Of a stretch of DNA of 64,000 nucleotides, positions 1 to 64,000 are shown piece after piece (position 1 is the first letter of the stretch; every line of letters starts with the position of its first letter). The stretch is from NCBI RefSeq assembly GCF_056746865.1, contig NZ_CM163382.1. One strand, written 5' to 3'. The notes under the pieces were generated by a model. The model was given only the letters and a program-made list of their open reading frames with translations, was not told the origin of the DNA and searched no databases. A program made the translations under genes and the position numbers.

Positions 1-1411
1 CGGGACGCAATTATCTGCAAATTACACCGCCTTTTTGTTAGGGTTGGGGCGCAACCTCGGGAACTGGGGCGCAGTGTCGCTGGATGTAACGCATGCGCGC
101 AGTCAGTTAGCCGACGACAGTCGTCATGAGGGGGATTCCATTCGCTTCCTCTATGCGAAATCAATGAACACTTTCGGCACCAATTTTCAGTTAATGGGTT
201 ACCGCTATTCGACACAAGGTTTTTATACCCTTGATGATGTTGCGTATCGTCGAATGGAGGGGTACGAATATGATTACGATTATGACGGTGAGCATCGCGA
301 TGAACCGATAATCGTGAATTACCACAATTTACGCTTTAGCCGTAAAGACCGTTTGCAGTTAAATATTTCACAATCACTTAATGACTTTGGCTCGCTTTAT
401 ATTTCTGGTACCCATCAAAAATACTGGAATACTTCGGATTCAGATACGTGGTATCAGGTGGGGTATACCAGCAGCTGGGTTGGCATCAGTTATTCGCTCT
501 CATTTTCGTGGAATGAATCTGTAGGGATTCCCGATAACGAACGTATTGTCGGACTTAATGTTTCAGTGCCTTTCAATGTTTTGACCAAACGTCGCTACAC
601 CCGGGAAAATGCGCTCGACCGCGCTTATGCCTCCTTTAACGCCAACCGTAACAGCAACGGGCAAAATAGCTGGCTGGCAGGTGTAGGTGGGACCTTACTG
701 GAAGGCCACAACCTGAGTTATCACGTAAGCCAGGGCGATACCTCGAATAATGGGTATACGGGTAGCGCTACGGCAAACTGGCAGGCCACTTACGGTACGC
801 TGGGGGTCGGGTATAACTACGACCGCGATCAACATGACGTTAACTGGCAGCTGTCTGGCGGTGTGGTCGGGCATGAAAATGGTATAACGCTGAGCCAGCC
901 TTTAGGGGATACCAATGTTTTGATTAAAGCGCCTGGCGCAGGCGGTGTACGCATTGAAAATCAAACTGGCATTTTAACCGACTGGCGCGGCTATGCGGTG
1001 ATGCCGTATGCCACGGTTTATCGGTATAACCGTATCGCGCTTGATACCAATACGATGGGGAATTCCATCGATGTTGAAAAAAATATTAGCAGCGTTGTGC
1101 CGACGCAAGGCGCGTTGGTTCGTGCCAATTTTGATACCCGCATAGGCGTGCGGGCGCTCATTACCGTTACCCAGGGCGGAAAACCGGTGCCGTTTGGATC
1201 ACTGGTACGGGAAAACAGTACCGGAATAACCAGTATGGTGGGTGATGACGGGCAAGTTTATTTAAGCGGTGCGCCATTGTCTGGTGAATTACTGGTTCAG
1301 TGGGGAGACGGTGCAAACTCACGCTGCATTGCGCACTATGTATTGCCGAAGCAAAGCTTACAGCAAGCCGTCACTGTTATTTCGGCAGTTTGCACACATC
1401 CTGGCTCATAA
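1..1411 (+). CDS. sfmD: fimbrial outer-membrane usher, C-terminal part (5' end lies outside the window)
   Basis: Frame open from window start to stop at 1409-1411; usher-like C-terminal sequence; followed by sfmH, sfmF and convergent fimZ as in the E. coli sfm operon. Confidence 0.8.
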
Positions 1412-1423
1412 AGGAAATTATCA

Positions 1424-2431
1424 ATGAAGATAATCTGCAGATTATTATTGGCAATGGCATGTTTGTGTCTGGCAAACATATCCTGGGCTACTGTTTGTGC
1501 AAATAGTACTGGCGTAGCAGAAGATGAACACTATGATCTCTCAAATGTCTTTAATAGCACCAATAACCAGCCAGGCCAGATTGTTGTTTTACCGGAAAAA
1601 TCCGGCTGGGTAGGTGTGTCAGCAATTTGTCCACCCGGCACGCTGGTGAATTATACATACCGTAGTTATGTCACTAACTTTATTGTTCAGGAAACTATCG
1701 ATAATTATAAATATATGCAATTAAATGATTATCTATTAGGTGCGATGAGTCTGGTTGATAGCGTGATGGATATTCAATTCCCTCCGCAAAATTATATTCG
1801 TATGGGAACAGATCCTAACGTTTCGCAAAACCTTCCGTTCGGGGTGATGGATTCTCGTTTGATATTTCGTTTAAAGGTTATTCGTCCCTTTATTAACATG
1901 GTGGAGATCCCCAGACAGGTGATGTTTACCGTGTATGTGACATCAACGCCTAACGATCCGTTGGTTACACCTGTTTATACCATTAGTTTTGGTGGCCGGG
2001 TTGAAGTACCGCAAAACTGCGAATTAAATGCCGGGCAAATTGTTGAATTTGATTTTGGTGATATCGGCGCATCGTTATTTAGTGCGGCAGGGCCGGGGAA
2101 TCGACCAGCTGGTGTCATGCCGCAAACCAAGAGCATTGCGATCAAATGTACGAATGTTGCTGCGCAGGCTTATTTAACAATGCGTCTGGAAGCCAGTGCC
2201 GTTTCTGGTCAGGCGATGGTGTCGGACAATCAGGATTTAGGTTTTATTGTGGCCGATCAGAACGATACGCCGATCACGCCTAACGATCTCAATAGCGTTA
2301 TTCCTTTCCGTCTGGATGCAGCTGCGGCAGCCAATGTCACACTTCGCGCCTGGCCTATCAGTATTACCGGTCAAAAACCGACCGAAGGGCCGTTTAGCGC
2401 GCTGGGGTATTTACGCGTCGATTATCAATGA
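1424..2431 (+). CDS. sfmH: fimbrial adhesin-like subunit
   Basis: 335-aa ORF with N-terminal signal peptide, position after the usher gene. Confidence 0.8.
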   Translation: MKIICRLLLAMACLCLANISWATVCANSTGVAEDEHYDLSNVFNSTNNQPGQIVVLPEKSGWVGVSAICPPGTLVNYTYRSYVTNFIVQETIDNYKYMQLNDYLLGAMSLVDSVMDIQFPPQNYIRMGTDPNVSQNLPFGVMDSRLIFRLKVIRPFINMVEIPRQVMFTVYVTSTPNDPLVTPVYTISFGGRVEVPQNCELNAGQIVEFDFGDIGASLFSAAGPGNRPAGVMPQTKSIAIKCTNVAAQAYLTMRLEASAVSGQAMVSDNQDLGFIVADQNDTPITPNDLNSVIPFRLDAAAAANVTLRAWPISITGQKPTEGPFSALGYLRVDYQ

Positions 2432-2441
2432 GGTACGGAGA

Positions 2442-2957
2442 ATGAGAAGAGTGCTCTTTAGCTGTTTCTGCGGGCTACTGTGGAGTTCCAGTGGATGGGC
2501 AGTTGACCCTTTAGGAACGATTAATATCAATTTGCACGGTAACGTTGTTGATTTCTCCTGTACCGTAAACACAGCGGATATTGATAAGACGGTAGATTTA
2601 GGCAGATGGCCTACGACACAACTACTGACCGCTGGCGATACCACGGCACTCGTCCCTTTTAGCCTGCGGCTGGAGGGATGTCCTCCGGGTTCAGTCGCGA
2701 TTTTATTTACGGGAACGCCGGCATCCGATACCAATCTGCTGGCTCTGGATGATCCCGCAATGGCACAAACCGTCGCCATCGAATTACGTAATAGCGATCG
2801 CTCCCGGCTCGCACTGGGGGAGGCGAGCCCGACTGAGGAAGTAGATGCAAATGGCAATGTCACACTAAACTTTTTTGCCAATTATCGAGCGTTAGCCAGC
2901 GGTGTTCAGCCAGGTGTGGCGAAAGCGGATGCGATATTTATGATCAATTATAATTAA
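2442..2957 (+). CDS. sfmF: minor fimbrial subunit
   Basis: ATG at 2442 preceded by GGAG; 171-aa product with signal peptide; longer ORF 2247-2957 rejected as upstream extension. Confidence 0.8.
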   Translation: MRRVLFSCFCGLLWSSSGWAVDPLGTININLHGNVVDFSCTVNTADIDKTVDLGRWPTTQLLTAGDTTALVPFSLRLEGCPPGSVAILFTGTPASDTNLLALDDPAMAQTVAIELRNSDRSRLALGEASPTEEVDANGNVTLNFFANYRALASGVQPGVAKADAIFMINYN

Positions 2958-2959
2958 TA

Positions 2960-3592
2960 TTATATTAATTCATATAATTTGGCGTAGTCGATAAGCTCTA
3001 CAATTGAATGCAATCCTAGCTTGCCATAAATATTAGATTTATGCGCACTAACTGTTTTATTGCTAAGTAATAACTTATCGGCAATTTCTTTATTAGATAA
3101 TCCGCTGACCAGATAACGTAATATCGTCACTTCACGATTAGATAGCACAGTGATCGTTGAACTATTCGTGCTACATTTATTGCTTTTTATATAGTTGAGC
3201 GTTTCGCTGGGAAAAAAAGTGTATCCGGAGAGGATCATCTGAACGGCATGAAAAATATCATTCTGATCATTGCATTTACTGACAAAACCGTTAGCACCAG
3301 CTTGTATCGCTCTGCCAGCATAAAAGCATTCTGATTTCGATGATAAAAATAATACTTTCACTGTGCTCTGGATTTGTTTGATCCTTTTCAGGAAGGTAAA
3401 ACCGTCTGTTCCGGGCAAGTCTATATCCATAATGATTAAATCAACAGGACGGGTTCGGAGATAATCGATGGTTATGCGATAATCATCCGTTTTCAGGACA
3501 ATTTGCAATTCACTGTTTTTTTGCAACAGAACTTCAATAGACATTCTGATGATAGGATGAGTATCCATAATGATCACCGACGTTGGTTTCAT
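2960..3592 (-). CDS. fimZ: LuxR-family two-component response regulator
   Basis: Start taken at MKPTSVIIMD (receiver domain with DLIIMDIDLPGTDG) and C-terminal LuxR HTH; ORF track gives a longer upstream extension. Confidence 0.85.
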   Translation of the reverse strand: MKPTSVIIMDTHPIIRMSIEVLLQKNSELQIVLKTDDYRITIDYLRTRPVDLIIMDIDLPGTDGFTFLKRIKQIQSTVKVLFLSSKSECFYAGRAIQAGANGFVSKCNDQNDIFHAVQMILSGYTFFPSETLNYIKSNKCSTNSSTITVLSNREVTILRYLVSGLSNKEIADKLLLSNKTVSAHKSNIYGKLGLHSIVELIDYAKLYELI

Positions 3593-3834
3593 AGTTACCA
3601 GTCTCATAGGATCGGACAATTTTCCGTTAGGGCGGGAAATTGTACTTTGATACATGAAAATACGGGTTTTCTTGATTCAGACGCGCAGCGGTGTACGTTT
3701 GTTTGCCGCTATAGCGAAATAAATCAGAAAATCAGACGCGGTCGTTCACTTGTTCAGCAACCAGATCAAAAGCCATTGACTCAGCAAGGGTTGACCGTAT
3801 AATTCACGCGATTACACCGCATTGCGGTATCAAC

Positions 3835-3911
3835 GCGCCCTTAGCTCAGTTGGATAGAGCAACGACCTTCTAAGTCGTGGGCCGCAGGTTCGAATCCTGC
3901 AGGGCGCGCCA
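3835..3911 (+). tRNA. argU: tRNA-Arg (anticodon UCU)
   Basis: 77-nt cloverleaf GCGCCCTTAGCTCAGTTGGATAGAGC...TTCGAATCCTGCAGGGCGCGCCA with UCU anticodon; 3' 45 nt repeated at 50407-50451. Confidence 0.95.
3867..3911 (+). repeat. attL core (3' part of argU)
   Basis: 45-bp sequence cttctaagtcgtgggccgcaggttcgaatcctgcagggcgcgcca repeated at 50407-50451; integrase gene adjacent. Confidence 0.85.
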
Positions 3912-3926
3912 TTACAATTCAATCAG

Positions 3927-5090
3927 TTACGCCTTCTTTATATCCTCCATAATTCCAGAGTGGGACATATTTGGGACATTATCACCAAAAATGTCGTCTA
4001 TTTTCCTCGCATGCTCTGTCAAATGATTAGGCGCAAGGTGAGCATACCTACGAACCATTTCTATGGACTCCCATCCGCCCATTTCCTGAAGCACTGATAA
4101 TGGGACGCCTGACTGAATCAGCCAGCTTGCCCAGGTGTGTCTGAGGTCATGGAAACGGAAATCTTCAATTCCTGCACGACGACAAGCTGATAGCCATGAT
4201 GTCTTGCTGTCGATGCGCATCTTCCTGACCGCAGGCGTTGATGTTCCATCTGCTCGCTTAGCCGCCTTGGTATGTACAAACACCCATTTGTGATGCTTGC
4301 CTATTTGATCACGCAACACTTTACAGGCGGTATCGTTCAGCGCCACACCAATGGCGCGGTTTGATTTGCTCTCTTCTGGATTCACCCAGGCAACTCGTCG
4401 CTGCATGTCGATTTGTTGCCATTCCAGATTTATGATGTTCGACTTTCTCAGACCAGTTGCCAGCGCAAACTTGACGACAGATTTCAGTGGTTCGGGGCAC
4501 TCATCAATAAGGCGTTTTGCTTCCTCCTTTTCCAGCCATCTGACTCGCTTGTTTCTGACCGCTGGTATCTTGATGACAGGCGCTTTTTCCAGCCACTTCC
4601 AGTCGCGTTCTGCAGCACGGAGAATGGCCTTTATCATGGCAAGATGCTTTGCCTTTGTCTGAGTTGATACTGGCTTTGGTTCATAAACAGGCAGTTCTTT
4701 ACCTTTCCTGATGGCGGCCTGAACTTTCTGTTTCCATATTTCTTTCGTCTTTCTGTTATGCATTCTGCTTACAGCAGAGTAAATCTTTGCCTCCGAGATA
4801 TCTTTAAGCCTTATACCCTCAAAATGTTCAAGCCAGAACTCAATCCGGCTTTTATCTGAATCGAGAGATTTTTTATCAGCTTTTTCCTCAAGCCATCTTA
4901 GGCAGGCCTCTTCAAAAGTGACATCAGGTAAATCCCCTAGCTTTTCTACTCGCCAGAGTTCTGCTTTTCGCTTGTCGTGCAACTCCTGAGCTTGCCGCTT
5001 GTCCTTTGTGCCAAGAGATTCCTTAATTCGTTTCCCGCCCGGGAGCGAATACGAGGCATACCATATTTCATTTCTGCGGAAGAGTGACAT
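3927..5090 (-). CDS. intD: tyrosine recombinase / prophage integrase (argU-site type)
   Basis: 387-aa ORF with C-terminal catalytic region (HDLRHTWAS...RYAH) immediately next to tRNA attL. Confidence 0.9.
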
Positions 5091-5317
5091 TTTCTTTCCT
5101 CTGTTATGCCATCACCCGCGCTCACCTGGACAGTATGCAGCGGAGACTGAAGCGCCGCAATGCAGGCTTGCCGTGTTGTGAGGTAAGGAGATTTTGGCTT
5201 GGTTGGATCTTTACGTGTTGCCTGTAGGCGGCCTGTTCGTATCCAGTTGGTGGCGGTTGGTCTGGATATCTTAAGAAACTGACAGGCCTCATCGAGTGTG
5301 AGGCTGTATGATTCCAT
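4946..5317 (-). CDS. xis: excisionase / AlpA-like HTH DNA-binding protein
   Basis: HTH segment [26 protein letters not shown]; overlaps int start; exact start and extent uncertain. Confidence 0.5.
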
Positions 5318-5567
5318 GGTTACCTCTGCTTTTTGAACGCATGTCACGTAACTTCTTAATGTGTTCTGCCGTTTCGATCTCTTCTGCTATCCGATCTGCA
5401 TCAGCTTTATTCACAGGTTCAAAGTCATGATTAAAGCGGAACATGCTGGCGATACATGTTCTGCCTTTTCGGATGTAGTGAACTTTGTTGTGGGTAGAAC
5501 GCAGGATTTTGCAGGGAGTGCCGTGGTGGTCGACGTACCAGGTGTTAGGAAAAATGATTCTGAACAT
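5289..5567 (-). CDS. hypothetical early protein
   Basis: ORF in leftward early operon between xis and exo; boundaries uncertain. Confidence 0.35.
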   Translation of the reverse strand: MFRIIFPNTWYVDHHGTPCKILRSTHNKVHYIRKGRTCIASMFRFNHDFEPVNKADADRIAEEIETAEHIKKLRDMRSKSRGNHGIIQPHTR

Positions 5568-5614
5568 TTTTACACCTCAGTTGGACGATGTTGAAATTTG
5601 CTGCTTTGAGGCCA

Positions 5615-5833
5615 TCATAGTCCCCATTGTTTGTTCTTAAGTTCGATCTCCTCCTGGCAACTTGCACAAGTCCGACAACCCTGAACAGCCAGGCGTCTTC
5701 GCTCATCTATCGGATCGCCACACTCACAACAATGAGTTGCGGATACAGTCTGGTAGTTCAGACGACGCATTTTTATTGCTGTATTGCGCTGTAATTCTTC
5801 GATTTCTGATGCTGAATCAATGATGTCTGCCAT
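5615..5833 (-). CDS. TraR/DksA-family C4 zinc-finger protein
   Basis: 72-aa product with CxxC-x17-CxxC (CCECGD...CRTCASC) typical of phage TraR-like proteins. Confidence 0.7.
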   Translation of the reverse strand: MADIIDSASEIEELQRNTAIKMRRLNYQTVSATHCCECGDPIDERRRLAVQGCRTCASCQEEIELKNKQWGL

Positions 5834-5925
5834 CTTCCATTAATCCCTGAATTGTTGGTTAATACGCTTGAGGATGAATGCGAACAATAAAAAAGGAGCC
5901 TGTAGCTCCCTGATGATTTTGCTTT

Positions 5926-6147
5926 TCATGTTAACCGTTCCTTAAAGACGCCGTTTAACATGCCGATCGCCAGGCTTAAATGAGTCGGTGTGAATCCCAT
6001 CAGCGTTACCGTTTCACGGTGCTTCTTCAGTACGCTACGGCAAATGTCATCGACGTTTTTATCCGGAAACTGCTGTCTGGCTTTTTTGATTTCAGAATTA
6101 GCCTGACGGGCAATGCTGCGAAGGGCGTTTTCCTGCTGAGGTGTCAT
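5926..6147 (-). CDS. hypothetical early protein
   Basis: ORF in early-left operon; start chosen at internal Met (MTPQQENAL); ORF track extends to 6243. Confidence 0.4.
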   Translation of the reverse strand: MTPQQENALRSIARQANSEIKKARQQFPDKNVDDICRSVLKKHRETVTLMGFTPTHLSLAIGMLNGVFKERLT

Positions 6148-6223
6148 TGAACAAGTCCCATGTCGGCAAGCATAAGCACACAGAATATGAAGCCCGCTGC
6201 CAGAAAAATGCATTCCGTGGCTG

Positions 6224-6415
6224 TCATACCGGGTCTCTCTCATCTGCTTCTGCTTTCGCCACCATCATTTCCAGCTTTTGTGAAAGGGATGCGGCTAACG
6301 TATGAAATTCTTCGTCTGTTTCTACTGGTATTGGCACAAACCTGACTCCAATTTGAGCAAGGCTATGTGCCATCTCAATACTCGTTCTTAACTCAACAGG
6401 AGATGCTTTGTGCAT
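6224..6415 (-). CDS. hypothetical early protein
   Basis: 63-aa ORF directly downstream of exo on same strand. Confidence 0.4.
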   Translation of the reverse strand: MHKASPVELRTSIEMAHSLAQIGVRFVPIPVETDEEFHTLAASLSQKLEMMVAKAEADERDPV

Positions 6416-6566
6416 ACCGCCTCCCGTTTATTATTTATCTTCTCAGCCAGCCGCTGTGCTTTCAGGGGATTTCTGATAACAGAAAGGCCGGGAAATACCC
6501 AGCCTCGCTTTGTAATGGAGTAGACGAAAGTGATCGCGCCTACCCGGATATTATCGTGAGGATGCG

Positions 6567-7247
6567 TCATCGCCATTGCTCCCCAAATACAAAACCAATT
6601 TCAGCCAGTGCCTCGTCCATTTTTTCGATGAACTCCGGCACCATCTCGTCAAAACTCGCCATGTAATTTTCATCCCGCTCAACCACGACATAATGCAGGC
6701 CTTCACGCTTCATTCGTGGGTCATAGTTGGCAAAGTACCAGGCATCTTTTCGCGTCACCCACATGCTGTACTGCACCTGGGCCATGTAAGCCGACTTTAT
6801 GGCCTCGAAACCACCGAGCCGGAATTTCATGAAATCCCGGGAGGTAAACGGGCATTTCAGTTCAAGGCCGTTGCCGTCACTGCATAAACCATCGGGAGAG
6901 CAGGCGGTGCGCATACTTTCGTCGCGATAGATGATCGGGGATTCAGTAACATTCACGCCGGAAGTAAACTCAAACAGGGCTCTGGCGTCGTTCTCGTACT
7001 GTTTTCCCCAGGCCAGCGCCTTAGCATTAACTTCCGGAGCCACACCGGTGCAAACCTCAGCCAGCAGGGTGTGGAAGTAGGACATTTTCATGTCAGGCCA
7101 CTTCTTTCCTGAGCGGGGCTTTGCTATCACGTTGTGAACTTCTGAAGCGGTGATGACGCCGAGCCGTAATTTGTGCCATGCATCATCCCCCTGTTCGACA
7201 GCTCTCACGTCGATCCCGGTACGCTGCAGGATAATGTCCGGTGTCAT
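6567..7247 (-). CDS. exo: lambda-type exonuclease (Red alpha)
   Basis: 226-aa product recognised as near-identical to lambda Exo ([25 protein letters not shown]...). Confidence 0.95.
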
Positions 7248-8029
7248 GCTGCCACCTTCTGCTCAGTGGCTTTCTGTTTCAGGAATCCAAGAGCTTTCAC
7301 TGCTTCGGCCTGTGTCAGTTCTGACGATGCGCGAATGTCGCGGCGAAATATCTGGGAACAGAGCGGCAATAAGTCGTCATCCCATGTTTTATCCAGGGCG
7401 ATCAGCAGAGTGTTAATCTCCTGCATGGTTTCATCGTTAACCGGAGTGATGTCGCGTTCCGGCTGACGTTCTGCAGTGTATGCGGTATTTTCGACAATGC
7501 GCTCGGCTTCATCCTTGTCATAGATACCAGCAAATCCGAAGGCCAGACGGGCACACTGAATCATGGCTTTATGACGTAACATCCGTTTGGGATGCGACTG
7601 CCACGGTCCGGTGATTTCTCTGCCTTCGCGGGTTTTGAATGGTTCGCGGCGGCATTCATCCATCCACTCGGTAACGCAGATCGGATGATTGCGGTCCTTG
7701 CGGTAAATCCGGCATGTGCAGGATTCATTGTCCTGCTCAAAGTCCATACCATCAAACTGCTGGTTTTCATTGATGATGCGGGACCAGCCATCAACGCCCA
7801 CCACCGGAACGATGCCATTCTGCTTATCAGGAAAGGCGTAAATTTCTTTCGTCCATGGATTAAGGCCGTACTGGTTGGCAACGATCAGTAATGCGATGAA
7901 CTGCGCATCGCTGGCATCACCTTTAAATGCCGTCTGGCGAAGAGTGGTGATCAGTTCCTGTGGGTCGACAGAATCCATGCCGACACGTTCAGCCAGCTTC
8001 CCTGCCAGCGTTGCGAGTGCTGTACTCAT
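7244..8029 (-). CDS. bet: recombination protein Bet (Red beta)
   Basis: 261-aa product recognised as lambda Bet; 4-bp overlap with exo. Confidence 0.95.
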
Positions 8030-8034
8030 CCGTT

Positions 8035-8331
8035 TTATACCTCTGAATCAATATCAACCTGGTGGTGAGCAATGGTTTCAACCATGTACCGGATGTGTTC
8101 TGCCATGCGCTCCTGAAACTCAACATCGTCATCAAACGCACGGGTAATGGCTTTTTTGCTGGCCCCGTGGCGTTGCAAATGATCGATGCATAGCGATTCA
8201 AACAGGTGCTGGGGCAGGCCTTTTTCCATGTCGTCTGCCAGTTCTGCCTCTTTCTCTTCACGGGCGATCTGCTGGTAGTGACGCGCCCAGCTCTGAGCCT
8301 CAAGACGATCCTGAATGTAATAAGCGTTCAT
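8035..8331 (-). CDS. gam: RecBCD inhibitor Gam (98-aa short form)
   Basis: [21 protein letters not shown]... matches lambda GamS. Confidence 0.9.
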
Positions 8332-8406
8332 GGCTGAACTCCTGAAAATGGCTGTGAAAAAATCGCCCGCGGAATGCCAGGCTGATTCGGAAAACAGGAA
8401 AGGGGA

Positions 8407-8697
8407 TTAGTGATTCAGACCGTTGCCGCGTCCGTCGAGAAAAACTTCCACGAGCAAGTCACGGGTATAAGTGCGCTCAATGCCGCGATGCAGATAAAGT
8501 CGTCCGCGTAAATTAGCTGATGCAGTCCAGGTACCATCTTTGCGTTTGACCAGCATTCCTGGCATGACCGCACCGCGATTAACGGTCTGCGTTCCGTAAT
8601 GTTGATGAACCATAAAAACTCCTGCCCGTAAGCTGGGCTGCTGAACATATAAAGACTTCTGCGCGTATTCAGGCGGTGGATGGCCGCCGGTTGTCAT
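8407..8697 (-). CDS. hypothetical protein, first gene of leftward early operon
   Basis: 96-aa ORF directly downstream of the putative pL/OL region; an alternative 77-aa frame (8415-8648) overlaps. Confidence 0.35.
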   Translation of the reverse strand: MTTGGHPPPEYAQKSLYVQQPSLRAGVFMVHQHYGTQTVNRGAVMPGMLVKRKDGTWTASANLRGRLYLHRGIERTYTRDLLVEVFLDGRGNGLNH

Positions 8698-8879
8698 AAC
8701 TAAGCCGCCTCGTTGAAGCGACTAAGGTATGAAATGTTGAGTTGATTTCAGCTGGTCACACCGACGTTCACGCGTCCGTTTCATCCCTCGCACTCCCCGA
8801 AGCCTGCTGAAATTCAAGCTGCGGATCTAAGCGGTCATCGCAACGGTGAATCAGGTAGTTGCCGTATCGTTGTGTTGTT

Positions 8880-8960
8880 GCGATGAACTTATTTAAAACT
8901 ATAGTTGTTTTATCGTCAACAACAAAAGTTGTTTTATTGGTTGTTTTAGATATAACTGGT
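8880..8960 (-). promoter_or_regulatory. leftward early promoter/operator region (pL/OL analogue)
   Basis: Palindromes GTTGTTTTATCGTCAACAAC and AACAACAAAAGTTGTT overlapping a minus-strand TTGACG-17-TTAAAT promoter-like sequence. Confidence 0.55.
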
Positions 8961-9054
8961 TGTATTTAGGATGGATTTATTTTGTGACTTGAATCGCATA
9001 GCGATAACTGAAGCGAGGTTATGGTGGTTTTTTTAACGGTGTGTGTGATGAGGG

Positions 9055-9087
9055 GAGGGCAAAAGAAAACCCGGCACGGTGGCCGGG
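9055..9087 (-). terminator. rho-independent terminator closing the repressor operon
   Basis: Minus-strand stem CCCGGC-CACCGT-GCCGGG followed by TTTTCTTTT, 9 bp past the stop of the 310-aa gene. Confidence 0.7.
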
Positions 9088-9095
9088 TAGCATCA

Positions 9096-10028
9096 CTATT
9101 CGATTTTTTTAACCATGTAGTTACGTCGTGATGTTCCTAATCTTTCATTGTGAATCTCAGAAACGCTTACTACGAGCGATATTCGTTCACCAACTTTATA
9201 TTTACTTTGAATTTCTCCTAACATATCAATCGGATAAGAAGCCTTTATTTTTCCAAGCTCGCTTGCAATCTCCAATTTCCCGTACATGGATAAAATAGCA
9301 AGTTCGCCTGATATATGCTCATCCGGTAGCTGAATGACCTTCGTTAAAGCTAAGCGAGCATTCAGTTTTTTTATATCTTCTGAAGAAATTGACACTTGTC
9401 TGGTACCATCACTTAAAGGTCCAATCCAAGTAAGATCAAAGTTAAGACTATATTTTTCGCACTCATTTATGATGTTTTTTAGGTTAGCTGTTGATTGCGA
9501 ACCAATTTCGGCAATTTTAGCCGTGAATGTTTCTTCATCAATGGATGAGAGTAGTGCAAAAATCTCCTTAACAGCATGACTGGATACTGTTTCGATGAGC
9601 TCGCAAGAACCAGTAGAAAAAGTAACACCTAACTTCGTCGAACCTGGACGCAAGTCTGCCAATCTCATGTCTAATGATTTTTTAACATCAATCGGCACAC
9701 GACTAGAATCTTTCCCAGATCCAAGTCGGTAAACTGCTTTCTGTACAAGGGATGCGAGATTACCTGAAATTACAGATAGAATATCTAACGGAATAGACCC
9801 GAAATCGACCAAAACACCTTTTAATCTCAACTCCATGAAATCACGTAAAGGATGTTGGTTATCGATTGCACGTTGTCTCTCTCGGAGATCGCTCAGATGG
9901 GAGTCAAGTGATCTAAATATAATGTCATCAGCAAATGATCTCCCCTTATTTTGAGCAAGCAGATCCACATCGCGTTGAATGAACGCAATTCGCTCCTTGA
10001 GGGAGTTGAATGTTTTTTCTTCGCTCAT
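9096..10028 (-). CDS. hypothetical 310-aa protein, second gene of repressor-linked cargo operon
   Basis: AT-rich ORF, start overlaps upstream gene stop by 4 bp; no recognisable motif; occupies the rexAB-equivalent position. Confidence 0.7.
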   Translation of the reverse strand: MSEEKTFNSLKERIAFIQRDVDLLAQNKGRSFADDIIFRSLDSHLSDLRERQRAIDNQHPLRDFMELRLKGVLVDFGSIPLDILSVISGNLASLVQKAVYRLGSGKDSSRVPIDVKKSLDMRLADLRPGSTKLGVTFSTGSCELIETVSSHAVKEIFALLSSIDEETFTAKIAEIGSQSTANLKNIINECEKYSLNFDLTWIGPLSDGTRQVSISSEDIKKLNARLALTKVIQLPDEHISGELAILSMYGKLEIASELGKIKASYPIDMLGEIQSKYKVGERISLVVSVSEIHNERLGTSRRNYMVKKIE

Positions 10029-10498
10029 AACATTACCCTCACGAGGCCTTTAGGATTCTCCTTCCGATCAAAACCAAACCACCCTCTCCAGTAACTTCGC
10101 CTTTCACTATAATCGATTTCTGGATGATTTTCAGGCAGCAAAAGAACGTCAATGCTGTAGTTTTCTTTAATAAAATCTCTATTTAACAATGAGCTGACCA
10201 ATGGCATCAGCGTGTTTGGCAAAGAGTTTAGGGCCAAATAATCGACGACCACGAGTATATCTATGTCATCAGGTTCAGGTTTCTCTGTAGTGAATGAACC
10301 ATCGATCCACACTTCAGAGAAACATAGACACTGCTGATTAACAAGTTTAAATTGCTCAATAAGCTGTATAAAATTACAGTATAGCATACTTCTTCTAACG
10401 GATTTTGGGAAGGTGTCGACACAAAGAGACTTGATGCCATCACTATCCATATCATGAAATCCTGCTGTAAGAAGAGGTGGGAAGCTAGGCTTTTCCAT
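10025..10498 (-). CDS. nucleotidyltransferase-fold (minimal NTase-like) protein, first gene of cargo operon
   Basis: Motif WIDGSFTTEKPEPDDIDILVVVD fits the G-S...D-x-D signature of Pol-beta-type NTases; 82 bp downstream of cI on same strand. Confidence 0.65.
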   Translation of the reverse strand: MEKPSFPPLLTAGFHDMDSDGIKSLCVDTFPKSVRRSMLYCNFIQLIEQFKLVNQQCLCFSEVWIDGSFTTEKPEPDDIDILVVVDYLALNSLPNTLMPLVSSLLNRDFIKENYSIDVLLLPENHPEIDYSERRSYWRGWFGFDRKENPKGLVRVML

Positions 10499-10579
10499 CC
10501 TAAGTCCTTGTTTATGCCATATAGTGTTCTATTTAATATTCTTGAAAAGAGTGTGCCTTAAAAAGCTACAGGCTAATTA

Positions 10580-11269
10580 TTAACCATGCTTCCTGTACGT
10601 CTGCGGCATGCTCCCAATAACCTTACCGAAGATGAACACCCGGTTCATCTCGTCTTTCTCGATCGGGTCCCACGGTGAGTAGCTTTTGTTATCAGAGATG
10701 ACCAGCAGCTTATCCTTCATCATTTGCAGGCGCTTTACATGGGCTGTGTCGTCGTACAGAAACGCATAGATACCATCACCGTCGAAAGATTTAACTGTGA
10801 TATCAACGAACAGCAGATCACCTGGTTCGATCGTTCCTGACATGCTGTCACCACGCACGTTAATGATGCGGATATTTTCCGCCTTCCTACCATCGAACAT
10901 GTGACGAGCATCGTCAAACGAGTACTCAACCGAGCGTAGAACTTCTACAAACTCACGGTTGATGACTCCCGGCCCAGCACTGACTTCTATATCAAGAACG
11001 TCAATCTTGAAGTATTTGGAATGGCTGACAGTTGATTGTATTGGTTGCACTGTACTGTCTGACATATTTCCAACGCCAGAAGATAACCATTCTGCGCGCA
11101 CACCCAAAGCGTTCGCGATCTCCACGATTTTAGTTGTTTGATTAGCTTTCCCTGTTTCGATTTTCTGAATAGCAGCCTGGCTAACCCCGACCAAATCCCC
11201 AAGCGCCTTTTGTGTAAGGCCTCGCGCTAATCTGGCTTCTTTAAGTCTTTCTGAGAGTGTTGTTTTCAT
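10580..11269 (-). CDS. CI-type prophage repressor (HTH_XRE plus S24 LexA-like peptidase domain)
   Basis: Start at MKTTLSERLKEARLARGLTQKALG; C-terminal GDSMSGTIEPGDLLFVD...KRL autocleavage-domain pattern; divergent from cro-like gene. Confidence 0.85.
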   Translation of the reverse strand: MKTTLSERLKEARLARGLTQKALGDLVGVSQAAIQKIETGKANQTTKIVEIANALGVRAEWLSSGVGNMSDSTVQPIQSTVSHSKYFKIDVLDIEVSAGPGVINREFVEVLRSVEYSFDDARHMFDGRKAENIRIINVRGDSMSGTIEPGDLLFVDITVKSFDGDGIYAFLYDDTAHVKRLQMMKDKLLVISDNKSYSPWDPIEKDEMNRVFIFGKVIGSMPQTYRKHG

Positions 11270-11373
11270 AGTCCAAATGTACAACCAAGGTTTTATTCCA
11301 TCAAACGAAAATGGTTGTTGACTAAAAACAACCATAGTTTTAATCTTGATTCAAATTAACCACGGAGGTTGTT
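11270..11373. promoter_or_regulatory. OR-like operator/promoter region between repressor and cro-like gene
   Basis: Palindrome ATGGTTGTTGACTAAAAACAACCAT overlapping a rightward TTGACT -35; GGAGG RBS before cro-like ATG. Confidence 0.6.
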
Positions 11374-11604
11374 ATGAACCCAGCTATCAAAACAGCGATC
11401 AATATCGTTGGTTCACAAAAGAAACTGGGCGCTGCTTGCGAAGTTTCACAGCAGGCCGTCTATAAGTGGCTTCACAACAAAGCAAAGGTATCCCCTGAAC
11501 ATGTCGGCAGCATTGTTACGGCTACTGGTGGAGTAGTGAAGGCATACCAGATTCGCCCGGATCTTCCGAAGTTGTTTCCACACACCGAAAAGAACGCAGC
11601 TTAA
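11374..11604 (+). CDS. Cro/YdaS-like small DNA-binding regulator
   Basis: 76-aa product, divergently transcribed from repressor; resembles Rac YdaS-type cro analogues. Confidence 0.65.
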   Translation: MNPAIKTAINIVGSQKKLGAACEVSQQAVYKWLHNKAKVSPEHVGSIVTATGGVVKAYQIRPDLPKLFPHTEKNAA

Positions 11605-11673
11605 ATTTCCATTTCACGCTCTTTAACAATAAGCAATCAACTTAACAGTCAATTCAAACTAAAGGAGTCAATT

Positions 11674-12213
11674 ATGCAACCACTTCCATACCAACAGACT
11701 AGCGGATTTAGCCCGACTGCGGTGATAAATCGTTCTCAAACAAAACAGGTGCCAGGCCACGAAAAAATCCGTGATGCCGTCCGCGCCTGGTCGGCTGTAG
11801 ATAATCAGGATGTCGTTGCCACACTCATTGTGAATGAGTATCGGGAGCAGGGCGGCGGCACCATCGATTTCCCTGATGATGTCAGCCGTGCACGCCAGAA
11901 GCTGTTCCGCTTCCTCGATAACAAATTCGATTCTGAAAAATACCGAAATAACGTGCGTGAACTGACCCCGGCAATTCTGGCGGTACTACCGCTGGAATAT
12001 CGCGGTTACCTGGTTGAGCAGGATAGCTTCATGGCTAGGTTGGCTGAAATGGAAAAGGAACTCAGTGAGGCAAAACAGGCTGTCATTCTCAACGCACCAC
12101 GCCACCAGAAACTGAAGGAAATTAGTGAAGGTATTGTATCGATGTTTCGTGTGGACCCAGATCTGGCTGGTCCATTGATGGCGATGGTTACTACCATGCT
12201 GGGGGCGATATGA
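11674..12213 (+). CDS. YdaT-like protein (CII position)
   Basis: 179-aa ORF after cro-like gene; sequence pattern reminiscent of Rac YdaT family. Confidence 0.45.
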   Translation: MQPLPYQQTSGFSPTAVINRSQTKQVPGHEKIRDAVRAWSAVDNQDVVATLIVNEYREQGGGTIDFPDDVSRARQKLFRFLDNKFDSEKYRNNVRELTPAILAVLPLEYRGYLVEQDSFMARLAEMEKELSEAKQAVILNAPRHQKLKEISEGIVSMFRVDPDLAGPLMAMVTTMLGAI

Positions 12214-12300
12214 CAGGTTCAGAAATGGCGAAAGCCGGTCTGCTGGAACAGAACCGACTTTCAGGTGCAAATCGTAACACACTCATTGCGGGAGGAATTA

Positions 12301-13229
12301 TGGCAAACACTGCTGAGATATTCAATTTTCCAGTGCCGGATGCGGCACAAAAGGAGCCGCGCGTGGCAGATCTCGATGATGGTTATACGCGCATTGCAAA
12401 TGAGTTGCTGGAAGCTGTGATGCTGGCCGGATTAACACAGCACCAGCTTCTGGTCTTCCTGGCTGTCATGCGCAAAACATATGGCTTTAATAAAAAACTG
12501 GATTGGGTGAGCAACGAGCAACTTTCCGAATTGACCGGGATATTGCCGCACAAGTGTTCTGCTGCAAAAAGCGTTCTGGTAAAGCGTGGGATTCTTATTC
12601 AGAGCGGGCGGAATATCGGCATTAATAATGTGGTCAGTGAATGGTCAACATTACCCGAATCAGGTAAGAAAAATAAAGTTTACCTGAAAGAGGTAAATTT
12701 ACCTGAATCAGGTAAGAAAAGTTTACCCAAATCAGGTAAAGGCGTTTACCCGAATCAGGTAAACACAAAAGACAAACTAACAAAAGACAATATAAAACCT
12801 TTTTCGTCCGAGAATTCTGGCGAATCCTCTGACCAGCCAGAAAACGATCTTCCTGTGGTGAAACCGGATGCTGCAATTCAGAGCGGCAGCAAGTGGGGGA
12901 CAGCAGAAGACCTGACCGCCGCAGAGTGGATGTTTGACATGGTGAAGACTATCGCACCATCAGCCAGAAAACCGAATTTTGCTGGGTGGGCTAACGATAT
13001 CCGCCTGATGCGTGAACGTGACGGACGTAACCACCGCGACATGTGCGTGCTGTTCCGCTGGGCCTGCCAGGACAACTTCTGGTCCGGTAACGTGCTGAGT
13101 CCGGCCAAACTCCGCGACAAGTGGACCCAGCTCGAAATCAACCGGAACAAGCAACAGGCTGGCGTGACAGTCGGCAAACCAAAACTCGACCTGACAAACA
13201 CTGACTGGATTTACGGGGTGGATCTATGA
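12301..13229 (+). CDS. O: replication initiator O (divergent N-terminal DNA-binding domain, lambda-like C-terminal domain)
   Basis: Start at MANTAEIFNF preceded by GGGAGG; C-terminal half recognised as lambda O; contains iterons. Confidence 0.85.
12651..12763. repeat. ori iterons (5 copies of an 18-bp TTACC-N8-GGTAA repeat) inside O
   Basis: ttacccgaatcaggtaag, ttacctgaaagaggtaaa, ttacctgaatcaggtaag, ttacccaaatcaggtaaa, ttacccgaatcaggtaaa, followed by an A-rich stretch. Confidence 0.8.
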
Positions 13230-13927
13230 AAAACATCGCCGCACAGATGGTTAACTTTGACCGTGAGCAGATGCGTCGGATCGCCAACAACATGCCGGAA
13301 CAGTATGACGAAAAGCCACAGGTACAGCAGGTAGCGCAGATCATCAACGGTGTGTTCAGCCAGTTACTGGCAACTTTCCCGGCGAGCCTGGCTAATCGTG
13401 AGCAGAACGAACTGAACGAAATCCGCCGCCAGTGGGTTCTGGCTTTCCGGGAAAACGGGATCACCACGATGGAACAGGTTAACGCAGGAATGCGCGTAGC
13501 CCGTCGGCAGAATCGACCATTCCTGCCATCCCCCGGACAGTTTGTAGCCTGGTGCCGGGAAGAAGCATCCGTTATTGCCGGACTACCAAACACCAGCGAG
13601 CTGGTTGATATGGTTTACGAGTATTGCCGGAAGCGTGGCCTGTATCCGGATGCAGAGTCTTATCCGTGGAAATCAAACGCGCACTACTGGCTGGTTACCA
13701 ACCTGTATCAGAACATGCGGGCCAATGCGCTTACTGATGCGGAATTACGGCGCAAGGCTGCCGATGAACTGACTTGTATGACCGCGCGAATTAACCGTGG
13801 TGAGGCGATACCTGAACCAGTAAAACAACTTCCTGTCATGGGCGGTAGACCTCTAAATCGTGCACAGGCTCTGGCGAAGATCGCAGAAATCAAAGCGAAG
13901 TTCGGACTGAAAGGAGCAACTGTATGA
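13226..13927 (+). CDS. P: replication protein P (DnaB helicase loader)
   Basis: 233-aa product recognised as near-identical to lambda P. Confidence 0.95.
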   Translation: MKNIAAQMVNFDREQMRRIANNMPEQYDEKPQVQQVAQIINGVFSQLLATFPASLANREQNELNEIRRQWVLAFRENGITTMEQVNAGMRVARRQNRPFLPSPGQFVAWCREEASVIAGLPNTSELVDMVYEYCRKRGLYPDAESYPWKSNAHYWLVTNLYQNMRANALTDAELRRKAADELTCMTARINRGEAIPEPVKQLPVMGGRPLNRAQALAKIAEIKAKFGLKGATV

Positions 13928-14226
13928 CGGGCAAAGAGGCAATTATTCATTACCTGGGGACGCATAAGAGCTTCTGTGCGCAGGACGTTGCTGCGGTAAC
14001 AGGCGCAACAGTAACCAGTATAAATCAGGCTGCGGCTAAAATGGCACGGGCAGGAATCTTGGTCGTTGATGGTAAGGTCTGGCGAACGGTGTATTACCGG
14101 TTCGCTACCAGGGAAGAACGGGAAGGAAAGGTGAGCACGAATCTGATTTTCAAGGAGTGTCGCCAGAGTGCCGCGATGAAACGAGTGTTGGCAGTGTATG
14201 GAGATATGAACTTAAACTTGCTGTGA
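13924..14226 (+). CDS. ren: Ren exclusion protein
   Basis: MTGKEAIIHYLGTH... matches lambda Ren. Confidence 0.85.
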   Translation: MTGKEAIIHYLGTHKSFCAQDVAAVTGATVTSINQAAAKMARAGILVVDGKVWRTVYYRFATREEREGKVSTNLIFKECRQSAAMKRVLAVYGDMNLNLL

Positions 14227-14474
14227 CGGTTTTCATCGGTAACACACCATGTAATCTAGCAGTCAGCTTAGAAATAGGAGCGGCAGTTAAAGATTTTTCA
14301 GTTAGTAGAAAATTACTGTTATTGCAGGGATCTAATCACCGGAGAGTCGTTCCATTTGTCTTATGATTACCTGAAGTCCGTTAGTTCGTTGGTAATCACC
14401 GTTTTTGTTAGAGAAGTAAGCATCGCTGACAAAATATTCTCAACGATGCCTGCTTTATTGCTACTACAAATTAA

Positions 14475-15977
14475 TTAAATTGCATCTGCAAACTCTGGGG
14501 TTTTTCGCTCAGGTATAATTGATGAGTTGCTGTTGTCACTTTTTTTATTTTCATGATTACGAATAGCCAATGACTCATTAAAGTCTTTTGCGACTGCTGT
14601 CTCAATAAATTCAATTTCTGAATCAGAGTGTTTTTTAACAGCTTCTTTGATCTCATCCAGAGTAACATAGAAAAACTCTTTTCTACGATTTACAAGATTG
14701 ACTCTCTTTTTATCGAAGACATCATGTAGTTTTTTTTCTAATGATGGAGCGTCCTCCGAATAAATCATGGCATGTACATCAAAAATAAAAGGAACAGATG
14801 CATCACCGAGCTCATTTACACGGTCTTGCGGATCAAGACGTCGTGTCATGCCTATTTTATAAACATTCTCCCCAAAAGAACCTATGTTCGAAATAATATA
14901 AACATGACCTTGTTTGGTTTGTTGTGCCATGGATAATGCTCTTTGATGCTTTGATTCAGCCTGCGACAAACTCTGTTCTAGTTCGGCAATGCGATTTTCG
15001 AGGCGCTGCTTCATGTCACCAGTAACTTTTTCCATTTCCTTTCTTGCAGCTTCAATTGCTTTTTTATAACGGCGCTCTTCTGCCTCTGCGTCTTGCATGG
15101 CCTTTTCTATTTCTCGTTGTGCACGCTCCTCCTCTCTCATTTGTGCCCTTATTTCTGCCTGTTCTTCTTTTTCTTTCTGTTTTTGCTCACGATATTCATG
15201 GGTAAGCCACAATTCCTCAAGTTTTTTATTGAGGTATTTAGTGTTTATATATATGTGATTTTGCTCGTTTAGTTTATTTATGGCCTCAAATGCCTTTGTG
15301 ATGCGTTCTTCCATTTTAGTGATGTTTTTCCACGTGCAATTGCTAATTGCAGCATCACATTCATTATTAAATGCTCTAGTAGTTAGCCTGATATTTCTGT
15401 CTGTCATTTTTTTACCCTCTGCTCGAGAGCCTTCAACAGTCCATTGGGTTGTACAATATACTGCGCCAGAGTGGGTTTTATCCCGCAGCATTAATTTCTG
15501 TTCATCCCTGATGGATTTTATTTTGTTTTTAAATTGCTCTGAATCTTCAAAATTAAAATGAGGTTCGTAAAATCCTAGTTCGGCTAGCTCAACATCTTCT
15601 GAATAAATAGAAATTTGCCTTACTAGTTTATCATATATTTCTTTCTTCTCTTTATAAGTTCTTCTTAGCTCTTGGATTTGTTTATTGATACCATCCATTT
15701 TTTCAATGGTGTTTGTTAGTTCATTATTGGCATTTTCTTTTACTTTTAGGGATTCTTCTTTTATTATGGAGCATTCTTGCTCTGTTTTCTCAATAAGCTT
15801 CTTACATTCTTCTTCTACATTAAAATAATCTGCAAAGCGAGATTTGTATTCTTCATTTTTTTGATTGCTATCACTTAATTCTAATTGTATTTTTTTGATG
15901 CGTTTGATTGCAGCTATATAAAGAACAAGAACAACCAATAAAAATATGATTGCAAGTAATAGAGGAGTTTGAGTCAT
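14475..15977 (-). CDS. membrane-anchored coiled-coil protein with C-terminal T5orf172/GIY-YIG-like domain (candidate defence/exclusion gene)
   Basis: N-terminal hydrophobic helix, long K/E-rich coiled coil, C-terminal GHVYIISN...YKIGMTRRLDPQDRVNEL...VPF motif; very AT-rich; opposite strand to surrounding early genes. Confidence 0.75.
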   Translation of the reverse strand: MTQTPLLLAIIFLLVVLVLYIAAIKRIKKIQLELSDSNQKNEEYKSRFADYFNVEEECKKLIEKTEQECSIIKEESLKVKENANNELTNTIEKMDGINKQIQELRRTYKEKKEIYDKLVRQISIYSEDVELAELGFYEPHFNFEDSEQFKNKIKSIRDEQKLMLRDKTHSGAVYCTTQWTVEGSRAEGKKMTDRNIRLTTRAFNNECDAAISNCTWKNITKMEERITKAFEAINKLNEQNHIYINTKYLNKKLEELWLTHEYREQKQKEKEEQAEIRAQMREEERAQREIEKAMQDAEAEERRYKKAIEAARKEMEKVTGDMKQRLENRIAELEQSLSQAESKHQRALSMAQQTKQGHVYIISNIGSFGENVYKIGMTRRLDPQDRVNELGDASVPFIFDVHAMIYSEDAPSLEKKLHDVFDKKRVNLVNRRKEFFYVTLDEIKEAVKKHSDSEIEFIETAVAKDFNESLAIRNHENKKSDNSNSSIIPERKTPEFADAI

Positions 15978-16286
15978 TCGTGCTATTCCTTACGGACAAT
16001 TTAAGACGTTTTGTATTAAATCCTGTTCAATGTGTATGCGGGTGATTGCTACCGCTTACAATCTTCATAATTATCAGTTAGATAGACTCGCTAGTAAATA
16101 ATTTCATTTTTTGCAATATTCTTATTGAATATTTCAATTTATGAAATGAACTCTTTATCCTTTCAAGGTGAAAGGTTTCTTCTTCGGAAATATTTGCTCT
16201 CGTGTGACGTATAAAGACCTTTGATTTTCAAAAATCAGTAGGGAATAATATAGTTACTGTCGGCCTGAACACCCGGTGGTGGGGTT

Positions 16287-16370
16287 GCGCTAAACGGGGA
16301 CGTTTATGCGCACACACAATCCAAACTCTCATCTCCATTCACAGATGCAGAAATGCACCTACGATTTTTT
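16287..16370 (+). repeat. 84-bp direct repeat, copy 1
   Basis: gcgctaaacggggacgtttatgcgcaca...cgatttttt, about 93 percent identical to 18221-18304; begins with a hairpin and ends with a T-run. Confidence 0.85.
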
Positions 16371-16789
16371 ACATTCGGTGTTTTACTTCGACAGCCAGAA
16401 TTGGGAGTCTCTATTCGTCTGGCGGCTAAAGGTGATATGGAAATCGTTATGTTTTGGCCTGAGGTAGTTGTAACTGTTGTAGCAGCTATGGATGTGATCA
16501 TCATGGTGTCCATTTACTGGGGTTGACGACATGATTTATCCGGCGCTATATTCTGTGCGTTGCCGCAAAATCGGCACACGGGATTGGCGTCCCGGGATAC
16601 TACTCAACGCATACCGCGTTAAGCGGTTTTTTTGTGCGCTAAGCACGGCTATGCCCAAATTATGGTGGGCTGTGTGAGGGCTTCTTCGGAAGCGCCGGGT
16701 TTGAGTAGCCGGTTACGCCAACCTTACACAGTTCACCACCAGTCGATTGGCGTCGTTGGTGGTGATGGTTAACCTGATGAGGTGATACT

Positions 16790-17398
16790 ATGACTACTCA
16801 ATTAGCATTCCACAAAACGACGTTTACCCCGATTTGCCACAATAACAGAATTTGGCTTACTGCCACTGAAGTTGGTTTAGCACTGGAATATGCGGACGAT
16901 AAAGCAGTTCAGCGCATTTACTCTCGGCACTCAGATGAATTCACAGATATGATGACAAGGGTGGTCAAAGTGACCACCCCTCGTGGAATGCAGGAGTCTC
17001 GAGTATTTAGCCTTCGCGGAGCCCATTTGATCGCCATGTTTGCTCGTACTCCTGTGGCCAAAGAATTCCGCCGCTGGGTTCTGGATATTCTCGATCGAGA
17101 AGTTCAACAATCCCCAATCACAAAACAATTCACTGATAACGAACTTTGCACACTCGCCTGGTTATGGCGAGCAAGTGATACGATGTTAACCGCCTGCCAG
17201 AACGTTACGCCCCTTCTTCAGGTCGCAGAGCATCGCGAAGCAGGTAGATTCACTTCAATCGAACAAGAATATCCTCGGATACTCAACAGGGCGCGAGAAA
17301 TCCTTGCCAGAGAAACGGCGCATGTAAAATTCCAACCGTGGCAGGATGATAAGTGGAGTCGTGTGTTACCATATTTCCGTCAGAATCTGTTGCAATAA
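16790..17398 (+). CDS. Bro-N/antirepressor-like protein
   Basis: N-terminal pattern ...RIWLTATEVGLALEY...RWVLDIL resembles Bro-N/Ant-type phage domains. Confidence 0.55.
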   Translation: MTTQLAFHKTTFTPICHNNRIWLTATEVGLALEYADDKAVQRIYSRHSDEFTDMMTRVVKVTTPRGMQESRVFSLRGAHLIAMFARTPVAKEFRRWVLDILDREVQQSPITKQFTDNELCTLAWLWRASDTMLTACQNVTPLLQVAEHREAGRFTSIEQEYPRILNRAREILARETAHVKFQPWQDDKWSRVLPYFRQNLLQ

Positions 17399-17633
17399 AG
17401 TCACTAGTTAGAAATACTGCCAGCATTCTGCGATGACGGAAGTGCTGGCATTTTTTTTGGTAATGTGCGAGTCCATTTCATAAAATACGGGTACTGGAAC
17501 TGGACGATATAATCTAAAAGATACCATTATCAGTAGCATTAAAATCGCTATGTGCCGATACGGATATAAATTATATTGATTGTTCACATACCTTATTGGA
17601 TATTACTGAGGGGTGTTTATATAAGGTGTAACG

Positions 17634-18143
17634 ATGATGTGGAACTTTGACAGTGCCGACTTAAGTGCAATAGCAGCAGGCATTTCTGCGTTTGGCACAT
17701 TAGCCGCAGCGGGGTCGGCGCTTGCAAGTTGGTGCACGTCAAAAAAAGCGCTGCAGCTACAAAATAGAGTTTACCTTTATGAGTCTTTAAAGGCTTGCGC
17801 TGAGAGAGCCAATTCATCAGCTAAAGATAAGCGCGGATCTGAATGGAGCGTTAATGATGCAGCGGATATCATCAGGTGCCTAGTACGGGCGATGGAGCTC
17901 ATCAAGCAGGATAGCCAGCAGAAAGAAGGTAATCAGGCATTAATGTTGAAACAGTACTTTGTTAATCTGCTAATAATGGAACTGTACGAGGAAGTTCATA
18001 ACGGTGATGCGGCTGATTCTGTTTTTAAAAGTACGGAACCTACACAAGTACTTGATAACTTATGGAGCAAATGGCAGGAGGCTATAGCTTTTTTTGATAT
18101 TTGGAATTACCCAGTTGCGACTGAGGAAGACTTGGCAGACTAA
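17634..18143 (+). CDS. hypothetical protein with N-terminal hydrophobic segment
   Basis: 169-aa ORF within the repeat-flanked module. Confidence 0.5.
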   Translation: MMWNFDSADLSAIAAGISAFGTLAAAGSALASWCTSKKALQLQNRVYLYESLKACAERANSSAKDKRGSEWSVNDAADIIRCLVRAMELIKQDSQQKEGNQALMLKQYFVNLLIMELYEEVHNGDAADSVFKSTEPTQVLDNLWSKWQEAIAFFDIWNYPVATEEDLAD

Positions 18144-18220
18144 TTTTCAGCACATTTGATTTCCAATAATCAACCAGCCATAATCATGCCATTGGAGCTT
18201 GAACAACTCCGGTGACTTCT

Positions 18221-18304
18221 GCGCTAAACGGGGACGTTTATGCGCACATACAATCCAAACTCTCTTCTCCCTTCACAGATGCAGAGATGCACCTGCGATT
18301 TTTT
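18221..18304 (+). repeat. 84-bp direct repeat, copy 2
   Basis: Second copy of the repeat at 16287-16370, immediately upstream of ybcN. Confidence 0.85.
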
Positions 18305-18337
18305 GCATCCAGCGTTTGACCTCTGCGGAGGTGAAGC

Positions 18338-18793
18338 GTGAACCTCCCACAAGACGGCATCAAATTGCATCGTGGTAACTTCACCGCTATCGGCCAGCAG
18401 ATCCAGCCTTATCTGGAGGAAGGCAAATGCTTTCGCATGGTGCTTAAACCGTGGCGTGAGAAACGCAGTCTTTCCCAGAATGCACTCAGCCACATGTGGT
18501 ACAGCGAAATCAGTGAATACCTCATCAGCAGGGGTAAAACGTTCGCCACTCCAGCTTGGGTAAAAGATGCTCTCAAACACACATATCTCGGTTATGAAAC
18601 CAAAGACCTGGTTGATGTCGTAACCGGTGAGATCACCACTATCCAGTCGTTACGCCATACCTCCGATCTTGATACCGGAGAGATGTATATCTTCCTGTGT
18701 AAGGTTGAAGCCTGGGCGGTGAATATTGGCTGCCACCTGACTATTCCGCAGAGCTGCGAGTTCCAGCTGCTGCGCGACAAGCAGGAGGCGTAA
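18338..18793 (+). CDS. ybcN: YbcN-family nin-region protein
   Basis: GTG start after GGAGG; 151-aa product recognised as DLP12 YbcN. Confidence 0.85.
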
Positions 18794-18963
18794 TGGCTAC
18801 ACCGCTTATTCGTGTCATGAACGGACACATCTACAGAGTACCAAATCGTCGTAAGCGTAAACCTGAGCTGAAGCCATCCGAAATACCAACACTGCTCGGA
18901 TATACCGCCAGCTTGGTTGATAAAAAATGGTTGCGACTGGCAGCAAGGAGGAATCATGGCTGA
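18793..18963 (+). CDS. ninE: NinE-family protein
   Basis: 56-aa [19 protein letters not shown]..., below the ORF-track cutoff; start overlaps ybcN stop. Confidence 0.7.
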   Translation: MATPLIRVMNGHIYRVPNRRKRKPELKPSEIPTLLGYTASLVDKKWLRLAARRNHG

Positions 18964-19246
18964 TTTGAGAAAAGCAGCGCGTGGTCGGGAATGCCAGGTA
19001 AGAATCCCTGGCGTATGTAATGGCAATTCTGAGACGTCTGTACTGGCACATATCCGGCTGGCTGGATTGTGCGGTACCGGTATCAAACCGCCAGACCTGA
19101 TTGCCACCATTGCATGTTCTGCCTGCCACGACGAAATCGACCGCCGCACGCATTTTGTTGACGCTGGATATGCAAAAGAATGCGCGCTGGAAGGTATGGC
19201 GAGAACGCAGGTTATCTGGCTGAAAGAGAGGGTAATTAAGGCGTGA
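18956..19246 (+). CDS. ybcO: YbcO-family nin-region protein
   Basis: Start at [14 protein letters not shown]; Cys-rich product recognised as DLP12 YbcO. Confidence 0.8.
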
Positions 19247-19605
19247 ATACTTACCACATCACACTACCCTGGCCTCCGAGCAATAATCGCTATTACCGCC
19301 ATAATCGCGGGCGCACGCACGTCAGCGCAGAGGGGCAGGCATACCGCGATAACGTCGCCCGAATCATTAAAAACGCAATGCTGGATATCGGCCTGGCTAT
19401 GCCTGTGAAAATCCGCATTGAGTGCCACATGCCGGATCGCCGTCGCCGTGACCTGGATAATCTGCAAAAAGCCGCTTTTGACGCACTCACTAAAGCAGGT
19501 TTCTGGCTGGATGATGCTCAGGTCGTTGATTACCGCGTTGTGAAGATGCCTGTTACCAAAGGTGGGAGGCTGGAACTGACCATCACCGAAATGGGGAATG
19601 AATGA
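19243..19605 (+). CDS. rusA: Holliday-junction resolvase RusA
   Basis: 120-aa product recognised as RusA. Confidence 0.95.
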
Positions 19606-19742
19606 TGTTTGAGTTTAATATGGCAGAACTTCTTCGCCACCGCTGGGGGCGTCTGCGCTTATATCGTTTCCCCGGCTCTGTTTTGACCGATTACCGAATA
19701 CTGAAGAATTACGCCAAAACACTGACAGGAGCAGGAGTATGA
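19602..19742 (+). CDS. ylcG: YlcG-family small protein
   Basis: 46-aa [21 protein letters not shown]... overlapping rusA stop. Confidence 0.6.
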
Positions 19743-19827
19743 AGTCAGAGATAACAATCAACTAATACTGTTTTGTTGATTTTTGCTTGTAATTGGCGTT
19801 CTGGTCTGAGTTTTGTGGAGTAAGTTG

Positions 19828-20211
19828 ATGCGTGATATTCAGATGGTTCTTGAGCGTTGGGGAGCGTGGGCGGCTAATAATCATGAAGATGTGACCTGGT
19901 CGTCCATTGCCGCCGGTTTTAAGGGATTAATTCCTTCAAAAGTAAAATCTCGCCCGCAATGTTGTGACGATGACGCGATGATCATTTGCGGGTGCATGGC
20001 CCGTCTGAAAAAGAACAACAGCGATTTGCACGATTTATTAGTAGATTATTATGTAGTCGGTATGACATTCATGTCACTGGCAGGTAAGCATTGCTGCTCT
20101 GATGGTTATATCGGGAAAAGGTTACAAAAGGCTGAGGGCATAATTGAAGGGATGTTAATGGCATTAGATATCCGGTTAGAGATGGATATCGTTGTTAATA
20201 ACTCTAATTAA
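19828..20211 (+). CDS. quuD: late-gene antiterminator Q
   Basis: Start at [18 protein letters not shown]; recognised as DLP12-type Q; followed by hairpin-rich qut/terminator region. Confidence 0.85.
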
Positions 20212-20227
20212 TATGCCAATTGTTTAC

Positions 20228-20263
20228 TAAAAATTATTAAAAATGGGGCGTTGAGACGCCCCC
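20228..20263 (-). terminator. candidate rho-independent terminator (minus strand)
   Basis: Stem GGGGCGT-loop-ACGCCCC with a T-rich tract on the minus strand. Confidence 0.35.
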
Positions 20264-20350
20264 AAAAATAAAGGGTAATATATAACAGAAGGTTTATATA
20301 GTTAGAAGCAAGGTTGTGCTTCTAAAGGAAGTGGCTTGAGGGAGCCACTT

Positions 20351-20390
20351 ATATGTTGGGGAGGCAACGCCTCCCGCAACATATCTTTTT
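20351..20390 (+). terminator. tR'-like terminator downstream of Q/pR' (possibly bidirectional with the porin gene)
   Basis: Near-perfect palindrome ATATGTTGGGGAGGCAACGCCTCCCGCAACATAT followed by CTTTTT. Confidence 0.55.
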
Positions 20391-20400
20391 CGTAATCAGA

Positions 20401-21483
20401 TTAGAACTGGTAAACCAGACCTACAGCAACGATGTCATCAGTATCAATACCAGCTGTTTTGGTAAACTTACTATCGTCAATTAAGTTGATTTTGTAATCA
20501 ACAAAAGTGGACATGTTTTTATTAAAGTAGTAAGTAGCACCGACATCGACATACTTGACTAAGTCTCGGTCACCATGAACACCAAGGTCTTTACCTTTTG
20601 ACTGAAGGTAAGCAACAGATGGGCGCAGACCGAAGTCAAACTGATATTGTGCTACTGCTTCAAAGTTTTGTGCTTTGTTTGCAATATGGTTATTACCAAA
20701 AACGGTCATATTCTGAGTTTCAGAATATGTGGTAGCCAGATAGATATTGTTCGCATCATATTTCAGGCCTGCAGCCCATACTTCCGCATTTTTGCCGGAG
20801 GCATTGAATTTGCTCTTACCATAGGCGACCTGACCGTCAGTGCGATCTGATTTAGCATAGGTTGCACCCACGCCGAATCCTTCATACTCATAAGTAGTGG
20901 AGAAACCGAAACCATCACCATTGGCTTCAGTTACGTCAGTGCGGTCATTTTTACCCTGATACTGAGCAGCAAAGTTCAGGCCATCGACCAGACCAAAGAA
21001 GTCGTTGTTACGATAAGTTGCAACACCAGTAGTGCGACCAGTCATGAACACATCTGTTTGGGTCCAGGTATCACCACCGAATTCTGGCAGGACGTCAGTC
21101 CACGCACCGATGTCGTATGCTACACCGTAGTTACGGCCGTAATCGATTGAGCCGTAATCACCAAATTTCAGGCCTGCAAATGCAAGACGGGTTTTGTCTT
21201 TGGAAGAACCTTGAGATTCAGCGCGGTTGCCTTTGAATTCATATTCCCACTGACCGAAACCAGTCAGTTGATCGTTGATTTGGGTTTCACCTTTGAAGCC
21301 AAGACGGGCATAAGTAGTATCACCATCATCTGCATCATTAGAGGAGAAGTAGTGCTTAGCATTAACTTTCCCGTACAGATCCAGCTTGTTACTGTCTTTA
21401 TTATAAATTTCAGCTGCCTGAGCAGACATCGCCATCAGTACTGATGCAGCTACAGCAGAAATTGCCACTGTTAATTTTTTCAT
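20401..21483 (-). CDS. nmpC: general outer-membrane porin (NmpC/OmpD-like), prophage cargo
   Basis: 360-aa product with signal peptide and C-terminal ...VGLVYQF porin ending; located between Q and lysis genes on opposite strand. Confidence 0.85.
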
Positions 21484-22056
21484 CGTGAGCCCTTTTTTTT
21501 GAACTATTATTAAAAAATGATGTCACTGCGCGATAAATATTCATCTAATCAATGTGATTATTTCAAGATGTAAGTTTTGGTTTCTCGTTTAATTTGTGAA
21601 GTAGATCTCTATTTTTATCTGAACTTTTTTCTATCGAATCCTATTCATGGCTCTTGGCTGAATAAAAATAAATCTATTAGCCAATTTATATTAATGGCTG
21701 TTATTTATAAGTGCTCTATAATTTGAAGGTTCAATTTAAATTGGCTAAAAATAACGCTGGAAATTATTTGTTGGTTATTTGTTGAGATTTGCTTATGTAT
21801 TTGTAGTGGTGTTTTCAATACTCGGTAGCATTCTCGCAAATATCATTTAGTGGTTTACGTACGTAAAAAATTGGTTATGCTGTTAAGAGTGGTTACTTCG
21901 TCACACAGCTTAAACCCGCCGTCGAGCGGGTTTTTCCATTTTTTGAGTCTCGATATTAGCTGATAACCCAATACCTGAGTTATTCACTGACTCCGAGTCT
22001 GTTACGTTTCGTAGTATTCCCTCAATTTACACCCGCTTTGTCTGCGAGGTGGGGTT

Positions 22057-22272
22057 ATGAAATCCATGGATAAGTTAACAACGGGTGTCGCCTATGGCAC
22101 CTCAGCAGGTAGTGCCGGGTACTGGTTTTTACAGCTGCTCGATAAAGTCACGCCCTCACAGTGGGCAGCAATAGGTGTGCTGGGTAGCCTGGTATTTGGC
22201 CTGCTGACGTACCTGACAAACCTTTATTTCAAGATTAAAGAAGATAAGCGCAAGGCTGCGAGAGGTGAATAA
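22057..22272 (+). CDS. essD: pinholin (phage 21 S-type)
   Basis: 71-aa two-TM product recognised as S21/EssD. Confidence 0.85.
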
Positions 22273-22769
22273 TGCCTCCATCATTACGAAAAGCTGTTGC
22301 TGCTGCTATTGGTGGCGGGGCTATTGCTATAGCATCTGTGTTAATCACTGGCCCAAGTGGTAACGATGGTCTGGAAGGTGTGAGACATAATCCTTACAAA
22401 GACATAGTTGGTGTATGGACTGTATGTTACGGGCATACAGGAAAAGACATCATTCCCGGTAAAACGTATACCGAAGCAGAGTGCAAAGCCCTCCTGAATA
22501 AAGACCTTGCCACTGTCGCCAGACAAATTAACCGGTACATCAAAGTCGATATACCGGAAACAACGCGCGGCGCTCTTTACTCGTTCGTCTACAACGTGGG
22601 TGCTGGCAATTTCAGAACATCGACGCTTCTTCGCAAAATAAACCAGGGTGATATTAAAGGCGCATGTGATCAGCTACGGCGCTGGACATACGCTGGCGGT
22701 AATCAATGGAAAGGACTGATGACTCGCCGTGAGATTGAGCGTGAAGTCTGTTTGTGGGGGAAACAATGA
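22272..22769 (+). CDS. rrrD: SAR endolysin (lysozyme)
   Basis: 165-aa product with N-terminal signal-anchor-release segment; recognised as R21/RrrD. Confidence 0.9.
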
Positions 22770-23233
22770 GCAGAGTAACCGCGATTATCTCCGCTCTGGT
22801 TATCTGCATCATCGTCTGCCTGTCATGGGCTGTTAATCATTACCGTGATAATGCAATCGCCTACAAAGAACAGCGCGATAACAAGGCCAGTGAACTGGAG
22901 AAGGCGAACGCCACCATTACTGACATGCAGCAGCGCCAGCGTGATGCTGATGCACTCGATGATAAATACACGAAGGAGTTAGCTGATGCGAAAGCTGAAA
23001 ATGATGCTCTTCGGCGCAAGCTTGATAATGGTGGTCGGGTGCTCGTCAAAGGAAAATGCCCTGTGCCATCCTCAGCCGAAACCTCCAGCGCCTCCGGCAT
23101 GGGCAATGATGCCACCGTCGAACTCTCTCCAGTTGCTGGACGAAACGTTCTCGGTATCCGGGACGGAATTATCCGCGACCAAACAGCATTGAGAACGCTT
23201 CAGGAATACATCAGGACGCAATGCCTTCGATGA
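22766..23233 (+). CDS. rzpD: spanin inner-membrane subunit Rz
   Basis: Start at [18 protein letters not shown]-terminal TM then coiled coil. Confidence 0.8.
22986..23192 (+). CDS. rzoD: spanin outer-membrane lipoprotein Rz1, embedded in Rz in +1 frame
   Basis: ORF inside Rz with lipobox-like VVGC and Pro-rich segment [11 protein letters not shown]. Confidence 0.65.
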
Positions 23234-23724
23234 TAGCGATAATTTTACTCATCATCCTTCACATCTGGCTCTGTAGACAGGGTGGTGCTCACTTCTGGAG
23301 TGAATCCAGATTAAACATCTCATTGCTGATGCTTGATATTGAGCATTTTGCGCGCGGTAAGGGGCTGCGTTGAGATAAGAGCCAGTCATTACAAATACCA
23401 GGATTTAGCCTCGCATTCGCGGGGCTTTTTATTGCCATTACAAAAGCCACTTCCTACAGAGTGGCTTTGATAATGGCTTATACCCTACACGGGATAACTT
23501 AACTGATATCCCTTTTAAAGGATAAAGGTATTCAAGCCTGACACATCATGCGCTGTATCGTCGCCGTATTCCCGTATTAACAGAGACCGTAGCCCGACGG
23601 GGAACTCCTTCTGCGCGAGTGTGCGGGAATAATCAATAACGATGCACACCGGGGTTACCGGGTACACATATTTCATCATGCCAGCGAGTCCGGTTCTGGC
23701 ACGGAAGAAACCGGACGTTATGAT

Positions 23725-24135
23725 TTAGTGCGGAAATATTTGTGTAGTGTTCTGAATGTTCTCAGTAAAGAGTAATGAATTATCAAAGGTATAGTAATAC
23801 CTTTTGTTTTCGTGGATATTTGTAATCCATCTGAAAACCCCTGCTGTAGCAAGATTTTTCCTGTATTCGTAAAATGATAACTCTCCTGATTTGAATCCTT
23901 TTAAGGTGGCTTCTATAAGGCATTTATTTTTTGAAAATCTTACATTTACAACCTTACTCTGTCCTTTTATTAAAACCGTATTATCGTTTTCAAGAACAAG
24001 ATGAATATTCTCTGTGGCTAAATAGTAAATGTAATGTGAGACATTGTGACGTTTTAGTTCAGAATAAAACCAGTGATAGTTTAAATTATTTCGCACTTTA
24101 TCGAATATTTGTTTAAAAATGGCAACCTGAGCCAT
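23725..24135 (-). CDS. ybcV: YbcV-family protein
   Basis: Start at [14 protein letters not shown]; recognised as DLP12 YbcV. Confidence 0.75.
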
Positions 24136-24192
24136 TGTAGTACCTTCCATGTGATATGAAGGTACCTAGTCTGCACGATTATCTAAATTGCT

Positions 24193-24426
24193 TCAATCTG
24201 GTCTGACCTGCTTTCTGAGCAATTCAGTAATGTCACTCTTTTCTTTGTTTGCTTCAGGCGAAACTCTTTTTTCTGAGCACAGTCTTCGGCGGCAGGCTTC
24301 AATGACCCAGGCTGAGAAATTCCCGGACCCTTTTTGATCAAGAGCAATGTTAATTTGTTCAATCATTTGGTTAGGAAAGCGGATGTTGCGGGTTGTTGTT
24401 CTGCGGGTTCTGTTCTTCGTTGACAT
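24193..24426 (-). CDS. small basic protein, possible ribbon-helix-helix DNA-binding protein
   Basis: 77-aa ORF with Arg-rich N-terminus. Confidence 0.4.
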   Translation of the reverse strand: MSTKNRTRRTTTRNIRFPNQMIEQINIALDQKGSGNFSAWVIEACRRRLCSEKRVSPEANKEKSDITELLRKQVRPD

Positions 24427-24589
24427 GAGGTTGTCCCGTATTCAGTGTCGCTGATTTGTATTGTCTGAAGTTGTTTTTACGTTAAGTTGATGCAGATCAA
24501 TTAATATGATACCTGCGTCATAATTGATTATTTGACGTGGTTTGATGGCGTAGATGCACGTTGTGACATGCAGATGATAATTATTATCA

Positions 24590-24810
24590 TTTTGCGGGTC
24601 CTTTCCGGCGATCCGACAGGTTACGGGGCGGCGACCTCGCGGGTTTTCGCTATTTATGAAAATTTTCCGGTTTAAGGCGTTTCCGTTCTTCTTCGTCGTA
24701 ACTTAATGTTTTTATTTAAAATACCCCCTGAAAAGAAAGGAAACGACAGGTGCTGAAAACGAACTTTTGGGCCTCTGTCGTTTCCTTTCTCTGTTTTTGG
24801 CCGTGGAATG
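24590..24810 (+). other. cos site (cosQ-cosN-cosB); 12-nt cohesive end GGGCGGCGACCT at 24626-24637
   Basis: Sequence ...ttacg|GGGCGGCGACCTCGCGGGTTTTCGCTATTTATGAAAATTTTCCGG... recognised as the lambda cohesive-end region immediately upstream of Nu1. Confidence 0.9.
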
Positions 24811-24814
24811 AACA

Positions 24815-25334
24815 ATGGAAGTCAACAAAAAGCAGCTGGCTGACATTTTCGGTGCGAGTATCCGTACCATTCAGAACTGGCAGGAACAGGGAATGCCCGT
24901 TCTGCGAGGCGGTGGCAAGGGTAATGAGGTGCTTTATGACTCTGCCGCCGTTATAAGATGGTATGCCGAAAGGGATGCTGAAATTGAGAACGAAAAGCTG
25001 CGCCGGGAAGTTGAAGAACTGCGGCAGGCCAGCGAGACAGATCTCCAGCCAGGGACTATTGAGTACGAACGCCATCGACTTACGCGTGCGCAGGCCGACG
25101 CACAGGAGCTGAAAAATGCCAGAGACTCCGCTGAAGTGGTGGAAACCGCATTCTGTACTTTCGTGCTGTCGCGGATCGCAGGTGAAATTGCCAGTATTCT
25201 CGACGGGATCCCCCTGTCGGTGCAGCGGCGTTTTCCGGAACTGGAAAACCGACATGTTGATTTCCTGAAACGGGATATCATCAAAGCCATGAACAAAGCA
25301 GCCGCGCTGGATGAACTGATACCGGGGTTGCTGA

Positions 25335-25360
<26 letters not shown>
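24815..25360 (+). CDS. Nu1: terminase small subunit
   Basis: 181-aa product recognised as lambda Nu1. Confidence 0.95.
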
Positions 25361-29041
<3,681 letters not shown>

Positions 29042-29061
<20 letters not shown>

Positions 29062-30373
29062 TCTCCCGCATATTGCCAGCATGGCCTTTAATGAGCCGCT
29101 GATGCTTGAACCCGCCTATGCGCGGGTTTTCTTTTGTGCGCTTGCAGGCCAGCTTGGGATCAGCCGCCTGACGGATGCAGTATCCGGCGACAGCCTGACT
29201 GCCGGAGAGGCACCCGCGGCGCTGGCGTTATCCGGTGATGATGACGGACCACGACAGGCCCGCAGTTATCAGGTCATGAACGGCATCGCCGTGCTGCCGG
29301 TGTCCGGTACGCTGGTCAGCCGGACGCGGGCGCTGCAGCCGTATTCGGGAATGACCGGTTACAATGGCATTATCGCCCGTCTGCAACAGGCTGCCAGCGA
29401 TCCGATGGTGGACGGCATTCTGCTCGATATGGACACACCGGGCGGGATGGTGGCGGGAGCATTTGACTGTGCTGACATCATCGCCCGTGTGCGAGACATA
29501 AAACCGGTATGGGCGCTGGCCAACGACATGAACTGCAGTGCAGGTCAGCTGCTTGCCAGCGCCGCCTCCCGGCGTCTGGTCACGCAGACTGCCCGGACAG
29601 GCTCCATCGGCGTCATGATGGCTCACAGTAATTACGGTGCTGCCCTGGAGAAACAGGGCGTGGAAATCACGCTGATTTACAGCGGCAGCCATAAGGTGGA
29701 TGGCAATCCCTACAGCCATCTTCCGGATGACGTCCGGGAGACACTGCAGTCCCGGATGGACGCAACCCGCCAGATGTTTGCGCAGAAGGTGTCGGCATAT
29801 ACCGGCCTGTCTGTGCAGGCTGTGCTGGATACCGAGGCTGCAGTGTACAGCGGTCAGGAGGCCATTGATGCCGGACTGGCTGATGAACTTGTTAACAGCA
29901 CCGATGCGATCACCGTCATGCGTGATGCACTGGATGCACGTAAATCCCGTCTCTCAGGAGGGCGAATGACCAAAGAGACTCAATCAACAACTGTTTCAGC
30001 CACTGCTTCGCAGGCTGACATCACCACCGTGGAGCCTGCGAAGGAGGGCGAAAACGCCAGCGCGGCGCAGCCGGATGTGAACGCACAGATCACCGCAGCG
30101 GTTGCGGCAGAAAACAGCCGCATTATGGGGATCCTCAACTGTGAGGAGGCTCACGGACGCGAAGAACAGGCGCGCGTTCTGGCAGAAACCCCCGGAATGA
30201 CCGTGGAAACGGCCCGCCGCATTCTGGCCGCAGCACCACAGAGTGCACAGGCGCGCAGTGACACTGCGCTGGATCGTCTGATGCAGGGTGCACCGGCACC
30301 GCTGGCTGCAGGTAACCTGGCATCTGATACCAATAAAGAATTACTTAATACACCTGAAGCTTTACCGGTATAA
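29042..30373 (+). CDS. C: head maturation protease C (scaffold Nu3 nested in frame in 3' part)
   Basis: GTG start at 29042 gives VTAELRNLPHIASMAFNEP... matching lambda gpC; ORF track start 28928 is an upstream extension. Confidence 0.9.
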
Positions 30374-30382
30374 GAGGCAGTT

Positions 30383-30715
30383 ATGGCGACAAAAGAAGAG
30401 TTTAACCATTACCAGCCGCTGGGTAACAGTGATCCGGCTCATACAGCAATTGCGCCTGGCGGATTGAGTGCGAAAACGCCTGCAATGACCCCACTGATGC
30501 TGGATGGCACTACCCGTAAGCTGGTTGTGTGGGATGGCACCACCGACGGTGCAGCCGTTGGCATTCTGGCGGTTGCTGCTGACCAGACCAGCACCACACT
30601 GACGTTCTACAAGTCCGGCTCGTTCCGTTATGAGGATGTGCTCTGGCCGGAGGCTGCCAGCGACGAGACGAAAAAACGGACCGCGTTTGCCGGAACGGCA
30701 ATCAGCATCGTTTAA
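30383..30715 (+). CDS. D: head decoration protein D
   Basis: 110-aa product recognised as lambda gpD. Confidence 0.95.
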
Positions 30716-30770
30716 TCTTCCCCTTCATCAACAAAGGCCGCCTGTGCGGCTTTTTTTATGGAAATAATTT

Positions 30771-31796
30771 ATGTCTGTATATACAACTGCAGAATTACTG
30801 GCATCGACCCAGCATCACTTTAAGTTCGATCCGCTGTTTCTGCGCCTGTTTTTCCGTGAAACCTATCCTTTCACCACGGAGAAAGTCTATCTCTCACAAA
30901 TTCCGGGACTGGTAAACATGGCGCTGTACGTTTCGCCGATTGTTTCCGGTGAGGTTATCCGATCCCGTGGCGGCTCCACCTCTGAATTTACGCCGGGTTA
31001 TGTCAAACCCAAGCATGAGGTGAATCCGCAGATGACCCTGCGTCGCCTGCCGGATGAAGAACCGCAGAACCTGGCTGACCCGGCTTACCGTCGTCGCCGT
31101 ATTATTCGGCAGAATATGCTGGATGAAAATCTGGCGATTGCCCAGGTCGAAGAGATGCAGGCAGTTTCTGCCGTGCTTAAGGGCAAATACACCATGACCG
31201 GTGAAGCCTTCGATCCGGTTGAGGTGGATATGGGCCGCAGTGAGGCGAATAACATCACGCAGTCCGGCGGCACGGAGTGGAGCAAGCGTGACAAGTCCAC
31301 GTATGATCCGACCGACGATATCGAAGCCTACGCGCTGAACGCCAGCGGAGTGGTGAATATCATCGTGTTTGATCCGAAAGGCTGGGCGCTGTTCCGTTCC
31401 TTCAAAGCCGTCAGGGAGAAGCTGGATACTCGTCGCGGCTCTCATTCCGAGCTGGAGACAGCGGTGAAAGACCTGGGCAAAGCGGTGTCCTACAAGGGGA
31501 TGTATGGCGATGTGGCCATCGTCGTGTATTCCGGACAGTACGTGGAAAACGGCGTCAAAAAGAACTTCCTGCCGGACAACACGATGGTGCTGGGGAACAC
31601 TCAGGCACGCGGTCTGCGCACCTATGGCTGCATTCAGGATGCGGACGCACAGCGCGAAGGCATTAACTCCTCTGCCCGTTACCCGAAAAACTGGGTGACC
31701 ACCGGCGATCCGGCGCGTGAGTTCACCATGATTCAGTCAGCACCGCTGATGCTGCTGGCTGACCCTGATGAGTTCGTGTCCGTACAACTGGCGTAA
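30771..31796 (+). CDS. E: major capsid protein E
   Basis: 341-aa product recognised as lambda gpE. Confidence 0.95.
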   Translation: MSVYTTAELLASTQHHFKFDPLFLRLFFRETYPFTTEKVYLSQIPGLVNMALYVSPIVSGEVIRSRGGSTSEFTPGYVKPKHEVNPQMTLRRLPDEEPQNLADPAYRRRRIIRQNMLDENLAIAQVEEMQAVSAVLKGKYTMTGEAFDPVEVDMGRSEANNITQSGGTEWSKRDKSTYDPTDDIEAYALNASGVVNIIVFDPKGWALFRSFKAVREKLDTRRGSHSELETAVKDLGKAVSYKGMYGDVAIVVYSGQYVENGVKKNFLPDNTMVLGNTQARGLRTYGCIQDADAQREGINSSARYPKNWVTTGDPAREFTMIQSAPLMLLADPDEFVSVQLA

Positions 31797-31837
31797 TCGT
31801 GGCCCTTCGGGGCCATTTTCTCTATGTGGAGGAGTCC

Positions 31838-32233
31838 ATGACGAAAGGTGAACTGATTGTCCGTCTCCGGTCGCTGGGTGAGCAACTGAACCGTGATGTC
31901 AGCCTGACGGGGACGAAAGAAGAACTGGCGCTCCGTGTGGCAGAGCTGGAAGAGGAGCTTGATGACACGGATGACGCTGCCGGTCAGGATACCCCTCTCA
32001 GACCGGAAAATGCGCTGACCGGACATGAAAATGAGGTGGTATCAGCGCAGCCGGATACCATGATTGATACGGCTGCTCTGGTCACGGTCGTGGCACTGGT
32101 GACGCTGCATACTGATGCACTTCACGCCACGCGGGATGAACCTGTGGCATTTGTGCTGCCGGGAACGGCGTTTCGTGTCTCTGCCGGTGTGGCAGCCGAA
32201 ATGACAGAACGTGGCCTGGCCAGAATGCAATAA
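31838..32233 (+). CDS. FI: DNA-packaging protein FI
   Basis: Start at MTKGELIVRLRSLGEQ; recognised as lambda FI. Confidence 0.9.
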   Translation: MTKGELIVRLRSLGEQLNRDVSLTGTKEELALRVAELEEELDDTDDAAGQDTPLRPENALTGHENEVVSAQPDTMIDTAALVTVVALVTLHTDALHATRDEPVAFVLPGTAFRVSAGVAAEMTERGLARMQ

Positions 32234-32244
32234 CGGGAGGCGCT

Positions 32245-32598
32245 GTGGCTGATTTCGATAACCTGTTCGATGCTGCCATTGCCCGCGCCGATGAAACGAT
32301 ACGCGGGTACATGGGAACGTCAGCCACCATGACATCCGGTGAGCAGTCCGGCGCAGTAATACGTGGTGTTTTTGATGACCCTGAAAATATCAGCTATGCC
32401 GGACAGGGCGTACGCGTTGAAGGCTCCAGCCCGTCCCTGTTTGTCCGGACTGATGATGTGCGGCAGCTGCGGCGCGGCGACACGCTGACCATCGGTGAGG
32501 AAAACTTCTGGATAGACCGGATTTCGCCGGATGATGGTGGAAGCTGTCATCTCTGGCTTGGGCGGGGCGTACCGCCTGCCGTTAACCGTCGCCGCTGA
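32245..32598 (+). CDS. FII: head completion protein FII
   Basis: 117-aa product recognised as lambda FII. Confidence 0.95.
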   Translation: MADFDNLFDAAIARADETIRGYMGTSATMTSGEQSGAVIRGVFDDPENISYAGQGVRVEGSSPSLFVRTDDVRQLRRGDTLTIGEENFWIDRISPDDGGSCHLWLGRGVPPAVNRRR

Positions 32599-32609
32599 AA
32601 GGGGGATGT

Positions 32610-33188
32610 ATGGCCATAAAAGGTCTTGAGCAGGCCGTTGAAAACCTCAGCCGTATCAGCAAAACGGCGGTGCCTGGTGCCGCCGCAATGGCCATTAACC
32701 GCGTTGCTTCATCCGCGATATCGCAGTCGGCGTCACAGGTTGCCCGTGAGACAATGGTACGCCGGAAACTGGTAAAGGAAAGGGCCAGGCTGAAAAGGGC
32801 CACGGTCAAAAATCCGCAGGCCAGAATCAGGGTTAACCGGGGGGATTTGCCCGTAATAAAGCTGGGTAACGCGCGGATTGTCCTGTCCCGACGCAGGCGT
32901 CGTAAAAAGGGGCAGCGTTCAGCCCTGAAAGGTGGCGGCAGCGTGCTTGTGGTGGGAAACCGTCGTATTCCCGGCGCGTTTATTCAGCAACTGAAAAATG
33001 GCCGGTGGCATGTCATGCAGCGTGTGGCCGGGAAAAACCGTTACCCCATTGATGTGGTGAAAATCCCGATGGCGGTGCCGCTTACCACGGCGTTTAAACA
33101 GAATATTGAACGGATACGGCGTGAACGTCTTCCGAAAGAGCTGGGCTATGCGCTGCAGCATCAACTGAGAATGGTAATAAAGCGATGA
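32610..33188 (+). CDS. Z: tail completion protein Z
   Basis: 192-aa product recognised as lambda gpZ. Confidence 0.95.
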   Translation: MAIKGLEQAVENLSRISKTAVPGAAAMAINRVASSAISQSASQVARETMVRRKLVKERARLKRATVKNPQARIRVNRGDLPVIKLGNARIVLSRRRRRKKGQRSALKGGGSVLVVGNRRIPGAFIQQLKNGRWHVMQRVAGKNRYPIDVVKIPMAVPLTTAFKQNIERIRRERLPKELGYALQHQLRMVIKR

Positions 33189-33580
33189 AACATACTGAAC
33201 TCCGTGCAGCCGTACTGGATGCACTGGAGAAGCATGACACCGGGGCGACGCTTTTTGATGGTCGCCCCGCTGTTTTTGATGAGGCGGATTTTCCGGCAAT
33301 TGCCGTTTATCTCATCGGCGCTGAATACACAGGCGAAGAGCTGGACAGTGATACCTGGCAGGCGGAGCTGCATATTGAAGTTTTCCTGCCTGCTCAGGTG
33401 CCGGATTCAGAGCTGGATTCGTGGATGGAGTCCCGGATTTATCCGGTGATGAGCGATGTCCCGGCACTGTCAGATTTGATCACCAGTATGGTGGCCAGTG
33501 GCTATGACTACCGGCGCGACGATGATGCGGGCCTGTGGAGTTCAGCCGATCTGACTTATGTCATTACCTATGAAATGTGA
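33185..33580 (+). CDS. U: tail terminator protein U
   Basis: 131-aa product recognised as lambda gpU. Confidence 0.95.
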
Positions 33581-33587
33581 GGACGAT

Positions 33588-34328
33588 ATGCCTGTACCAA
33601 ATCCAGTAATGCCGGTGAAAGGGGCCGGGACCACACTGTGGGTTTATAAGGGGAGCGGTGACCCTTATGCGAACCCGCTTTCAGACGTTGACTGGTCGCG
33701 TCTGGCAAAAGTTAAAGACCTGACGCCCGGCGAACTGACCGCTGAGTCCTATGACGACAGCTATCTCGATGATGAAGATGCAGACTGGACTGCGACCGGG
33801 CAGGGGCAGAAATCTGCCGGAGATACCAGCTTCACGCTGGCTTGGATGCCCGGAGAGCAGGGGCAGCAGGCGCTGCTGGCGTGGTTTAATGAAGGTGATA
33901 CCCGTGCCTATAAAATCCGCTTCCCGAACGGCACGGTCGATGTGTTCCGTGGCTGGGTCAGCAGTATCGGTAAGGCGGTGACGGCGAAGGAAGTGATTAC
34001 CCGCACGGTGAAGGTCACCAATGTGGGACGTCCGTCGATGGCAGAAGATCGCAGCACGGTGACGGCGGCCACCGGCATGACGGTAACGCCAGCCAGTGCT
34101 TCCGTAGTGAAAGGGCAGAGCACCACGCTGACCGTGGCCTTCCAGCCGGAAGGGGCAACCGACAAGAGCTTCCGTGCGGTGTCTTCGGATAAAACAAAAG
34201 CCACCGTGTCGGTCAGTGGTATGACCATCACCGTGAACGGCGTTGCTGCAGGCAAGGTCAACATTCCGGTTGTATCTGGTAATGGTGAGTTTGCTGCGGT
34301 TGCAGAAATCACCGTCACCGCCAGTTAA
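33588..34328 (+). CDS. V: major tail tube protein V
   Basis: Start at [15 protein letters not shown]; recognised as lambda gpV. Confidence 0.95.
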
Positions 34329-34343
34329 TCCGGAGAGTCAGCG

Positions 34344-34766
34344 ATGTTCCTGAAAACAGAATCATTTGAACATAACGGTGTGACCGTCACGCTTTCTGAA
34401 CTGTCAGCCCTGCAGCGTATTGAGCATCTCGCCCTGATGAAACGGCAGGCAGAACAGGCGGAGTCAGACAGCAACCGGAAGTTTACTGTGGAAGACGCCA
34501 TCAGAACCGGCGCGTTTCTGGTGGCGATGTCCCTGTGGCATAACCATCCGCAGAAGACAAAGCTGCCTTCCATGAATGAAGCCGTTAAACAGATTGAGCA
34601 GGAAGTGCTTACCACCTGGCCCACAGAGGCAATTTCTCATGCTGAAAACGTGGTGTACCGGCTGTCCGGTATGTCTGAGTTTGTGGTGAATGATGCTCCT
34701 GAACAGGCAGAGGACGCCGGGCCTGCAGAGCCTGTTTCTGCGGGAAAGTGTTCGACGGTGAGCTGA
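34344..34766 (+). CDS. G: tail assembly chaperone G
   Basis: 140-aa product recognised as lambda gpG; slippery GGGAAAG at 34742-34748. Confidence 0.95.
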   Translation: MFLKTESFEHNGVTVTLSELSALQRIEHLALMKRQAEQAESDSNRKFTVEDAIRTGAFLVAMSLWHNHPQKTKLPSMNEAVKQIEQEVLTTWPTEAISHAENVVYRLSGMSEFVVNDAPEQAEDAGPAEPVSAGKCSTVS

Positions 34767-35182
34767 GTTTTGCCCTGAAACTGGCGCGTGAGATGGGGCG
34801 ACCCGACTGGCGCGCCATGCTTGCCGGGATGTCATCCACGGAGTATGCCGACTGGCACCGCTTTTACAGTACCCATTATTTTCATGATGTTCTGCTGGAT
34901 ATGCACTTTTCCGGGCTGACGTACACCGTGCTCAGCCTGTTTTTCAGCGATCCGGAGATGCATCCGCTGGATTTCAGTCTGCTGAACCGGCGCGAGGCTG
35001 ACGAAGAGCCTGAAGATGATGTGCTGATGCAGAAAGCGGCAGGGCTTGCCGGAGGCGTTCGTTTTGGCCTGGACGGGAATGAAGTTATCCCCGCTTCCCC
35101 GGATGTGGCGGACATGACGGAGGATGACGTAATGCTGATGACAGTATCAGAAGGGATCGCAGGAGGAGTCCGGTATGGCTGA
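34748..35182 (+). CDS. T: tail assembly protein T (made as G-T fusion by -1 frameshift)
   Basis: -1 frame ORF overlapping 3' end of G, recognised as lambda gpT. Confidence 0.85.
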   Translation: MFDGELSFALKLAREMGRPDWRAMLAGMSSTEYADWHRFYSTHYFHDVLLDMHFSGLTYTVLSLFFSDPEMHPLDFSLLNRREADEEPEDDVLMQKAAGLAGGVRFGLDGNEVIPASPDVADMTEDDVMLMTVSEGIAGGVRYG

Positions 35183-37730
35183 ACCGGTAGGCGATCTGGT
35201 CGTTGATTTAAGTCTGGATGCGGCCAGATTTGACGAGCAGATGGCCAGAGTCAGGCGTCATTTTTCCGGTACGGAAAGTGATGCGAAAAAAACAGCGGCA
35301 GTCGTTGAACAGTCGATGAACCGGCAGGCGCTGGCTGCACAGAAAGCGGGAATTTCCGTCGGGCAGTATAAAGCCGCCATGCGTATGCTGCCTGCGCAGT
35401 TCACTGACGTGGCCACGCAGCTTGCAGGCGGGCAAAGTCCGTGGCTGATCCTGCTGCAACAGGGGGGGCAGGTGAAGGACTCCTTCGGCGGGATGATCCC
35501 CATGTTCCGGGGGCTTGCCGGTGCGATCACCCTGCCGATGGTGGGGGCCACCTCGCTGGCGGTGGCGACCGGAGCGCTGGCGTATGCCTGGTATCAGGGC
35601 AACTCAACCCTGTCCGATTTCAACAAAACGCTGGTCCTTTCCGGCAATCAGGCGGGACTGACGGCAGATCGTATGCTGGTCCTGTCCAGAGCCGGGCAGG
35701 CGGCAGGGCTGACGTTTAACCAGACCAGCGAGTCACTCAGCGCACTGGTTAAGGCGGGGGTAAGCGGTGAGGCTCAGATTGCGTCCATCAGCCAGAGTGT
35801 GGCGCGTTTCTCCTCTGCATCCGGCGTGGAGGTGGACAAGGTCGCTGAAGCCTTCGGGAAGCTGACCACAGACCCGACGTCGGGGCTGACGGCGATGGCA
35901 CGCCAGTTCCATAACGTGACGGCGGAGCAGATTGCGTATGTTGCTCAGTTGCAGCGTTCCGGCGATGAAGCCGGGGCATTGCAGGCGGCGAACGAGGCCG
36001 CAACGAAAGGGTTTGATGACCAGACCCGACGCCTGAAAGAGAACATGGGCACGCTGGAAACCTGGGCAGACAGGACAGCACGGGCATTCAAATCCATGTG
36101 GGATGCGGTGCTGGATATTGGTCGTCCTGATACCGCTCAGGAGATGCTGATTAAGGCAGAGGCTGCGTTTAAGAAAGCAGACGACATCTGGAATCTGCGC
36201 AAGGATGATTATTTTGTTAACGATGAAGCGCGGGCACGTTACTGGGATGATCGTGAAAAGGCCCGTCTTGCGCTTGAAGCCGCCCGAAAGAAGGCTGAGC
36301 AGCAGAGTCAACAGGACAAAAATGCGCAGCAGCAGAGCGATACCGAAGCGTCACGGCTGAAATATACCGAAGAGGCGCAGAAGGCTTACGAACGGCTGCA
36401 GACGCCGCTGGAGAAATATACCGCCCGTCAGGAAGAACTGAACAAGGCACTGAAGGACGGGAAAATTCTGCAGGCAGATTACAACACGCTGATGGCGGCG
36501 GCGAAAAAGGACTATGAAGCGACGCTGAAAAAGCCGAAAGGCGTGAAGGTGTCTGCGGGCGATCGTCAGGAAGACAGTGCTCATGCTGCCCTGCTGACGC
36601 TTCAGGCAGAACTCCGGACGCTGGAGAAGCATGCCGGAGCGAATGAGAAAATCAGCCAGCAGCGCCGGGATTTGTGGAAGGCAGAAAGTCAGTTCGCGGT
36701 ACTGGAGGAGGCGGCACAACGTCGCCAGCTGTCCGCACAGGAGAAATCCCTGCTGGCGCATAAAGACGAGACGCTGGAGTACAAACGCCAGCTGGCTGTA
36801 CTTGGCGACAAGGTCACCTATCAGGAGCACCTGAACGCGCTGGCGCAGCAGGCGGATAAGTTCGCACAGCAACAACGGGCAAAACGGGCCGCCATTGATG
36901 CAAAAAAACGGGGGCTGACTGACCGGCAGGCAGCGCGGGAAGCCACGGAACAGCGCCTGAAGGAACAGTATGGCGATAATCCGCTGGCGCTGAATAACGT
37001 CATGTCAGAGCAGAAAAAGACCTGGGCGGCTGAAGACCAGCTTCGCGGGAGCTGGATGGCAGGCCTGAAGTCCGGCTGGAGTGAGTGGGAAGAGAGCGCC
37101 ACGGACAGTATGTCGCAGGTTAAAAGTGCTGCCACGCAGACCTTTGATGGTATTGCACAGAATATGGCGGCGATGCTGACCGGCAGTGAGCAGAACTGGC
37201 GCAGCTTCACCCGTTCCGTGCTGTCCATGATGACAGAAATTCTGCTTAAGCAGGCAATGGTGGGGATTGTCGGGAGTATCGGCAGCGCCATTGGCGGGGC
37301 TGTTGGTGGCGGCGCGTCCGCGTCAGGCGGTACAGCCATTCAGGCCGCTGCGGCGAAATTCCATTTTGCAACCGGAGGATTTACGGGAACCGGCGGCAAA
37401 TATGAGCCAGCGGGGATTGTTCACCGCGGTGAATTTGTCTTCACGAAGGAGGCAACCAGCCGGATTGGCGTGGGGAATCTCTACCGGCTGATGCGCGGCT
37501 ATGCCACCGGTGGTTATGTCGGTACACCGGGCAGCATGGCGGACAGCCGGTCGCAGGCGTCCGGGAAGTTTGAGCAGAATAACCATGTGGTGATTAACAA
37601 CGACGGCACGAACGGTCAGATAGGGCCACAGGCGCTGAAGGCGGTTTATGACGTAGCCCGTAAGGCGGCAATGGATGTTGTGACCGGGCAGATGCGTGAT
37701 GGTGGTCTGTTCTCCGGAGGTGGACGATGA
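35175..37730 (+). CDS. H: tail tape-measure protein H
   Basis: 851-aa product recognised as lambda gpH. Confidence 0.95.
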   Translation: MAEPVGDLVVDLSLDAARFDEQMARVRRHFSGTESDAKKTAAVVEQSMNRQALAAQKAGISVGQYKAAMRMLPAQFTDVATQLAGGQSPWLILLQQGGQVKDSFGGMIPMFRGLAGAITLPMVGATSLAVATGALAYAWYQGNSTLSDFNKTLVLSGNQAGLTADRMLVLSRAGQAAGLTFNQTSESLSALVKAGVSGEAQIASISQSVARFSSASGVEVDKVAEAFGKLTTDPTSGLTAMARQFHNVTAEQIAYVAQLQRSGDEAGALQAANEAATKGFDDQTRRLKENMGTLETWADRTARAFKSMWDAVLDIGRPDTAQEMLIKAEAAFKKADDIWNLRKDDYFVNDEARARYWDDREKARLALEAARKKAEQQSQQDKNAQQQSDTEASRLKYTEEAQKAYERLQTPLEKYTARQEELNKALKDGKILQADYNTLMAAAKKDYEATLKKPKGVKVSAGDRQEDSAHAALLTLQAELRTLEKHAGANEKISQQRRDLWKAESQFAVLEEAAQRRQLSAQEKSLLAHKDETLEYKRQLAVLGDKVTYQEHLNALAQQADKFAQQQRAKRAAIDAKKRGLTDRQAAREATEQRLKEQYGDNPLALNNVMSEQKKTWAAEDQLRGSWMAGLKSGWSEWEESATDSMSQVKSAATQTFDGIAQNMAAMLTGSEQNWRSFTRSVLSMMTEILLKQAMVGIVGSIGSAIGGAVGGGASASGGTAIQAAAAKFHFATGGFTGTGGKYEPAGIVHRGEFVFTKEATSRIGVGNLYRLMRGYATGGYVGTPGSMADSRSQASGKFEQNNHVVINNDGTNGQIGPQALKAVYDVARKAAMDVVTGQMRDGGLFSGGGR

Positions 37731-38056
37731 AAACCTTCCGCTGGAAAGTGAAACCGGGTATGGATGTGGCTTCGACTCCTTCCGTCAGGGAGGTGCGCTT
37801 TGGTGATGGTTACTCCCAGCGCGCGCCTGCCGGGCTGAATGCCAACCTGAAAACGTACAGCGTGACGCTTTCTGTCCCCCGTTGGGAGGCCACGGCGCTG
37901 GAATCGTTTCTGGCAGAGCACGGAGGCTGGAAAGCCTTTCTGTGGACGCCGCCTTATGACTGGCGGCAGATAAAGGTGATCTGCGCAAAATGGACGTCGC
38001 GGGTCAGTATGCTGCGTGTTGAGTTCAGCGCAGAGTTTAAACAGGTGGTGAACTGA
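37727..38056 (+). CDS. M: tail tip protein M
   Basis: 109-aa product recognised as lambda gpM. Confidence 0.95.
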   Translation: MKTFRWKVKPGMDVASTPSVREVRFGDGYSQRAPAGLNANLKTYSVTLSVPRWEATALESFLAEHGGWKAFLWTPPYDWRQIKVICAKWTSRVSMLRVEFSAEFKQVVN

Positions 38057-38754
38057 TGCAGGATATCCGGCAGGAAACACTGAATGAATGCACCCGTGCG
38101 GAGCAGTCGGCCAGCGTGGTGCTCTGGGAAATCGATCTGACAGAGGTCGGTGGTGAACGTTATTTTTTCTGTAATGAGCAGAACGAAAAAGGTGAGCCGG
38201 TTACCTGGCAGGGGCGGCAGTATCTGGCGTATCCCATTCAGGGGAGTGGTTTTGAACTGAATGGCAAAGGCACCAGTACGCGCCCCACGCTGGCAGTCTC
38301 TAACCTGTACGGTATGGTCACCGGGATGGCGGAAGATCTGCAGAGTCTGGTCGGCGGAACGGTGGTCAGGCGTAAGGTTTACGCCCGTTTTCTGGATGCG
38401 GTGAACTTCGTCAACGGAAACAGTGACGCCGATCCGGAGCAGGAGGTGATCAGCCGCTGGCGCATCGAGCAGTGCAGCGAACTGAGCGCGGTCAGTGCCT
38501 CCTTTGTGTTGTCCACACCAACGGAAACGGATGGTGCTGTTTTTCCGGGGCGCATCATGCTGGCCAACACCTGCACCTGGACCTATCGCGGTGATGAGTG
38601 CGGTTATAACGGTCCGGCTGTCGCGGATGAATATGACCAGCCGACGTCCGATATCACGAAGGATAAATGCAGCAAATGCCTGAGCGGCTGTAAGTTTCGC
38701 AATAACGTCGGCAACTTTGGCGGCTTCCTTTCCATTAACAAACTTTCGCAGTAA
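38056..38754 (+). CDS. L: tail tip protein L
   Basis: 232-aa product recognised as lambda gpL. Confidence 0.95.
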   Translation: MQDIRQETLNECTRAEQSASVVLWEIDLTEVGGERYFFCNEQNEKGEPVTWQGRQYLAYPIQGSGFELNGKGTSTRPTLAVSNLYGMVTGMAEDLQSLVGGTVVRRKVYARFLDAVNFVNGNSDADPEQEVISRWRIEQCSELSAVSASFVLSTPTETDGAVFPGRIMLANTCTWTYRGDECGYNGPAVADEYDQPTSDITKDKCSKCLSGCKFRNNVGNFGGFLSINKLSQ

Positions 38755-38759
38755 ATCCC

Positions 38760-39503
38760 ATGACACAGACAGAATCAGCGATTCTGGCGCACGCCCGGCG
38801 ATGTGCGCCAGCGGAGTCGTGCGGCTTCGTGGTAAGCACGCCGGAGGGGGAAAGATATTTTCCCTGCGTGAATATCTCCGGTGAGCCGGAGGCGTATTTC
38901 CGTATGTCGCCGGAAGACTGGCTGCAGGCAGAAATGCAGGGTGAGATTGTGGCGCTGGTCCACAGCCACCCCGGTGGTCTGCCCTGGCTGAGTGAGGCCG
39001 ACCGGCGGCTGCAGGTGCAGAGTGATTTGCCGTGGTGGCTGGTCTGCCGGGGGACGATTCATAAGTTCCGCTGTGTGCCGCATCTCACCGGGCGGCGCTT
39101 TGAGCACGGTGTGACGGACTGTTACACACTGTTCCGGGATGCTTATCATCTGGCGGGGATTGAGATGCCGGACTTTTATCGTGAGGATGACTGGTGGCGT
39201 AACGGCCAGAATCTCTATCTGGATAATCTGGAGGCGACGGGGCTGTATCAGGTGCCGTTGTCAGCGGCACAGCCGGGCGATGTGCTGCTGTGCTGTTTTG
39301 GTTCATCAGTGCCGAATCACGCCGCAATTTACTGCGGCGACGGCGAGCTGCTGCACCATATTCCTGAACAACTGAGCAAACGAGAGAGGTACACCGACAA
39401 ATGGCAGCGACGCACACACTCCCTCTGGCGTCACCGGGCATGGCGCGCATCTGCCTTTACGGGGATTTACAACGATTTGGTCGCCGCATCGACCTTCGTG
39501 TGA
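38760..39503 (+). CDS. K: tail tip assembly protein K
   Basis: Product recognised as lambda gpK (MTQTESAILAHARRCAPAESCGF...). Confidence 0.9.
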   Translation: MTQTESAILAHARRCAPAESCGFVVSTPEGERYFPCVNISGEPEAYFRMSPEDWLQAEMQGEIVALVHSHPGGLPWLSEADRRLQVQSDLPWWLVCRGTIHKFRCVPHLTGRRFEHGVTDCYTLFRDAYHLAGIEMPDFYREDDWWRNGQNLYLDNLEATGLYQVPLSAAQPGDVLLCCFGSSVPNHAAIYCGDGELLHHIPEQLSKRERYTDKWQRRTHSLWRHRAWRASAFTGIYNDLVAASTFV

Positions 39504-40072
39504 AAACGGGGGCTGAAGCCATCCGGGCACTGGCCACACAGCTCCCGGCGTTTCGTCAGAAACTGAGCGACGGCTGGTATCAGGTACGGATTGCCGGGCG
39601 GGACGTCAGCACGTCCGGGTTAACGGCGCAGTTACATGAGACTCTGCCTGATGGCGCTGTGATTCATATTGTTCCCAGAGTCGCCGGGGCCAAGTCAGGT
39701 GGCGTATTCCAGATTGTCCTGGGGGCTGCCGCCATTGCCGGATCATTCTTTACCGCCGGAGCCACCCTTGCAGCATGGGGGGCAGCCATTGGGGCCGGTG
39801 GTATGACCGGCATCCTGTTTTCTCTCGGTGCCAGTATGGTGCTCGGTGGTGTGGCGCAGATGCTGGCACCGAAAGCCAGAACTCCCCGTACACAGACAAC
39901 GGATAACGGTAAGCAGAACACCTATTTCTCCTCACTGGATAACATGGTTGCCCAGGGCAATGTTCTGCCGGTTCTGTACGGTGAAATGCGCGTGGGGTCG
40001 CGGGTGGTCTCTCAGGAGATCAGCACGGCAGACGAAGGGGATGGTGGTCAGGTTGTGGTGATTGGTCGCTGA
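39401..40072 (+). CDS. I: tail tip assembly protein I
   Basis: 223-aa product recognised as lambda gpI; overlaps K 3' end. Confidence 0.95.
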   Translation: MAATHTLPLASPGMARICLYGDLQRFGRRIDLRVKTGAEAIRALATQLPAFRQKLSDGWYQVRIAGRDVSTSGLTAQLHETLPDGAVIHIVPRVAGAKSGGVFQIVLGAAAIAGSFFTAGATLAAWGAAIGAGGMTGILFSLGASMVLGGVAQMLAPKARTPRTQTTDNGKQNTYFSSLDNMVAQGNVLPVLYGEMRVGSRVVSQEISTADEGDGGQVVVIGR

Positions 40073-40131
40073 TGAAAAACGTTTATGTGAAACCGCCTCC
40101 GGGCGGTTTTGTCGTTTATGGAGCGTGAGGA

Positions 40132-43100
40132 ATGGGTAAAGGCAGCAGTAAGGGGCATACTCCGCGCGAAGCGAAGGACAACCTGAAGTCCACGCAGTTG
40201 CTGAGTGTGATCGATGCCATCAGCGAAGGGCCGGTTGAAGGTCCGGTGGATGGATTAAAAAGCGTGCTGCTGAACAGTACGCCAGTGCTGGACAGTGAGG
40301 GGAATACCAATATCTCCGGCGTCACGGTGGTGTTCCGGGCCGGTGAGCAGGAGCAGACACCGCCGGAGGGATTTGAATCCTCCGGCTCCGAGACGGTGCT
40401 GGGTACGGAAGTGAAATACGACACGCCGATCACCCGGACCATCACGTCGGCAAACATTGACCGACTGCGTTTTACCTTCGGCGTGCAGGCACTGGTGGAA
40501 ACCACCTCAAAGGGGGACAGGAATCCGTCGGAAGTCCGCCTGCTGGTTCAGATCCAGCGTAATGGTGGCTGGGTGACGGAAAAAGACATCACCATTAAGG
40601 GCAAAACCACCTCGCAGTATCTGGCCTCGGTGGTGGTGGGTAACCTGCCGCCGCGCCCGTTCAATATCCGGATGCGCAGGATGACGCCGGACAGCACCAC
40701 AGACCAGCTGCAGAACAAAACGCTCTGGTCGTCATACACCGAAATCATCGATGTGAAACAGGGCTACCCGAACACGGCACTGGTCGGCGTGCAGGTGGAT
40801 TCGGAGCAGTTCGGCAGCCAGCAGGTGAGCCGTAATTATCATCTGCGCGGGCGCATTCTGCAGGTGCCGTCGAACTATAACCCGCAGACGCGGCAATACA
40901 GCGGTATCTGGGACGGAACGTTTAAACCGGCATACAGCAACAACATGGCCTGGTGTCTGTGGGATATGCTGACCCATCCGCGCTACGGCATGGGGAAACG
41001 TCTTGGTGCGGCGGATGTGGATAAATGGGCGCTGTATGTCATCGGCCAGTACTGCGACCAGTCAGTGCCGGACGGCTTTGGCGGCACGGAGCCGCGCATC
41101 ACCTGTAATGCGTACCTGACCACACAGCGCAAGGCGTGGGATGTGCTCAGTGATTTCTGCTCGGCGATGCGCTGTATGCCGGTATGGAACGGGCAGACGC
41201 TGACGTTCGTGCAGGACCGACCATCAGATAAGGTGTGGACCTATAACCGCAGTAATGTGGTGATGCCGGATGATGGCGCGCCGTTCCGCTACAGCTTCAG
41301 CGCCCTGAAGGACCGCCATAATGCCGTTGAGGTGAACTGGATTGACCCGAATAACGGCTGGGAGACGGCGACAGAGCTTGTGGAGGACACGCAGGCCATT
41401 GCCCGTTACGGTCGTAACGTCACGAAGATGGATGCCTTTGGCTGTACCAGCCGGGGGCAGGCACATCGCGCCGGGCTGTGGCTGATTAAAACAGAACTGC
41501 TGGAAACGCAGACCGTGGACTTCAGCGTGGGCGCAGAAGGGCTTCGCCATGTGCCGGGCGATGTCATTGAAATCTGTGATGATGACTATGCCGGTATCAG
41601 CATCGGCGGGCGCGTGCTGGCGGTAAACAGCCAGACCCGGACGCTGACGCTCGACCGTGAAATCACGCTGCCATCCTCCGGTACCACGCTGATAAGCCTG
41701 GTTGACGGAAGTGGCAATCCGGTCAGCGTGGAGGTTCAGTCCGTCACCGACGGCGTGAAGGTGAAAGTGAGCCGTGTTCCTGACGGCGTTGCTGAATACA
41801 GCGTGTGGGGGCTGAAGCTGCCGACGCTGCGCCAGCGCCTGTTCCGCTGCGTGAGTATCCGTGAGAACGACGACGGCACGTATGCCATCACCGCCGTGCA
41901 GCATGTACCGGAAAAAGAAGCCATCGTGGATAACGGGGCGCACTTTGACGGCGACCAGAGCGGCACGGTGAATGGTGTCACGCCGCCAGCGGTGCAGCAC
42001 CTGACTGCCGAAGTCACCGCAGACAGCGGGGAATATCAGGTGCTGGCGCGCTGGGACACGCCGAAGGTGGTGAAGGGTGTGAGCTTTATGCTTCGCCTGA
42101 CCGTAACAGCGGATGACGGCAGTGAGCGGCTGGTCAGCACGGCCCGGACGATGGAAACCACTTACCGCTTCACACAACTGGCGCTGGGGAACTACAGGCT
42201 GACAGTCCGGGCAGTAAATGCGTGGGGGCAGCAGGGCGATCCGGCGTCGGTATCGTTCCGGATTGCCGCACCGGCAGCGCCGTCGCGGATTGAGCTGACG
42301 CCGGGCTATTTTCAGATAACCGCCACGCCGCATCTTGCGGTTTATGATCCGACGGTACAGTTTGAGTTCTGGTTCTCGGAAAAGCGGATTGCGGATATCA
42401 GGCAGGTTGAAACCACAGCACGCTATCTTGGCACGGCGCTGTACTGGATAGCCGCCAGTATCAATATCAAACCGGGCCATGATTATTACTTTTATATCCG
42501 CAGTGTGAACACCGTTGGCAAATCGGCATTCGTGGAGGCTGTCGGTCAGCCGAGTGATGATGCATCAGGCTATCTGGATTTTTTCAAAGGAGAAATCGGG
42601 AAAACACATCTGGCCCAGGAGCTGTGGACGCAGATTGATAACGGTCAGCTTGCGCCTGACCTGGCTGAAATCAGGACGTCCATTACGGATGTCAGCAATG
42701 AAATCACACAGACCGTCAATAAGAAACTGGAAGACCAGAGTGCAGCGATCCAGCAGATACAGAAAGTTCAGGTTGATACAAATAATAACCTGAACAGCAT
42801 GTGGGCTGTGAAGCTGCAGCAGATGCAGGACGGACGCCTTTATATTGCGGGTATCGGTGCCGGTATTGAGAACACCCCTGACGGCATGCAGAGTCAGGTG
42901 CTGCTGGCGGCAGACAGGATTGCGATGATTAATCCTGCGAATGGCAACACAAAACCGATGTTTGTTGGTCAGGGCGATCAGATATTCATGAACGACGTGT
43001 TCCTGAAACGCCTGACGGCCCCCACCATTACCAGCGGTGGAAATCCACCGGCATTTTCCCTGACACCGGACGGAAAGCTGACCGCTAAAAATGCGGATAT

Positions 43101-43629
43101 CAGTGGCAGTGTGAATGCGAACGCCGGGACGCTCAACAATGTCACGGTAAATGAAAACTGTACGATTAAGGGCATGCTGGAGGCGACTCAGGTCAGAGGT
43201 GACTTCGTTAAAGCTGTATCCAAATCATTCCCGAAACAGGCTGGTACGTGGGGTAATACGGAAACACCAAACGGGACGGTTACAGTCACCATCAGCGATG
43301 ATCATAACTTTGACCGTCAAATCATTATTCCGCCCATTATCTTTAACGGAATAGCGTATAGCGATCCGGGAAGTGGTAATAACCCGGGAGGTACAAGATA
43401 CACGGGTTATGGTTTTGAAGTTCGCAAAAACGGTGTATTAATCGCATCCAGAGAAACTAAAGGGGCCATTCCCGGTAGCTACAGTGCGGTTATTGATATG
43501 CCGAGTGGCAGGGGAAGCGTCACTCTGGAGTTTAAGATTTTCCAGAAAGGCAATCAGGGCGCAGGTAACATCACAGACTGTACGGTGATTGTGACCAAAA
43601 AAGCTGCTTCCGGTATCAGTATCCGTTGA
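40132..43629 (+). CDS. J: central tail fibre / host-specificity protein J
   Basis: 1165-aa product recognised as lambda gpJ-like over most of its length; C-terminal about 150 aa appears divergent. Confidence 0.9.
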
Positions 43630-43689
43630 AATATTTATAACCCCAATACGGGCGCCAGAAATGGCGCCTTTTTTATTTGTGGAGTGAGT

Positions 43690-52331: not shown

Positions 52332-55304
52332 TTACCAGTGCACTCCAATGGTGAGAAACGCGTTGTTGCGCTCTCCGTTACGTTGATTAATCGCCTTAAA
52401 GGTATGTTGATATTCGACGCCGAGACTGACTTTGTGCGGCCAGGCGTCGTAGTGCGTCTCGCCGGTCCAGATATTCCAGCGGACCCCGACACCGCCAAGC
52501 TGCGCGCCCTGAGTGCCTTTATCACGATAACCGTTGTCCTGAACGTGAGCGTAAGGCTCAATAGTCTGCCCGTTCGCCACCTTCTGATGCCAGCTGACGC
52601 GATAATCTGCCGTCCACGCCTGAATATCCTGACGGACATATTGCGCCGCATCGAGGTACAGGTTTTGGGCAAACCAGCCTGAACCGTTCGGGTGCCATTC
52701 GTCGCTGTATTTGCCGCCATTAAAGAATGAGGCGCTGGCGCGCAGCATGGTATCGGATGCGCCATTTTGCCCGTTCAGCGGCAACTGCTGTTCGACGGCG
52801 AGGAAAAAGATCTGATCGCGCAGCGGCTTCCAGCGCAGACCGGTGCCGGACATCGGATTTTTCACCGGCATCATCACCCCGTTTTCTCCGGTATCGGCAA
52901 AGACGCGGCTATAAACTGAGAGCAGGTCGCCTTCCAGCAGCATATTGCGTCCGATGCGGTACTCGGCTTCCAGTTGCCCATAGCTACGATAGCTTTTCCC
53001 TGGCGCTGCGCCGCCGACATTATTGTTAGCGGTACTCATTGCGCCGGAACGCAAGCCGATAGAAGAATCGAAACTGAACGTCCAGCGGCGACCGACCTCC
53101 TCATGCAGACGGCGGAAATTGAAGCGTTGCTGATTTTGCTCTGGGGTCAGTGGGGTTATCAGCGCCTGATTATCAATGTCATCAATCACCAGCCGGGCGT
53201 AGTGCTGCGTCGCAGGCATGTCATCCAGACGCTGGTTCACGTAGGCCAGTTGTCGGATAAGTGCCGGATCGTCCGGTAGCCCTTTATGCGCCTGTTCGAG
53301 CATTTCCCGCGACTGTGCGATATCACCGCTATCCCACAAGGCGTAACCAAGCGCTGCCTGGGTGTTGCTATTATTCGGTTCCAGTTCCAGCGCGGCGCGC
53401 AAATCACTCACCGCCGCCGGGACATTATGACGTTGGCGATAAATTGTCGCCCGCGCAACGTAAGCGTTGGCAGAAGGCGCAATATTGATTGAGCGCGTGA
53501 GATCGTTCAGTGCGAGTTCCGGCTGACCAGGAATGTAACGTTGCGCATGCAGCCACCAGTAGAGGGCATTGTTTCCCAGCCCACGTTGTTCTGCCTGCTG
53601 AAGCCAGCGATCGCGAGCCGCACCATTTCCTGCCGCCTGGGCGGTATTGGCAGCAGCAAGCAGATCCTCATTGCTCATGTCGTGAAGACTGATTTTCTGC
53701 CAGGCCGCCAGTGCGGTGGCGTAGTCCTCAACCTGATACGCCTGATAGGCTACCGCACGATGTTGCCAGGCGTTCGGTTGTCGTTGTTCGGCCTGAAGCC
53801 ATGCATACAACGCCACACCGGGTAGCGTGTCCCGATAACACTTTGCCAGACGGTTCCAGGCGGCAGCATCGTAGGAAGGCGACATATCGCCCAGCAAGCG
53901 AACTATTGCCGGGCAATTATCTGCAATACCCGGCAACTGACTTTGCCACTGACGTTGCTCCGCCAGCGGTAAGGGTTTCGATAAAATCGCCACCTTCGCC
54001 GGAGTTGCCAGGTAAGGATGACTTTCCAGCAGAGACGCCAGTCGCGCCATTAACGTCTGGCTGACACGCGCATCGCCCTGGAAAGGATAGCGTTGCAGCA
54101 ATAAATCGGCAGCTTCGCGTGACTGCTCGTTCTGCATCAGTTGCCAGGTCAGTTGATCCAGGCGGGTAAGATTTGCCGGTTCTTGCTGATACAGCAATCG
54201 TGCCAGACGCAGAGCTTCAGCCTTGTTACGGGTCGCCACGCTAACGGTATAACGCTCCTCAAGCATTTCATTGGCGGGGAGGGTGGCGAGCAGTTTTTGC
54301 GCTGCGTCGTACTGACCTTCTTTTAACAGCACCGGTAGCGTCGCGCCAACAACATACTGGCGGTTATCGGCAAACTGTACCGTATAATTCGCCAACGCCA
54401 GAACGGGGTTGGCGCTGTATTTAGATAACAGATAGAGCCAACTTTTCTCTTGTGCATCCGTGGTAAACAGCGGCTTATTTTCAATGAGATAACGCTGGAG
54501 GCGTGCTTTTTCGTCACGATAAGCCAGCGCGGTCGCGTAAGTAATATATGACTGCGGATCGGTGAAGATCCCCTGTGATTGCAGCGCCAGGATCCGATCG
54601 TCCAGCTGCCCGGCAAGAAGCACATCAAACCACTGGCGGCGTTCTGCCGCGCTTAATGTGTTCTGCTGGCGTGCTTCATTGTATAGCGTATCTGCCTGGG
54701 ACCATTGCTTCAGGTAGATTGCCCGTTGCAGCAGATCGGTTCGCAGCGTTTTTCCTTCCGGCGATGCAGCAAACGTCGCATCGTTCAGTTGCGCTCTGGC
54801 GACAGGTAATTGTGCCAGCCGCAGGGCATTCTGCCCAACTTCACTGCGACAACGCAGGGTCGGCGCAGCATCGCACGCTTTTTGCTGGGCAAGCAGTTCT
54901 TCAACAGTCGTAACGCTTTTCACTTCAACTGGAATAGCCGCCAGACTGCGCTCAAGTCGGGCATCTCCTGGGTGACGTTTCAGTTGATCCTCAAGCAACA
55001 GCCGCGCCCGGTCATCATGACCAAAATGGCGATAGGCTTCCGCAAGGTATAAAGTTAGCGGAATATTATCCGGCACCTGCTGGTGTATATATTCAAATTC
55101 GCGGATGGCGGTTGCTTCGTCGTTATTTTTCTGTGCCTTCAGCGCCTTGTCGAGACGGGGATAAATAACAAAATGGCGATAATCGCTCAGCCCCAGCTCT
55201 TCTGCGCTGGTGCCGATATTGTCTGCGAGTGCGCTGGTACTCAATAAAGACGTCAGCAGTAAACCAGACCATCCGATGACGCGATTAAGGTTATTCTCCT
55301 TCAT
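52332..55304 (-). CDS. nfrA: phage N4 adsorption outer-membrane protein A (TPR-rich)
   Basis: Start at MKENNLNRVIGWSGLLLTSLLS; about 990 aa; recognised as NfrA. Confidence 0.9.
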   Translation of the reverse strand: MKENNLNRVIGWSGLLLTSLLSTSALADNIGTSAEELGLSDYRHFVIYPRLDKALKAQKNNDEATAIREFEYIHQQVPDNIPLTLYLAEAYRHFGHDDRARLLLEDQLKRHPGDARLERSLAAIPVEVKSVTTVEELLAQQKACDAAPTLRCRSEVGQNALRLAQLPVARAQLNDATFAASPEGKTLRTDLLQRAIYLKQWSQADTLYNEARQQNTLSAAERRQWFDVLLAGQLDDRILALQSQGIFTDPQSYITYATALAYRDEKARLQRYLIENKPLFTTDAQEKSWLYLLSKYSANPVLALANYTVQFADNRQYVVGATLPVLLKEGQYDAAQKLLATLPANEMLEERYTVSVATRNKAEALRLARLLYQQEPANLTRLDQLTWQLMQNEQSREAADLLLQRYPFQGDARVSQTLMARLASLLESHPYLATPAKVAILSKPLPLAEQRQWQSQLPGIADNCPAIVRLLGDMSPSYDAAAWNRLAKCYRDTLPGVALYAWLQAEQRQPNAWQHRAVAYQAYQVEDYATALAAWQKISLHDMSNEDLLAAANTAQAAGNGAARDRWLQQAEQRGLGNNALYWWLHAQRYIPGQPELALNDLTRSINIAPSANAYVARATIYRQRHNVPAAVSDLRAALELEPNNSNTQAALGYALWDSGDIAQSREMLEQAHKGLPDDPALIRQLAYVNQRLDDMPATQHYARLVIDDIDNQALITPLTPEQNQQRFNFRRLHEEVGRRWTFSFDSSIGLRSGAMSTANNNVGGAAPGKSYRSYGQLEAEYRIGRNMLLEGDLLSVYSRVFADTGENGVMMPVKNPMSGTGLRWKPLRDQIFFLAVEQQLPLNGQNGASDTMLRASASFFNGGKYSDEWHPNGSGWFAQNLYLDAAQYVRQDIQAWTADYRVSWHQKVANGQTIEPYAHVQDNGYRDKGTQGAQLGGVGVRWNIWTGETHYDAWPHKVSLGVEYQHTFKAINQRNGERNNAFLTIGVHW

Positions 55305-57528
55305 TTTCGGACTCCAGTTGCGCAACCTGTTCTGTGTTTAAACCTGCTTTGAGTAATAGTGATTGCATCGAAACTTGTAATTCGCGTTGAATTGTCAGGA
55401 CGCGATCCAACGTTTCCTGGCTGATAACGCCTTCGGTGACCAAAAACTTGCCGAGCGGCAGAGAACTGCGTTCATGGCGCAATAACAACACGTTAATTGC
55501 TGAACGATTAATATGACCGAGCGTGGTCAGTATTTCGGCGAACAGGAACTGATGCGGCACATATTGCCGCCAGATTTCACCGGCCTGCTGTTCCGTGAGC
55601 CACTGATGCTGAACCGCATTGTACAACATTGCCCGCGGATCGTGACCGCGTCGGCGCGCATACCAGTGGCGTAACCCCGTGACAATTTGTCCCCGCAGAA
55701 CAATGACGTAACGCACTTTGCGTCCGACTTTACGCGTCAGGGCCGCCAGCGAAACCGGGTCAATACCATCTTCACTGCCGACAATTAACTCATCATTTTC
55801 CAGACGCAGCGGCAGCACTGCATAATGCAGCGCCACGGAGGCCGGCATTTCGGCAATCAGTGATGAAGGGATCTGCCAGGCGTCGATCGACTCCCACGCC
55901 ACGCCGTTTTGCTCTGCCAGCGCCTGTGCCAGCTGTTCGGCGCTAATCAGCCCCTGCATCAGCATTGAACCGCCCAGGCGTAGACCTTCGACGCGATTAC
56001 GCAGTGCTGTATCGAGTTGTTCTTCAGTGATGACCTGATTTTCCAGCAGGATTTGACCTAACGGACGCAACGAGCGGGTATCGCCAGTCACGCTGGGGAA
56101 GTCATGCGTTGTTTTATCCCACGCGACACGACGTGGATCGCCGTGTTGAAGTACCTGTTTTAACGCGCGCCAGTTGGCCATGAAGTTAATCAGGTTGCCC
56201 CAGAAAAGACGCAGGACAGATAGCAGCCCCTGCGTCAGGCCGTAGTAGCCAGTAACGAAAATCACCCGCTGCACGATGCGGTTAATCATCAAGCCAAAGT
56301 TTAGCCACAGCAGAGTCATTAACCATGCGCTGCCGCTGAAAATAGAAAGGAAATGCCAGGCATCGGGCCACAAACTTTCATACGCCAGCAACAGCAAAAG
56401 CTGGATCATCACCAGCATCGCGAGGAAGCTGACAAAGTTACTGATTGCCCCTTTGCGGTCGCGCCAGAGAAAGTAGTTCAGCGTCAGACTGGAGGTCCAT
56501 TTGTGGGTTTTAAAGCCCTGGAAAACAATGCCGATGATCCAGCGAGATTTTTGTCGAACCGCAGTCGAAAAGGTATCGGGGAAATATTCGCGCACGCAGA
56601 TCATGTTTGACGTCCGCGCGTGCTGTAAAAATTTACGCTGCTCGCGTTCTTTGGCTTCGTCCACCACCGGAAAACGGACAAAAATTTCCGTCATACCTTT
56701 TTCTTTCAGGCGGAAACCAATGTCGTAATCTTCAGTAAGACTCTGCACGTCGAAAGCAATACCATCACCGTCAGCTAACAGTGCGGTCACGGCGCGGCGG
56801 CTGAAACAAGTACCGACGCCTGCGCTGGGCACCTGTCCGGCGAGGGCTTCACGCACCGGAACATCTATGCCATGCAGTTCTGAAAACTCATCAATGTAAG
56901 TCATGCTGGTGAAGTGCGTCCATTCGCGTTCGAATGGGTATACCGGGATCTGAATCAGATCTTTACGCTCGACCAGATAGTTGAACAGACGCAATTCCAT
57001 CGGTGAAATTACGTCTTCGGCGTCATGCAGAATAAAACCAGCAAAAGCGAAATTGGCGCTACGCTCAAACTGGGTGATGGCGTCCAGCACGTTGTTCAGG
57101 CAGTCGGCTTTGCTGGTGGGGCCAGGACGCGCGCAGACTACCTTATGCACGTTTGGGAAGCGAGCGCACACTTCGTCAACATCACGCTGAGTATCGGGGT
57201 CGTTGGGGTAGGTGCCAACAAAGATATGATAGTTTTCATAGTCGAGCGTGGTCGCCGCCAGCTCGGCCATATTGCCGATGACGCCCGTTTCATTCCACGC
57301 CGGAACCATAATCGCTAACGGTTTTTCATCTGGTTTATACAGTTCGCGGTAACTCATTCGCGGGTAGCGGCGATAAACACTCAACTTGCGTTTAATGCGG
57401 CGTACCCAGTAGACGACATCAATAAAAAAATCGTCCAGCCCGCTGATGAACATGATGACCGCTAACGTTATCGCGATTACTTTTAAGCCGTAGAGCCAGG
57501 TAGCAAAAACATCAAGAAGCCAGTCCAC
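55291..57528 (-). CDS. nfrB: phage N4 adsorption inner-membrane glycosyltransferase-like protein B
   Basis: 745-aa product recognised as NfrB. Confidence 0.9.
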   Translation of the reverse strand: MDWLLDVFATWLYGLKVIAITLAVIMFISGLDDFFIDVVYWVRRIKRKLSVYRRYPRMSYRELYKPDEKPLAIMVPAWNETGVIGNMAELAATTLDYENYHIFVGTYPNDPDTQRDVDEVCARFPNVHKVVCARPGPTSKADCLNNVLDAITQFERSANFAFAGFILHDAEDVISPMELRLFNYLVERKDLIQIPVYPFEREWTHFTSMTYIDEFSELHGIDVPVREALAGQVPSAGVGTCFSRRAVTALLADGDGIAFDVQSLTEDYDIGFRLKEKGMTEIFVRFPVVDEAKEREQRKFLQHARTSNMICVREYFPDTFSTAVRQKSRWIIGIVFQGFKTHKWTSSLTLNYFLWRDRKGAISNFVSFLAMLVMIQLLLLLAYESLWPDAWHFLSIFSGSAWLMTLLWLNFGLMINRIVQRVIFVTGYYGLTQGLLSVLRLFWGNLINFMANWRALKQVLQHGDPRRVAWDKTTHDFPSVTGDTRSLRPLGQILLENQVITEEQLDTALRNRVEGLRLGGSMLMQGLISAEQLAQALAEQNGVAWESIDAWQIPSSLIAEMPASVALHYAVLPLRLENDELIVGSEDGIDPVSLAALTRKVGRKVRYVIVLRGQIVTGLRHWYARRRGHDPRAMLYNAVQHQWLTEQQAGEIWRQYVPHQFLFAEILTTLGHINRSAINVLLLRHERSSLPLGKFLVTEGVISQETLDRVLTIQRELQVSMQSLLLKAGLNTEQVAQLESENEGE

Positions 57529-57864
57529 ACAAAAACCTTACATTAACGCTGGTTATGTTTAGGGTGGCGTATATTAAGGTTTTTTATGAATTGTGACAGC
57601 TTTTTACCATTAATAGGTATGACTATTGCGGCACGTTATTTTTACACTGGTTATAAAAGTTGCCGTTTGCGTAGAATGTAGACAAAAGCGTGGTGTCAAG
57701 GAGGGGCGGTAAACGTCATAGTGAAGAGGAGTGGTGGCACCGATCAGGTCATCATGTAGTGTAAGCGTCTGGAGGAGGTGAGCAGGGGAGATCATTTTCC
57801 CCGTGCTGAACAAAAAGACGGCGTTGCTGTGGGTACAGGAAGGCTAACTTCATTTCTCTTTAGA

Positions 57865-58401
57865 TTATTTAAGTTTAATATTCAACCAGGAAATAAAGAA
57901 CGTTAAAATAACAAAGGAAAAAACAATCAAAGAGACATTCCTGAAAAATACGTGCTCATAAAAAAGATAAAAAACGTACAAAATTGGGCACGCAACTTTC
58001 AGGACGTTTATATGTTTAGAATTCTCTTTATCTTTAAAGTTAAAATTACATAAAAATATAAAGAAATATGAAAGCATGGCTGAAAACATCATTGATAAGG
58101 CGCGATATGGCAGTCCTGAATTAAAGGTTTCGACTCCTAATAATATTGTCGATAGCGTTGCAATTATAATTGCCACTTTTTTACTAGAGGTGAAAGTAAC
58201 GACAAAAAATATCAATGATATAAATAAGAAAGAAAAAAATATGTAAATATTTGTTGATATATGTACTTTATGAGGAACTGTAAAATAGGTATAACTGATT
58301 GTAATTATGATGGTAATTATTCTGTATAGCATGCATGCTAACAGGCCAATCAGTAGTTTGTTCGCAAATTTATAAGGGGATTCGCTATTGGTTGATTGCA
58401 T
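57865..58401 (-). CDS. hypothetical polytopic membrane protein (AT-rich islet)
   Basis: 178-aa very hydrophobic ORF in low-GC DNA. Confidence 0.5.
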   Translation of the reverse strand: MQSTNSESPYKFANKLLIGLLACMLYRIITIIITISYTYFTVPHKVHISTNIYIFFSFLFISLIFFVVTFTSSKKVAIIIATLSTILLGVETFNSGLPYRALSMMFSAMLSYFFIFLCNFNFKDKENSKHINVLKVACPILYVFYLFYEHVFFRNVSLIVFSFVILTFFISWLNIKLK

Positions 58402-58465
58402 GGTTATTATGCTCTTGAATTGTGTATTTTATTGGAATGTTTCTTGGTTAACTAAAACAATGCAT

Positions 58466-58894
58466 TTAATAGGTGGTGGTGTAAATATCAATGTCATACT
58501 CATTATCACAGACTACTATTACTCTACGAGTTATGTCAAAAAATAACGTTAAATCATAGGTTCCCTGTTCTCTGAAAATACTCTGCGCAAATGACGTGAA
58601 ATTATTCCCATTTATAACTATTTTTACTTTACCTTCATAGATAAGCCAGCAACGAAAACATTCAGCTGTACCAGATAATGTCACTATCTGACTGATTAGA
58701 AGATTTATATTTACCGGATGAGGTAAAAAAAGTCTGTCGTTGAGGCAATCAATATTATGTGTTTGATGAAACTCTTTTCTCATTAATGAAGAGTTATCAT
58801 ATAGCAGGGTTATACTAAACGAGTCAATTCCGTCAAGCTTTTGCATAAATTTGTTTGCTTTATAAATAAGCAACTTTGCTTGTGTTTTTGTCAT
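58466..58894 (-). CDS. hypothetical protein, possible orphan immunity protein
   Basis: 142-aa ORF in AT-rich array next to H-repeat/Rhs remnants. Confidence 0.4.
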   Translation of the reverse strand: MTKTQAKLLIYKANKFMQKLDGIDSFSITLLYDNSSLMRKEFHQTHNIDCLNDRLFLPHPVNINLLISQIVTLSGTAECFRCWLIYEGKVKIVINGNNFTSFAQSIFREQGTYDLTLFFDITRRVIVVCDNEYDIDIYTTTY

Positions 58895-58921
58895 GATGGT
58901 GATCTTTTATGCAAGGGGGAA

Positions 58922-59368
58922 TTATTGGAATTCAAATGTTTTATATTCCTCTGTAATCATCTTTAAACTTAACATAGCCATGTCTCGGGTATCTTCATCA
59001 TCAGATTGTAGAGAAATATTTAATCCTTTAATTAAGGTGTTATCGGGAAAAGCCATTGCCAATAATGTACACCAACATCGGACACTTTTTATTGTCAGAG
59101 GATTTTCCAGTATGTTGGCGATATTTGAAGCTATAATGTTTTTATCACACTTGTACAAAAAATCTTCGACCAACTGATATACACCGAAGCCATCACCTTC
59201 CCCAAACGATTGTAAAAATAACGGTATGGCTTCTTCAGCAGGATTTGCAGAAAAATAAAGCCTTACATTGTTATATTTATTGATAAGTTCCTGAGTGATG
59301 TCATAATCATTTGGCATAGGTTGGTTTAGAGCAAGGAATGCTAATGCTTCTTTTTTAGTCATATTCAT
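58922..59368 (-). CDS. hypothetical protein, possible orphan immunity protein
   Basis: 148-aa ORF in AT-rich array next to H-repeat/Rhs remnants. Confidence 0.4.
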   Translation of the reverse strand: MNMTKKEALAFLALNQPMPNDYDITQELINKYNNVRLYFSANPAEEAIPLFLQSFGEGDGFGVYQLVEDFLYKCDKNIIASNIANILENPLTIKSVRCWCTLLAMAFPDNTLIKGLNISLQSDDEDTRDMAMLSLKMITEEYKTFEFQ

Positions 59369-60179
59369 AATGGTTAATATTGCTTGCTGGAAGAATTAAG
59401 GTAAAAATGGTTCATAGACAGAATTAAATAGGAAGTCTTGTTTCCAGATAACTTTATCATGAAAAAGAGATTTGGCTTGATGCGTATAAAGATTATGAGG
59501 ATAAATAGTTTCTCCACCATAAATGATGTTCTTTCCCGTTACACCGGAGAATTCATTGGCTATAATCTGTCGTTTAAGCCAGTGAATGACTTTACATAAG
59601 CATATTAATTTATCCTTAGAATCAGTTGTGTTAATTTCAGTAAGTTGTAAAATCTTTTCCCCATTATACTCAACTAAATGCCCCGGCTTTATTTCAATTC
59701 AACCACAATAACGATCAATGCTACTAAACTTTATTCTTCTATTGTTAGGTTTAATGCTGGGCATAAGATAAATTCGATGTGCTACGGCAGGGATCTTTTC
59801 TGTTAAGACATTTAATTGCTTAGAGTATTCATCTTGTAGTGTAAACCAAATTGAATGTAATTTGTATTTTGAGGCTACAATCGCGAGCCAATTAGACAGT
59901 TCCTCGTTCGTGCAAAAAACATTTATCCTGGCAGTTGCCATTCGTAATCCTTTTTATATAAGATTGTGTGAATGTCACCGAAACAACTTGATATGAATAA
60001 AATAGCTAAAGCGAAATGGATGACGTGTTACTAAAAAACCATTCTGAAAAGGAAGCCTGAATAAACGCGATGACGAAACTTCCACTCTCCATGTTTCATC
60101 AGAAAAATAACTAAATTCGATGTGGTTTTCATATAATCTCATTTCACGTAAGGTTCCGCTACCATAAGGGACCGCAATC

Positions 60180-61470
60180 AGGGAAAGATTACGAAAGCCC
60201 GCTCCCAGCAAGGACTGACGCCAGATAGTTTCTGTCCATGGCTGCTTTTCGCATCTTACGTCTTAACCCTGCCTTGAATACCTTATCATTCGTCAAAATA
60301 TTAATAGCGATGTGCCGTATCCCTGAAAATAATTCTGCGGCGTTTCCTCTTCTTATTTTGCAGTCGTCTTCATTCATTACCACGTCCAGACGCCAGTGCA
60401 GCTTATTCTCCACGTGCCAGCGGTTTCGGATTGCTGTGGCGAACTTCTCTGCGGTTAAATCAGCAGAACTGATATAATATCTGACCGTCATTTCTGGCTC
60501 TTTCTTTTGTTCTGCTATTATTGACCGAAAGGAGACTGCCACGCATAATTTCTTCAGACCTTTCCATTCAAACGTGAAATCAATAAGTTCATCAGGGACA
60601 TCGCAAACAATGTGAAGACGGATTTCTTCTCTGCCGTGACTCTTTTCACTAATTGCGTAACTGTCATGCTCTGGATTATTTAATTCTTTCAGTGGGAATT
60701 TTTCCTCAAAGGCTTTATTAAGCCGCCCCTGATTTCCTTTTACAGCGAATAAATAATCACCGCCCTGTTTTTGTATCTTCTCTGCAATATCTTTCTGGCA
60801 ACCCATCGCATCAGTTGTGATGATTTTTCCTTTAATATCCAGCATGTTAAGAAGTTCAGGGATAGCTGTAATCTCATTTGATTTCTCATCCGTCCTGATC
60901 TGTCCGATGACCAGACTGTGCATTGTTGAGAACGCACTAATGACATGAATCGCTCCCTTGCGGCGACTCTTGTCATAAGAATGCCGGAGTGTTTTTCCAT
61001 CAATTGCGATGACGTCTTTATCATCTGAAGAATGGCAGTCACGCATCCAGTTAATAAAGCACTCGTGAAATTTTGCAGGACTGATACAGGATACAACTCT
61101 GGCAATAGTATCGTGAACAGGAATACCATTATCAAAATCACCATATTGCTTCAAAAAATCGAGATGTGTTTCCCCAAAATCCTCTATATCTTCCCAGCCT
61201 TCTGCACCCGAAATAACGGCACAAATAGTCAACAGTAGAATATCCGATAATTTATGTTCCACTTTCCAGGCTTGTCTGTAATCGGGGATAATAGAAATAT
61301 GTTCCATCAATTTTTTAAGTTCCATTTTGTTCTCCTTAATTATGTAAGGAGTATTTGATCATGTATAAGCAATAAAAAACAGCTTCAGGTAATGAGGAAT
61401 ATCTCAATTTGTAAACATAAAATGCGAATTATTTAGTACAAAAAGTGTACTTCTGATGATCTTTCCCTGG
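60180..61470 (-). mobile_element. H-repeat (Rhs-associated ISAs1-family) element, copy 1
   Basis: About 1.29 kb repeated at 62331-63620 with high identity; contains intact 378-aa transposase ORF. Confidence 0.8.
60189..61325 (-). CDS. H-repeat-associated ISAs1-family transposase
   Basis: 378-aa product recognised as YhhI/YdcC/YbfD-type H-rpt protein. Confidence 0.85.
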
Positions 61471-61673
61471 GAGGTGATACTGACCGTCTGCCCGAATTCG
61501 TCATAGAGGAAAAACGTCGCGCCGCCCTCCGGGTCAATTTCACACACCGGAAGCCGGTCTTCACTGAAGCGGATAATGGTGGTATGCCCCAGCGAATCAG
61601 TCATCTCCAGCTCATGGCAGAAATCATTCCATACAAAGTGGTAGTCGTAGTACCCGCCGTCGCCCAACAGCAA
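61404..61673 (-). pseudogene. Rhs repeat fragment
   Basis: 89-aa ORF with YD-repeat-like segments (FFLYDEFGQTVSI; IIRFSEDRLPVCEIDPEGG). Confidence 0.45.
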
Positions 61674-61690
61674 TCAATCATCGAATCAAA

Positions 61691-62152
61691 TTAACTTGAC
61701 AAGGTTTTTATTTTTTCGTGTTCGAAAAATAAATGTAGCATAGCGTCATTAATATTACCGCCTATAATACAAAAATAGTTATCAAAACCACCATAAAGAG
61801 CACCATCATCTGAAATAAAATATGTCATATGCTCAGAAAAACCAACACCAACAGGACATAAACGCTTATTGACCAATGGTTCATAGACTTCAGTTATCCA
61901 TTTAGAGTCTATCCAACCAGCAGCTTTTATTGGATCAAAATCGGATTTATCATACTCATTAGGATCTGAATAAGATTCATGCCGTACTATCAACCCTCCA
62001 AACTCTGATAAAAAATCACAAATAATTTCATTAACAAAATATTTCTTAATGGATAAACACTTTATATATTTATCTATGTTTTCTTTTCTGCCATAGTGCC
62101 ATCCATTTTGCAACAGGACACTCATCACTTGTTTATTCGTTATATGATTCAT
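61691..62152 (-). CDS. hypothetical protein, possible SUKH/Smi1-like immunity protein
   Basis: 153-aa AT-rich ORF between H-rpt copies next to an Rhs fragment; family assignment tentative. Confidence 0.4.
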   Translation of the reverse strand: MNHITNKQVMSVLLQNGWHYGRKENIDKYIKCLSIKKYFVNEIICDFLSEFGGLIVRHESYSDPNEYDKSDFDPIKAAGWIDSKWITEVYEPLVNKRLCPVGVGFSEHMTYFISDDGALYGGFDNYFCIIGGNINDAMLHLFFEHEKIKTLSS

Positions 62153-62339
62153 AATTACCCCGTTAATACATTAATTCCTAAATATTTGAAAATTTCCTGA
62201 CAGTTTCTACAGTTCGGAAAAGCACTTCCATCACCAGTATGAACTGTAGCCATTTCCAAATCATGCAACGATGAATTATCTTTGAGAGCTTTATTCACCG
62301 CATCTATTTCAGCACAATTATTAACAGCCCAAGGCAAGA

Positions 62340-63476
62340 TTACGAAAGCCCGCACCCCGCAAGGACTGCCGCCAGGTAGTTTCTGTCCATGGCTGCTTTT
62401 CGCATCTTACGTCTTAACCCTGCCTTGAATACCTTATCATTCGTTAAAATATTAATAGCGATGTGCCGTATCCCTGAAAATAATTCTGCGGCGTTTCCTC
62501 TTCTTATTTTGCAGTCGTCTTCATTCATTACCACGTCCAGACGCCAGTGCAGCTTATTCTCCACGTGCCAGTGGTTTCGGATTGCTGTGGCGAACTTCTC
62601 TGCGGTTAAATCAGCAGAACTGATATAATATCTGACCGTCATTTCTGGCTCTTTCTTTTGTTCTGCTATTATTGACCGAAAGGAGACTGCCACGCATAAT
62701 TTCTTCAGACCTTTCCATTCAAACGTGAAATCAATAAGTTCATCAGGGACATCGCAAACAATGTGAAGACGGATTTCTTCTCTGCCGTGACTCTTTTCAC
62801 TCATTGCGTAACTGTTATGCTCTGGATTATTTAATTCTTTCAGTGGGAATTTTTCCTCGAAGGCTTTATTTAGCCGCCCCTGGTTTCTTTTTACAGCGAA
62901 TAAATAATCACCGCCCTGTTTTTGTATCTTCTCTGCAATATCTTTCTGGCAACCCATCGTATCAGTTGTGATGATTTTTCCTTTAATATCCAGCATGTTA
63001 AGAAGTTATGGGATAGCTGTAATCTCATTAGATTTCTCATCCGTCTTGATCTGTCCGATGACCAGACTGTGCATTGTTGAGAACGCACTAATGACATGAA
63101 TCGCTCCCCTGCGGCGACTCTTGTCATAATAGTGCCGGAGCGTTTTTCCATCAATTGCGATGACGTCTTTATCATCTGAAGTATGGCAATCTCGCATCCA
63201 GTTAATAAAGCACTCGTGAAATTTTGCAGGACTGATACAGGATACAACTCTGGCAATGGTATCGTGGACAGGCATACCATTTTCAAAATCACCATATTGC
63301 TTCAAAAAATCGATATGTGTTTCACCAAAATCCTCTATATCTTCCCAACCTTCTGCACCCGAAATAACGGCACAAATAGTCAACAGTAGAATATCCGATA
63401 ATTTATGTTCCACTTTCCAGGCTTGTCTGTAATCGGGGGTAATAGAAATATGTTCCATCAATTTTTTAAGTTCCAT
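62340..63476 (-). pseudogene. H-repeat transposase, copy 2, interrupted by an in-frame stop
   Basis: Two ORFs (63006-63476 and 62340-62996) together colinear with the intact copy; stop where copy 1 reads ELLN. Confidence 0.8.
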
Positions 63477-63715
63477 TTTTTTCTCCTTAATTATGTAAGG
63501 AGTATTTGATCATGTATAAGCAATAAAAAACAGCTTCAGGTAATGAGGAATATCTCAATTTTTAAACATAAAATGCGAATTATTTAGTACAAAAAAGCAG
63601 CGTTACGTGATCTTTCCCTGACAGCAAACTGAATACAGAAACATATTGGTTGGAAATGCTATTTGACAGCAGATCCCGGTGGGCCTGCCACCATCTCTTC
63701 ACAAGCTTATGCTTA

Positions 63716-64000: not shown

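Follow-up and report, generated by a model that had tools for sequence, protein, structure and literature searches.

A probable remnant Rhs toxin/immunity array, broken by ISAs1/ISEc1 elements, between nfrB and cusS of Escherichia coli

Gene content of the nfrB-cusS islet

In the 64,000-nucleotide stretch of E. coli DNA that was analysed (the window), the intergenic site between nfrB and cusS is filled by an islet of about 10.6 kb, the nfrB-proximal 6.2 kb of which is the region studied here. Sequence common to most E. coli genomes stops at 57786: about 5,000 genomes align with 57560-57786 or less only, K-12-like strains have 148 bp between the two genes and no islet, and the equivalent position in O157:H7 is adjoined by an ISAs1 end. 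From 57787 to 60178 the islet has a GC content of 32.9%, whereas nfrB has 52% and the window as a whole 48%. The following features were identified:

57787-57864, no strand: nfrB-proximal islet boundary
57865-58401, minus strand: ORF A, 178 aa, polytopic membrane protein
58466-58894, minus strand: ORF B, 142 aa, Escherichia-only family (5 clusters, all Escherichia)
58922-59368, minus strand: ORF C, 148 aa, helical (HEAT-like), unannotated Enterobacterales family (19 clusters)
59396-59941, minus strand: ORF D pseudogene, frame of 181 codons interrupted once, by a nonsense codon (W81 to stop at 59699-59701)
59975-60178, minus strand: last 67 codons (3' remnant) of a stand-alone 151-aa ORF truncated by IS copy 1, identified from an intact homologue
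60179-61469, minus strand: IS copy 1, ISAs1-family ISEc1 (H-repeat), 1,291 bp, with an intact 378-aa transposase gene at 60189-61325
61470-61673, minus strand: Rhs YD-repeat fragment (204 bp), beginning (5') of an orphan Rhs toxin module that IS copy 1 truncates
61691-62152, minus strand: SUKH-3 immunity gene, 153 aa, intact
62155-62334, minus strand: predicted C-terminal half of a YwqJ-like deaminase-fold Rhs-CT toxin (sub-threshold PF14431 match plus full-length homologues)
62330-63620, minus strand: IS copy 2, ISAs1/ISEc1 pseudo-element, 1,291 bp, with a transposase stop at E157 and an imperfect distal end
63716-63994, minus strand: 92-aa ORF resembling the C-terminal fragment of a beta-ketoacyl-synthase-like protein (NF004798, E 2e-8, positions 274-344 of 349)

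The small-gene run past IS copy 1 comprises three intact genes (ORFs A, B and C) and one recently inactivated by a nonsense codon (ORF D). An earlier note on this DNA had placed a polytopic membrane protein among these AT-rich ORFs, and ORF A does contain four strongly hydrophobic segments. It has no Pfam or NCBIfam match and was left uncalled by the PGAP annotation; intact in the window, it carries a stop or frameshift in the homologous regions L016, L018 and L013. Members of the ORF B family always adjoin cusS, which in E. coli corresponds to the nfrB-cusS locus, and the AF2 model of ORF B is unreliable (pLDDT 45). A toxin-linked context was found nowhere among the homologues of ORF A and ORF B. 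ORF C has no Pfam match and no PDB sequence match, and in Cronobacter a homologue with 59% identity (P0103) overlaps a 427-aa Rhs-CT gene at the 3' end of the latter. Intact 181-aa genes, among them that of L006 (93.6% DNA identity), are colinear with ORF D, and the 80-aa ORF at 59699-59941 is part of this pseudogene. Its family (unannotated, stand-alone, about 180 aa, 108 clusters) is without a match in Pfam or a close one in the PDB; one of its members, P0116, overlaps the end of an Rhs-CT gene, another (P0120) comes after Imm11, and a third (L026) lies in an unrelated context. The 151-aa ORF, also with no Pfam match, is whole in Escherichia sp. MOD1-EC7003 (L024, 781-1236), and its homology to the window begins exactly at the IS boundary.

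The two H-repeat copies and the segment between them

The earlier note had reported two H-repeat copies of about 1.29 kb, the first intact and the second with an in-frame stop in its transposase gene, and all of this held. The copies are ISAs1/ISEc1 direct repeats that differ at 46 of 1,291 positions (96.4% identity) and bracket a segment of 860 bp; they had been correctly located, with boundaries (60180-61470 and 62331-63620) that were off by one nucleotide. IS copy 1 has the termini CAGGGAAAGAT...ATCTTTCCCTG, and its transposase matches NF033564 (NCBIfam) with 409.9 bits versus a cutoff of 70. The stop in IS copy 2 is codon 157 (63006-63008), which splits the gene into ORFs of 156 and 218 aa and is labelled 'internal stop' by PGAP; the distal end of this copy reads CAAGGC, not CAGGGA.

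No target-site duplication was detected at IS copy 1, at IS copy 2 or around the pair, and the contiguous flanks of either copy were found in no other genome examined. This indicates that the ISs are rearrangement or deletion junctions, not simple insertions. At IS copy 1 the first ~200 bp of the orphan Rhs module meet the 3' end of the 151-aa ORF, to which they are unrelated, and IS copy 2 sits where the deaminase-like Rhs C-terminal toxin is halved. The ISs cut genes on both sides and do not merely flank modules.

The short Rhs YD-repeat fragment noticed earlier between the copies was recovered as a TIGR01643 match at 61470-61673 (17.2 bits versus a cutoff of 15.8). It shares 82-90% DNA identity with two Salmonella orphan Rhs starts, one of which runs on into an AHH nuclease followed by Imm11. 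The small ORF that had been described as possibly SUKH/Smi1-like belongs to SUKH-3 (Pfam PF14433, 46.6 bits versus a gathering score of 23). The 66-aa ORF at 62155-62355, which overlaps IS copy 2, matches PF14431 at profile positions 68-134 of 138 with 21.2 bits, short of the 25.9 that the gathering score requires, and retains the CAE and CxxC motifs. Full-length homologues occur in Xenorhabdus (L023, 7536-8201), as an Rhs core end plus CT, and in Salmonella (L022, 7839-8201, 24.3 bits), next to an Rhs fragment. There too SUKH-3 adjoins the deaminase-like Rhs-CT, coming after it in both loci, and the order deaminase, SUKH-3, Rhs fragment is common to the islet and Salmonella at 82-90% DNA identity. 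These matches identify the 66-aa ORF as the predicted C-terminal half of an Rhs-delivered deaminase-like toxin paired with SUKH-3, the N-terminal half and delivery domain of which were lost at the IS copy 2 junction (homology breakpoint 62334).

Relation to known loci and distribution

The nfrB-cusS site is Rhs position 4 ("Rhs locus 4") of E. coli (PMC2935791, Table 3; Jackson et al. 2009). Comparison with other E. coli Rhs loci, as the earlier note had recommended, revealed an intact locus at the same site in O157:H7, in the order vgrG, DcrB, rhs (1616 aa), immunity gene, orphan toxin, ISAs1. The two loci share chromosomal site, gene orientation and an ISAs1 at the nfrB-proximal end (boundary 57786). 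Unlike the islet, the O157:H7 locus keeps vgrG, a DcrB-like chaperone, the 1,616-aa Rhs, an immunity gene and an orphan zincin-like toxin, and blastn revealed no match between it and the window cassettes except for the IS. Arrays downstream of VgrG-DcrB-PAAR-Rhs in Salmonella enterica (L022) and Xenorhabdus bovienii (L023) share the pair of deaminase-like CT and SUKH-3, followed in Salmonella by the same Rhs orphan start as in the islet. In these arrays, however, a full-length CT is joined to the Rhs core end or lies next to it, the orphan that follows is whole (Rhs-AHH plus Imm11) and no IS interrupts. The published status of the site, the intact O157:H7 locus and the synteny with Salmonella and Xenorhabdus thus bear out the earlier suggestion of a decayed Rhs orphan toxin/immunity array. 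The intact rhs gene that was to be looked for past the window end is absent from the islet through cusS.

Zhao et al. in 1993 and Wang et al. in 1998 reportedly described the Rhs elements of E. coli K-12 with H-repeats (RhsB, RhsC and RhsE). These comprise a core, C-terminal tips, partial cores and H-rpt/ISEc1; the H-rpts are partly defective and their transposition has never been demonstrated (PMC3032704). The islet resembles them in its AT-rich C-terminal tips, small downstream ORFs and partial GC-rich core fragments, and in the 1.29-kb H-rpt/ISAs1 embedded at the distal end. It differs in that it has no full-length rhs core, that both H-rpt copies lie at truncation junctions and that its Rhs fragment is of a Salmonella-like type, outside the E. 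coli clades. Orphan immunity arrays are known as SUKH tandem arrays (PMC3113570), in Serratia Rhs loci (PMC10539506) and in gut Bacteroidales (PMC12247911), and protection against non-self toxins has been proposed or shown for them. Like these, the islet holds unrelated, putative stand-alone immunity genes without cognate toxins; unlike them, it is visibly decaying (pseudogene, truncations) and does not lie on a mobile element. Loci of this kind are well known, and the present one is ordinary among them.

Of 5,426 complete E. coli genomes, about 150 (~2.8%), from humans, poultry, water and wild birds, carry the islet, with an identity of at least 99% throughout. The other ~97% lack it, and it is therefore dispensable. 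Many complete E. coli genomes contain the entire 6.6-kb stretch with 100% identity, indicating that the arrangement is not due to chance. The locus also has many alternative, shorter states, one with an IS1-associated deletion, and in Escherichia variants genes for SUKH-1, CdiI_N and Imm57 adjoin these small ORFs.

Possible functions of the surviving genes

The full-length frames of SUKH-3, ORF C and ORF B gave dN/dS values well below 1 (0.065 versus the Salmonella homologue, 0.10-0.22 and 0.29-0.45, respectively) against homologues at dS of 0.2 to more than 1; as between-lineage comparisons these values reflect past, not necessarily present, constraint. They point to past purifying selection on all three. 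The earlier proposal that the small ORFs could be immunity proteins stood for SUKH-3. The genomic context of the homologues lends support to ORF C as a putative orphan immunity gene and to the ORF D family as candidate immunity proteins. For ORF B and ORF A the proposal came down to position, which makes ORF B a candidate orphan immunity gene and perhaps gives both an immunity role.

We consider it fairly probable that the islet is a remnant Rhs toxin/immunity array whose intact orphan immunity genes passively defend while the islet decays. At a Rhs/T6SS effector locus, Rhs-type polymorphic-toxin cassettes, each a toxin C-terminal domain with its cognate immunity gene, would have formed an array that lost its main vgrG/rhs genes, and ISAs1/ISEc1 (H-repeat) elements would have fragmented the rest. 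No delivery-competent toxin would then be left, so that the islet presumably could not attack. SUKH-3, ORF C and perhaps ORF B and ORF A may still bind and neutralise matching toxins from competing Enterobacteriaceae, and we infer for the surviving genes such a role in a passive defence array. Several findings count against it: decay is ongoing (ORF D nonsense codon, truncation of the 151-aa ORF and of both toxins, frameshifted ORF A in other lineages), most genomes lack the islet, ORFs A and B are nowhere linked to a toxin context, one relative of ORF D (L026) lies in an unrelated one, promoter consensus sites were fewer than in shuffled sequence, and the genes upstream are broken by ISs.

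The nonsense codon, the truncations at both ISs and the degraded ORF A of sister lineages would also be expected of DNA of the same origin in which nothing is functional, the intact ORFs having just not yet been hit on the way to loss. The many shorter locus states, including the IS1-associated deletion, the restriction of the islet to a small minority of genomes and the lack of promoter enrichment also agree with this. Such drift is harder to reconcile with the full-length frames and low dN/dS of SUKH-3, ORF C and ORF B, and with the identity kept across some 150 genomes from such different sources; we regard it as possible, though rather unlikely.

The same-orientation IS pair, with an intact transposase gene in copy 1 and a bracketed segment that resembles Salmonella more than E. 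coli sequence, could be taken for a composite transposon in which two direct ISEc1 copies mobilise the 860 bp as an immunity cassette. However, each genome has this segment just once, on the chromosome at this site and in no case on a plasmid, target-site duplications are missing, and copy 2 has an imperfect outer end and a dead transposase. Its cargo, cut at both ends, accords with an array that was already there and received the ISs by insertion or recombination, as does the Salmonella synteny. Mobilisation is very improbable.

For Salmonella orphan Rhs, Koskiniemi et al. (2014) are said to have described a role as a recombination reservoir. That the orphan Rhs fragment (61470-61673) and cassettes are kept so that a full-length rhs elsewhere in the genome can receive new C-terminal toxins by homologous recombination would accord with the accepted diversification of rhs by C-terminal displacement by orphan cassettes (PMC2935791; PMC3113570), but is hardly credible here: the window has no complete toxin CT, and the fragment is just 204 bp long, cut by IS copy 1 and matched in no other E. 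coli sequence even in blastn 'distant' mode (a DNA-level test of rhs at ≥80% identity), so that these genomes hold no recombination partner.

Beyond IS copy 2, the ORF at 63716-63994 opens the cusS-proximal half of the islet, which extends past the window end. Onward lie a Tox-PAAR-like fragment, a 336-aa and two 346-aa propeller-like proteins, a Tox-GHH2 fragment and then cusS.

The nfrB-cusS site in Escherichia

The islet beside nfrB consists of the remains of Rhs-type toxin and immunity cassettes, fragmented by ISs, and holds no delivery-competent toxin. The earlier note had read it as a decayed Rhs orphan toxin/immunity array and was right to within 1 nt in describing the region. That reading is borne out by a YD-repeat fragment, by a pair formed by a C-terminal toxin domain of an Rhs protein (CT) and SUKH-3, and by the lack of an intact rhs gene at what is a published Rhs locus.

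Features of the islet (window coordinates)
57865-58401, - strand: ORF A, 178 aa, four hydrophobic segments
58466-58894, - strand: ORF B, 142 aa
58922-59368, - strand: ORF C, 148 aa
59941-59396, - strand: ORF D, 181-codon colinear frame with a single stop at W81; intact alleles elsewhere
60178-59975, - strand: remnant of a 151-aa ORF, 67 codons forming the 3' end of a stand-alone ORF
60179-61469, transposase on - strand: IS copy 1, direct copy, 1,291 bp
61470-61673, - strand: Rhs fragment
61691-62152: SUKH-3 gene
62334-62155: non-IS part of a 66-aa ORF that begins inside IS copy 2
62330-63620, transposase on - strand: IS copy 2, direct copy, 1,291 bp

The nfrB/cusS interval is conserved Rhs position 4 (Jackson et al. 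2009, PMC2935791, Table 3). Comparison with other E. coli, as the earlier note had proposed, revealed an intact rhs locus at this position in O157:H7, where the ISAs1 copy ends right at the counterpart of window 57786. In a RefSeq genome identical to the window, no full-length rhs gene (PAAR/core/DPxGL motif) with a linked vgrG was found between nfrB and cusS, indicating that the locus is a remnant and not a functional Rhs element. An intact rhs gene beyond the window end, for which the earlier note had suggested looking, is thus absent up to cusS in this genome.

States of the nfrB-cusS site
O157:H7: vgrG, DcrB-like gene, 1,616-aa Rhs, immunity gene, orphan zincin-like toxin, ISAs1 copy
Identical RefSeq genome: islet from nfrB to cusS, about 10.6 kb, all genes on the same strand
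Other Escherichia lineages: shorter arrays with some shared small genes, SUKH-1, CdiI_N or Imm57, and ISAs1 copies or fragments
K-12-like: 148 bp

The array of E. fergusonii adjoins cusS, with no nfrB present; the contig of E. albertii extends to nfrB alone, and that of Escherichia sp. MOD1-EC7003 to neither flanking gene. Across Escherichia, the states of the site run from complete vgrG-rhs (O157:H7) through IS-fragmented remnants such as the islet and shorter immunity-only arrays to the empty site (K-12). The main value of the locus lies in its annotation and in the reconstruction of its changes, a stepwise decay at one hotspot.

Many complete E. coli chromosomes carry the 6.6-kb stretch with 100% identity. 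The islet is carried by about 150 of 5,426 genomes, among them strain 042 and an ST69 isolate, always at 99% identity or above, in one copy per genome and never on a plasmid. The GC content is 32.9% for the block 57787-60178, 32.2% for the SUKH-3/toxin segment, 40% for the ISs, 52% for nfrB and 54% for the Rhs fragment. In E. coli MS20675, a CSF isolate, an IS1 copy beside lambdoid prophage genes and a porin gene replaces the islet from mid-SUKH-3 towards nfrB (the equivalent of the window left of 62190); this is a variant islet, deleted or rearranged in association with IS1.

The cusS-proximal half (window 63716-63994 onward; 18721-22648 in the locus of the identical genome) is a second graveyard of toxin parts. 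A 92-aa ORF at 63716-63994 resembles the C-terminal end of a beta-ketoacyl-synthase-like protein (NF004798, E 2e-8). Two toxin fragments, one Tox-PAAR-like (104 aa) and one of a Tox-GHH2 nuclease (99 aa), accompany a propeller-like protein of 336 aa and a pair of 346-aa 'WD40/YVTN/BNR-like' paralogues.

A candidate toxin and immunity pair between the IS copies

The ORF suspected earlier of being SUKH/Smi1-like belongs to SUKH-3: it matches PF14433 at 46.6 bits (gathering score 23) over profile positions 3-143 of 146. The gene lies directly downstream of a polymorphic-toxin CT in the window and in the loci of Salmonella enterica and Xenorhabdus bovienii. In the window this CT is a deaminase-like remnant that stops 2 nt before SUKH-3. 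It aligns with positions 68-134 of 138 of PF14431 (YwqJ-like deaminase) at 21.2 bits. Its full-length homologues score 24.3 bits (Salmonella) and 15.8 bits (Xenorhabdus), and all three values are below the gathering score of 25.9; the toxin is best described as deaminase-fold, YwqJ-like. The deaminase active site is marked by a [CH]xE motif on helix 2 and, further downstream, by a zinc motif, CxxC (PMC3239186). The remnant keeps both, as NNCAEID (CAE) and PNCRNC (CxxC), and both are conserved in two homologues (P0223 and P0224).

Database relatives of the remnant were found only in S. enterica and X. bovienii. In Xenorhabdus, an ORF made of an Rhs-associated core end (TIGR03696/Rhs_assc_core, 81.3 bits) and a 115-aa CT is followed by SUKH-3, and the pair is situated downstream of VgrG-DcrB-PAAR-Rhs. 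The order in Salmonella is a 726-aa Rhs fragment, a 120-aa CT, which also matches dCMP_cyt_deam_1 at E 0.002, SUKH-3, a 258-aa orphan Rhs-AHH nuclease and Imm11. The CT remnant and SUKH-3 of the window show the toxin-then-cognate-immunity order of Rhs arrays. Searches of PDB sequences with the deaminase-like CT and SUKH-3 gave nothing meaningful.

DNA matches of the inter-IS segment in Salmonella
Window 62334-61689: 8022-8667 of the Salmonella locus, 83% identity
Window 61665-61469 (Rhs fragment): start of the Rhs-AHH orphan of the same locus, 82% identity
Window 61621-61471: start of a second Salmonella orphan, 90% identity

The Rhs fragment, of which just 204 bp are left, matches the YD-repeat model TIGR01643 at 17.2 bits (cutoff 15.8), in keeping with its earlier description, and the Salmonella ORFs that are 82-90% identical to it match RHS_repeat at 83.6 bits. 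A blastn search in distant mode revealed no match to it elsewhere in E. coli. A BrxL/Lon match to the fragment was dismissed as spurious (21 bits, below 25).

We conclude that the inter-IS segment is a piece of a Salmonella-like Rhs orphan array. Copy 2 cost the deaminase-like toxin its delivery part and its N-terminal half, and copy 1 removed the next orphan toxin, apart from the 204 bp, together with the immunity gene of that toxin. Genes of the SymE toxin family, on the opposite strand, are interspersed in the two Rhs orphan arrays with the deaminase/SUKH-3 pair (4943-5251 and 10240-10542 in the Salmonella locus, 10718-11038 in the Xenorhabdus locus); none was found in the window.

Small ORFs between copy 1 and nfrB and their possible roles

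The ORF C family comprises 19 clusters from Enterobacterales. In Cronobacter, the last 22 nt of a 427-aa orphan Rhs gene, made of Rhs_assc_core (92.9 bits) and a 120-aa CT, are shared with the gene of the family member P0103; this is the one clear case of a toxin-linked context, the other homologues lying within small-ORF arrays. None of 13 members had a significant Pfam match, to a described Imm/SUKH family or otherwise (the best, in one member, was to a HEAT repeat at E 0.044), and no PDB sequence matched the family profile at E below 0.06.

The 181-aa family of ORF D forms 108 clusters at 50% identity, all of them stand-alone proteins of about 180 aa. With no Pfam match in any of 63 members, it constitutes an unannotated protein family absent from Pfam entries. 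Its AF2 model is confident (pLDDT 92.4); the model had no convincing structural neighbour, and the family profile gave nothing meaningful against PDB sequences. One member (P0116) shares 23 nt with the end of a gene that encodes Rhs_assc_core (64 bits) and a 230-aa CT, another (P0120) sits after Imm11, and the Escherichia copies lie among SUKH-1, CdiI_N and Imm57 genes. A further member (P0122) has an unrelated context, downstream of an 874-aa protein unrelated to the toxin of locus L020, and the surroundings of P0117 were uninformative. The idea that this family is the toxin partner of ORF C was rejected, as no similarity was seen between it and the Cronobacter Rhs-CT; its uniform-length stand-alone proteins also speak against it.

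The 151-aa ORF is intact in Escherichia sp. MOD1-EC7003, where homology to the window starts exactly at the IS boundary, and no Pfam family was found for it. Relatives of ORF B were found only in Escherichia, always beside cusS, and in E. coli at the nfrB-cusS locus; its AF2 model (pLDDT 45, from an alignment of four sequences) is unusable. ORF A, the polytopic membrane protein of the earlier note, is intact in the window and disrupted in three other lineages among the related loci compared. Neither ORF A nor ORF B matched Pfam or NCBIfam, and the name 'lysylphosphatidylglycerol synthetase-like (DUF2156)' given to ORF A by one source was without support in the Pfam scan. RefSeq/PGAP annotates a 56-aa ORF at 58076-58246 (+ strand) and skips ORF A, which is called in other GenBank submissions.

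dN/dS (Nei-Gojobori); all values reflect past constraint only
SUKH-3, against Salmonella: 0.065
ORF C, against four lineages (Hafnia comparison saturated): 0.10-0.22
ORF B, against two lineages: 0.29-0.45
ORF D full frame, against a locus with an intact relative (L006): 0.17

The low dN/dS of ORF D and its single stop codon suggest a recent inactivation.

We somewhat favour the view that the islet is a remnant whose immunity genes are still of use. Those orphan immunity genes that remain intact could neutralise incoming toxins that match them, a role proposed for supernumerary SUKH genes (PMC3113570); protective orphan immunity is reported for other taxa (PMC10539506, PMC12247911). The candidate toxin-immunity pairs are SUKH-3 with the deaminase-like Rhs-CT, and the ORF C family with the 120-aa Cronobacter Rhs-CT. 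Should the orphan immunity genes prove active, they would strengthen the case that defences against the contact-dependent toxins of other bacteria build up in gut E. coli, a concept that is already established.

A further-reaching proposal, which we regard as doubtful, is that several small ORFs define undescribed Rhs/T6SS immunity families and that the islet is an acquired defence array. The families concerned would be those of the 148-aa ORF C, the 181-aa and the 151-aa ORFs, possibly with ORF B and the membrane ORF A. Such an array would protect this E. coli lineage, which includes strain 042, from Rhs toxins made by competitors such as Salmonella, Cronobacter and Xenorhabdus. The earlier suggestion that the small ORFs are uncharacterised immunity proteins gained contextual support for ORF C, through the Cronobacter overlap, and none for ORF B, among its Escherichia relatives, or ORF A, among the related loci compared, as no homologue there is toxin-linked. 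Rhs elements that carry H-repeats and orphan cassettes have long been known, and the islet, at a published Rhs locus, is one more of them. Its mildly novel content is limited to three or four small ORFs whose families are missing from Pfam; for two of these families the gene context would point to an immunity function.

A less likely reading takes the islet as an inert relic. Decay is evident, and present function finds no help in the promoter/terminator scan, which was uninformative (no enrichment over shuffled sequence), or in the Rfam search, which gave no matches.

The IS copies and their junctions

Members of the ISAs1 family are about 1.2-1.5 kb long, with terminal inverted repeats starting CAGGG (ISfinder description) and target-site duplications of 8-10 bp. 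Both copies have the length and terminal repeats of ISAs1/ISEc1, and the two H-repeats of roughly 1.29 kb, one with an in-frame stop, recognised in the earlier note are indeed such elements. They differ at 46 positions (96.4% identity). Copy 1 encodes an intact 378-aa transposase that matches the ISAs1-family model NF033564 at 409.9 bits (cutoff 70) as well as Pfam DDE_Tnp_1_assoc and DDE_Tnp_1; RefSeq names it 'ISAs1-like element ISEc1 family transposase'. The protein of copy 2 shows 16 amino-acid differences from it, among them the E157 stop (63006-63008). Copy 1 ends in CAGGGAAAGAT on both sides, whereas copy 2 has CAGGGAAAGAT at one terminus only and CAAGGCAAGAT at the transposase-distal one. 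Ten of the 46 differences fall within a 12-nt patch (positions 14-25) just inside the transposase-proximal terminal repeat (61456-61445 in copy 1, 63607-63596 in copy 2), where the copy 2 version resembles the other end of the element. The copies correspond to the classical H-repeat of Rhs elements, for which no transposition activity has been observed (PMC3032704).

No direct repeat of at least 6 bp was detected flanking either copy or the pair, cross-pairs of flanks included; the flanks of copy 2 share only a 5-nt coincidence, GCTGT. This fits secondary rearrangement rather than non-membership of the ISAs1 family. The two flanks of each IS come from sequences contiguous in no other genome examined, which, together with the missing duplications, indicates that the ISs mark deletion or recombination junctions. 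Mobility of the pair and its cargo as a composite transposon (an IS-cargo-IS unit) is highly improbable, since the unit lies at one place per genome and always at the same site, is bordered by no target duplications and has one dead IS copy; we consider a role as a recombination reservoir just as remote.

In E. fergusonii, the ISAs1 copy beside cusS (6543-7856 of its locus, compared with window 61496-60179) is flanked by the 26 bp of Rhs fragment that also border copy 1. The Rhs-fragment/IS junction thus predates these lineages or was transferred between them. The locus of Escherichia sp. MOD1-EC7003 contains two 87-bp transposase-proximal ISAs1 ends (1989-2075 and 2650-2736), 92% identical to window 63621-63535, that flank an Imm57 immunity gene. 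These solo ends may point to repeated IS-mediated shuffling at the locus.
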